Shown: positions 1 to 64,000, counted from the stretch's first letter. The stretch is DNA of 64,000 nucleotides from Trichosphaerium sp. ATCC 40318 (GCA_038496445.1 JALMLS010000480.1:205881-269880); one strand, 5' to 3'. The notes: generated by a model not told the origin, from the sequence alone. Made by a program: numbers and translations.

Positions 1-523
1 GTTGCCTTTTTGAGCGCTTTTACTCTTAATCTGTACGTTCTTTGAATCAACAACGACAATATTTCGGCAGATCTTTGACAGAAATATTCCACTCAAACAC
101 AAACAATTAAAGATGGCAGAAATACCAGTCCGGACCGGTTACGGACCGAAACGCAAAAGACCGGTCTGTAAACGGTCCAAACGGTCCGCTGTCACAAAAT
201 CTCAGAACCCTCCATCTCTTGACCTACTCACTGTGCATGCACATACGGTGGCTGTACACTTTTGTGGCAGGTTTGAATATCGCACCTTTTTTTCAGTGCT
301 GTTGATAGCTACTAAGACGTTGTCTTTCGAAAGGTTATTCTATCATCTTGGAAGAACATTGTTTACACGACGTGATGGAGATTTAGAGGTAATTAAGAAG
401 TCATCTTTATACAATATTACAGTGAGGTTGTTGTTCAGTACTACTAGGAAAGGGAAAAAAAAATACAGGCTTGTCTGGTTGGTCACTTGAACTTTTTTTT
501 CTTTTTTTGTGGTTTTTGTTACT

Positions 524-3500
524 CTACTTCTTCTCTTCAGAAGCGTTTATCTTTTGACTATTGTAGAAATGTGCAACCTACGACGCGTAAATATGAGATG
601 ACAAAGATAAGTGATACCAAGGAATGGTCACAAAGTCAAAGAACACATTTTTTGAAACTTCAAGAAAATTAACAAAGACGTACTTGTTCAGAATCAGTTG
701 CATCTTCTGGTTTCTTATCATCACGTACACGAATGAATCGAGGGAATCTAAGAGCGATACCTTTTGTCTCATGGACCTATACGAAAAAAATAAATAACGT
801 GATAATCACGTGAGAAATATGAGAACAAAAAAGGAAAACTCAAGCACAAGTTAGAAGAAAGAAAACATACCAATCCTAAGCCTGCAGTATATGTCGGAGA
901 GATAGACAAATCAGCTGCTTTAATTTCCCATACTACTGCAGGTTCAAACCATACATCACAACTACCTTTAGCTTTTCCGAGACTACAACACATGTCAATA
1001 AAAAACCAAGAAAATAATAAGAAAAGAGATGTCACTTTACCTGTAGTAACCTGGTGGTTTATCAATCTTATGCTCGTCAAGTCTCTTTGTAAAGTCCTTC
1101 AAATTTTGATCCGACAACCCTGTAGCAACCTTTGTGATAGCTTGATATTCATCGTCATCAGGGTTATAACAAGCAAGGAGATAACCACCTAAAATGAAAA
1201 ACAATTAAACCAACAATAAATTACAAAAAACGAAAAATCTTTTTATTGTTTAGTCTGCAAGCAAGTCAAGTATTGGTGAACAATAACACCAGATGATTAA
1301 TTTTGGTTAAATAAACGCAGACAAATCAATGAAAAGTTGGTAAACCGACATAATATCCCAAATTGTTGAAAAAAAAAAAGTTTGGTTTGTAGTAACGTAC
1401 CATATACACCAGTACGTTTTCCTGTTCCGTAATATGCACCAATAGGTACTAAATCTAGCGAATCGCCCATAGTGTCCATGTAATCTTTTTTCAACTAATG
1501 AATAGATTAGCAAACATAAAGAAACGACATGCAAGGCAAAAAGCATAAAAACAGAAAAACTTGGTGGAGGTTTTTAAGGTTTTTTTTACGAAGACTCACT
1601 TTAAACCAATTGTATGATCTCTTATCCGGTTCATAGGTATCTTTTAATGTCTTGAGCATAAGTCCTATAATATACAATTAGAACTACGTACAAACGGCCT
1701 ATCATAGGCCAACACAAATTGATGAAATAGTGAAGTGGTTTTTTAGGTTTTTGTACCTTCGCAGTTGCTCTCAACAGATAACTCCAAGTATGCTTGAATA
1801 TCATCAATTTCATCCAAATCTTTAGCTTCAGCAAATGTCAATTTACCAGGAATCTTCTTAAAAGTTTTATGAAGCGTAGCACGTCGTTCTTTGAGAGACT
1901 TGTGAATGAGAATCTAAAGGGAGAAAAAAATAAGAAAGGTTGTTGTCACAAAGCAACATTGAGCCGTAGGTCCCTCACATGCCGAAAAAGGTACTAATGG
2001 TTTGAATGCATAGTATGTAAAAATTACGAACCTCGTCATTGAGATACAGGACGTCAAAAGCGAAGAGGCAGACTTTAATTTTGACATCTTCGATTTTGAT
2101 GTTTTTCCTTCCACGATGACTTAGAGTCTGGAAACTTAAGATTTTATCATTCTCTACATCATAAGCTACTGCCTCACAATCAATAATGAAACTTGTAACA
2201 TCTGGAGAGCAAATCTATAGTGAGTGAGTACGCGAGCTCAGTTTTTTGAAAAAATCTCAAAGAAAGAAAGTATTAAACTTTTTGTTTACCTCAGGAAGGA
2301 ACTCGATGATATCAGGGTATTTACTTGTATTATCCTCTAAGTTACGAGAATATATCTTGTAAGAACCATCTGCAAGTTTATGGACCTACAGGTAGAAGTG
2401 TTAGACGAGAAAAAATCAAAAGTGTTAAACTGTTAGTTATGCCATAAAAAACCAAATGAATCCAGTACACAAAACCCGGGTACTGTCTAATGATTTTATA
2501 CTTACTTGGGCACGCTCGCCATCATACTTGAACTCACAAGTAAACTTATTATTCTGGAATCTATCCAGGACCTGAGTAATACCCTAATTTTTTTGCTGAG
2601 TTTATGAAAAAAAAAGGAAACAAAACTTACTGTCGAAGGTTGGGCCAACATGGGTTGTACAGGGATTCCCAAAGTCAAATAACAGTGTTTAGGAAGCTCG
2701 AAAATACCATGCTTGCGTAGTTTAGGCCATATGATATCGAAACTTGGGAGTTCACTAGGCGGGGAGTTAAAAACGTTTACAGAAAGAAAAAAATTCAAGT
2801 TGAGATTTTTGTAAATACGCACCAATAGGTTCTTTGAAATATTTCTGCTGCACGTTTCTTTTCTTCATCACGGCCAGGACGACCTTCTTGAACAGCAACA
2901 CATGCATGAGCGAGAGCAGCCTAAAGTAAAGTGAGCAGGGTGTTGTAAAGTATTCAAACAAAATAAGGCTTACGATAACAGTTTTTTGAGCGACACCAAG
3001 TCTCATCTTTCCTTGCAATGTACGGACAATATAAATGATTTCGGTTTCTGTACATGCAACGAACATATTGCTCATCATCTCTGATTTACGTTTCATAGAC
3101 TTTAACAGTAGTTAGGCGAAACCCGAAAAAAGAAAGAAAAAAGATAAAGCAAGAATCTCGTTTTTCTCTTTCTCCATTACCGAATTTCCTGATGCTTTTG
3201 CGATAGCAAGTAGTTTGTTAAACACAGATCTTATTGTCAATGGTTTCAATTTATGAAGTGTACGTAGTCTTGCTTTACTGTGCTAAACGAAAAGTAAGTA
3301 AGTTTTAAAAAAAATGTGCAGTTCCGAAACATTTTGAATTTGCGAGGATTTTGATGCAACACTGGCTATCCATACTTTATATTATGGTAGATAACAATGA
3401 CGATTATATTATAAACGAAATAAGAAGTAAAATAGTTGCGTACATGAGCTACTTTACCAAGATCGCCAAGTCGTTTGTAATCTTGTCTTAGTTGGCCTAT

Positions 3501-4504
3501 CTTTTTGCCTGTAGCTCTAGAAATAGCCTTCATTATAGCAGCTTCACCGATACCCAACTCCACACCAGCAAAAGCGGGTGCAAGCTGTTATAAAAAGTAA
3601 GTAATGTCACATGACACAACCACAATCAAAAGGAGAAGAGTAAGACATAAAAAAAAGTTGTACCTTGTTTGAACACAAATAGAGCGTTGGAAGCAAGTCA
3701 TCTGGCGAGAGGATAAGCACTTGGCAAAACAATTTACATAGGATATCCTGGAGCTTCAAGCGTGCTCTTGTTTTTACTAGTTGATCAAAAGCCTTTGATA
3801 GAGCCAAGTACGGAACACTTGAAAAAAACTGTTAGTTTTGACCTGCCAAAAAAAGCAAAAAAAACATTTTCGTTTTTCGCGGTTACGTACGATTCTCCAT
3901 GTTTCCAAAGAGCTCCTTTGGCTAGTTTATGATCTGGTGGTTGTGTTATGGCAACATCTTCAAGCTCACTAGATGATAAGAGTCAGAAAAAAGTGATTGG
4001 TTGAAACAGGTCAAAAAAAAAACGTTTTGATGTTGTAACAGTTCAAAATGGTTCATTCTTTATGTGAACGCATTGCGCGATGTAATGGACAAACTGTAAG
4101 AAAATAAAATTCGTCGAAGAAAAAAATGTAACGAAAAAGCTGTTTACGTACAATTTTGGCTTGTTCTCTGTCTTGACCTCTTTTGTTACCTATGTATTCG
4201 TTAGTTTAAGGTTTTCGCGATGTACAATTACTTGTTTCTCTTCTTTGATGTTTGATTGTATGTTAGGTGCGTTTTGTGGGTCATTTTCATCGTTCTCTGG
4301 CTTTTCGGTCTTGATAGCACGCACTATCCGTTAAATCAATAAACAAAAAATTTACTGGTACGTACACTTCTTTGATGGCGTTTTTGATGAAGCGTCACTA
4401 TTTCTCTTGCGTTTTTTTGAGTTAGGACCAAAAAAATCCCTACGTAACAGTTAGACTTGTTTAATTATCATAACAATATTAACTCACGATAGAGAGCTTT
4501 GCAT
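524..4504 (-). CDS. LIG1: DNA ligase I (ATP-dependent), many introns
   Basis: Spliced N-terminus MQSSLSDFFG (PCNA PIP box); adenylation motif [13 protein letters not shown] at ~2507-2545; [44 protein letters not shown] and [13 protein letters not shown] motifs; TAG at 524-526. Confidence 0.97.
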
Positions 4505-4597
4505 AGTTGATTGTAGCGTTATAAAGAAAAGTTACCGCGAAAACAGAGCAAAAAATTTTCAACGCATTTCTTTGCGCTTTTTGAATTTATCGTCCGA
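4505..4597. promoter_or_regulatory. Compact divergent promoter region between LIG1 and the ARH-family gene
   Basis: Only 93 bp separate the two divergent ATGs (4504 minus, 4598 plus). Confidence 0.6.
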
Positions 4598-7052
4598 ATG
4601 AGCGTCATTGCGAAGATTTCTAGGCGGTCACGCATAAATGGATCGTTATATGGCCTAGCATACGGTGGTAAGTTTATTAAATTAATAATACGTTTTATTT
4701 TGTTTTTGAACACTAAGAAACCGCAAGTTTACATCGTTGAGTTCATATCATGTTTTTTTTGATTACTGCGAACTTGTTTTTATTTAAATCGCTACGATTA
4801 CGCCACCTACGCTTAAAATGAGCGCAAGCGTTGTTATTTTTTAAGTTTTAGTACGCATTGTACTAAGGACGTTGACAGATGCTTACGGATGTCAACTTGA
4901 TGGATGGTTGCCACAAGAGGTAAAGCTAGCTTACGGAGAGGGTGGGTATGACTTGCCATTGGATCATGACTGGGAGAAGTTAAAAAACATGGATAAAAGG
5001 GTGCAACACCGTTACTGTCGCAAAATTAAACCTCTGGGGTACTGAACAAATCGCTAAATGTGTTTTTGTCTTTTCGTTACGCCAATTTCGTTTTTGCTTG
5101 CAGAAAGTACTTCTATTGTAAGAGTACATAGATTACGTTGTGGTTGCGGGCGTCGAAAACGAAAAACATAACTGCTGATTGACAATAATTTTTGTATTTT
5201 CGAAGATTTTCTGATTGTGAAGTTCTAAAGCACTAACTTCTCTTGCAAAGGGTCTATACAATCACCACACAACAAGCCCTTACTCTTACATCTCTTTGTT
5301 TAAGAAACGGTTTCTCTGCTCGTGGAATGGCTTCTCATCTATGTAATGGTGTAAAACATCGGTAAGCTTATTTTATGGATATTTTTTTATATTTTCATCA
5401 AAAACTTTTTTGGTGCTCATCTAATATAACCCAGAGCTTGGAGGACACCATCACGTACATTCCAGAAATTGGTTTCAAATCTATCAGTTATCACAGCCTC
5501 TCCTACAGAGAGTGGCATAATGAGAAACTCCTTAGGTTAGTTACAATTGAATTTTTTTTTTCAAAATAATTTTTTTTGGCTTTAAATGCCACTTTGTTGT
5601 GCAGTCTTTTTGCGGAACAACTCAGGAATTTATAGGAATCCTATGCCATTGTTTTTGATCTTATTTTTATTTGATGTGGCTACTTAGGCCGATCAATTAT
5701 GACTTACTTTTTTATTTTTAGAAGCTGGTGCCAGAATAGGACCTATTGGTGCATTGTACTTTGATGATCCTGAACAACTAGAAAATGTGTCTATAGAGTC
5801 TAGTCTAGTATCTCATTCATATCTTGTCAGTGCCTCTTATGCTTATGGTAAGCGTTCTTGAAATCCTTTTTTTTTTTTTTTTTGATTCAGATACCATCTT
5901 TTGTTTTCAGTTTTTTTTTCGATTCCTAAATCAGCTTTATCGCCTACACTTCTCCTATCTATTAAAAAACCCCACTGCACTCGTTATGTTTTAATTCTAT
6001 CTTGTGAGGTGAAAAGGAGAAAGGGATAGACATAATTCTCCTTTTTCTTTTTTGTTCAATTTTATTAACTTTTTTTTGAATAGCTGTTGCTTGGGTTGTT
6101 TCTCAGTTTGTGCAAGAAAAAAGTGTTGAAGAAATTAGAAACGGTTTAGTACCTGCTGTAAGATCAGTTGAAGAATCATGGGAAAGACGTAGGCAGCCAT
6201 GGCGGTATAGCTCTGATGTAAAACTCTCAAGTACAACAAATTAGCTTTTGTTTTTGTTTTTTTTTATTTTATCAGCTTGCGTTCTTTGAAATAAGCTGGG
6301 TTATATATTGATTTGGGTTGCTTACTCATGGTTTACAGTTACAAAAAATTTCGAAGAGCTTTTAAAAAATAGCAACGACTGGAGCGATGTTGAACATATT
6401 CGAGGATTGTGTGATAGTAAAGAAAATCCTAATCAAGATTGGATTAGTCAAGGAGGCTTACATGCTCTTGCTATGGCTCTTATGTCTGATATTGAACCTA
6501 AAGATATGTTAAAAGATGTTGCTAATCTTGGGTATGAGTTTTTTTGCCATCTTTTATCATAGTGATTGACAACACGATAAAAAACTCTAAATCTGTATTT
6601 TTTTGGACACTTTTTCAATTGTTATCTCCTAACTTTTTACGTCATTGAAAGTTCTTTTCACTTTTCTGTTAGTACTAATATCGTGGAAGAAAAAAACATT
6701 GTGCATAATGTCAAAAAAACTTGTTCAAATTTTTTATCGCACCTTCTTTTTTTTCTCATTTTTTTCTTGTTTGTTTTTTACCTAACCATTGTTTTCGCTT
6801 AGTGGCTCTTCCTCTCATGTTTGTTCTGTTATTGGAAGTATATTAGGTGCAAGATTTGGTGATGAATGGATTGAAAAGAAACGGATAGAAAACCACCAAC
6901 AATTTGAACAATATTGTGATGGCATAGCAAAAAAAAGTGCAGAAGAATTAGAATTTCTTGATAAGTTTTTTGAACGTGAAAGGAATTCTATTACAGAGAC
7001 TAATAGATGGGCAGCTAAAATAAAAGAACATTTTGGTATGATAGTACGCTGA
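4598..7052 (+). CDS. ADP-ribosylglycohydrolase (ARH/DraG fold) family protein, probably catalytically degenerate
   Basis: Spliced reading RINGSLYGLAYG|DAYG, PLG|VYTITTQQAL, ARIGPIGALY, SSLVSH, VANLG|GSSSHVCSVIGSILGARFG follows the ARH-family pattern; TGA at 7050-7052. Confidence 0.8.
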
Positions 7053-7119
7053 GTCTAAGAAAAAAAAGAAATCAAAAAAAAAAAAAAGAAAAAAATCTTC
7101 AAATAAAATAAGCAAAACT

Positions 7120-9631
7120 TTACCTCCTTCTCTTTACCTTCCACTCTGTGATTTCTGAACAGTTGCAACTCATAAGACAAGACAGATACTAGTTAGAATA
7201 GAACCAAAGTCAACATTTGATTAGTGTATCTTGTGCCAACCTACAATCAGATTTTTTAGCTCGTATTCTATTTCCTCCAAAACCGTTATTCGAATAATAA
7301 GGTGTACACTATTGAACTATTTTACTGTAAGAAATTGTAACAGGCATAGCATTAAACACAATTTCAGGTATCATACATACTATCTGTTCCAAGAGCAGAA
7401 CTATTGTTCAAAGCCTCACGTTTTTGCGACATTATGTGCACCTAAAGCTTTAAGACCTTTTTTTTTTTGTCACGTGTACAATAAATTGATTTGAGACACC
7501 ACTTAAAACCAGGTTCAGTTGAAAACACCAACAAAGAAAGCTAGCTAGCTGTCTAACTGAAAATAGAGCGTGATATTTCTGGAATTGGTAATTGTAATGG
7601 ATGTACACCTGCAAGCTGTTTCAAAGCACTATTAGTGATATCATATCCTTGGCATTGCTTTGAGATTTTGCATAAAAGGAACCAAGAAAAAAGCAAAGTT
7701 GTGTTAAACTCACGTATTGTGATCGTTGGTCCTACTCTGCATAGACTATTGCGGCATGTATATGAAGATGTGCCTAAAGGCAATAATAACAGCTACTTGA
7801 GGCACAGTAGTTGGTGGTAATTGAGTAACCGTTTTATTGGTTTTTGACTTTATTTCTGTTTCATTGATATGTTTCTGTGGGTTATTATAAAGATATCTTT
7901 ACTATATACGATATACTTGATGACATTATCCTTGAGAATAAAATGAGACTTTTTTCTAAAGGGACATGGATAATTCTTGATGATGATAAGTGTTCTGGTA
8001 ATTTAATAAATGTACTCAGACGCAGTTTGATAATACAACTAAAAATATAAAGTAAGCGAGTTTTCAAACCGAAAAAAATACTCCTCAAAGCCGCTCTCTG
8101 TGTGTACCCTGTTTTAGTGTATATCTTGAATAAAGTGCCTTCTCTATTTACAATATATATATCGTACTTGGCATCTAGTGAAGCAATGAATAGTGGAAAA
8201 AACTACAGACTCGTGTTTGTTCTGTGAAAAATAAAAAAAAACTTTTGCTGTTTGTTCGAACAATTGAGTAGGTGTAGAGTGATCACACAATTTATAGATG
8301 TGCTATAATTGATGATGAAATTAAAGAAAAAAAAGGGAGTACCTAAACCAAAGTCGGACATGACACCCATGTTTAGATGTGATGTCTTTTGATTGTACAG
8401 ATATTTATATGTATTACTGTTCAAGTTGAGCTCAACAACACAATCTTTTCCCATGGCATACATAATATTTGAATGTGCATAACATATTCGCAATGGTATG
8501 AATGGAAGTCCAATGGCGTTGTATCCAAACATTTTAGATGCAAACCGAAGCTGGTATGCAATCCATGTCATTCTTAAAAAATTCCGAATCAGTAATTTTT
8601 TTGAAGCTTTTTTTTTGGTGTTTCTATCACGTACTGGTTGTTTTTCAAATTTATTTTTGTTATCACATCGCCACAATTAACATCTTTCGTTATACATATG
8701 AGATTTTCCTATGATTAAGTAAGCAATGATTGTTACCATGCCTTCAACAAAAAAAATTTCAATGAAAATGATCTCAACTAAAACAGTACGTCATCATCAA
8801 GGCACATATCTATAATTCTTGAAACTTTCTTTTTACCGTAAAATTCAATATCTAAAGTAGAAACTTGTTTTGTATTTAGGTCTATAGAGCGTAAACGTTT
8901 AGGGAAATCTTCTGCTGCATAAATCACTCTATTTTTAGTGCAAACACATCCAGTCAATGATCGAAACTGTGCCTCGCTCATATCACCATCTTTGCTTCCT
9001 GATTCACCATTTCCAGTTATTGTAAATAATCCAGGGTCATCACCAAAGTATAACTTACGTATACACTCTCTATTAAAGTCCGTAAAAATCACCTAAACAA
9101 GAAATCAAAAAAAAAACAGCAAAAAAACACAAACACGTGCTTAACTCTATTTTTATTTCAACGGTTTATGTGAACCGCAGAAAGTTCAATATGAGTTTCG
9201 CCGTTTGAATGGTAGTCTCTATAGACCACAAAACCGCTTTTTTGCTTGTTTTCAGTTAATGTACGTACAGAGCCGTCAGTATCAAGCGTGGCGCCTCGAG
9301 TACACGATATCTGTGCTCCTCTCGACAAAGGTCCATCACTCAAACCTAAAATAATAAATATACAATACGCGCTTTAAACGCCAAAATACTTGCCTGACTT
9401 CTTATCCTTTAGTAATTCAGTAATTTTAAACACCTTTTGCATGTCCTAACAAAATAATAAGCGAAAAACCGTTAAAGGCGGTCGTACTCTGCCTTCGCGT
9501 GTAAGACTAATGAGCTTACGCGATACAGTGCTAAAACAACACATTTTCAGTGTTATTGTTGTATCCATTGTACCAATCATACATATAAGCTCTGGGGGCA
9601 GGTCAAGAAACAAACGCGCAGCATTGGCCAT
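7120..9631 (-). CDS. F-box-like + NHL-repeat (beta-propeller) protein, multi-exon; 3' end approximate
   Basis: N-terminal FLDLPPELICMI; NHL-like VIFTDFNRECIRKL...TITGNGESGSKDGDMSEAQF...VIYAAED..RLRSIDL. Confidence 0.65.
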
Positions 9632-9989
9632 TGTTAGTTAATCACTAAGCGAAAACAATGTAGCTTAAATCCCTTAAGCCGTAAAAGTAAGCGACCGGCA
9701 CTCTGACGCTATTTCTGAGCTCTCCAACGACCTTGCTAGTAGAACCTTCACTGAATGCCATTTCAGAGTTAAAACGGCCAGTAATGTCGGCATCCACTAA
9801 ACATTTCCGCTTTGCGGCAAAAAAGCCGAATATTGTGCGAGTTTCCTGTATTTTAGAGCGCTTTTTACAAAGAAAACTCGCAATTTTTTTTGCTTTTTTG
9901 CTTCTCTCACAACGCCCCTGGAACGCACACAAATAGTCAAACTTGTCTCTTCTACGCATGTAAATCCCATACAGAGGCGGAAACGTTTA

Positions 9990-10170
9990 AGGGGATGTCG
10001 ACATGTACGTTATTGGTGAAACAAATGGCCACTGCAACAGCTTGGTAAGAAAACAGCTCTATTGACAAGAAGTTTGATGGTGTCAATCTTAAAGAAATGT
10101 ATGCTCTTGATAAAATGAATGGCGAGTACAAGAAATGGGTTGAAAATGGACAACTCAATACACGAATGTT
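9990..10170 (+). pseudogene. Relic of an F-box/MORN-variant gene
   Basis: Fragments KWPL and DKMNGEYKKWVENGQL resemble the paralogs at 25223 and 53953 but are broken by stops and deletions. Confidence 0.55.
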
Positions 10171-10519
10171 AGAACCTCACTCCACATTTTTTTACCTAGA
10201 ATAGGCGGTTGTCCTTTTTGGAACAACACGTTAGACCAGTCCTCTGACCACCAATAAGCAAAGCGAAGGAACTACATTCTAAGTTAGGAAGTACGCCAAA
10301 CTTGGTCATACAAAATAATGCAGGCGGGAAGCTCCTCTTGTTTTTGATAGCACAGGTACTAGAGTATCCAGTTTATGTATAATCCGAGAGTACTTTTGTA
10401 ATTTATGCTAAGAGTAGCAATTCACGTGATCGCTATCAGCAGTGACCTTTTGAACAGTAATAACATAATAAAGCGGTTCGTGTTGGTTACATTTTTATTC
10501 ATTGATTTCAATCAATCTA

Positions 10520-11620
10520 CAAGCTTCGCTGTATTATACCCTGTAAGGCGTGTATGAGCCTACGTGGAACCAGAGCGCCATACTAGTTACACCAGTCAGG
10601 GCAAAAAGATGTCGGTCTTTTGCTGTGGAGGTTTTTGAACTCACACTGCATTTTTTCGACATTGGCTGACTCATCTGTTACATCAGACTCAGAGGAGTCT
10701 TGAAAGTTACCTTCTTCTTTTAAAAACGGGCGCAGTGGTACTTTGCTTGTTCGTTGTTCTGGAACTGCTCCTCTGGAAGGTAGTATACTAACAAAACAAA
10801 CTAGTGTGAATGATTGAAACAAAATAAAAAACTGCTTACGTGTCATCACAATATGTTTCTTCAGAGCATCCATTGTTTATGTTAGGGTTTGCAAATCCAG
10901 TATTAAAGGTGTTTTTCATAGGAGCTACTGGACGTTTTGGAATACCTAAATACTTATTATATCAACAACACAACAAAGGTATCGGCTTTAAAAACCAACG
11001 AAGTTTGCAACATACAATGGGGTACATAATTATCAATGCTGATTGATGAAAAGTCGGTTCTTCTTGGATCTACGAAACTCCCTGTATGACCTAAATAGTC
11101 GTTTAATACAACGCACACTAAACCAAAATCAGGGTACGTCTTGGAATATAAGAAGGATCCTGTCTATGATCTACTGGTAGCTCTGAGTAGTAACCTAAAT
11201 ACTTGTCATTACCAAACCTAAACAGATGACAATGTACGTTTTGGCGTTGTGAAAGGCTTGAAGTCGTTGTTACTGGCGACTTTAGGGGCCAGGATATTGC
11301 CTGGGTGACGTAAGTAGCCGCCTAGAATAGTTATTTCAAACATCAAAAAAGATACTTCATACCTCGTTGTTCACTCAAATCATGATTGTTATCTTCTCTA
11401 CAGTCCATAAAGCTCTCTGGGTGATCTAAGCAAGTATTAAGCAACATGCTTAGGGGTTTTTTGGAAGTGTAAATACGAGGTGTTTCGTAGAAAACAGCTA
11501 ACATCGTACTCCTAGTAGGTTTGTTCTTTCGTCTGAGATCTACAAAACTCTCTGTGTTACCTAAATACCTTGTTATACTATAAAACGAAAGAATAATAGC
11601 GTACTCCATGGTGCGCTCAT
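10520..11620 (-). CDS. Hypothetical multi-exon protein
   Basis: Short exons with GT-AG boundaries link ORFs 11343-11609 and 10583-10873; no recognisable domain; ends uncertain. Confidence 0.35.
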
Positions 11621-13036
11621 ATCAGGGATTGTTGTTGTTTAATATACTGCGAGCTGCTTTGTTTACAATGTATACTGAGTTAACGTTTTAAATTACTTTT
11701 CTTTGATTGATTGATATCTTTTCGTATCAAATTGGCGTACTAGTACTAGATTTACAATTAAAGCAGCCTGTGTATTAATTTGTGTCCATACAATATTTAG
11801 TTTTGTGGTGACAAATATTTAGCGTTCGGTAACCTCATTAGCACCAAAAGTCGTAAGCGGACTTTGAACAAAATCATTTACCATTTTGGGTATCTACATT
11901 AATCCCATTTCATGACCATGAGATTTTTGTTTATCACTGTTAGCATGCAGTTGGTTTGATCAACCAAAGTGCGTTTTGTTTACCTGCTGCACCTGTCACA
12001 CAAAATATGACATGGAAAAAGTTTACGGAAAAATTTTGAATTTCTCTATTCCAAAAGTGACAGACTGACAATTTATAAGGTCACTTCTGTTCGTGAGATA
12101 ATGCTTAACAGACAATATTGCTTATTATTATTGCATGAATACGTGACCAGAAGACATAGATCCATAATTGCACGTAATACTTTGATTAAAATTCAAATGC
12201 CTTTGCAAAAAGTACGAGCAATCTCACTTTTAGCAGTACTGGTATTACAGTTGAAGTTTAAAATCACTGTCATATGCTCATATAAAGCATCAAATCACAT
12301 GGGTCTCTATTCCCAACAGTGTAAATCTAGCCACACATATATTCGGCTAATCGCTTAAAACTAAAGTTCAGAATCTCTTCTGCTGCTTTGCTGATGTAGG
12401 ATACTGGTATTGACTTCTTTCACCACAAGATAAGTAGAACCGTCCTTCCAAACACGGAAAGTACATTAAGCACACCTGGCGACCCTTTTGAGGAGCGTGA
12501 CAATTTTTATGTTTGGTTGAAAAAACGTGTTCACAAAAAACATTATTTGGGCAATTCTTGTACATTGTCTGCACGCTTCTAAAGGATTCAATTGTCACAA
12601 TCCAAGTGGTTTAGAGCCTTCTAAACAATACACGCGGTCCTTTTATCCAATTTCTACCCATAGAGCCGTGTTTGAGATAGTTTTACCCTCAGGGGCACGT
12701 AAATGCTTACACTCGTCTCTGGATGTTGTTATGGAGCAGTAGATGGCGGTAGAACGATAACACGTGGGAATCACATTGACTGGCTTTGGGCTTCTGCGCC
12801 GTATCTTGGGGTAGTCTTCGAGTTTAAGCCAGGGCATTCTAGTTTCGATACATCAAAGAACGACCACGTACAATCTTAGAAAAGGTAATTTCTAGCAGTG
12901 GCAATACACTGAACCTTAGGTACGTACAAAGGCATAAACGCACAATCTTGCCCAAAAAATTAATCTGTTTTTTAATTATTTCCAAACTAACTAGTTTGTA
13001 GTTTGAACGCCTTCATTACCACCTGAATAAAACGTG

Positions 13037-14301
13037 ATGTTTCGTATTCTATATTCGCTTTCTTTGCTACTTATATACACGAGCTATACACTAGGCGTGA
13101 GAATAAAAAATTTGAACGATGCCATAAGCCACTGTGAGCAAACGCACGTGATTACTACATTATTTTCCGAAAATCGCTAATTTTTTTGTTTTCAGAAACC
13201 AGACACTACCAGAAGTACTCAGTATAGACGACTTTAATAAGTATAAGAACATGAGTCAAGCGTTGGGTGGAGACCATATGTGGCTTAATGTTAGAAACCG
13301 TAACGATGATCCGAACTACGTAACTAGTGTTTGTATACCTTGCCGAACAGATAACATGGGATGTGAGGATTGTAGGGTTGCGTTATCTTTTTTTAAATGG
13401 CTGGATAGTGGAAAGACTATGATAACAAGTGACTTGTTTCTAAAGTCCGCAAATGGAAGCCTTCATGTGTATTTAAATAACTACTTTATGCCTCAGAATA
13501 CTATTGGGCTAACAGCTAAATGCATTAATATGCGTAATGCAGGTAAAGCATCATTAGGTCATTGGTTATTCAGCTATGATTTGTAGGGTTTCATTTCAGT
13601 CCTTGTGACACAAGAGGCGTAGTACAAGCCATTTGTGCTAATAACTGTTCGATGGACCCTCCACCAACAGATCCCTCATCAACTATTGCTCCACCGGTAA
13701 CCGATGATGTGGTAATTAGTGAAATTTTCTATGTTGTCGGAACTTACATTACGCCTGGTACGATTTAGCATTACAAAAAATGATAAGAAAGTAATGTGAG
13801 TTTAGGAGATGTACTATTTTTGGAGAATACCATAATCTCTGTCGTGTCAAACTCTTCAATATTAATAGGAGGATGTCCTACTTTTAGTAAGAATATAGTT
13901 ATTGACATAGATGAATTATTAGAACAAACAGGATCGTTTACCTTGATGAATTTCCAAGAAAATTGTGAGATTGCTCGAGAAAATATCAAGCTATCAGATA
14001 CAAGTAATGCATGCCTCAAGCAGAGTACGTGTTGTTTCGAAGAAAGTTACTTATTGTTGTTTCTCTTTGATTCTTACTCTTTTACATAGCACGTGGAAAG
14101 TTGCTTATCTTGTTTTCTTCATCTTGTACATCCCTATCAAAGACAACTTCAGATTTTCCGATAGTACCTGTAGTTGTTGCAATCGTATTGGTTGTTCTTG
14201 TTGTGATTGTGATACTGTTGTTAGCATTTTTTGTACCTTTATCTTCAGTTTGTCCATGTAAAAAAGAAGTTAGAGAAGAGAACCAAACAATGACAGCATA
14301 A
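13037..14301 (+). CDS. Type I membrane protein with a C-type-lectin-like domain
   Basis: Signal peptide MFRILYSLSLLLIYTSYTLG; DAISHCEQ..LPEVLSIDDF..MWL..FKWLD..KCI..PCD..AIC pattern; P/T-rich stalk; TM helix IVPVVVAIVLVVLVVIVILLLAFFV. Confidence 0.65.
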
Positions 14302-14527
14302 CTAATAAAGACTGTGAATGTAACTTTCTGGTGTATCTGCAATCATATAAACATATAAAACTATGGTTGTCCTCCTCAACAGGATTTATGATAGCTCCAA
14401 TTCTAGGTGGGATCATAAATAGTAGATGTAAAGAACTCTCAAAAACCACAGCTACAGATCAACAAATTTCTCAAAGGCTCTGCTCTAAAACTTGTACAAC
14501 TATACTGAAACTTTTTTAATTGACATT

Positions 14528-16083
14528 TTATGCAGGAAAGTTTTGCGGTTGGTAATCTTGTGCTGCATCTTGACGTGTCAGAACAGTATCAAAAAAATTA
14601 GGTGAATGATAGAATTCATGAGAAGGTAGAATATCTCTATTGAAAGCTTCCAAGTCACGTAAAAACCCAGTCTGTGTAACATTTCTAGCTTGGAAAATAC
14701 CTTGCCTTGAGTCCCAAACAAATATACTTCTACCAGTATGATAAAGATCAATAAGCTCTGTATGCTGTACGCTAACTGCATGGTATCTATTCTCCTTCAT
14801 ATTGATCTTAATACCTATACCTTGATACCCAACAGTGATGTAATTACGGCTTGTACTAAGCCCGTAAGGATACAGTTCAAGAGGAGCAGCAAAGAGAGTA
14901 GGTGTAACAATAGATATACCAACAAAGTTATCTATAAGAGTGTTATGAGTAACAACAGCTCTCACTGGACCGTTTAAAGATAAAGCTCCCTTTGGTAGAC
15001 TTCCATCGTCAGTATCACGTTGACCATTGATATAATTGAATCTTATGTAGATGACATTTGCGTTTGCAACATAAACACCACATGACTTAGGATAATTGAT
15101 AGTATTATGTTCAATTATGACATCCGTAGGACGAATACCTCCTGTATGATAGGCTCCATCCTCATGTGTATCATCAATAACATAAGCGTTATGGTATACA
15201 AGAATACCATAGGCACCGCTATCATTTGGTATCTCACTACTATACCCGGCACCAACAATGACATTGTTAGTTACAGTAAGATTTTTTACACCTACACAAG
15301 AAATAAATAAGAACCAATGCCTTCTTATATTGACTACGTACCACTCCAAGCGGCTAAAGCGCCCTTGATATACTGGGCTTGGAATCCGTTACCATCGATA
15401 ACTATATCTTCGATAGTTCCATTAGGAGAGGTCCGAGAACCAATCAAACCGATGCCAAATGCTGCTGAACCAATGTTGTCCGGATATTGAGCGTTCCCTG
15501 TCTTTGAATGGAACTGACATCTTGTGATACTTAATTCACGTATCTTTAGCGTATCATGAAGATTTAATAATGATATCCAGTACGGTGCCATGAAGTTCTC
15601 AAAAGAGCAAGATGTTACTTTTATATTGACCATATCTTGACTTGGTACAGGAAATCCGTACGTCGCTACATTTGCACCGTCGTTATCGATAGTAAAGGAA
15701 ATAGCGTTACCAACAGCGCCACGTCCTTTAAAACCAATACTGGTAAAGAATACGTTGCCTGCAACGTTTCTTACGTGAAAAACGCTCGCAAAGCCCTGAG
15801 CGCCCGTTCCACCGATAATAAGCTGTGATATTGCAGCTCCGTCGCCATAAATATGTACTGGGCCGCGTATTACGAGACCTAGAGCGTTGTTTGCGTCGAA
15901 GTAGTATTGACCAGCAGGAATGCGAAGATTGTTGTTTTGCGCTATAGCATCGTCTATTGCAGCTTGAAACGAGGCTGTATTGTCAGTAGAACCATCACCT
16001 AACGCTCCATAATCTAACACGGAAAGTTGTGCTGAAATAGATACGCAGGTAATGCACAACAATATAATTAGTTGTGTTTGCAT
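14528..16083 (-). CDS. Secreted right-handed beta-helix protein (pectin-lyase fold, GH28/GH55-like N-terminus)
   Basis: Signal peptide, SVLDYGALGDGSTDNTASFQAAID...LRIPAGQY motif and Asn-rich parallel beta-helix repeats; one intron at 15292-15341 joins the two ORFs in frame (AAWSG|VKNL). Confidence 0.85.
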
Positions 16084-16421
16084 CACTAGAAGTGTTGTTT
16101 GCTTTTAGATTGAGCTATTTGAAATTGCTGGACTTGACAACTCTTACAGTAGTCTTTACGCAACTGTTAGGTGTAGTACTAGTCCGCTAACAATGCAATG
16201 TGAACGGCTTACAAAAAAGGAAACAATGGGCTTTTTCGGAAGAGAAATCCTGAAAAACAAACTTGTGTTAGATTTAGTGGTTGGTTTCCTACTATTGTAT
16301 GAACTTATCTCTGAGCACACTCAATAAAAGTCACCTGTTTCTGGTAGTTACGTATACACACCTCATAATCCTTACAGGAAATCTATTGTACAATTACACT
16401 ACTTTGTTTTCTGATAATCCT

Positions 16422-16492
16422 GTCTTCATACATCAAGCTTGGTGTTCTTCGAGAAAAAAGTTTACCACGCAAACCTTCATTTGTATACGACT
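16422..16492 (-). promoter_or_regulatory. SECIS element (type II) in the 3' UTR of the selenoprotein gene
   Basis: Minus strand gtcgtatacaa-ATGAA-ggtttgcgtggt-AAA-cttttttctcgaag-aacaccaagct-TGAT-gtatgaagac: helix I, UGAA/UGAU core with tandem G.A pairs, 12-nt helix II, unpaired AAA and an apical mini-stem. Confidence 0.85.
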
Positions 16493-16547
16493 ACTGAACT
16501 ATCAAAGAAGTATCATGGGCTTTGCAAAGCTTATAAACCCATGTTCC

Positions 16548-17228
16548 TTATGGTCAGCCCCCTCCACAACCTCCCATAAATCCAACATTTCCTAAAAAAC
16601 ACGTGAGCCAAAAAAAACAATTAATTAAGTTGAAACTGACCTAAGTCTCTTCTTCTTCTTGATGGTCCTGTTCTTGGAGTATATGTACGTCGTTGAGGTT
16701 CTTGTTTATCCCCAGAAGGCGTAGCGGTAGGGTTTATAAACGAATTGAAGCTTTGAGAGCGTAAATAGGCAGAAGTATCATGATAACACGTACAATAGCT
16801 GGAGGTGTTCGTAAAACGCCAAAATGATAGCGTATAAGTACGTCAACAATAAGTTAACGCTTTCTTTACTATTCCCATATTGTGTAGGTCCAGAGGTACC
16901 AATAGCTTTTACTTTACACTTTGAGCAACATAGAATGTTGTAAATCTCGTTTGGTGGAAGTATTTTGCCTTTATGTACTAGAACCATTATGTTAGTGTAC
17001 TACAAACGTTTATAACGCGAATAAAGGCGTTTTTGGTAATTTGTACTTGCGTAGCTTCAAGCGCCTAGTTGATACTCCAGTCGCTTTACAAATGCGCTTG
17101 TAAAGGTTCCAGGATGCTTCTTTTGGGTTGTATAATACCTACATTTACAATCAATACTAGAACGCTTTTTACAGTTATCATACATGATAGTTAGTACCCG
17201 AGTAACGAATGGTAATCTTTTCAGTCAT
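16548..17228 (-). CDS. Ubiquitin-like-domain, SelK/SelS-like selenoprotein (156 aa, Sec penultimate)
   Basis: Exons 17228-17184, 17138-17051, 16977-16794, 16750-16641 and 16591-16548 splice in frame (intron 2 is GC-AG); in-frame TGA at 16554-16556, then CCA TAA; SECIS core about 74 nt downstream. Confidence 0.85.
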
Positions 17229-17639
17229 AATACTGGTAGTGACTCAGCATGCCTGTAAAACACTTAACGATTCTTAAGCGGCAGAGATTTTCGACCTGGC
17301 ACGTGGTGAAAACAATGCAATGTGAGCTAAAAGTTTCCAGTAGCCACTGTACAAAGTTACGCAATGTATTTATGGAGTACTTTTTATCTCAAAGAAAACA
17401 CGCGAAAACTAATCTTATGAACAATTTTTGCTTTGCTTCATCAAGTATTTGAAATAGAGGGAGGGCTTAACAAGTTGTTTCAATAAACAATCACGTGGAA
17501 TTTGTACCAGTAAATGTAAATGTAAAAGATTGTTTCGTTGCTTTTTGACATTAGCACTGGAACATTTGCTACGCCTCCCTCATTCTTTCAAGACATTCCA
17601 TGGAGTCCTTATTTCCTTGAGATAATGATTGTTTTATTT

Positions 17640-19165
17640 CTATTGGGACAATAATTGAATCCTAAGAGCGTTCATCTCTGGTGTGATCTTAAAATAGACA
17701 TCAATCACGTGTTAATATTTTTGAAACGTCAAGTAATTATATTGTGGGGTACGTACTTTGATACATGTTGATGTTGATACACCAGGGTAAAATACGTTTA
17801 TAGGCAAAGTTATGGTGTCAGGTACTATGTTGTATAGTTCTCGAATGCCTAAATATTAAATGATTATTGTTATCCTCTTTGTATTTGTTGAAATACCTGT
17901 TGTCTTATCAACAAGAAAAGTCGCCCTTGAAAACAAATCTGTTGTTAGAAGTTTACTCTCAGAGAACATCGTTAAAAAAATTATTGAGCTTTCATAGTCA
18001 GTTCCAAGAGGTTCAAGTGCTTTTACATCAATTATGCAAGGATCTGTACTGAGAACAGATGTGTCAAATTTCACTAAGCGGGAAATCGCATCCATAGATA
18101 CAGACAAGTATGAAGTATCACCATCAATCTCCACTAAAAAAAACAATGCGAGTGAGACAATTGTCCGTTTCAGTCAAGTTAGTCAACCCGTTATTTCGCC
18201 AGTTATTTTTGGCTCTTCCAGCACTGTATTTGTATTGTAGTATGCATTGGAGCACTTATGACGAAAAAAATAAATGGCGAAATAAAGGGTTGACTAACTT
18301 TACTGAAACGGCAGTTAAAATGGCTAACGTACTTGCATAGACCCGTGCCATACTAACTATTACAGTACAAGAGGTGATTGGCTGTATACAATCATTTGGA
18401 TTTGAGATATCAATATGATAGCGGTTAATGAAGAACCCACGGGCAAACGTGATTCCATAGAAATCTGTTTCATCAATAAATTGCCCATCAAAAAATTCAG
18501 CTGCTAAAGAACCCCTACATATCTCGTTATTTTCTAAGTCTTTGTAAATAAATTGTGTATTTGGTCCAGTTGAGGATGAACAAGTAAGAAGAACTCTTTC
18601 GCCATCTAATGAAGGTACTAAATTACAAATCAGTCAAGTTTCATTTTCCCACAGATATTCACTTGTTTCCAGACGCACATAAAAATGGAATTTCAAACTC
18701 TTCAGTTGTAGGCATGAATTGAGCGGTAATACCAAATGATTCCAGACCTAAATCAAATTAGTAAAAAGAACCTTTGAGCTACTACAGTATCGACAATGCC
18801 TTTCCGGCATTGAAGTATTTTCACGTGCTCACAATTTACAATTGTGGAAAGCCAAAACGCTAGGCGACATTCGGCAAAACAGGCACCTTACACCTGACAC
18901 GCCATATCGAAATACAACACGCCGAGATGAGCGAAAAGTAGTGTAATACATCCACTCAAAATTGTTTTAAGCTAAAATACAACAGCGATAACATTTGCTG
19001 CGCTGTACCATTTAATTCCAAGTCTGTTTTGTATACTTCGACTGTAGCAGTGTCAGAATCTGTTTCTACAGGATGAATAAAGCCAGGAAGATAGTTCTGG
19101 CATGTAGAAAGCGTGAAAAAGATAGATATCACAACGAATAGTGTAGCGTTGGACATGTGGTTCAT
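17640..19165 (-). CDS. Secreted protein of unknown function, paralog A
   Basis: Signal peptide MSNATLFVVISIFFTLSTC; exon structure mirrors 19729-21095. Confidence 0.7.
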
Positions 19166-19728
19166 ATTGCGACAACTTCTTGAAAAAAAAACTGCCAAAC
19201 AACTTCAAATTGATTTGACCGCTTTTATTGATAATTACACCAACTAATCAAGTAACCATAACACTCTGAGTCTATTTTTTAGCATTACAGAGATAATTGA
19301 CAGTTCTGATACACATAGAACATCAATGTGAACCCACATGTCAACTTCTCAATGACAGCCTAGGTTTTTTTTGAAGAAAAATATGGAGTAAATAAGACAA
19401 TCTGTATATTGTCTCAAAGCCTCCGTATCATGTGCTTATGTGAGATCGATATTGTAAAAAGCATCATTGTGGAAACTAGCTATTTTTTCTTCAAAAAACA
19501 ACTCGCCAGTTATTGAGAAGTGACATGTACGTTCACATTGAGGTTCTATGTGCACAAGAACTGTCAATTATCTCTGTTATGCTAAAAAATTGGAAACACA
19601 ACGCCACAGTAATCTGATTAGGTGTAATCACTAAAATAGATATCACAAAACGGTAGTCAGCAACCTTTCACCAAAATGTTTTTCAAAGTTGTTGTGTGTT
19701 TTTTTTCTATTCAAGTACTTGCCGCAAT

Positions 19729-21095
19729 ATGAACCACATGTCCAATAAAACACTTTTGGTTGTGATGTCGATCTTTTTTACGCTTTCCACATGCCAGAAC
19801 TATCTTCCTGGCTACGTTCTTATTGTAGAAACAGATTCTGACACTGCTACAGTCGAAGTATACAAAACAGACTTGGAATTAAATGGTACAGCAGCAAATG
19901 TTATCGCTGTCGTATTTTAGCTTAAAACAATTTTGAGTGGATGTAATACACTACTTTTCGCTCATCTTGGCGTGTTGTATTCCGAAATCACGTTTTCCTG
20001 AGCCTGTTTTTTGCAATTGTACAAAAATTGGTGAAAGCTGTTTTTGTGAGCAAGTAATACTTCAATGCTTTGATTGTCGTTGTTGATACTGTAGCAGCTC
20101 AAAGGTCTTTTTACTAATTTTCTTTAGGTCTGGAACAACTAGGTATTACCGCTCAATTCATGCCTACAACTGCACAGTTTGAATTTCCTTATTTATGTGC
20201 GTCTGGAAACAAGTGAATATCTGTGGGAAAATGAAACTTGACTGATTTGTAATTTAGTACCTTCATTAGATGGCGAGAACATTCTCCTTTCTTATGCATC
20301 TGCAGAGCCTGAAGCAAATACACAATTTATTTACAAAGACTTAGAAAACAACGAGATATGTAGGGGTTCTGTAGATGTTCAAATTATTGATGCGCAATTT
20401 ATTGATGAAACAGCTTTTTATGTATTCACGTTTGACCGCGGTTACTTCATTAACCGCTATCATGTTGATATCTCAAATCCAAATGATTGTATATCTGAAC
20501 CAATCACAACTTGTTCACTGAGGATTAGTTTGGCCCGTTCTAGTACATTACCTTTTAAAATGTAGTGTTTCTAAGTTAGTTTTTTTTTTACTTCAGTTCT
20601 GATTGATGGTGATACAACGTACTTGTCTGCAATTTTTGAAACTCCTACAATGCAGACTGGGTAGATATTGAAATTTGATACATCTATTCTCAGTACAGAT
20701 CCTTGTGTGATTGATTTCAACATGTTTGAACCTGTTGGCCCTGAATATGAAAGCTTAGCCATATCTTTAACAACATTCTCTGATACTAAACTGATGGCTA
20801 CAGATATTCAGAGAAGAACGACTTTTCTTGTAGATAAGACAACAGGTATTTCAAACAAATACAAAAGAGGATAACAATAATCATTTAATATTTAGGCATT
20901 CAAGAACCATACAACATGGTACCTGACAGCATACCTCTGGCTTTAAATGTATTTTATCCTGGTGTATCAACATGTATCAAAGTACGTACCCCAATATAAT
21001 TACTTGACGTTTCAAAAAATTAACACGTGATTGATGTCTATTTTAAGATCACACCAGAGATGAACGCTCTTAGGATTCAATTATTGTCCCAATAG
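19729..21095 (+). CDS. Secreted protein of unknown function, paralog B
   Basis: Signal peptide MSNKTLLVVMSIFFTLSTC; the GT-AG exons traced splice in frame, ending at TAG 21093-21095. Confidence 0.7.
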
Positions 21096-22213
21096 AAATA
21101 AAACAATCATTATCTCAATAGAAATAAAGCAAGTATTTTGATATCATGTGTCAGTGCACAGCGCAGTATTGTTCTGTGGCGGGTTTAATGTCTGATAAAG
21201 CTTAACATATCGGCTTAGCCAATGGAACAACCAAAGTCAGCCAAATAGCTCCCATGACTTTTTTTCATTGCAAGCCATTTGATAACAGTTAGTGTATTCA
21301 AAATCACGTTGTACCATGCCTTGTGCTAATGTCGCTAACTTTACCCTGAGCCAGTTACATATTATAAAAATACTCAGTGCTCCTATTGTCCGTTGCAAGC
21401 AAGTTTGCAGAGAAAAACAACAAACATCATTTCCTTTTGATGAAAAAGGTTGTTTGTTTGGTTGTAGTGGGAGATAGGTTGAGGAGTTTGAATTGTACAA
21501 ACCATTGAAGGTAACTTACATTCGGACGTTTGAGAAACTAAAAGAATGAAAGAGATATTGCTCAACTCTGACTTAAGTTCTACAATCACTTATTGAACGC
21601 TATAGTGCTCCGTTCAAATATGGGTTGCTGTACATCACCTGAATAAATGATTTCAAGGTCATCAAACGTCACATTGGACGGAAGTGTATTATCTACACCT
21701 TTAATGCGGTTGGTGCTTTTGAGTATGAGAAAACACCAGCTGATTCGATGTAAAAGATGACGTTTGTTGTATTGTCATCAAAAGATACTAGCGAACAGTT
21801 AAACAACAGTTTATGGAAATAAAAATGTTGCAAAAAAAACATACATTAAACCCTTGAATTGTGACCGCTGGACGTGCATCTCCATAAACAATTAATATAC
21901 CTATATCAACAGATGCACCTAATGCAATAATAAGATGCTTGAGGTATTGCAGCTGGGAGAAAAGGTGTCTACTGGCTCAACAATAAAAGGATTATCAGAT
22001 CTCTTTGACGACTAGATTATCATATATGATACATTCTTTCTCTTATGTGGACTGAATTTCTAATCACAAAGCTGGCATGGCTCATCCCTTCACTTCGAAA
22101 ATTTCGACTGTTGTGAGTACGTAGTACTTAAATTTTGCAAGAACGGCTTTTGGTGAATATTTGTTGACGTTCCAACAAAGCTATCAAATCAGTCTAATGA
22201 GTGAATTGAGCAT

Positions 22214-24460
22214 TTATTGTATGTACAATGGGAATATTGAAATGAAAGGGTTCTTGAATCCAACAACATCAGAGCGTAGTATGGTATCACTTTCTGCAGC
22301 AACCATCATTCTTGACTCTGGTTCTTGATCATCTGACTTGTCATCATCCTCACTATTGGCCAATTCATTGTCGTCATTGCCCAACTTATCTTCGCCATCA
22401 TGATGCTCATGCTTTTTATTTATTGAAGGCCCTGTAGCAGCTGGCTTTTTCGATTGTTCTTCAAGAAGACTTGAGTATTGGCTAATGGTTTTTAATAAGA
22501 AACCTGCGAAACACGTGGTTGCTACAAGAAGCTGTTTCAAAAAGATATTTTTTCAAAAAAAATGAGAAAAAAAAAGTACCTTGCTGCTAATGATACAACA
22601 CTGAATCCACTGTCGCTGCTGTTACCTGAGTCTTCTTCTGGTTCAAATTCATACTCTCTATGGATGTTCATTTTTTTAATCTGTCTATCACGTGGATGTC
22701 CACATACTTGAACTGGAAACGCAACATTGACACGCTTAACTATCAAAGATTAAGTAAACCTCAATGTTTGTAGCAATCATCGATGACGTACATGTGCTGA
22801 ACTTTCCTTTTACTTTGACTTGATATGTACGTAAAACAGCAGATGTATTATGAAGTGATGGCCAGTATCGATTATTTGGAATCTTGAAGTTCATTGTATA
22901 CTGTTTCTTAAAAGTATCTCCTGGTTCTATTTTAATATCTTCTTTGATATTGAACATTGTACACCTTAACACGTTTAAGTGAAACAAACGTATTGAACGT
23001 TTTTAGTGTACCTATTTGCTGTAGCAGACCCCATAGCTCTAAGCGTTCTCCTCATCTTGAGTTTGATATTGGTTATTTTAAGTGGCTTTGCAGTGACGTT
23101 TTCAATAGTCTGGATAAAACAAACAAAGTAAGTTTTGTTGAATACTTCACATAGTCTATTAAGACTTTTTTGGAAATAAACAGCTACTTACCATTGAAAA
23201 CTCAAGTACTCTTGGGTCGTCAATGTAGATCACTGGATTTTTATACTGAACAGTAAATTTGACACCAGTTTTAGGATGAGCGAATATTAACTTGTCTGGA
23301 AAGTCAGCTTCATCCATTTGTTCTGCCACATCAATAAATGCCGCTACAGCTCTGATTAATATTTACACAAGTAACAGAGGAACAGTAAAATAAGAAAGAC
23401 AGTCGTACCACAACAAAGTTCAGGATGAGTTGGTGCTCTTTTCATGTGCTTCAGCTTTTGGTATTTACCATGGTATGCTCTAACTTGATAAATAATCTTA
23501 CCGATATCGCCACTTTTTGTCATGTAAGATGAAGGGAGACCATGAGGTATTGGTAAACAAAAAGGGTATGAATGGTGACCAGGCGGGATACCCTTTAAAA
23601 ATAACTTAATCAAAGAAAGAAGAAAATATTATGCAGGGTTTACAAACAAACTGACAGACGTACATCTTCAAAAGTGCCTTCCAACTTGTACTGCTTATTT
23701 ATAATTGGTTTTGTTGCAGTGTATGTTGTACTGCTTTTTCCATGGCTCCTTGTCCATGTACAATACTCCTATAATCATACATAAGTTTAAAGGATATCTT
23801 GATCTCAAGGATGAACTTACATAGCCATGGAGTACGATGCAAATACCATCTTCTGGTTTAACATGAAATGGTGTTGAGAAATGAACAACACCAGAAACGG
23901 TTCCTCCTGTGTGATACGTCTTAAGAGGGACACTCATTGACATTTCAGGTAGACGTCTATCATGTGTGAGCAATAAAGCAAAACAAAAAAAAAAGAGATG
24001 AAGTGCAAGCATTGCCGGTCACGTCTTTTTGTTTCGTACCTTTTAGCATTTTTAATGACTTTGGGTATCATAGATTCGGTACTCATTGTCATTCTGAAAT
24101 GGATTTTCATGTCAGGGAATCCTTGAGCACCAAAATCGATCCAAATATCTCTGTACAACAATTAGTCAGTAAAAAGTAATCACTGAACACAACTTACTGT
24201 TCATCTCCTGGTTGGAATTTCATAAAGTCAGGGAACAATTGAGCTACAACCTAGTGAATGTCATAAGTTGATGCGTTTGTATGGCTATCAAAGAACAGTT
24301 TTCAGCAACAAGTTGCGTTATCTCGGTCACGCGCTTCGAGCGCAAATATGATATAATGTGCGTAAACTTTGTTACGCACGAGATAATGTCAACACGAGCA
24401 AAATTATAACTCCCACGTGTTTTTTTGGCGTAAAGTGACACTTACCTCTTTCGAAGACAT
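22214..24460 (-). CDS. Arrestin-fold (alpha-arrestin-like) protein, copy 1; 5' end may extend further
   Basis: KTYHTGGTVSGVVHF and GIPPGHHSYPFCLPIPHGLPSSY..GKIIYQVRAY (arrestin N); PSLHNTSAVLRTYQVKV (arrestin C); acidic tail. Confidence 0.75.
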
Positions 24461-25222
24461 GAACTTTTTTGTCTTAACTTTAATTTCTAGTGGCGATAAA
24501 ACGTCTTGATTTATCAATAAGATGAGTCGTTGATAGTAAGGTCTCTTTGTAAGGTTTATTGCTAATAAAAACTTGTAAATACCTTTCTTTCGCGTTGAAT
24601 AGAGTATAAAAAGCGATTATGAAGGTTTTATTGCTGTTCGGAGTGCATCGCCAGAAAATAGTTTTAAAACGTACCAGATGTCTTCGCATTCTCTTTGTTA
24701 TGACTAATACTCACCAACACGTTGTTCTCTACAGGAAATCCTATTGCTTCGCAAACTTCAATCCGTACGACGCGCACGGTTTGTAGTTGTTTACTTAAAC
24801 GATATTCAGCAGAGTAGGGAAGCATCATAGGAGGTTCCATGGTTGTAAGAATACTTTCAATAAACCCTTGTTTAAGCCTGGGTGTGCACTACCCGAAGCC
24901 AGTTCCCTGAACCTGTCCCAAGATTATGCGCTATTGGGTCAAAGTCTACAACTCTGTTCGTCAATTCTCAAACCGTTCTGTCCTATGTTTATCCTGTTCT
25001 GGACACCCTTCCCAACATTATTGTTCATTGAACAAAGCACGCACTGTACAACCCAAACACGTGTTCAATTTTGACTTACTGACCTGCTCTGGTAAAAGTT
25101 TTCGTTCTTGTTTTCTCGCTTGCAATAACAAACGCCTGTAATAATACAAAAAAAAAAGTAAACGCTTTTCTTTTAAAACACGTGGTCATCAAACATTCTC
25201 TTTGTCAGAAAATTAGCCTCTA

Positions 25223-25813
25223 ATGGCATCAAAGCGCAAGGCACCAATTATTAAGATATTCCATTGCCATAATTACAACTAACACCACAAATAGCGAGGC
25301 ACTGCAAAATCGGCTGCTTCTGGCTTGTTGAACCTTCCAGTAGAGTTACACCTCTATATTATCGATTTAAGCTATGAGGTGTATTTGCGGTGGCCTCTAC
25401 TATCAAAATACGCAGCGACAACAACAAGGTTTGATGATTGTCTGAATAAACACGGAAAATGGCTGAAACAAAAGAAGAACTCTTCATATTCACAACTTAT
25501 AAAACAACAATATTGGATGCATGGTAAACGACATGGAGAGTATAAGAGTTGGCACACGAATGATCAGTTATCAAAGCAATGTTGTTACATCAACGGTTTG
25601 AAAGAAGGAGAATACAAAACGTGGTACTGTACTGGTAATGTGTTGCAAGAGTTTCATTTTGTCCATGATAATCTAAACGGAGACTACAAAGTGTGGCACG
25701 CCAATGGTCAATTGTATGTCCATTGCAATTATATCAACGGCATACTCAATGGACAGTACAAACAATGGAATTGTAACGGTGAAGTAAACACTGATTGTAC
25801 ATATGAATGGTGA
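25223..25813 (+). CDS. F-box-like + MORN-variant repeat protein
   Basis: MASKRK, GC-AG intron 25241-25294, then LLNLPVELHLYII; repeats of G.Y..W..NG.L. Confidence 0.75.
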
Positions 25814-26040
25814 CAGAGCGTTGGCAACAAACATTATCTTTCTTTAGTCCAAACTTAGTTTATCAACTATTAAATAGTTATTGAATGACAGTAAACTGTT
25901 TACCATTCCTTCTATCACTAAGAAAAACAACTAAATGCAAAGTTCAAGTAGCTCATGGATTTGGAACTAGTACACTTGATAACCATAATCTTATGGCTAC
26001 CAAAGACTAGGGTGCTTTCTTATTCAGTCATTTTGTATAT

Positions 26041-28219
26041 TTATTGTATGTACAATGGGAATATTGAAATAAAAGGGTTCATGAAACCAAAAACATCAGA
26101 GCGTAGTATGGTATCACTTTTTGCAGCAACCATCATTCTTGACTCTGGTTCTTGATCATCTGAATTGTCATCATCTTCACTATTGGCCAATTCATTGTCG
26201 TCATTGCCCAACTTATTTTCGCCATCATGACGCTCATGTTTTTTATTTATTGAAGGCCCTGTAGTAGCACCCGGCTTTCTTAAGCTTTCTTCCAGAAGAC
26301 TTGAGTATTGGCTAATGTTTTGAAAATAAGAAAAACTGTGAAATATTGGCAAGACCATGGAGAAAAAAGTGAGAAAAAAAAGTACCTTGCTGCTAATGAT
26401 ACAACACTGAATCCATCGCTATCTTCTTCTGGTTCAAATTCGTATTCTCTATGGATGTTAGTTTTTTTAATCTGTCTATCACGTGGATGTCCACACACTT
26501 GAACTGGAAACGCAACATTGACACGCTTAACTATCAAAGATTTAGTAAACCTCAATGTTTGTAGCAATCATCGATGACGTACATGTGCTGAACTTTCCTT
26601 TTACCTTGACTTGATATGTACATAAAACAGCAGATGTATTATGAAGTGATGGCCCGTATAGCTTATTGATGTTCATTGTATACTGCTTCTTAAAAGTATC
26701 TCCTGGTTCTATTTTAATATCTTCTTTGATATTGAACATTGTACACCTTAACACGTTTAAATGAAACAAACATATTGAACGTTTTTAGTGTACCTATATG
26801 ATGTAGTAGACCCCATAGCTCTAAGCGTTATTTTCAAATAGAGTTTGACATTGGTTATTTTAAGTGGCTTTGCAGTGACGTTTTCAATAGTCTGGATAAA
26901 ACAAACAAAGTAAGTTTTGTTGAATACTTCACATAATCTAATTAACACTTTTTTGTTAAATAAACAGCTACTTACCATTGCAAACTCAAGTACTCTTGGG
27001 TCGTCAATGTACATCACTGGATTTTTGTACTGAACAGTAAATTTGACACCAGTTTTAGGATGAGCGAATATTAACTTGTCCGGAAAGTCAGCTTCGTCCA
27101 TTTGTTCTGCCACATCAATAAATGCCGCTACAATATGATTAATATTTACACAAGTAACAAAGGAACAGTAAATTAAGAAAGACAGTCGTACCACAACAAA
27201 GTTCAGGATGAGTTGGTGCTCTTTTCATGTGCTTCAGCTTTTGATATTTACCATGGTACGCTCTAACTTGATAAGTAATCTTAACGTCATCACTTTTTGT
27301 CACGTAAGAAGAAGGGACACCACGAGGTATTGGTAAACAAAAAGGGTATGAATGGTGACCAGGTGGGATACCCTTTTGTCTTTCATTTTCAACGAAAAGA
27401 TCTTCAAAAGTGCCTTGTAACTTGTACAGCTTGTTTGTAATTATTTCTGTTGCACTGTATGTTGTACTTCTTTTTGCATGGCTCCTTTTCCATGTACAAT
27501 ACTCCTATAATCGTACATAAGTTTAAAGGATATCTTGATCTCAGGGATGAACTTACATAGCCATGGAGTACAATGTAAATACCACCTTCTGGTTTAACAT
27601 GAAATGGTGTTGAGAAATGAACAACACCAGAAACCTGTCCTCCTGTGTGATATGTCTTAAGAGGGACACTCATTGACATTTCAGGTAGACGTCTATCATG
27701 TGTGAGCAATAAAACAAAACAAATAACACAAAAAAGGGAGAAAAGATGAACTGGTTTCCTACCTTGAAGCATTTTTAATGACTTTGGGTATCATAGATTC
27801 GGTACTCATTCTCATTTTGAAATGGATTTTCATGTCAGGGAATCCTTGAGCACCAAAATCGATCCAAATATCTCTGGGCAAAGATTACACTCAAAAAAAA
27901 AAAGTAGTATCACCGAACAACTTACTGTTCATCTCCTGGTTGGAATTTCATAAAGTCAGGGAACAATTGAGCTACAATCTAATAAAATCGTAAGTTAATG
28001 TTGTTGCTACTAAAGAGAATAGGTTTTCGCAAACAAATTTATTTTCTCAGTCAATCGCTCAAGCGCATGCCACAGAGGTTAAACAAATCTATCGGAGTCA
28101 AATAGTAGGCAAGAAGACAACACGAGAAAACGCGAATGATAAGAGGGATAATACTATCAAAAAGCAGAACACGTGGAGTTATTTTGGCGTAAAGTGACAC
28201 TTACCTCTTTCGAAGACAT
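26041..28219 (-). CDS. Arrestin-fold protein, copy 2 (direct duplication of ~22213-24920)
   Basis: Long near-identical matches to copy 1, including upstream DNA (28185-28700 vs 24425-24925). Confidence 0.75.
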
Positions 28220-29159
28220 GAACTTTTTTGTCTTAACTTTTATTTCTAGTGGCGATAAAACATCTTGATTTATCAATAAGATGAGTCGTTGATAGTAAGA
28301 TCTCTTTGTAAGGTTTATTGCTAATAAAAACTTGTAAATACCCTTCTTTCACATAGATGTAAAATCACCAACAAGGGTTTATTTCGTTCCCTAGGAATCG
28401 CCAGAAAATAGTTTTAAAACGTACCAGATGTCTCCGCATTCTCTTTGTTATGACTAATACTCACCAACACGTTGTTCTCTACAGGAAATCCTATTGCTTC
28501 GCAAACTTCAATCCGTACGACACGCACAGTTTGTAGAAGTTGTTTACTTAGATAGTATTCAACAGAATAGGGAAGCGTCATAGCACGTTCCATGGTTGTA
28601 AGAATGGTGTACGATTATCAATAAACTTTTTTAAGCCCAAGTGTACACTACTTTTCGCGAAATAGCTACCCGAAGCCAGTTCTCTGAACCTGTTACCCAA
28701 GATCCTAAACGTTGTCAGAATAGGGAAGCACCATAAGAAGAATATAATCAATAAACCCTTTTAAGCCTGTGTTGCTCTACTTTTCGCTAACCAGAAGGGT
28801 TGTGCACTACTTTTGGTTCGCGAAAACACAATCGATATTTCACGAAATTTCGCATAGTATCTCAAGATTTTTTTCCTACAAGCGTATACAGTAATAAAAC
28901 AACAGTGGTTAGTCAAAAACATAAGCAACTTTGTAAAAAGATGTATTTTATTTACCGACAAACAAATCTATCTGATCTGAAGAGTTGGAGGTTCTGTGTG
29001 CATACAGAGCGTGTGAAGGTACAATACTTCCGTTAGCAATTGGTTGGTACACGTGACATGCTTCTTAGCGTTTTTGGTACATATTGTCTGTTTCATTCAA
29101 GTTTTACTAATATTTTCCAGAAAGTGAGTTTTTAGCACGTTTAGCAGATCTAGCAAGAT

Positions 29160-29670
29160 CTGACACTTCTGTCAAATGGTGTAGATCTATCACAATGTGA
29201 ACTATTTGTGTTACAATGTTGTCCTTCATTGTGTGACTTAGGTACCTTACGGTAAGTGATAGCAAAATTGTCAAAGTAAGTTTCAACAGACCATATGGAA
29301 GATGATCGCAGCATTTTACCATTGCAAACTGTACACGGTACAGAAGTGTTCAATGCGCTAAAAGCGAATTAAAAAGGTATGATGTCCTACAAAGCTATCG
29401 CATTACCACCAAACACGGTATGATGCCTCAAACACTGTTTGCTTTATGTTTTGCTTCAAAAAATCAACGTACGTGTATAACTTACTAGCGCCTACCCCAC
29501 GTACGCTAGCGCCTACCCCACGCTAACAACAGCGCTATGGCAGCATCCAAATAGCAAGGCAGTGTACTAACGTTAAAACCTCCCAAAACACCACCAGCAT
29601 TGCTGTAGGCTTTGTAACCGTTCAAATATGTAAATACAAAATTTTGCTATGGGTTGGTTAAATCACGTGG
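29160..29670. repeat. Diverged dispersed non-coding repeat; inverted copy at ~48260-48531
   Basis: tgacacttctgtcaaatggtgtaga.ctatc.caatgtg.actatttg and tcaacgtac..gtataacttac...agcgct...gcagcat.caaata are shared with the reverse complement of 48260-48531. Confidence 0.7.
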
Positions 29671-30158
29671 GTTTGAAACGGTTCAACAGGCGTGAGGGGT
29701 AGCTCACATTTAAAAAATGACAATTTGCAAGATCTGTCAGAAGTGTCAAATCCGTCAGATCTGTGTTCTGGAGTTTGATAAAATCACGTGATGACGCAAA
29801 CCTTTTCTGGTAGGGCGCTAGATTACCTTATCGAATTGGCTCACGTCTACACAGTAAACAACAACTTGAAAGCGTTCACAATGGTTTGATAAATCTACAC
29901 TTGTTTCTTGATCTCCGAGTAAAGTAACTGTTTTGAATGATATTTTTGGGAACTGTAGATACTCTTCTTCTATGCCTGTGATAATAGAACGTGCCCTAGA
30001 ATATACGACATTAATAAATAATAGAAATCAATCGCACAAACTAACCACAAAGAAGGGAAAAAACCGTTTGTTGGATTTTTTTTACCGCTACTACCACTTA
30101 CAAAATAATGTCTTGTATTGTTGGTTGATATTTTGGATCTGCTACTCTTGAAAAATTG

Positions 30159-31222
30159 TTACGCCAACTGAAAAAAAAAAAAAGACGTAACAACAAGTAG
30201 CAGGTTCATAATCGTTGCCGTCTGCTTCTGTCTCGTCCGACGTCTGTTATCTACTGATTTAGCCGACCTATGTCTTCTCCTCTTTTTAATGGAGAATAGA
30301 CGACTTCTTCTGGAATGTGTGGGCCGTCCAGGAGGTGGTACACGCTCAGCAACATCTATTGTCTTTCTTAAAATGTTTGTAAGAAATGAAAAAAACCAAA
30401 TGACTAAAATAGACTAAGTTATTCTTACATGCTTGTTCCTGTACAAAGCGTACCTAGGAAGTAAATACATACGATATACACCGCAACACAAACCAGCGTT
30501 AGGAATTATTGGAGAGCTAATTAAGGTCTTTGATAAACACGTGAAAACCACTCAGCCTTTCTGGCTTACACTTGAAGTTTAGGCGGATTGCTTGCTTTGG
30601 GAACATACCACTAAATCATAGATCAAATTGCTTCGTCATTTCAAACTATTTTATTTCTACAAATTGCACGTGGTCTTCGTTATTGGTGCTAAGGAATTTT
30701 CTTTTTATCCGTCAGTACCTCTGCGGTCCTGTTTTTACCAAAGCAATTACCGAGCAACTCTTGCTCAAAAACACTCATATATGCTCTTGGGCTTCTACGA
30801 CGTGCATTTATAGCATTGTTAAAAACAGACTTGAACGCCTTTCTATTGCTGGTGCTGATTGTCCATCCGCTGACTTGCCATTCCTCAGTGTTCTTCTTGA
30901 TCCAAGATTGTTGCTTGGCATAAGCAAACAGCCTTTCATGCTTGTTACCATCGCCACTCTTGAAGAAATCATTCGTGACAATAACATATGTTGTTGTCTT
31001 TGTTGCGTATACAGTCAAACAAGTACAAGCAGTATATGTATCCTGATGCTTATTGTCCTCCTCTGCTCGTCTTTTTCTATTTATCTTTATGACAAAGTTC
31101 TTTGACACACTGCATTTTTTAGGTTTAGAGTGCTGTTCCTTTTGTTTATCGCTCATCTTTTTGTATTCGGCTTTGGCAAGTTCAAGAAGTTGAGTTTCGA
31201 TTGCAAGTTTAGATTTACCCAT
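30159..31222 (-). CDS. Hypothetical basic protein; 3' exons uncertain
   Basis: 168-codon first exon ending at a GTACTG donor (~30718); no recognised domain. Confidence 0.45.
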
Positions 31223-31932
31223 GTTGTTGGTTTGTTTGTTCTAGTGGTGTTGTTGTTGATTGTGTAGGTTGTTGATGTTTATGACTGTAAGGATGACCTT
31301 GCCTTTTCACGTGATTTTCTTGAGACACTTATTGCGTCATACACGAAAAGTTCACGACGCCTATTGCCAATAAATCGATCAAAGAGTTATAGCTACAGCG
31401 TGTGGTGTGACCGAAAGTCTCCGAAGATTTCCTGAACCTCCAATAACCAATCAAAAACTACAATAGTTACAAAACCTTCCATATTGCTTCAAGGATAATT
31501 CTAAGACCACTGGTATTATAAAAACGTTGGCTATGACGCAATAAGGTGTTACGCATGAATCACTCATATTCTCAAAATATTAATAACTCCTCTTTCCCGT
31601 ACTTTGAGCAGTCGCCAATGATCCAATCATAAGCGGTATATCAAAGTACACCTTAAATACGGTAATTCAACGAATTCATGAACACAAACACGTTTTTACT
31701 CGCTTTCAAACACGTAGATCAAGCCATTGGCGAGTGTCTCACAACAGAGTATTTCCTAACAAACCAAGTAGGTCTCTTCAAGAGAGTGGTTGGGCTGAAG
31801 CAGACTTGAAAACATTCTAACTTTATACATCGAAAACCAGAGAAAAAAAGCATGATTGTCTCTATTTATTGTTGATCTCGTGTGACTGTGCTTTTACGTA
31901 ACAACCAACTCAATGTTATTTATGATATTTTG

Positions 31933-32894
31933 TCATTTGTATGAGATAAACACAAGGTACTTTCCAGGTACAGTTGCTGTGTACTCAGCTAGATACCTTC
32001 CTGTCTGACCAGAGTGTGATACACGAGCAAAGAAGTTATCATTACCTTCCATACGAACACGTACATCCTTGACTTCGATATCTTTTAACAGAAAACAAGT
32101 AAGTAAGCAGGTTGTATATAAACCCAATATTATTTGGTGACTTCATTGAAGAAGACTTTTCTGTTTATTTACAAATTGTTTAGGCATTCGAAATGGGTGG
32201 TGGAAACAGAGGAGGCGGTGGAGCTCCTACTGTAACTAATTTTAAGGTTGAAGATATGGGTCTCACTTACGCTAAAACAACTCAAACAACCAACTTTTTG
32301 ATGCTCGTGAATGATGGCAACGAAAATCCTAAGGTAATTTTATTTGTACATAAATATTCAACCTTTGATGGCGACTGGTTTGTAAAAAATAATCACGTGT
32401 GATTTTCTTGGTTCTTGAAAACGTTCTGTAGAAGACGTACCTTTAATTTTTGAGAAAATAGAGGTTGGTTGTTGTAGTTTATGGATACGGTGTAGTTTCC
32501 AGGAGCTTGGAAAATGAACTCTATATTAGCTGCGCCATTAGTTCCATTCTTCACTTCAGCATGAACCTCAGCTAGAAAACGGACCGTGAGCTTGAAAAGA
32601 AGAAAACAATGCCAGAAACGCAACGTGTACTTGGTCCGTATGCGACTCCCTGAACGTTGTGCAAGTCTATTTGAAGGTGATTTCCAGATGCTTCTTTTGC
32701 GCCAAATTTAAATACGGCAGCACAACCAAGCTGGCTCGTTTGTGGGCCCATGAAATTAAAAGAATATGAGAAAGCCTAAACAAGACAGATCAGGCAGAAA
32801 CTGGATTTTTTTGCTAAAAGTCAGTCTGTCTCAAAACTTGAATGAAACAGACAATATGATGTGACTTTGGATTACTTGGTAATGAAGAAGGCAT
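31933..32894 (-). CDS. Small filamin/ABP280-type Ig-repeat protein with one internal exon inverted
   Basis: EVKNGTNGAANIEFIFQAPGNYTVSINYNNQPL and GRYLAEYTATVPGKYLVFISYK are filamin-repeat ends; the missing start of repeat 2 lies on the plus strand at 32184-32333. Confidence 0.75.
32184..32333 (+). other. Inverted 150-nt filamin-repeat exon
   Basis: Pyrimidine tract and tttag|GCA TTC GAA ATG...CCT AAG|gtaatt; encodes AFEMGGGNRGGGGAPTVTNFKVEDMGLTYAKTTQTTNFLMLVNDGNENPK. Confidence 0.75.
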
Positions 32895-33466
32895 TTTTTC
32901 TTTGCGTCTTTTCTGAAAGATGCAATTGGTGAGCTCCTACATCACACATGATGCATTGGAACCTTTTCTAGGTGATGGTGCTTACACAATAAAGGGTTGT
33001 GACACGAGAAGTTTGTTATTCCTTGTTGGAAGCCAAGCAAAGGTAAGTTGAAGAAAAACAAATTATACGTAATGCATTTTTACAACTGATATTATTTTTG
33101 AATTGAGGACAATTAGTTGTTTTAGAATGTCTCAGTGTCCACCAAAACCGACACAAAACGACTAAAAGTGCCTACTGATATTGCTTCACGTGCAAAAGCA
33201 TGTGTGGGATCAGTTGTGGAGTAGAATATCTTGTAATAGTTCACGCCAACCAACATCAAGTCAAAACAAATGAACTTACCTTAAAGCAATGAAAGTAACT
33301 GGCTGTACTAAGAGGTGCCATTAATAAATAGAGGTGGACACTTTATACTCTAAAATGAGTATTTTGGACACAGTACAATAAGCTGTACTATTCTTTTATT
33401 GATTGATGTGCCGTCTTTGTCACAATGTGCTTTAAACAAACTCTATAATGTTCAAGTGTCTGTCCA

Positions 33467-34597
33467 TCACTTCTCTATTTTAATCACTCCTGGAAGTAAT
33501 TGTAATACATCACAAGTAGCACTTGAATCTTCAATGTTGATGAATTTTACACCAACAAGTGCTGCAACACCAGCATTTGTCACCAAACAACAATTAGATA
33601 AATCAATCTTATAGACACCAGCCAATGCCTTTACACCATCGTCAGTTACTTTTGTACAGCAAAGGATAATAGAATGAACACCGGCCAATGCTGTCAATCC
33701 TTCATCTGTAACATGTGTGAACCCAAGATCAATTGTATGAACTCCAGCTAAGGATTTAATACCATCATCTGTTATAAGCCTACATTGGCAAAGACTAATT
33801 GTATGAACGCCAGACAATGCTTTAAGCCCTTTATCCCCTACTTTTGTATTGGAAAGATGGATTGTATGAACACCAGATAAAGCTCTAACACCTTCACATG
33901 AAACGAAAGTATAGTTAAGATTAATTGAATGAACACCACTTAGTGCCTTGATTCCGTCATTTGATACTATTGTATCAAATAGATTGATTGTATGAACTCC
34001 TGCAAGAGCTTGTACACCTTCATCACTAACATCAGTAGAACTTAAGTTGATTGTATGAACTCCTGCGAGAGCTTTGACACCTTCATCACTTATTGCACAG
34101 GAACTTAAATTGATCGAATGAACCCCAGCCAGTGTTTTAATGCCTTCATCTGTAACACATGTGTCAGATAAATTGATGTTTTTGATTCCAGAAAGTTGTT
34201 TTAGATGAACATCATTAATGAAGAGACAAGATCTAAAGTCAATACTATCAACAACTTTAAAGTCAGTAAAATCAGCTTTTATCTTCCTCTTAGTATAAAC
34301 CCTCAAACCGTACACCCCTTGTAGGTACTTTAAGTGCTTTTGTTTAATGTTAAATAGAATATGAATCGTGTTTGTTGTTATAAGATGCGGTGCGCTTTTG
34401 AATAGCTTTTTGAGCTTTTCTTTGTTTTTAATCACTATCACCCTTCTGTTCACATATCCCACGTGTTGTATTGCGATTGTTTTTAATAATTTAGATGTTC
34501 GTACTACTGAATGCATAGATTTATCAGGAATTAACTGTATAATGCAAACAATGACTTCAACAGGAATCTCAGCAAAGAATGCGCTGTTTTTGTTCAT
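33467..34597 (-). CDS. F-box-like + LRR protein (subtype A), intronless
   Basis: FFAEIPVEVIVCII followed by 21-22-aa repeats VHTIxLxxxxVTDEG(I/V)KALAG. Confidence 0.9.
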   Translation of the reverse strand: MNKNSAFFAEIPVEVIVCIIQLIPDKSMHSVVRTSKLLKTIAIQHVGYVNRRVIVIKNKEKLKKLFKSAPHLITTNTIHILFNIKQKHLKYLQGVYGLRVYTKRKIKADFTDFKVVDSIDFRSCLFINDVHLKQLSGIKNINLSDTCVTDEGIKTLAGVHSINLSSCAISDEGVKALAGVHTINLSSTDVSDEGVQALAGVHTINLFDTIVSNDGIKALSGVHSINLNYTFVSCEGVRALSGVHTIHLSNTKVGDKGLKALSGVHTISLCQCRLITDDGIKSLAGVHTIDLGFTHVTDEGLTALAGVHSIILCCTKVTDDGVKALAGVYKIDLSNCCLVTNAGVAALVGVKFINIEDSSATCDVLQLLPGVIKIEK

Positions 34598-35720
34598 TCT
34601 TGGTTTATAAATACACCACAGTAACCCAAACACTATGTGTTACTCTCTTTGCGATAAGGGAAATCCATTATTAAGCCAACATGCCAGTTAAGGGCGTTTA
34701 CAAACATCGGAACTCAATCAAGAAATTGTTGCCACGAAACCGAAAAAACTTACAAAACATCTTGAAACCATTAAACACATCAAATACACGCCTTGTACAA
34801 CAACTTGAACACGCAGAATTTTAACGCTATTTAATTACGTTTTTTACATCTTTCATGAGCCCTATCACTGCCTACACTCACCCAATTTATGAACTATGAT
34901 TGACACTCACTATGACGTTCCAGAAAAAGATTACATGTGGATATGGCTGACCAAGCGTTGTTTCCAAGCTGCCTGCTTTTGGGAACTGCTGGAGATAGTC
35001 GAATCCTTCATTTCAAGCCAGCTGACCATCAAACGGCGAAGATATCATTAGACCTAACATAAACAAACTGGGTTGTTTTTGTTTGTACCGCACATTTATG
35101 TGAGCAATTGGTAGTTAAGCACAAGGTCATGCTGCACGTCAAAAGAATATGTGGGTGAACTTCATACTCACAAGATTGTCCAAACAGGAAGTTTTGGTGC
35201 ATTGCACTGTTTTTATGTTTATGGTCTTTTACACAAAGAGTGGATTCGTTGTGTCTTGATATACTTAAACCATATTTACGTCAATGGTAAGAGAAGTCAT
35301 CTAAGAATTAAGGATGTGACAAATGACCTGATTATCAATAACAAAATTAACAATCCCAGTTTTTAGGTCATTACTTATAACCTAAACCTTTTTCATTTCT
35401 GATAGTTTGTATAATGGTTGCTATAATATAATTAAACCTTATACTGTTGTTAACATGAACTACATACTCACAGTGACGAACAAATCCGAGTTCAAAAAAT
35501 GGACTATCACTGACTGTGGTTTTTTTGATATATCCTTCTGTACATGCTTCTGTTTTTTAGTCGAGCTAGCCACTGGTTACAGCCACTACATACAGACACC
35601 TGCAAGCTTTTTGATAAAATATATATTTCAAGACAAGTCAAATGGTTTCTCTGGGTCATAATCGTTAAGTGATTAAACGCTTGTACTTGTACAAATATTT
35701 CATGTCAAGTCATCGTATCC

Positions 35721-36704
35721 ATGGACGACACAAAAAGAAGCAAAAAACGTCAAAAACCTTTGAAGAACACCACCTACACCTTGCATAACACGTAAATATC
35801 TTATTGATTGCATAACGTTCTAAAATATTACTTCTAGCGCTCAAATAACATTATTGGGCATGCCTATTGAGATTCTAGCGTTTATATTAACGAATACAAC
35901 AACAGCTCGATTTGCAGCTTGTCAAACATGTCGTATCCTTTCTTCTATCATTCACGACATTGTTGGGTATGACTGTATACGTATAAGAACAGGAGAACAA
36001 GTAAAAGAAGTCATAAAACACAGAGGAATCATTAAACACACAGCAATCAGGTTTAGGACTGATGCAGCTACCGGGTTTCCGTCTGACAAGATTGTGAACA
36101 AATTTGCAGGAGTTCATGACATTGCCTTTCCCATACCTATGTGACAGATGAAGGTATCAAAGCTCTTGCAGGTGTTCACACAATCTACCTAAATAATACT
36201 CCAGTAACAGATGAAGGTGTCAAAGCTCTTGCAGGTGTACACGCTATTAACCTTGAACTCACCAAAGTGACTGATGAAGCAATCCAAAGCCTTGTTGGTG
36301 TACACACAATTAACATAAATTGTTGTCATAGCATTACGGTTGAAGGAATCAAAGCACTCAAAGATGCTCACGATGTTTCTGTTTCTCATGTTAAAAACTC
36401 ATGGCTAGAACATCTTAGCAAAGTTCATACGTTACACTTAGTATGTGGGGCAACAGATGATCAACTCAAAGAGTTGACTAATGTCAAACACCTTGAGCTT
36501 AGTTGTTGCTATGATGTAACAAACTTGGGTTTGAAAACATTGGTCAACCTTGAAAAACTACATGTGTTGGGTAACAACAATATTACAAATGATTGCTTGA
36601 AGCACTTAAAATCTCTAAAACATTTATGTGAACATAATACAAATATTACAAGGGAGGATGTTGAGTCAATGGGTATTCAATATACGAACTATGTAGATGA
36701 CTGA
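35721..36704 (+). pseudogene. F-box-like + LRR protein (subtype B) with a 1-nt frameshift at ~36130
   Basis: A short first exon splices to LLGMPIEILAFI; ORFs 35854-36144 and 36141-36704 join inside an LRR unit only with a frameshift. Confidence 0.75.
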
Positions 36705-37127
36705 GAGCTTTATTTCTTCAAAAAGAATTTCTTGACCGGCTGCACCTTGTACACATATATCTGTCAAATAAACCTTTGACGACCTTGCCCACCACCGCCA
36801 ATGTGCTCCCCATCTGTTGTTCTCAAACAAGCTGTTTGGGGGTCCAATTTAACCAAACACTGGCCGCATTATACCTTTTCTATCTGCTACTACATTGTCA
36901 CTGGTACACTAACTGCGCAAGCACTTCATCCAAGTGAATAGGCATTGTTAGTTTGACTTCATACTGTCAAACGATTAATATCAATACTTACAATATACTT
37001 ATAGTTTATTTTATTGTACAAGCCCAAGTTGAGAAGGAAGAACAAGAAAGTTGGAGAATCCATAAAAAAATTGCCAAAAAAAAATGACAGTAAGATCGCA
37101 ACTCTTGTAAAAGAAAGGTTCATTTGT

Positions 37128-40100
37128 TTAGCCAAGTAATGTGTTAACAACGCCTCCTAAGTATCCAGACCAACCTGATTCGTCTTCTTTGACAATAGGA
37201 TCAGGTTTAGGTGGTAAACTAGAGAGTAAGAGTCAAGGACAAGCGCAAACAGATGGAAGAAGAAAATGTTGAGAAAAAAAAAGAGCCTTGTTGCTTTCTT
37301 GAATTGGACGTACACTTGAGGAGCTGGTAATAATGTTTCTTGCTGTTGTTGAACTTCTTTTGATGCAACACGTTGTTTAAGATCTTCTACTATACTCTCA
37401 AGTTCACTAAACTCAAAGTTAAATATTTACATAAGGCAAGTTAGAAAAGGAAAAAAAAAGTGACAAGTGTAGTTAGTACCATATTGTTTGTTGCTTTTCT
37501 TGTAACAACTGTATTTTATCATCAGTATCTAGGATACCCCGTAGAGAATCAAACTTCATCGTTATAGAACTCAAATCCTCCATCTTTTCACCAAGATCAT
37601 TCTAAAATACAACATAAGAAAAAAAGAGGAAAAGAAAAAAAAGCACAGACTTTCAACAACGTTAACCGTAAAGCTTTCAAAATGAACAGAGCGAGTACAA
37701 AAAATATACTTCGAACTGAAACAAAGAAAGAATTCAGAAAAGTAGTCATACATACCCTTAAAACCTCTTTTTCTGCCTCAAGAATCTTAACTTTTTCTTG
37801 TAGTGCAGAATTAACATTAATACTATCAGCACACGTGTCTTTATCATCCATGAGTGTCTGCATTACTTTTGTTTGTTGATGTAACCTTGCAATTAACTGT
37901 TCCTTTTCTCTCTTTAATATTTCAAACTGTACATGGAGCTTCTCTAACAGTAAAAGTCAACGCACAATCTTTGGATGCAAAGAAAGAAAAAAAAAGAAAA
38001 ACTCAAATTCTATGGTTCGTTAAAAGTACCTTGCTGGTCTGCTTGGCCATGTATGGCCATTTTTTCTGTAAGAGAAACATTCTCACGTGTCAAATGGGTC
38101 ACAGCTTGACTCTGACGCCTAATATGCTCACGGAATCGAGAAATTTGGACTAGCAAATCTTTCTTTGTTACATGCTCATCAAGATCATCTGCCATGAGCT
38201 TTGCAAGTGCCTAATCATATAAATTATGAGTACACTCGTACAAAATTATGTTTAACAAGAGTGACAAATAAGTAGCAAGGCAGTAATTTGATATGTCAAA
38301 AAAAAAATACCTGTTCATCTGGTTCTGACTCTACTGGCTGTACTACAGGTTTGATGTGCTCATTAACTGCTCTCTCACGTTCCATTGTCTGCAATCGAGT
38401 CAAGTACTGTCTCGTTTTTTGGTTGCTAAACAAAGAGTAAGCAAACTTACACAAATATTGTTTTGTGCGTTGGAACATACGCATGTCGTAGCTCCTCTTC
38501 CAAGTGTTGTTTCTCAGCTTTTGCACGATCACGTTCTTGATTAGCTACATCAATAGCATTGGACATACGCTCCATATGATGAGCTCTAGTCTCATCTAAG
38601 GCATCATGCTTCAACTGCCACTCTTTAGCGTCCTTAAGACTAGCAGACAACCTATCCTCAAGCTCTTGTTGCTCCACAGATTTCTCGTCTCTAGCAGCTT
38701 CAAGTTCAGCTTGTTTATCCTTAAAAAGAGTCGAATTAGTTAGGTCACAAAAAATTAAACGTCCAAAAAAAATACAAGTGTGTAAGCACGTGACAAAAAG
38801 AAAAAAACTTCAAAAAGAAGTTACAGCCGCTTCCATGCTACTTAAAGAACAAATGGACATACCTTCAAGTCATTAACTAAACCAAGTTTGTCCTCTTCAA
38901 GTTTTTGAACAACTTCATCACGTTCTTCTAATTCTTTAACTTTATCTTCAGCATCTTTTTGTAGTTTTGTGATTGTATCATCACGTTGTTGTATGACTCT
39001 CTGGAGCTCTCTATTCTTCTCTGTCAGTTGTCTTACTTGTGTTCCAAATGTTGTAAATCTTCCAGCGACTTCCAAGCTTTGTTTAGTCAATGAAGCGTTT
39101 TTTCTTTCAAGACCTTCAATTACTAGATTCTTTTCTCTTTGTAATAATGTCGCATTTTCTTGTTGCTTTTGTAGACTCTTTGCTTCACTTTTGATTTGTT
39201 GATGAAGTGCTTGTTTCTCTCTTTGATGTTGTTGATTAATTTTAGTAAACTAAAAAGTACATTAGAAGAATAATACCAATCTTTCTACGTCATCCTAAAA
39301 AAAGGTGGAAAAAAAAATCAAAAAAAAGAATCTTTCTTTGAGCTCTATGTCGCCACTAAATTTCAATACAATAGTACTATGACTTGGTTCATATAACCCA
39401 ATAGATATTTAAGAAAGAAGTAATAGCATAGAGACAGATAAATACGTACTTTTTGAAGCACAGTATCTCGCTGTTGAATTTGATCTCTAAGATTTGTAAT
39501 GGTAGTAGCCTTTGTTGCCACTTCTTGTGTCAAGGCTTCCAGCTCAGCCTCTGAACGTTTTAAATTATCTTGAGAATCCAAAAAAAGCGTTTCAAGCTCA
39601 TAAATTCTTGTTTGCTTAGCAGCAAGTTCGACTTTTGTAGCTTCAATATCTTGTTCAGGAGGCATATTATTTTGATGCTCACGCTCATTCTCATCAAGCT
39701 ATGAAGGTGTCAACTCTTTTAAACATATATAGCAACATCATTAGTTATATTAGAATCCAAAAGCGATTAATTTAATAGCGCTAAAGTCCAAAAACGCAAA
39801 AACCACTTCAAGAAAAAAAAAGTTTCAAAAAAAAAAACACGAACCCTTTGACGTAAATTATCATTTTCGTTGCTCAGAGTCGTACAATCACCTTGAATCC
39901 TCCTATACTGCTTCTTTAGGCTACTTATAGCTGATGTTTGCGCTTGAAATTCAGCATCCCAGTCGTCTTGCATTGTTTTAAGTTCTTCCTTTAAATGATC
40001 ATTTTCTGATTTCAAGTGTTTTTCAATTGCAGCGCTTTCATCTAGTCGTAAAGATAATTTTTTAGCCTCTCGTTTATAACGTGTCACTAAGATTTCCAGT

Positions 40101-40455
40101 TTCTTCATTCTAGACGCAGCATTCTGAGGTGAAAAGGACTAGGAAGGCGTTACTTAAAATAATAAATAAAAAGCGTTGAAGGTTCGAGCATACATACCGG
40201 TTTTGTTGCGTCAGTGTGTTGAATAGTCTCACTTCCATCTCCAGAAGTGGTTTGCATTGAAATTGAGTTTCCATTTTGCCCAGAGATTAATTTTGGCGCT
40301 GGTGTAGTGGTGGACGCTTTCTTTCTCTGATTTGCAGCGCGTTTACGACGAAGCTACAAAAAAATTATTAAGAAATACCATCAACTAACGCGTACACGCT
40401 CTTTCGTAAGAGCAGCTAGATCCTCGTCGCTTTTTGTGTTACTGGCGAGCGACAT
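37128..40455 (-). CDS. Long coiled-coil protein, many introns
   Basis: E/K/Q/L-rich heptad exons with GT-AG boundaries; C-terminus ESGWSGYLGGVVNTLLG-stop. Confidence 0.8.
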
Positions 40456-40662
40456 AACCTCTCAACGCCACTATTGAGCGTACACTCCAAAGATATTGCC
40501 TACGTCGTTTTTTGTATGGCTACGTAGGCAGTCAACCAATAATAAAATATGTTGGTAACCAGGGTTGACACTCCAAGCCGAAAATAACTCAGAAGTGCAA
40601 GTCAAGAAATTTAAAGCAGAGAATTTTTGTTTCCATAATTATCTCCTTGAAATAGATTAAAC

Positions 40663-41228
40663 ATGGTAGCTACTTTCTTCGCCCAAAACCCCGCTAACTT
40701 TTATAGTCCACTGGTGTAGCTGTAGCTTCTGAATGCGTAAGTGAATTCGAACTCTTTAAATTGAAGAAACAGTATCGCTACTTGATCTTTAAAATTAACG
40801 ACGACAACACCGAAGTAGTCATTGAAAAGAAGGGTGAGCCTTCAGCTACCTACGAAGAGTTCACTAGCTGTCTTCCTGACAACGAGTGCCGTTACGCCGT
40901 ATACAACTTCGAATACGACCAAGGCTCTGACGGTAAACGCTTGAAGCTCCTTTTCATCTTGTGGTACGTGTTTTTTAGCGATCTACGCTTGCGGTTACTA
41001 ACACGCTCAGGGCTCCTGATACCGCTAAAATTAAGTCTAAAATGATGATCGCTGGTACCAAGGACGTCGTCAAAAAGTCCCTCGAAGGAATACAGGTAGA
41101 TCAAGCACTTTTTTCTTTTTATGTCTCTTTCGCTCACAAACTCGCTCTAGATTGAGATCCAAGGTACTGATAAGTCCGAGGTCGATCAAGAAGAAGTCCT
41201 CGCCAAGTGCCGTTCTATTTCCAGATAA
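40663..41228 (+). CDS. cofilin: Cofilin / actin-depolymerising factor
   Basis: ATG, intron, then STGVAVASEC...RYLIFKI...ECRYAVYNFEY...LFILW|APDTAKIKSKMM...EIQGTD; an intron directly after the start codon is typical of ADF/cofilin genes. Confidence 0.97.
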
Positions 41229-41454
41229 ATGTTATTAAAGCTTGTAAAGCTCTAGTATGTGGGACTATTGTCCCTGTGCTTATAATTGTTAATCAAATAA
41301 AGTACTCTAATTAAATAATCGTCTGCATTTGTTTATTTCGTGCTGGTATGGCGTAATTATTACGCGTAGATGCAACAGTACAAGTTTCGAAACGTAATTA
41401 CTTTATTTAACAAATCTACAGTCACGCATCGCCATAGGCCGGTACGCTATTTGC

Positions 41455-43963
41455 TTAGCTCAATTCTTTGTCCTCTAGGAATTGATAATGAAACGTAAAA
41501 TCCTATGCAAATGTGAGATGTCGAATTGCAACGTGACAAGTCACTAAAATAGTCTCGCACCGTTTTCTTTCGTTGACACCAACCTGTCTCGTAGTCGAAG
41601 TACACGTACGTTCCTTGCTCGTAACTTAAACGGTGTCAGTTTGCTAAAAACAACACGAAAAATGATGTTCCTTAAAAATAGGCATAATGTGCACGTACTC
41701 TGGTGTGATTTTCTTAGGTTCCTCATGGCGTTGAAACCACGTCAAGTACTTTTTGTGATACCGCCAAGATTGTAACTTTAGCTGTTTCGCCGCGAGATAC
41801 TGCTGGTAAGTACCTTGCTGGTAGTAGAAAATAAAAAATAGCAAATCGGTATCAAACTTTGCGAAGACGTTAGGGTTCTCAAACGCTGGTGAAGGAACCT
41901 TTGGGTAGTATGGTGGCGTAGAAAAAGGGTTCTTTGGCTTATATTGCTGTTTTGGCCTAGAGCGCGTAAATCAGCAAAAAACTCCGTTGGAAAGTTTATT
42001 TTGAGCGTAAGCACTAACGCGTAGCATAAAAACTGGATGAATTTCTAGTTCGCCCAAGTTTGTAAAAGGGCACTGAGTTTTTCCGGAATTAACATGTACG
42101 TACCTTTCTATTGACTCTGGCAAGTTGTTGAGGCTAGTGTCGAGTAATGTCAATGGAGATATTGCCTTTCCGCGACCGACAGGCTCTCCAATAGGATTCT
42201 GTTGCATTCTGGATTGACCAATTGGTTGTGAGCCTATTGCAGACTGACTACCAAGTGCATTGAAGTTATTGGTTGCTGGCACGTCATTAGTTTTTTTTTT
42301 GGCGCTCTACAAGTTCTTTTACATACTCTTTTGTGCGTCGTTGGAAGAAGGAGTGTTTAGGTTACTACTCCTTGTGCTTTTATCTCCAAGATGTGTTGCA
42401 ATGAGTTTATTCAAAATCTCTTGTTCTTCATCCCTTGGTGGTTCAGGAGCCTAAGTGACGTTAGTATTACAAAGAGGGTTCGCGATAAAATTTGTAGACG
42501 AGAACAACTCAATCCGCATCTAGTTTACCTTTTGTTCAGGTTGTTTTTTAGGTTCTTCCGTAGGCGTTTTAGTCGTTGTTGTCTGTGTTTTAGTATTACT
42601 CGTTTTTGGTTCTGATGATACTTCTGGTTTTGCTATAATGCTACTAGTAGCCTCATGTATCAATGGTTTATCAATACGCTCTAGTATTTCTGCCTTTGGT
42701 GATCCGTCTTCTTCAAGAATGTCATCGTAAAGGCCCTCAACTGAAATAAAAATAAGTATTAAGTACCCTAAACATGATATTGTTGTAGAGTGTTGCTCTA
42801 CAAAAAATATCCGTTAATCTCACCTTCAACGAAATCAGGTTCCTGATTAAATTCCACATAGTACTCAAGAGAGTCTTTAATATCCTCTACTTCTTCTTCG
42901 GTTATTTTTTTCGCTATCCAAAGTTTTAACCATTCTCCAAGGCGCTTAATGTGAAAAGCATGTCTATCTCTTGTGTTTTGTAAGAACTCTAAGTAATCCT
43001 GTTGAGGCCTTTTTAAACTCTTTTTACTTTCAAGAGACTCAATCTTTTCTTCCATCTCTTCAGTCTGTAATAACTTAGTAAGTAAACCTGTAACAACAAC
43101 GAGCGAGAACAGAGAAAAACATTTTTTTCCTTTGGTTTTAAGTCGAGCTACGCGAAACTCTCTAACACAGAGCTACGTTGATATGACATTACACTCGGAG
43201 ATATCTTTGGTACAAATGATGGTTGATAAGCGAGTAAAGAACCTTTTCTTCCAACAACAAAAAAAAGATTAAAAAGTTTTTCTATTCAACGCACTTGGTC
43301 ATTGAGTTGCTTGAGTTGATCTTCAATCCACAGCCTAGTCTCGGATTTTTCAACATCTTCTTGTTGTTTGGCTGCTTCCTCACGCTGAGCTGCTAGTCCT
43401 TCTTTTGAGAACGCTTTAGTATTAGATTCCTTCTCATACGCGCGGTATTTTTCCATTTGCTTCAAGTGTATGTGAGATTTGTGACATTTCGTTTGTATCC
43501 AAAATAATTATTTTGCGAAAGAAAGGATTGAATCAAGTTGCTGCGGTTGCGTGGTATGTTTTTAAAGCGTATTGAGAAGTTTTTATATGTTAATTATTTT
43601 ATGTTGGTTTAAAAGAATTATTGTATCTTGCTGAGCGTTTATAACGGTTCTAGCGTACCCTCTCGATGAGTTTTTTTGCTTCTTGAAGTGGTGTTTTATT
43701 TCTTACGTCACCAGAAGAAATCCAGAGCTTTAATTGATCTCTCATGCGTTGTAGCTTCTTAATATCTCTTTTCAAATTGCTTTCTTGTTTCACGCGTGTA
43801 TTCGCTGATACACCATCTCGGAGCTTTGAAAGCAACTCTTCAAACGCTGAAACGCCTTCATGGACTCTTTTCAGAGTTCTGTCTATTTCTACTACACAAT
43901 GCCACGTTAACGCTATTTATTGCCTGTTTATAACGTACACTGCAGTTTAAACCGTGTTGCCAT
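41455..43963 (-). CDS. CNOT3: CCR4-NOT subunit NOT3/NOT5
   Basis: EIDRTLKRVHEGV..LKRDIKKLQRMRDQLKLW..KAFSKEGL; NOT box DLLFFIFYYQQGTYQQYLAAKQLKLQSWRYHKKYLTWFQRHEEP. Confidence 0.95.
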
Positions 43964-44094
43964 GGATGAAGCTAATTAACAACTCCTAATCACTTATTTC
44001 GTTGTATGTACGCGCCAAGAAGACAGATTTACGTTAAACAAGAATTAAGAAGTCAGCTGACCGTTGCTAAAAAAACTTCGTGCATTCTTTTCTC

Positions 44095-45114
44095 TCAAGT
44101 GCCCAAGAAAACAGCTTGCTTTTTTGAGTGCAACTGTGGTTGTAAGACGTAGTTATAATACAAGACGTTTGATCTACTAGTAGTCCTATTATAGTATTGT
44201 TTATGATGATTTTTTGCACGTGGTATATAACCAGGTGTATCAACATTGTAGGAATACTTGACTTTCATTAAGCCATATCTGTATAAAATATAGTCTCCTT
44301 CAGGCTCACCCTTGTTAAACCAACAATGCTTCCTTAGATGACCTGAATCATCATATCTCTTATACTCTCCATGGTATAGTTGAAGTCTATGGACATTTTC
44401 ATGGCAACAACCTGTGTTCATCGCAAAACAATGGACAACAAGTTGATTGGTTTTTTTCCTAATTTTCTTGCACTCTCCACAAATCCTTCCTTCCTTCATT
44501 TGATAACTATCAATGAACGCTTGGCTATAAACGGTCAATAACCCGTCTTTTTGACCTTGTTTGTAAAAGCAAGACTCTAGAATCTGTCCATCACGCACTG
44601 AGTAAGTCAAAGTCAAAAATTCACCATTCTTTCTACCTTTGTTGTAAACTCCTGTTGTTCTCAATGAACCATTTGCTTGAAAAACCGAGAATCTGCCATG
44701 TTTTATGCCTTGTTTATAAAACCCTTCCTTGTATTTAGCTCCAGATGGATACCATTTACGGTAGTGATAGAGATAGCCTTTGTTTCTTCTTTTACCATGT
44801 CTGTTGTACCGTTCGACTGCTAATTGGCCGTTTGGATGCCACTTACGCTACCAACCAGCTGTGGTACCATTTTTGAACTTGGTTTCAACGCGTTTCGCTC
44901 CATCAGCCATGAATTTTCTAAACGTTCCGTGTTTGTCCATATTTGCGTTAAAGCTGCTCGTTTCTGCCGCTTGAAAACAAAGAAGAGGCCAATTGATAAA
45001 AGCGTAGTAATCTGTGTTTAAAATCATATGTTGGATCTCTAGTGGTAAACAAAGCAATGTTGAGTCTTGTTTGCGTTCGTTTAAGGAAGATTCACTTGTA
45101 TTACTATCGCTCAT
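44095..45114 (-). pseudogene. F-box-like + MORN-variant gene with one in-frame TAG (44848-44850)
   Basis: LLCLPLEIQHMI; ORFs 44848-45267 and 44095-44664 are in the same frame; GW*RKWH where Tyr is expected. Confidence 0.75.
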
Positions 45115-46044
45115 ATTGCGTACAACGTTTTTTAAAACAATAAAGCTTAAAGTCAACAAGTTTCCTGTTTGATTCTCCACGTGACTTGTAGTTAGTGTAG
45201 TACTAATATCAATAACCGGTATTGCATCTGATACAAGCAAGCCATTCAACACAAAGCCATCGGACAACTAAGAATTCGATCTTGTGAGTTCTTGACTATA
45301 CTTCCAAATATCACGATTTGTTTTTCTTATCACAGCTTTACTCACTTTCTGCCATGTTTTAGTCACAATATCTTGCGCCTCCTGAATACACTAATGCACT
45401 AATGCCCTTCCATTACTCATGAATACGACGAATATTCAAATACAGCCAGTATTATTAGCTTACAGCTATGCCAAAAGGCGGTCAAGACCACTTCCTTATT
45501 ATATTCATGAGTAAAAAGATTCATTCATTACTATTCATACTATTTGCCTGCCAGTAAACGGTCAAGAAGTTGAGATTTGACAGATTGACTTACACCCACA
45601 AATCCCACACATACAACTTTGATAGCGTTCTGGGTTGTTATTAAAAAACCATCATTAGTACTTCTCTAAGGTAGACAATCTGGCAATACTACACACATAA
45701 AGTGCTGCCGTTTATATTGTGTTTTACGAACATGTGACAAATATCGCTTTTTTTGGCCGCCAAAGTAAAACCGTCAAGATTTGGATTTGTGAGTGACCAG
45801 TTGCCAGTACCACACAAAATAAACCATTTTGTGGATACGGAAGGGCATTAATACAAACCCTAAATTTGAAACAAATCACTGTGGTCCTCAAAGTTGTTCA
45901 ATTTCTTTTACACCAATGGTATTCAAGGGTTTAGTTCAAGACACAGCAAAGTGTATGCTTTGTACTTGCGTGAATTAACATGCTGCGCTCAAAAAACACT
46001 TAAATTCATGTAACACTGCTTTTATTTTTGTTAACATACTAGCA

Positions 46045-47610
46045 TTAATAGACGCCGAAATTTCGTACTATTCGTGCATCACCTAACGCCTTGATGCCTT
46101 TTTTTGTAACATGCATACAACCCGTTATATTGATTGCATATACACCCGCCAGTGCCTTTATGCCATTATCTGTAATATTATTACAGTAGAACACGTCTAT
46201 TTCATAAACACCAGCTAAAGCTTTAACCCCTTTGTCTGTTACAAGTGTACAGCGTCTCAAGTTAATTGAGTGAACTCCAGCTAATACTTTAATTCCATCA
46301 TCTGTTATCTTAGTACAATCAGACAAGTCAATTGTATGAACGCCTGCCAGTGCTTTAATGCCATCATCTGTCACATTGCGATACGAGAGACAAATAGTGT
46401 GAACACCACCCAAAGTCTTAATACCAGTATCTGTAACTTTTGTACATGATAGATTAATCGTGTGAACACCAGCTAGGGGTTTAACACCTTCATCTGTTAT
46501 TAGAAAACAACCACATAAATCAATTACATGCACACCTCCCAATGCGCTCACACCTTCATCAGTAATACTCTTGCAATTAGTTAAGTCAATTGTATGAGAA
46601 CCTGCCAGTGCTTTAATGCCATCATCTGTCACATTGCAATTCGAGAGACAAATAGTATGAACGCCACCCAAAGCCTTAATACCAGCATCTGTAACTTTTG
46701 TATGTGATAGATTAATTGTATGAACACCAGAAAGTGCTTTAACACCTTCATCTGTAACAAGTTTGCAGTTCGATAAATCAATATTGTGAATGCCAGCTAA
46801 TGATTTAACACCATCATCTGTAACATTTGTGCTACAAAGATTAATCGTATGAACTCCAGCTACACCTAGTGCTTTGATAGATTCCTCTGTAACCTTCAAA
46901 TGCCCTAAAGAAATGGTATGAACACGTGCTTGTGCTAGCGCCTTAATACAATCATCTGTTATGTTCCTACAATTACTAATATCAATCGAGTGAATGCTTC
47001 CTGCTAGTAACAATGTTTTAATACCATCATCTGTAACATCTGTTCCTTTTACATTAAGTGTTTCAACACCAACTAAAGCCTTAATACTGTCATCTGTGAT
47101 ACGATTGAAACCACAGTCGCTCAAGTCAATCATACGAACACCGGCTAATGCTTTAACACCTTTATCTGTAACACATGCACTGTATAATTTAATTTTACGT
47201 ATTCCAGCAAGTTGTTTAAGAGTATCATTGGTCACGTTATAACAGTAAGAAAAGTCAATGCCATCAATTACATTAAAGTCTGTAAAATCAACTTTATGGT
47301 TAACTTCCTTCAGTTCAAGGGCATAAGCACCTTGTAGGTACTTTAAGTCTTTTTGTTTGATAGTGTAGTCAACGGCAATTGTATGTTTCTTTATGAGGAA
47401 TGGGGCTTCCTTGAATAGACGTCTAAGCTTTTTTCTTGTATTTATTCGTATACTTCTCCTGTCGTCATACCCCAAGTGCTGTATCGCGACATTGGATAAT
47501 AATGTAGATGTATGTACTACTGAGCGCATAGATAACACGGGAGCAAACCGTAGAATATGAATAATGACTTCAACGGGGATCTCATCAAAGAATGCGCTGT
47601 CTGAGTTCAT
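46045..47610 (-). CDS. F-box-like + LRR protein (subtype A), intronless, longest array
   Basis: FFDEIPVEVIIHI plus a long LRR array with an internal 258-bp-period duplication (46325 vs 46583). Confidence 0.9.
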   Translation of the reverse strand: MNSDSAFFDEIPVEVIIHILRFAPVLSMRSVVHTSTLLSNVAIQHLGYDDRRSIRINTRKKLRRLFKEAPFLIKKHTIAVDYTIKQKDLKYLQGAYALELKEVNHKVDFTDFNVIDGIDFSYCYNVTNDTLKQLAGIRKIKLYSACVTDKGVKALAGVRMIDLSDCGFNRITDDSIKALVGVETLNVKGTDVTDDGIKTLLLAGSIHSIDISNCRNITDDCIKALAQARVHTISLGHLKVTEESIKALGVAGVHTINLCSTNVTDDGVKSLAGIHNIDLSNCKLVTDEGVKALSGVHTINLSHTKVTDAGIKALGGVHTICLSNCNVTDDGIKALAGSHTIDLTNCKSITDEGVSALGGVHVIDLCGCFLITDEGVKPLAGVHTINLSCTKVTDTGIKTLGGVHTICLSYRNVTDDGIKALAGVHTIDLSDCTKITDDGIKVLAGVHSINLRRCTLVTDKGVKALAGVYEIDVFYCNNITDNGIKALAGVYAINITGCMHVTKKGIKALGDARIVRNFGVY

Positions 47611-48736
47611 TTTGTGCACCTTAGTACTACAGGTAGCAGGTGATATGCCTAGAAACAATTTCAAGTAAGTGGGAGCGTAACTATCGTCGGCAAAACTGCG
47701 ATTGACCAGGGAACCACGTGGTTTTTCTACAAGAAGAAAAACGAATATTTTGGGAATGATTTTTGGATTTTAGGTTTTTTTTACAGTCCCACAAGTGATG
47801 TGAGGTTTTTTTTTTGTTTGTTTACTTGTTATCACGTGTTGAGGTTTTTTTTTGGAAATACACGTGATGATTAATGTCTCGAACTGGCAAGCCAGATATC
47901 TGGGTAGGATTTATATCTTTTTTTTTAAGATTTTAAACAAAATGATGTTTCCAAGTCTACCTTTTTGTTGACATTTGCCAAATTTCCTTTATAGCTCTAC
48001 ACATTCTAAACGAAGGCTATGTTGAGCTAATACACCATCTAGGTTCCAACTTTTATATTCGCATTTTGCTATACCTTTAACATAGAAACAATGGATTCTT
48101 AACTGCCCGTTAAGATACCAAACTTTATACTCTCCATGCTTTAATCTGTCTTTAAAATAGCAGTGTTTTTAAAGTTGACCAGTTTCAAACCAACGCTTAT
48201 ACTCGCCATGAATAACACTAGTAGTCTTATTATAGTATGGTTTACGATGATTTTTTGCACGTGGTCACATGATTTAACAAATCTACCGAAAAGTTTTACT
48301 AACATATTGACCCTAGCAGCGCCCACAGCAACGTTGGTACTGTTGTGAGAGGTTTTTATGTCAATATAACTGCTTTGTTATTTGAATGCTGCGAGAGCGC
48401 TTCTGTTAGTGTGGAGTAGGTACTAGCGTAGCTTGTAAGTTATATACGTGTACGTTGATGCCAGCATTGTGATTAATGGCAGGCAAATAGTGCACATTGC
48501 GATAGTTCTACACCATTTGACAGAAGTGTCAAATTGTAACAAGGCGACAATGATATTAAGGCACAAGCTAGGTAGCAGGCTTGGTTTTCTCCGCAAACTT
48601 GCTGCGACAGACAATAGTTGTGTTGTAAATCAAGTACAGCGGTTTGACTTAGCACAAAAATACAATCGCAAGCTTAAGTTTACCTAAAACCGTTCAGCTT
48701 TAGCTTAGAAACTACTTCTCACTAGTATACAGAAAA

Positions 48737-50490
48737 ATGAACCAAAACACCGCATTCTTTGATGAGATACCTGTTGAAGTCATTGTTCATATTCTACAAT
48801 ATGTCTCGCTCTTAACTATGCACTCAGTTGTTCGTACATCCAAACTTTTATCAAATATCGCAATAAATCACGTGGGATACGTAAACACAAGAGAAATCGT
48901 CCTTAAAACACCAAAAAAGCTGAAAGAGCTCTACAAAAAACTACCACACCTCATACACACCAATAGTATTACTCTTCGATTCTCCATCAAGCAAAAGCAT
49001 CTAAAGTATCTACAAGGAGTATACAATCTAAGTTTAAAGAGAAAAGACTTGCTGGAGATGCATAGGTTTCCGGAAACTTCTGGAAATCGGGAATTACGGG
49101 AAATTCTGGAAGATGTGGAATTTCTGGAAACTTCCAGAACCTTCTGGAAATTCTGGTAGAACAGCACCTTCTGGAAATTCTGGTATGGATTCACAATATT
49201 TTTTGAGAACATGTTTTTAGAGCACTGTGGACTAGTAAACAATCACATGTACTTAAGTTTTTCAGTCGCTCACTGTGCTGTTCGCAAGACAGCATGTCTA
49301 AGTGATACTCCTACACTATGGCTCATTCGCTAGCACTTAACAACACTAGTACCAACAATATTGACATCGTACGTGTGTTTGGTACTAAAATTTTGTAAAA
49401 ACTGCACCTTACACGCAATATTCATAGCTGAAGTACCTAGGAGTAAGAAAGAACTCACCCCTACCACAGAACAGACTCGAGGTATAAGCTTTGTTAAAAA
49501 TCGAGGAATAAGGCAAAGCCATTGTAAAGAAATAAAGTAAATATGATTTAATTTTTTCGGTTTGGTGAGTGTAATAAGCCACTTCAGTCATTATGTGAAC
49601 TCTCTAAAAATACAATTAAATGAACCTTCCAATGGAAATATTCTTGTGGAACTTTCTTCTGGAAATATTCTTGTAGAATTTGCAGAACAAGCAGAATTTC
49701 CGGAAAAACGGGAATTTCCGGAACCTTCCAGAAACCTATGCACTCCGCTGAAGGTTGATTTTACAAACCTCAACATTGTTAACTGTATTGACCTCTTTAA
49801 TTGTAAGTATGTTACTGATGATCACCTTGGACAACTTGCTGGAGTACACAAGATTAGATTATGGAACGCAAATGTGACAGATAAGGGCGTTAGAGCGTTG
49901 TCTGGTGTTCACACGATTGACTTAAGCAAATGTACAAATGTTACAGACGATGGTATTAAAGCATTAGCTGGTATTCTATTATACTTTATGGCTGTAGTGT
50001 TACAGACAATGGTGTTAAGGCATTGGCTGGTGTTCATACAATTTCTTTGTGCAGTTGTAAATATGTTACTGATGTCGGCATCAAAGCATTAGTGGGTGTT
50101 CACACAATTTCTTTAAGCTTCAACCATATTACAGATGATGGTATTAAAGCGTTGTCTGGCGTTCATACAATCAGACTATGTTATTGTGACTCCGTTACAG
50201 ATGATGGAATCAAGGCACTAGCAGGTGTTCATACAATTGACTTAAGCATGCAACATATTACAGACGATGGCATCAGAGCATTGTCTGGTGTTCATACAAT
50301 TAAACTATGGCATTGTGAGAGTGTTACGAATGATGGTATCAAAGCATTAACTGGAGTTAATACTCTTGTTGTGGATAATTGTAAACAAGTTACAGAAGCT
50401 GGCATAAAAGCATTGAAGGGTGTTCCTTCTGTAACGTTTTTTGACGAAACTTCAGGTGATTTTATTGAACGTTTACTTCGTAAAAAGTAA
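48737..50490 (+). pseudogene. F-box-like + LRR gene (subtype A) disrupted by a TIR element and a 4-nt deletion at ~49973
   Basis: Removing 49054-49746 and one GCT restores KRKDLLKVDFTN; second frameshift in GGTATTCTATT. Confidence 0.9.
49054..49746. mobile_element. 693-bp non-autonomous DNA transposon with TIRs and a 3-bp TSD (GCT)
   Basis: Left end GGAGATGCATAGGTTTCCGGAA, right end reverse complement GGAGTGCATAGGTTTCTGGAA; subterminal TTC(T/C)GGAAA repeats; GCT at 49051-49053 and 49747-49749. Confidence 0.9.
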
Positions 50491-50519
50491 GAAATAAAAA
50501 GGAAAAAACAGTTTATTCA

Positions 50520-50910
50520 TCAAGCAATTTTTTGCCTGCGCTCTTTCTTAATCCATTCCAATATATACAATCTAGCATTCCAAGATATATTATCAGTATT
50601 GGCTAAATCAATAAAAGATTCAATACTATCAATAGACACAGTACCAACAGCAACCCAGTCCTTTAAAACTCTTATTGTTTTTTCTCCAAAAATTTCCTTT
50701 GCGCTGAATTTTGTTGAGTCCCAAGTGTCGTAATGATGCTTAATTAGCATTGATACAAGAGTACGTTCATCATCGGTACTCTTAAGATAAGTATTAGATC
50801 AGTGTAGGAACGAGGAATGCCGTACTACAAGTAGTCGCTTTAAAAACCTTGAAACGGAAGGTAGAGTATATAAACCAAACCTATGGCTGGTTTTTAGGCC
50901 ATTCAGCATC
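50520..50910 (-). CDS. Small hypothetical protein; 5' end uncertain
   Basis: Final exon STDDERTLVSMLIKHH...KERRQKIA-stop preceded by an acceptor site. Confidence 0.35.
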
Positions 50911-51461
50911 TTTTCGCGGTCGTCAGGGCGCAAATACGTCATCTAGGTGCGTTTTGTTTATTGACAGACGTACGGAGGCTGAAAACATGATTAACGCTAC
51001 TCTCGTTTTATTACGTGTACTTCTGTACGTGGTTGTACAGATGGCATCGCTTGAGCGATAAACTTGGATGTATTTACCAAATTACGTTGATCCACAATAG
51101 ATTGCTTCAACAGAGCGAAAATAAAATGCCAAATTTCTACAGGGAGCTCCATAAATGCGTTTAAAGTTAAAATTACTTGATGTTAACAAGACGGGGCATT
51201 CAGTGAACATTAGCGTCTAAGGTGGGGTTGTGGAGGGCGCAAGGGCTGTACGTTGAGTAGGGTAAGGGATTGATATGATTCATACAGCAAATTGTAGTAC
51301 TAGAAACATCCGATTTGACACTCCTCCACTGAACGCAGTCAAACTTTTCCTCACTTGTAACTACTCCAATATAAACCAAATCAGTATTTTACTGTGTACT
51401 ACAATCAATCATCTGTGTTGTCAATAGATTCTTTCATTTGTTTCTTAGTTGTCGCCACATA

Positions 51462-52560
51462 CTATTCAGTTGCCTTCTTAGGTTTTATAGGGGCTTGGAA
51501 TGAGTACACCTTTTCACAACAAGTTAGAACATACTCAATGTAGATTCTTACCTGTAAGAAAGACAATCCCATTTGAAGAGCATATAATGTACCTGTACTC
51601 AATGTTGTTGCAATAACAGCTGTATTCTTTGGTGGAGGTATAGCTAAAATTACAATAACGATAAGAAGTAACGACAGTAGTATGGTGTTGGCAACCATAC
51701 GTGTTCGTATCTAAAACAGATTAGCTTATCTAATTTTTTAGATCACTATACTTTTTTTATCATTTTCTCAGATGATGACGGCTTGTCTTTAGTTCCTTCA
51801 GATACCTTATCATATACCTATACATAAGTTAAGCATAGATAGCTTTGGAATATTGAAGAAATCACGCACATGCTTGAGGATGAAAGTGCTGTAGATCAAT
51901 GTGGCGAAATTAGTAGCAAAATTAAGTACATGAGGTAACAGCGTTACAGCACGAGGAGACTGGTTAGTAGCTATACGAGCAATAGATGCAATGAGTTCCA
52001 TAACAACAAGCAGAGAGAATAATACAATAAAGAGTGCTCTGAATAGCCTTGAGTGCAAGAACTTACAACTACTCCTTTATATACAAGAGCTTCATGCCTA
52101 ATTGCAAACTGTTACTACCTGAAAACGGAGGTTATGTATTTCCTTACCAAAACATTGTTATCATCACATTTGTGATTGTAGTAAAAGGTGTACTAAGAGT
52201 AAGAAAAAAGGTATCTGCTTGATAGTGATACAAACGACGAGATCCCAAAAAGTTGACAATACTGATAAGTTTCACTTACAAGCTCTGTTAGTAAATACTT
52301 ATAAAAAAGAACTATAATATACGCACGTGCACTTGCGAAGAGTTCTATGCTTATTGCAATAATAGCCAAAGATATTCCACAAGCTCTATTAATAGTGCTG
52401 GTACAATCTATAATGTATGATAAGTTTTAGCATGGTGTTATCAGGTTACATTATTTCTGAATTATGTACCTCACGAAACATAGTCCCACAACACTCAAGC
52501 AAAATATAGATAGTGTTACTTGAAAAAATGTATGCCAAACACTTGTAAAGTAATATAGGC
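51462..52560 (-). CDS. Multi-pass membrane protein (GPCR-like), possibly 5'-truncated or a pseudogene
   Basis: Several hydrophobic helices on short exons; the apparent N-terminus abuts the MORN pseudogene. Confidence 0.5.
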
Positions 52561-52641
52561 GGTGATGCTATTACTAGGGTCAGGCGTTTAGAGTCCGAAA
52601 GTATATTGATGTTTACAATAAGTCTAAACAGTTTCTTTTCA

Positions 52642-53660
52642 TTACTTTTTTCTTTTATATGCTTGCCCATTTTCATCCCAATACTTGTAGTATCTTTCTT
52701 TGCCATCAACATAAAAAATGTGAATCCGTAGTCGCTCATTGCGGTCCCAACGCTTGCAATCTCCATGATTCACTCCATTTGTGGTATTACACAGGTCCCG
52801 TAGGACACCATTTTCATACCAAGACTTGTACTCTCCTTCAAGTTTGCCATTAACATAAACACAATGGCTTTTGATTTGACCATTGTCGTACCAAGACTTG
52901 CACTCTCCATTAAGTTCATCATCAACATATGCACACTGGGCAATCAGGATACCATTTGTCCCCCATTTCTATGTTTACCTTCAAGTTTATCATTCTGAAA
53001 ATGCGTGTGGCATACCAATTTACCACAGTCATCCCAATGCTTGTACTCTCCATCAAGTTTACCTTTTACAAAGTGGTATTTTTGCATCAAGTAGCCATGA
53101 TCATACCAACGCTTGTATTCTCCATCAAGTTGACCATTAGAAAAGTACCCTTGTTCAGAAAGTTGACCATTCTCATGCCATCTTTTGAACTCTCCATGTA
53201 ATTTACCATGTTCCCAATACTCTTGTATCATAATGGTGGGTTGAATAGCAGTGTTTTCTTCTAGATAATGAGGTTCAAATGTATATTGTTCCAACATGTT
53301 CTTCAAGTTACACTTCAAGTAACTTGAGATTTGTGAGGGTGTTGTAGAATAAGGAAAAGTAAATCGATCTACTTTTCGATGGTGATACAAATCAATAAAA
53401 AAGTGAGAATACGTAAACTTCTCCCATTTCCCGTGTTTGTTCAAGTTATCATCAAATCTCGTGCTTACTGCCAAACATTTACATAAAAGCGGCCATTTGA
53501 GATATTAATATAATATTTCGTTGTCTAGATCAATGATATCACGATGTAGCTCAGTTGGGAGCTCTAGTAAGTGATTTTCACATATTAATGGCGCTATCTG
53601 TTTAATCTTTTAGTTAGCACTTTATATATAACCAACGAGTACCTTGCGTTTAGTTGCCAT
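52642..53660 (-). pseudogene. F-box-like + MORN-variant pseudogene
   Basis: MATKRK, intron, LLELPTELHRDII; in-frame TAA at 53505-53507 and a frameshift at ~52968. Confidence 0.85.
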
Positions 53661-53952
53661 TTGAGGTAGACAGAAAGAGTGCTCTCTTAAGTCGTAGAAG
53701 TAATTAAGTCCGCTTTTTATTAATACCAACGCTAGTTGATAAGACAGTTTAGAACCAACTTTTTCACGTCATATATAATAGCAAAATGGCAGAGATATTT
53801 AACTAAACTTCTTAGAAGTCCAAGTTTGTCTGCTAAAAAATCTCGAAGCAAGTGTTAGTTAGTGGCTTATTTCTGTTTACTATTGTAAGAGGTATGGCGG
53901 TCTGAGTGATAGGAATAAAGGATAACTTTATTATACGTCTTAAAGGCGTGAT

Positions 53953-54612
53953 TTACTTACAATAGAGCGTCCTTACACCATCAACATAAAGAGTTTCAAA
54001 GCATGAAGCCCGGCCACGTAACCACTGCTTACATTTTCCTTCCAGCCTTCCATTGACGTAAAAACAATGCTTCCGCATTTTGCCAGTAGCATACCAACTC
54101 TTGTATTCTCCTTCCAATTCGCCATTGACATAATGGCTGTGCTCTTTTAATTGACCATTATGATACCATAGTTTAACCTCTCCTTCTCTCTTACCATTGA
54201 CATAAAAACAACGCAATTCACAAAAACTGTACTCCTTCCACTCTCCTTCAAGTTTCCCACCAACATAATTATACTCAAGAGACAAATCACCGTTTTTGTG
54301 CCACACTTTCCATTCTCCCTCTTCTTTATCCATAACATAGTTACCTTGTGTTCTGAGCTTACCATTTTCATGCCATTGCTTGTACTCTCCATGAAGCTTA
54401 CCATGGTACCAATATTCTTGACAAACAAGTGTCAACACTGGAGATGTCTTCATTTTGAGCCATTTACTATGTCTATTCAAGTCATCATCGAACCTTGATG
54501 AAGTTGCTGTGTATTTCGACAACAGTGGCCACTTGTAGTACACTTCAAAGTCTAAATCAATGATATCAAGTTGTAATTCGGTAGGAAGACGTAAGAGTAA
54601 GGCAGTATTCAT
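53953..54612 (-). CDS. F-box-like + MORN-variant repeat protein, intact
   Basis: LLRLPTELQLDII; repeats EGEYKxWxxNGxL. Confidence 0.85.
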   Translation of the reverse strand: MNTALLLRLPTELQLDIIDLDFEVYYKWPLLSKYTATSSRFDDDLNRHSKWLKMKTSPVLTLVCQEYWYHGKLHGEYKQWHENGKLRTQGNYVMDKEEGEWKVWHKNGDLSLEYNYVGGKLEGEWKEYSFCELRCFYVNGKREGEVKLWYHNGQLKEHSHYVNGELEGEYKSWYATGKMRKHCFYVNGRLEGKCKQWLRGRASCFETLYVDGVRTLYCK

Positions 54613-55286
54613 CTTTTTCAGTTGTTAACGGCGTAATGGACGATTATTTGTTGTAAAATCTTCAATTAGTTCGTAGAACGTTTTGTTATGTTGTTATTAT
54701 ATGTGGTACCGGACAAGGCACGTGAATGGTACAGGAAGCTAATGTGTTATTAAAGCGCAAACGGGTCAAAGCGAAGTCAAAGCTGCTGGTAGCGCTACTC
54801 CGCCAAGTATAAAGTACCTTGTAGTCGTGATCACGTTTCCGGTAAGCATTTTGCTTGTAGTCAAAGGGTCATTATGCACGTGTTTTTAATCTCAAGGTCG
54901 AATGTGCCAAAACGCAGAACTTTGAAATAATTTGTTTTGTTTTGGATGATTGCTACGCATAAACGAGTATTACCTTGATACATTTCGTGTCCGTGTTGGC
55001 CGCAATGGGTGATATTTCGGCAGTATTGCGTGACACATCTTTATGATTCCTTCTGTGGATGTGTAAACTCTCGTTTTAACTGTTTAAAGACCTAATAGCA
55101 AGGCGAGTATTGTACTCATTAAAGTGCTCCTCATAGTATGAGTGGTATGATTAAACTGTTTTTATTTCTACTCAGGTATAGCATTAAAACCTTTGAGTGA
55201 TTTGATGCATTCTTGTGCTACAGTTTCACATCCAAGAATAGTAAGTAAGCTCACACGCATCTTGTAATTCTCTGATACTGTCATAT

Positions 55287-56519
55287 TTAACCAAGATGAA
55301 TGGTATGTACACCTGTAAGTGCTTTGAGGCCCTCATCTGTTATGTACTTGCAGCGCATGAGATTAATTTCATGAACACTTTTGAGAGCTTTAATGCCTTC
55401 ATCTGTTACATCAGTGTCCATGAGATAAATACAATGAACGTTTTTGAGCGCTTTAATACCTTCATCTGTAAAGTGTTTACATCCACTAAGGTCTATTTCA
55501 TAAGCATCTTTCAGAGCTTTTAAACCTTCATCTGCAACCTTTGTGTTTCTAAGAAATATAGTATGTACACCCTTTAAATATTTTATACCGACATCTGTCA
55601 CATTAGGACAAAAACTAAGGTTGATTTCATGAACACCTTTAAGAGCTTTTAGACCTTCATCTGTAACATTGGTGTCCATAATATCTATAGTATGTACGCC
55701 TTCCAATGCCTCAATACCCTCATCTCGTACAAGAATACTACCACTTAGGTATATTTCATGAACACCTTTTAATGCTTTTACACCCTCATCAGAAATAAGG
55801 GAACAATCAAACATACGTATTGTATGAACACCAGCTAGTGCTTTAAGATCACTATCATTGATTGTACTCTCAACCTCAGCTGTTGTTATGATCTTACGGC
55901 ATCCAAATAGCATTGAATACAAAGTATTCTCTGTCATACCACAAAGTCCAACCAAAGTGTTATTCATTATTCCCTTGTATTGTCTTATCTTTAAGATATC
56001 TTCAACATTGTTTAGGTAAATACAATAATATCCAACAACATCATGGACGATATCTGCCATCAAACGACATGTTTGAGCAACACTGAATCTATCTTCTGCG
56101 TACTCAATGATACTTGAAATAATCTCAGGAGGAAAATCAAGAATATTTTGTACTTTGGTAGTCACGTGATAATTTCTATGTGCTATTGGTAAGCGAAAAA
56201 ACCAAGAAGGCGGGAAAAACGCAAAATGTCGCATTTGGAAGGAGACGCACTTTTTTTTCTTTAATTGCTTTTGTTTTGGTAATGTTACGCCAGTAGGACG
56301 CTGTGCGTGTTGATTGTGAACGTTTACGTCTGTTTCTGCGTGTTTGAAGAGAATTTGATCCAGTTGTTGCACCAGACGCGTGTTTGATGCGTTCAATACG
56401 GTTTCAAGCTGTTTTGTGAGTGTTTCGTGTTTATTCTCAGTAACTTTAATAAAAGCTTCCGAATGGTGATTACGATAATACTTCAACACTTGTTCTATCG
56501 AAACACCAGAAAAGTTCAT
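55287..56519 (-). CDS. F-box-like + LRR protein (subtype B) with an N-terminal extension; probably prematurely terminated
   Basis: ILDFPPEIISSII; repeats LKGVHEIxL..VTDEG; the stop falls mid-repeat and degenerate LRR sequence continues to ~55170. Confidence 0.75.
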   Translation of the reverse strand: MNFSGVSIEQVLKYYRNHHSEAFIKVTENKHETLTKQLETVLNASNTRLVQQLDQILFKHAETDVNVHNQHAQRPTGVTLPKQKQLKKKKCVSFQMRHFAFFPPSWFFRLPIAHRNYHVTTKVQNILDFPPEIISSIIEYAEDRFSVAQTCRLMADIVHDVVGYYCIYLNNVEDILKIRQYKGIMNNTLVGLCGMTENTLYSMLFGCRKIITTAEVESTINDSDLKALAGVHTIRMFDCSLISDEGVKALKGVHEIYLSGSILVRDEGIEALEGVHTIDIMDTNVTDEGLKALKGVHEINLSFCPNVTDVGIKYLKGVHTIFLRNTKVADEGLKALKDAYEIDLSGCKHFTDEGIKALKNVHCIYLMDTDVTDEGIKALKSVHEINLMRCKYITDEGLKALTGVHTIHLG

Positions 56520-56869
56520 TCTGATTTGGGTTATCGTTCTTTTTTGTGAGCTATTTTCGATTTTGTCTAGCAAACTCTGCTTAGCATGCTGACTTAGGAT
56601 TTGCCCTTAAGGCATGGCGAGCCTGACACTTTGCTATCAATATAACAAAGAATCTCAGCCTAGTGGCTATTATCATACAGCTTGTACTCTCCGTAGGTCT
56701 CCAGTGATGTAAAAAACAGTGCTCACTTGGCTAGTTGACTATGTTAGTTGAGGATTGGAGGATTACGTAATTGAATGGTTTACCAGCAGGCAACAACAAC
56801 TCTTAAGAATTCTTAACGCAAGTACTAATGGCAATATTGCGTATATCTGTTGTACATGTATCTCGTGGC

Positions 56870-57095
56870 TCAAAAAACAAGAAACAATGCAGTGTTGATG
56901 ATTTTTATTAATTCGAAACTATCAACTAATCGAGTTGTTATAATTTGAAGGGCTGCCTCAATATTGATGTCACTAGTTTGGACAAGGCTTATACCCAGTG
57001 GTTCAATACAATCTTTTGAGATATCAACACCCTCTAAAAGGTTAATGAGTTTGAGAGATGTGAGGTGTTTCAAGCAATCATTTGTTATTTTGTAA
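56870..57095 (-). pseudogene. Relic C-terminus of a subtype B LRR gene
   Basis: ITNDCLKHLTSLK..ISKDCIEPLGI resembles the end of the 36704 gene (ITNDCLKHLKSLK..ITREDVESMGI). Confidence 0.6.
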
Positions 57096-57437
57096 CCACA
57101 GTTCAGTAAAATCCTATCGAAGCCAATATTGTGACGGATAATGTCGTTATAGGCGACACATTGTAGAAGCTTGTATACGCTGTTTTTATTTAAATAACGA
57201 AAGTGAATACTACTCTGGCGGAAGCTGTGAAAGTAGAATGACTTGTTCTGTCATTGTTTCATCGTATAACAAAACACGTATGAGATAAGTAGTGAAATCG
57301 ATTTGTCACGTGATAAAATCACTGTTGACTGGATTAAGACCATTCAAAATAATCACGTGAATATCCATGTTTTTCTTCTAGTTGTTTTACCCTGCGTCGA
57401 ACCAAACCACTTCATTGACGCAAGCTATAGATTAAAT

Positions 57438-58808
57438 ATGAACGTAAACAGTGCATTCTTTAATGAGATTCCGGTTGAAGTTGTCGTTCATGTTCTACAA
57501 TTTGTTTCATTGTTAACTTTAAGATCAGTTGTCCTTGTATCTAGAATATTCGCTAAAATAGCTACAACTCACTTGGGATACGGTGGAGGAAGACGTATTA
57601 TCCTCAAGAGAAAGAAGAAGCTAAAAAAGCTATTCAAGGAAGCGCCTCACCTCATCAAGACATGCAGAATCGATGTTAGGTTCTCAATCAAACAAAAACA
57701 CTTGAAGTTCTTACAAGGAGCCTATAACCTCAAGCTTTATAGTAGAATTGACCACATTGACTTTGATGGCTTTAAGGTGAACAGCATTGATCTTACTAAT
57801 TGTTTATACACATTTACTGACAAACATCTCAAACGACTTGCAGGAACAAAAAGAATTATAGCGAAGGGTTGTAGATTAATTACAAGCAATGGTATTAACG
57901 CACTGTATGGAGTTCATACAATTAATTTAAGCTTTTGTGGTAATCTTGGAGATGATTGTTTTACAGCATTGGCTGGAGTTCATACGATAAGTTTGGCTAT
58001 TACAAATGTAACAGATAATGGCATCAAGGCATTGGCTGGAGTTCATACAATTATTCTAAGCTTGTGTAAAGTGACTGATGTAGGAGTTAAGGCTTTGGCT
58101 GGTGTTCATACCATCTGTTTAACTCAGTGCAAGCATGTTACGGATGATGGCATTAAAGCACTGGCAGGGGTTAACACAATTAAGTTAAACTGGTGTACAA
58201 AAGTTACTGAAGAGGGTATTGCAGCTTTAGCTGGTGTCCATAAAATTGAGCTCTATAAAACAAATGTTAGAGATGTTAAAGTGCTTGCTGGGGTACACAC
58301 AGTGGGTTTAGGACATTGTACCATCACAAATGACATTGTTATAGCGTTGGCAGGTGTTCATACTATTGGTCTAAACCATTGTGACTCTGTTACAGATGAC
58401 GGCATTAAAGCCTTGGCTGGTGTTCATACAATTGATTTAAGCTTTTGTTTAAAAATAACTGATTGTGGTATTGAAGCATTGGCAGGTGTTCATGCAATTA
58501 ACATTAGTGGCACTAATGTAACGGATAAGGGTATCAAGGCTTTGGCTGGTGTACATACTATCAGTGTAAGAAGTACAAGAGTTACAGATGATGGTGTTAA
58601 AGCGCTTGTTGGCGTTCATGCTATTGATTTGGCTTTTTGTAGAGCTGTCACGGATGATGGAGTTAAAGCCCTTGTAGGTGTTTACTCAATTAACCTCAAA
58701 GGCACTGCAACTTCGAAGAAAATTTATAAATCACTTCCAGAAGTTAAACGACTTGAGCAAAAGCACTATACCTTTTACAGCTTTCCGTTATTTGATATTT
58801 TGATTTAG
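57438..58808 (+). CDS. F-box-like + LRR protein (subtype A), left-arm copy
   Basis: FFNEIPVEVVVHV plus LRR array; intronless. Confidence 0.9.
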   Translation: MNVNSAFFNEIPVEVVVHVLQFVSLLTLRSVVLVSRIFAKIATTHLGYGGGRRIILKRKKKLKKLFKEAPHLIKTCRIDVRFSIKQKHLKFLQGAYNLKLYSRIDHIDFDGFKVNSIDLTNCLYTFTDKHLKRLAGTKRIIAKGCRLITSNGINALYGVHTINLSFCGNLGDDCFTALAGVHTISLAITNVTDNGIKALAGVHTIILSLCKVTDVGVKALAGVHTICLTQCKHVTDDGIKALAGVNTIKLNWCTKVTEEGIAALAGVHKIELYKTNVRDVKVLAGVHTVGLGHCTITNDIVIALAGVHTIGLNHCDSVTDDGIKALAGVHTIDLSFCLKITDCGIEALAGVHAINISGTNVTDKGIKALAGVHTISVRSTRVTDDGVKALVGVHAIDLAFCRAVTDDGVKALVGVYSINLKGTATSKKIYKSLPEVKRLEQKHYTFYSFPLFDILI

Positions 58809-59208
58809 ATTCACCTATACACGTGCACATAATCAAATGGTCTAAATAAAGTACAACAAAGTTGTATGTTGTCACAGCCATAGCTTGTTTAGTGTCAAAA
58901 ATGCCATTGTACATACCTATTATTGAACCAAGAGGCGGCCCCACTTTATTCATAATAATTACAAGGTAATTACATCGAAAAAAAACCTTCCCAGCTTGCT
59001 TGATCAGGCTCCGAAATGTTCCCACAAATTTTGGAGCCACGTGCCAGCGTCGTAACTTAAACCATAATAAGTAAAATTTTAGGAAAGAAAATAAAAAAAG
59101 TACTGAACCAATCGTACAATTGACAAGCATTGTTTTTGCCAAGGTTAAAGTGAACATCATTTGTGTCAATCACTTAACACTACTTAACCAAAGTACGTCA
59201 TACACAAC

Positions 59209-60470
59209 ATGGCAAGCATGTCAAAAAAGACAAAAATAAACGAAGAAACTGATTTAAATCATTCTCAAGTGTTCAACACACTTCCTCAAGAGCTTATTGT
59301 ACATATTTGTGATAAAGTAGAAGCCATAGAAGATTTTAGTTCATTATCAGCGACGTGCTGCTTGTAAGTGCATAAATTAATCAATAACTCTGTGTCCAAG
59401 CACTAACTTGTCTAGGCTCGCTTCAATTTGTTCTTCAGAACAGCTACCGTTTTATCGATGTTTTTATGCTCGAAACTGGTTCTTAGATCCCTATGAACTG
59501 CGCTTACAATTCCCCGACGCGTCACCCAGTGATTGGCTCAGTATGTATAAAAAACGACAAAGCGAAGAAAAATCTATGTTTGCACGTGTCAAGGGCGGAA
59601 ACCTTGAAAAATCATGTGATAGTTTTTACAACTCTTTCTTTCAACTTACCACTTTGGTACGTACATAGAGTACCATGATACTTTGTAATAACCATATTCA
59701 AAAGCGACCACAGTGTTATATTGACAATGACACTGATGCAATAGTATCAAATATTGTACTGAGTGTTCTTTCGTACCGTGCTAGTACTGGTCAGATTTTA
59801 TCACCTGATGACTATGATTTCATTTTTTGGTATATCTATATTTTTTCAAGGGGTACTGGGCAGTTTTATGTGTTGGAAAGAATTATAAAAGAGCCTAAAA
59901 CGGTGAGTACAGAGCTATTGTTTACTTGTTTTTTTCTGGCTTTTCTTCACAGGCTCATTAAGGCCACGTGTTACTGTTTTTTACAATTGGGAATCTGAAA
60001 TAATTGTAGAGGTTGCGTCACTTTATCCCACAGATTGTAGGTTCTAGCAAAGAGGTATTCTACAAACAACGTGTTTGTACACCTAAAGTTCTAGAAGCAT
60101 TGATAAAAAGACTAAAAAATTCAAAAGCTGAAGGGTTAGAAGATGACTATGCTTATTGTTGTGAACTACTATCAGAGTTGTATCCAAAATCATGTAAGAA
60201 CATTTTGTTGTTGGAAACTTTGAAATGTCTTGTAATGCTTTGCTGTACAGACTCATGAATCCAAGATGGCTTTAAAAACAACTTCTTTCATGGTTCATTT
60301 AGACTTGACATAGACAATGTAAATCATCAGAATCTCTATATCTAGGCATCCATATCTATGAAACGTGATTTTATAATCCGTATTCATCATATGAAACTTG
60401 CAGTCCCTAATCACAAAAGTCCTGACTTTGTAAAAATTATTTAATGAAGAACTAGCTGGTATAGTGTAAG
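59209..60470 (+). CDS. Intron-containing F-box protein, left-arm copy; 3' end degenerate
   Basis: VFNTLPQELIVHICDKV..FSSLSATCC, spliced to LASICSS..DWLSMYKKR. Confidence 0.65.
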
Positions 60471-60729
60471 AAAAATGCTTCAAGAAAAGAAAAACGTGTA
60501 TCGTACATGCTGCTTTTGCTAAAGCATCAACAATGTGACATTCTTCTAGTTCACGCTTTATAAAGAAAAATACATCCATACTTCAAACAGATAGACGTCT
60601 ATGTGTTTTCATATCTTCCTCTTTTTCATCATCAAGACTAACTAAAAAAATGACCAATGTATGATGAAGTTACAATAAACGCTGTACATACACTGTTACA
60701 ATTCCATGAAATTTGTTTACATGTGCTTA

Positions 60730-62024
60730 CCTGAATTTAAACCAGCTAGTATGATTCATCTGGGTAATAATTTTAGATACAAAGTCAGGACTACAGTGAT
60801 AAGGGGACCAAGTTTCACAGCATTAAACAGATATAAATCACGTTTCAGATTTGGATCTTCTATCAATTCCTCAGAGAGTTCACATAAACCAAGATTGTCG
60901 TATGCTGCAGAATCTAAAGCTGTAACAGTTGATTAGTACAAACGTTTTTAAAGCCATTGAGCTGTTTAAGATAGTCTGTGACAAGCACGAAGCAGTCACA
61001 AAGACATTTCAAAGTTTCCAACAACAAAATGTTCTTACATGATTTTGGATACAACTCTGATAGTAGTTCACAACAATAAGCATAGTCATCTTCTAACCCT
61101 TCAGCTTTTGAATTTTTTAGTCTTTTTATCAATGCTTCTAGAACTTTAGGTGTACAAACACGTTGTTTGTAGAATACCTCTTTGCTAGAACCTACAATCT
61201 GTGGGATAAAGTGACACAACCTCTACAATTATTTCAGATTCCCAATTGTAAAAAACAGTAACACGTGGCCTTAATGAGCCTGTGAAGAAAAGCCAGAAAA
61301 AAACAAGTAAACAATAGCTCTGTACTCACCGTTTTAGGCTCTTTTATAATTCTTTCCAACACATAAAACTGCCCAGTACCCCTTGAAAAAATATAGATAT
61401 ACCAAAAAATGAAATCATAGTCATCAGGTGATAAAATCTGACCAGTACTAACACGGTACGAAAGAACACTCAGTACAATATTTGATACTATTGCATCAGT
61501 GTCATTGTCAATATAACACTGTGGTCGCTTTTGAATATGATTATTACAAAGTATCATGGTACTCTATGTACGTACCAAAATGGTAAGTTGCAAGGAAGAG
61601 TTGTAAAAACTATCACATGATTTTTCAAGGTTTCCGCCCTTGACACGTGCAAACATAGATTTTTCTTCGCTTTGTCGTTTTTTATACATACTGAGCCAAT
61701 CACTGGGTGACGCGTCGGGGAATTGTAAGCGCAGTTCATAGGGATCTAAGAACCAGTTTCGAGCATAAAAACATCGATAAAACGGTAGCTGTTCTGAAGA
61801 ACAAATTGAAGCGAGCCTGGGCAAAGTTAGTGCTTAGACACAGAGATATTGATTAATTTATGCACTTACAAGCAGCACGTCGCTGATAATGAACTAAAAT
61901 CTTCTATGGCTTCTACTTTATCACAAATATGTACAATAAGCTCTTGAGGAAGTGCGTTGAACACTTGAGAATGATTTAAATCAGTTTCTTCGTTTATTTT
62001 TGTCTTTTTTGACATGCTTGCCAT
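60730..62024 (-). CDS. Intron-containing F-box protein, right-arm copy; 3' end uncertain
   Basis: Inverted near-identical copy of the 59209 gene with a different C-terminal region. Confidence 0.65.
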
Positions 62025-62261
62025 GTTGTGTCTGACGTACTTTGGTTAAGTAGTGTTAAGTGATTGACACAAATGATGTTCACTTTATCCTTGGCTGCAA
62101 AAACAATGCTTGTCAATTCTACGATTGGTTCAGTACTTTTTTATTTTCTTTCCTTATATTTTACTTTTTATGGTTTAATTAGGTTAATCATGGTACGATG
62201 CTGGCACGTGGCTCAAGCAAGCTGGGAAGGATTTTTTTCGATGTAATTACCTCTTGTAATT

Positions 62262-62501
62262 CGGACACACGTTTTTTCCAAATTTTTCGAAAGAAAAAAT
62301 TCGAAAAAATAGAATTCGATACAAAAACCGGATCACTGTATGTGAGCAAAGGTCGGGTTCTAGTTCCGAGCACAGCGAGGACCCGACTGTAAGTGAACCA
62401 GGCGCTTTCTAGTTTAGTGGACTGCCCTAGCTATGCATCTTTCTACGAATTCTATTTTTTTGAATTTTTGTTTTTGGAAAATTCGGAAAAAACTATGGCC
62501 C
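62262..62501. mobile_element. 240-bp MITE with ~55-bp imperfect TIRs and a 9-bp TSD (Mutator-like)
   Basis: CTTGTAATT at 62253-62261 and 62502-62510; empty site in the left arm at ~58957-58965; TIR core gttttttcc.aatttt.c.aaa..aaaaattc(g)aaaaaatagaattcg. Confidence 0.9.
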
Positions 62502-62680
62502 CTTGTAATTATTATGAATAAAGTGGGGCCGCCTCTTGGTTCAAAAGTTGGTAGGTACAAATGGCATTTTTGACACTAAGGCAACAATTGCTTTTTTGAA
62601 ACAAGCTATGGCTGTGATAACATACAACCCTGTTGTACTTTATTTAGGGTATTTGATTATGTGCACGTGTATAGGTGAAT

Positions 62681-64000
62681 CTAAATCTTAATATCAAATA
62701 ACGGAAAGCTGTAAAAGGTATAGTGCTTTTGCTCAAGTCGTTTAACTTCTGGGAGTGATTTATAAATTTTCTTCGAAGTTGCAGTGCCTTTGAGGTTAAT
62801 TGAGTAAACACCTACAAGGGCTTTAACTCCATCATCCGTGACAGCTCTACAAAAAGCCAAATCAATAGCATGAACGCCAACAAGCGCTTTAACACCGTCA
62901 TCTGTAACTCTTGTACTTCTTACACTGATAGTATGTACACCAGCCAAAGCCTTGATACCCTTATCCGTTACATTAGTGCCACTAATGTTAATTGCATGAA
63001 CACCTGCCAATGCTTCAATACCACAATCAGTTATTTTTAAACAAAAGCTTAAATCAATTGTATGAACACCAGCCAAGGCTTTAATGCCGTCATCTGTAAC
63101 AGAGTCACAATGGTTTAGACCAATAGTATGAACACCTGCCAACGCTATAACAATGTCATTTGTGATGGTACAATGTCCTAAACCCACTGTGTGTACCCCA
63201 GCAAGCACTTTAACATCTCTAACATTTGTTTTATAGAGCTCAATTTTATGGACACCAGCTAAAGCTGCAATACCCTCTTCAGTAACTTGTGTACACCAGT
63301 TTAACTTAATTGTGTTAACCCCTGCCAGTGCTTTAATGCCATCATCCGTAACATGCTTGCACTGAGTTAAACAGATGGTATGAACACCAGCCAAAGCCTT
63401 AACTCCTACATCAGTCACTTTACACAAGCTTAGAATAATTGTATGAACTCCAGCCAATGCCTTGATGTCATTATCTGTTACATTTGTAATAGCCAAACTT
63501 ATCGTATGAACTCCAGCCAATGCTGTAAAACAATCATCTCCAAGATTACCACAAAAGCTTAAATTAATTGTATGAACTCCATACAGTGCGTTAATACCAT
63601 TGCTTGTAATTAATCTACAACCCTTCGCTATAATTCTTTTTGTTCCTGCAAGTTGTTTGAGATGTTTGTCAGTAAATGTGTATAAACAATTAGTAAGATC
63701 AATGCTGTTCACCTTAAAGCCATCAAAGTCAATGTGGTCAATTCTACTATAAAGCTTGAGGTTATAGGCTCCTTGTAAGAACTTCAAGTGTTTTTGTTTG
63801 ATTGAGAACCTAACATCGATTCTGCATGTTTTGATGAGGTGAGGCGCTTCCTTGAATAGCTTTTTTAGCTTCTTCTTTCTCTTGAGGATAATACGTCTTC
63901 CTCCACCGTATCCCAAGTGAGTTGTAGCTATTTTAGCGAATATTCTAGATACAAGGACAACTGATCTTAAAGTTAACAATGAAACAAATTGTAGAACATG
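62681..64000 (-). CDS. F-box-like + LRR protein (subtype A), right-arm copy; start lies beyond the window
   Basis: Near-identical to 57438-58808. Confidence 0.9.
   Translation of the reverse strand, partial: HVLQFVSLLTLRSVVLVSRIFAKIATTHLGYGGGRRIILKRKKKLKKLFKEAPHLIKTCRIDVRFSIKQKHLKFLQGAYNLKLYSRIDHIDFDGFKVNSIDLTNCLYTFTDKHLKQLAGTKRIIAKGCRLITSNGINALYGVHTINLSFCGNLGDDCFTALAGVHTISLAITNVTDNDIKALAGVHTIILSLCKVTDVGVKALAGVHTICLTQCKHVTDDGIKALAGVNTIKLNWCTQVTEEGIAALAGVHKIELYKTNVRDVKVLAGVHTVGLGHCTITNDIVIALAGVHTIGLNHCDSVTDDGIKALAGVHTIDLSFCLKITDCGIEALAGVHAINISGTNVTDKGIKALAGVHTISVRSTRVTDDGVKALVGVHAIDLAFCRAVTDDGVKALVGVYSINLKGTATSKKIYKSLPEVKRLEQKHYTFYSFPLFDIKI

Follow-up and report, generated by a model that had tools for sequence, protein, structure and literature searches.

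Does the minus strand between positions 17228 and 16422 encode a selenoprotein, in which an in-frame TGA is read as selenocysteine (Sec), or does a SECIS-like hairpin merely lie beside an ordinary stop codon, or beside no gene at all? The locus is part of a 64-kb stretch of DNA from Trichosphaerium sp. ATCC 40318 that was analysed whole and is called the window here; coordinates are counted from its first letter. The favoured answer, with a probability of about 0.62, is a real five-exon gene whose UGA codon 155 is read as Sec by means of a type II SECIS, giving a membrane-tethered protein of the SelK/SelS kind.

Reading of the sequence and scripted splicing join five exons in frame. The spliced coding sequence (CDS) is 471 nt long and is sequentially composed of 154 sense codons, TGA (16556-16554), CCA, and TAA (16550-16548). 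The ATG (17228-17226) is the first of its frame, and an in-frame stop lies six codons upstream. The gene model comprises the following features.

Exon 1, 17184-17228, minus strand: 15 codons from the ATG, forming the start of the putative ubiquitin-like head; the best codon-usage frame is the proposed one.
Intron 1, 17139-17183, minus strand: 45 nt, GTATGA...TGTAG, with in-frame stops inside and a GC content of 0.29 (exons, 0.40).
Exon 2, 17051-17138, minus strand: 88 nt, the middle of the head.
Intron 2, 16978-17050, minus strand: 73 nt, GC-AG, with donor GCAAGT and an ACTAAC-like branch site.
Exon 3, 16794-16977, minus strand: 184 nt, covering the last part of the head, a linker, and the bulk of the hydrophobic segment (residues ~85-110).
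Intron 3, 16751-16793, minus strand: 43 nt, GTACGT...CAAAG.
Exon 4, 16641-16750, minus strand: 110 nt, the Pro/Arg/Thr-rich part of the tail with an RRRR run.
Intron 4, 16592-16640, minus strand: 49 nt, GTCAGT...TTTTTTAG.
Exon 5, coding part, 16548-16591, minus strand: the Gly-rich end GG-C-GGG, then TGA, CCA, and TAA.
Putative selenocysteine codon 155, 16554-16556, minus strand: the in-frame TGA, a codon that acts as a stop elsewhere in the window.

The introns are GT-AG except for intron 2, which is GC-AG, and all four donors carry a G at +5. The GCAAGT donor of intron 2 has the usual form of functional GC donors. Removal of this intron rebuilds LKLLHKGKIL, the kind of motif that ubiquitin-like domains typically carry. 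Read by hand, two other splice choices for intron 2, a nearby GT donor and an alternative acceptor, run into stops. Retention of intron 4 would stop the frame after six further codons. The first-pass annotation had proposed both this GC-AG intron and a five-exon splice running to TGA-Pro-TAA; the intron is present and the scripted splice matches the proposed one base for base.

A nine-codon upstream ORF on the minus strand (17221-17250; ATG 17250-17248, TGA 17223-17221) overlaps the main ATG at 17228 out of frame. Either a role in translational control or mere chance could account for it.

The five-exon gene, which is unannotated, is very probably real. The opposing view holds that there is no functional gene, and that a chance chain of open segments, or a decaying pseudogene, lies beside a SECIS-like hairpin. 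Chance was gauged with random 681-nt sequences of the window's dinucleotide make-up, spliced with up to four introns of 40-80 nt. When any GT..AG is permitted, 3% of them yield a spliced ORF of 154 codons or more, which leaves room for a chance chain; when donors are restricted to those with G at +5, only 0.2% do. Codon usage divides in the same way. The absolute score of the spliced CDS is about 0 bits and so not clearly positive, when the codon table is derived from seven long ORFs of the window, a set biased towards leucine-rich repeats. However, the proposed frame scores best in five of five exons, and the margin of the spliced CDS over each of the five alternative frames is at least 44 bits. 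The GC content is 0.40 in the exons and 0.29-0.40 in the introns, three of the four introns lying at 0.29-0.34. A chance chain would also have to account for a GC-AG intron with an exact GCAAGT donor, whose splice restores a ubiquitin-like motif, and for a product that runs from an ordered domain through a helix to a disordered tail, an order rare among random ORFs. The absence of a functional gene is improbable.

Empty homologue searches are the remaining point in favour of a non-gene. Pfam gave no match on the exon pieces, even at E values up to 10 for exon 3 (60 aa) and exon 4 (36 aa). The SelK/SelG family PF10961 gave none either, on single-exon queries in which the tail and the membrane part are not contiguous. 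A PDB sequence search with exons 2 and 3 came back blank. Exhaustive phmmer comparison of 1.84 billion representative sequences with exon 3 found no relative, its sole match, P0001, being a translated tandem repeat. Metagenome scans with exon-3 peptide patterns and an exact 24-mer found nothing. These blanks weigh little, because a 60-residue query cannot reach diverged orthologues among 1.8 billion sequences. In addition, a neighbouring ORF of 273 residues with a β-helix match has no homologue, not even itself, in a collection of 5.8 billion proteins. The proteins of this genome are therefore absent from the collection, and a missing self-match means nothing. Nor are missing homologues surprising, since SelK shows poor homology even between close species (PMC3753652).

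The β-helix ORF is one of two adjoining minus-strand ORFs (14528-16086) with right-handed beta-helix or pectate-lyase-like Pfam matches, located just downstream of the putative selenoprotein gene. Elsewhere the window holds a cluster of LRR_6 (RNI-type) ORFs, on the minus strand at 33467-34633, 46045-47664, 55287-56573, and 62681-63979, and on the plus strand at 57303-58808, 36141-36704, and 49562-50092. At least one of them (55287-56573) contains an F-box-like motif, and the cluster looks like a locally expanded gene family. Variants of the MORN_2 repeat occur in three ORFs among the LRR genes (25325-25813, plus strand; 52944-53474 and 53953-54612, minus strand).

The message ends with GG-C-GGG, UGA, one further codon (CCA, Pro), and a second stop, TAA. 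A reassignment of TGA as a sense codon was considered and rejected, as dropping TGA from the set of stops lengthens the ORFs of the window no more than dropping TAA or TAG. No tRNA gene was found in the 64-kb window, and Sec machinery was not seen there. Two RNA structures lie at and beyond the TAA.

Proximal 3'UTR stem-loop, 16503-16550, minus strand: includes the TAA; 9-bp core formed by 16543-16535 with 16522-16514.
SECIS-like element of type II form, 16422-16491, minus strand: recognized by a SECIS_1 match, by its fold, and by a pattern-plus-energy scan.

The proximal stem-loop has a folding energy of -19 kcal/mol (z = -2.0), and 10 of 200 shuffles are equally stable. Proximal stem-loops have been described for human selenoprotein mRNAs with a C-terminal Sec (PMC6844570), which the one here resembles.

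The SECIS-like hairpin begins 56 nt past the TAA, at 16491. Its AUGA (16480-16477) lies 73 nt after the TGA, close to the ~74 nt given by the first-pass annotation, and this spacing suits a SECIS, which lies in the 3'UTR at more than about 50 nt from the UGA. The 5' strand of the core is AUGA-A (16480-16476), and in the unconstrained fold a UGAU (16435-16432) is placed opposite the AUGA in an internal loop. The resulting UGAA/UGAU pair agrees with the SECIS core consensus UGAN/KGAW (PMC3753652) and forms a kink-turn core with tandem G.A pairs, flanked by helices I and II. Helix I pairs 16491-16483 with 16431-16422 through eight base pairs and an internal loop. Helix II consists of ten pairs, two of them G-U, and has one bulged C. 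An unpaired AAA bulge (16463-16461) is located 13 nt after the AUGA, at the far end of the 10-13 nt past the core at which the AA(A) of a SECIS is found. Beyond the AAA, a 4-bp mini-stem carries a 6-nt loop, which gives the hairpin its type II form. The signature of Dictyostelium-type SECIS elements, UGUA before the core and U-U after it (PMC2375036), is absent.

In Rfam, SECIS_1 (RF00031) aligns along its entire model, positions 1-64, with minus-strand 16491-16422 and scores 15.5 bits. This is far below the gathering score of 35 bits, and no hit at gathering level exists anywhere in the window. SECIS_1 is nevertheless the best of 4227 Rfam families in the 154-nt 3'UTR, with an E value of 1.6 over all families and ~4e-4 for the single family. 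The unconstrained fold is no more stable than those of shuffled sequences (z = -0.89). The element had been called a canonical type II SECIS. The UGAA/UGAU core, the AAA bulge, and the mini-stem bear out the type, whereas the low score, the G-U pairs and bulge in helix II, and the unremarkable stability do not fit the adjective. The SECISearch3 paper names the SECIS elements of non-metazoans as the most difficult ones to find (PMC3753652).

A constrained-fold scanner (pattern plus energy) that tolerates the helix II bulge was run over both strands of the window. The hairpin is the only site of its quality in these 128 kb. In 60 dinucleotide shuffles, comparable sites occur by chance at 0.47 per 128 kb, or 3.6e-6 per nt, so that the chance of meeting one in a 360-nt 3' zone is ~1.3e-3, in agreement with the Infernal estimate. 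The same rate, about half a site per 128 kb, implies that a genome-wide scan should meet a handful of such hairpins behind ordinary TGA stops. The hairpin by itself is no proof of recoding.

On the plus strand, opposite the 3'UTR and the SECIS-like hairpin, a mechanically called ORF of 104 codons with a TTG start (16281-16595) lacks any Pfam match and is in all likelihood spurious.

Codon 155 is nonetheless probably decoded as Sec, judging from the features that surround it in the sequence. The competing view is that the gene is real, that TGA is an ordinary stop, and that the hairpin is a chance look-alike of a SECIS. The protein would then end in ...GG-C-GGG, whose Cys, fourth from the end, would give it a CaaX-like C-X-X-X terminus that recalls the prenylated MUB/UBL3 proteins. 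The score below the Rfam threshold and the z value of the fold suit a look-alike, as do the few chance hairpins to be expected behind TGA stops across a genome. So do two features of the codon itself: no Sec/Cys alignment is conserved with any homologue, the searches having found none, and the extension from TGA to TAA is a single codon and carries almost no coding evidence. These points are opposed by the low local chance of such a hairpin and by the first rank of SECIS_1 among the Rfam families. The chemistry of the terminus also opposes them, as Gly-Gly-Gly makes a poor CaaX box and MUB proteins have neither a hydrophobic helix nor a long tail. The balance tips to Sec because of GG-C-GGG before the UGA and one codon plus a second stop after it, because a hydrophobic segment precedes an R/P/G-rich tail in the design of SelK and SelS, and because a stem-loop covers the TAA and TGA is not reassigned. 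An ordinary stop is unlikely. If the hairpin were a chance look-alike after all, it would still have calibration value. At this base composition, a full pattern-level SECIS at 15 bits turns up about once per 270 kb of strand.

Read through UGA as Sec, the predicted product has ~156 residues: a basic head, one hydrophobic segment, and a C-terminal tail. The tail comprises 45 residues, 64% of them G, P, R, S, or T, includes the RRRR run, and ends in GG-C-GGG-Sec-Pro. The putative Sec is thus the penultimate residue and follows GGG, and Cys151 lies four residues before it (C-x3-U). The hydrophobic segment spans residues ~85-110 and is preceded by ~84 residues. Its Kyte-Doolittle maximum, 1.45 over 19 residues, is below the usual cut-off of 1.6, and the segment may be only peripherally embedded. 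The first-pass annotation had assigned this arrangement to SelK/SelS; the design is present, but membership of the SelK/SelG family is a further claim, for which the exon pieces gave no Pfam match.

The net charge is +11 in the head and +5 in the tail, and the 15-residue flanks of the hydrophobic segment are both neutral, so charge does not decide the orientation. With a single span, the head lies on one side of the membrane and the Sec tail on the other, which implies either a lumenal tail, unlike in SelK and SelS, or a lumenal head. This weakens the coupling of ERAD to the proteasome or p97 that had been proposed for the protein, which is speculation and faces this topological problem.

The N-terminal ~75 residues somewhat favour a β-grasp fold, as suggested by their resemblance to ubiquitin. 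The first ~72 residues had been described as fitting a ubiquitin-like (UBL) pattern. Residues 20-60 align colinearly with ubiquitin 19-62, and the hallmarks match in position, namely the Pro that precedes the helix, the Gly that follows it, L-x-x-GK-x-L, and Y-N-I. When the two are aligned by hand, alternating hydrophobic residues further coincide with strands 1, 2, and 5 of ubiquitin. The statistics, on the other hand, are marginal. An HMM built from 89 distinct ubiquitins of giant-virus contigs gives the spliced N terminus 1.6 bits, a value equalled by 28 of 2000 shuffles. Smith-Waterman comparison with ubiquitin yields z = 1.7, and hhalign yields P = 0.05 and a probability of 1%, with 5 of 200 shuffles as good. 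Overall the alignment is weak, with p ~0.01-0.07.

The protein could therefore be a real selenoprotein of the SelK/SelS kind whose N-terminal 75 residues are not ubiquitin-like. The head could then be a small basic domain of a different type or be disordered in part, and a link to ubiquitin receptors would fall away. The weak scores agree with this alternative, as does the fact that Pfam ubiquitin matched neither exon piece and that the PDB searches were blank. It is set against the colinear alignment with its coinciding hallmarks and against the alternation at strands 1, 2, and 5. In addition, the ubiquitin profile is narrow (Neff 1.6), and a divergent UBL would score poorly on it regardless. 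A selenoprotein with a head of another kind is rather unlikely.

For the favoured reading, a selenoprotein of the SelK/SelS kind, a mechanism can be proposed. The gene would be expressed as a protein of ~156 residues in which the UGA at codon 155 is read as Sec, recoding being directed by the type II SECIS hairpin in the 3'UTR, with its AUGA core 73 nt past the UGA. The basic N-terminal domain of ~75 residues, with a hydrophobic and glycine pattern colinear with ubiquitin, may be ubiquitin-like, and the moderately hydrophobic helix at residues ~85-110 would tether the protein to a membrane. The 45-residue disordered tail would carry Sec near its end, as in SelK and SelS. Sec and Cys151 may cycle between a selenenylsulfide and a reduced form, as in the tails of SelS and thioredoxin reductase, and the protein may act as a small reductase or a redox-sensitive adaptor at the ER. 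Failure of Sec decoding would leave a -Gly-Gly-Gly end; in animals, truncated SelK and SelS are targeted for degradation by a C terminus of this kind. The mechanism to which the analysis commits is narrower than the proposed ERAD coupling and leaves the head aside: the product is most likely a membrane-associated protein whose flexible C-x3-Sec end cycles through a selenenylsulfide.

A bolder version makes the protein the first selenoprotein with a built-in UBL, whose head docks to the proteasome, p97, or ubiquitin receptors while the C-x3-Sec tail does the redox work. This version is tentative and more doubtful than not. Literature searches returned no report of a selenoprotein with a ubiquitin-like domain or of a UBL-SelK fusion, and if true it would represent a new selenoprotein architecture, perhaps a new family. 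SelK and SelS are the least understood of the widespread selenoproteins, and their short, disordered, membrane-tethered Sec tails are linked to quality control in the ER. A naturally occurring form that bears a UBL would give an evolutionary hint about the machinery that such tails serve, as well as a simple test construct. The gene also illustrates what annotation loses in Sec-rich protists, where a UGA is taken as a stop and where a GC-AG intron and terminal exons of 11 to 15 codons occur.

Several known systems share part of this design. If TGA were a stop, one of them would be MUB/UBL3, small UBL proteins in which a Cys is the fourth residue from the C terminus. They differ in having a prenylated, true CaaX box, and in lacking a hydrophobic helix, a long R/P/G-rich tail, and a SECIS. 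If the head is a UBL, the protein resembles the ER-membrane UBL proteins of ERAD, HERPUD1/Usa1 and TMUB1, in which a UBL facing the cytosol is tied to a membrane segment. These proteins are much larger, have a hairpin or multiple membrane segments that leave both termini on the same side, and possess no Sec or redox tail; the likeness is one of design. The G-C-U-G tail of thioredoxin reductase is another flexible C-terminal Cys/Sec pair with Sec beside the last residue, and it also relies on a SECIS located near the stop. There, however, Cys and Sec are adjacent and serve a large flavoenzyme, whereas here they form C-x3-U without a catalytic domain.

SELENOK (SelK/SelG, PF10961) is likewise small, with a single hydrophobic segment ahead of a disordered tail rich in Gly, Pro, and Arg. 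In both, Sec (putative here) lies at most three residues from the C terminus directly after Gly-Gly, the SECIS is of type II with an AAA bulge, and the truncated product ends in Gly-Gly (Gly-Gly-Gly here). The tail here agrees with the SelK pattern, in which a disordered stretch rich in Gly, Pro, and charged residues carries Sec 1-3 residues from the end. The two proteins differ at the N terminus, where SELENOK has ~20 residues before its membrane segment in place of the folded-looking head of ~84 residues found here. SelK is not known to have a Cys partner near Sec, whereas here a Cys lies four residues upstream, and the exon pieces share no detectable sequence similarity or Pfam match with it.

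SELENOS/VIMP also has a membrane-tethered, disordered tail with a penultimate Sec after Gly-Gly. It shares with the protein here a Cys partner for Sec, and its mRNA likewise has a proximal 3'UTR stem-loop immediately behind the stop (PMC6844570). The N-terminal membrane anchor, p97-binding motif, and long coiled coil of SELENOS have no counterpart seen here. In human SelS the selenenylsulfide joins Cys174 and Sec188 (PMC3628699), so the Cys-Sec spacing is 13 residues there and 3 here. Both SelK and SelS are disordered proteins tethered to a membrane, in which Sec follows Gly-Gly and lies 1-3 residues from the end (PMC6844570, PMC3628699), and in animals failed Sec decoding leaves a di-glycine end that is recognized by the CRL2-KLHDC2 ligase (PMC9098119). 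The protein encoded here is grouped with SelK and SelS by its probable way of working, not by family membership.
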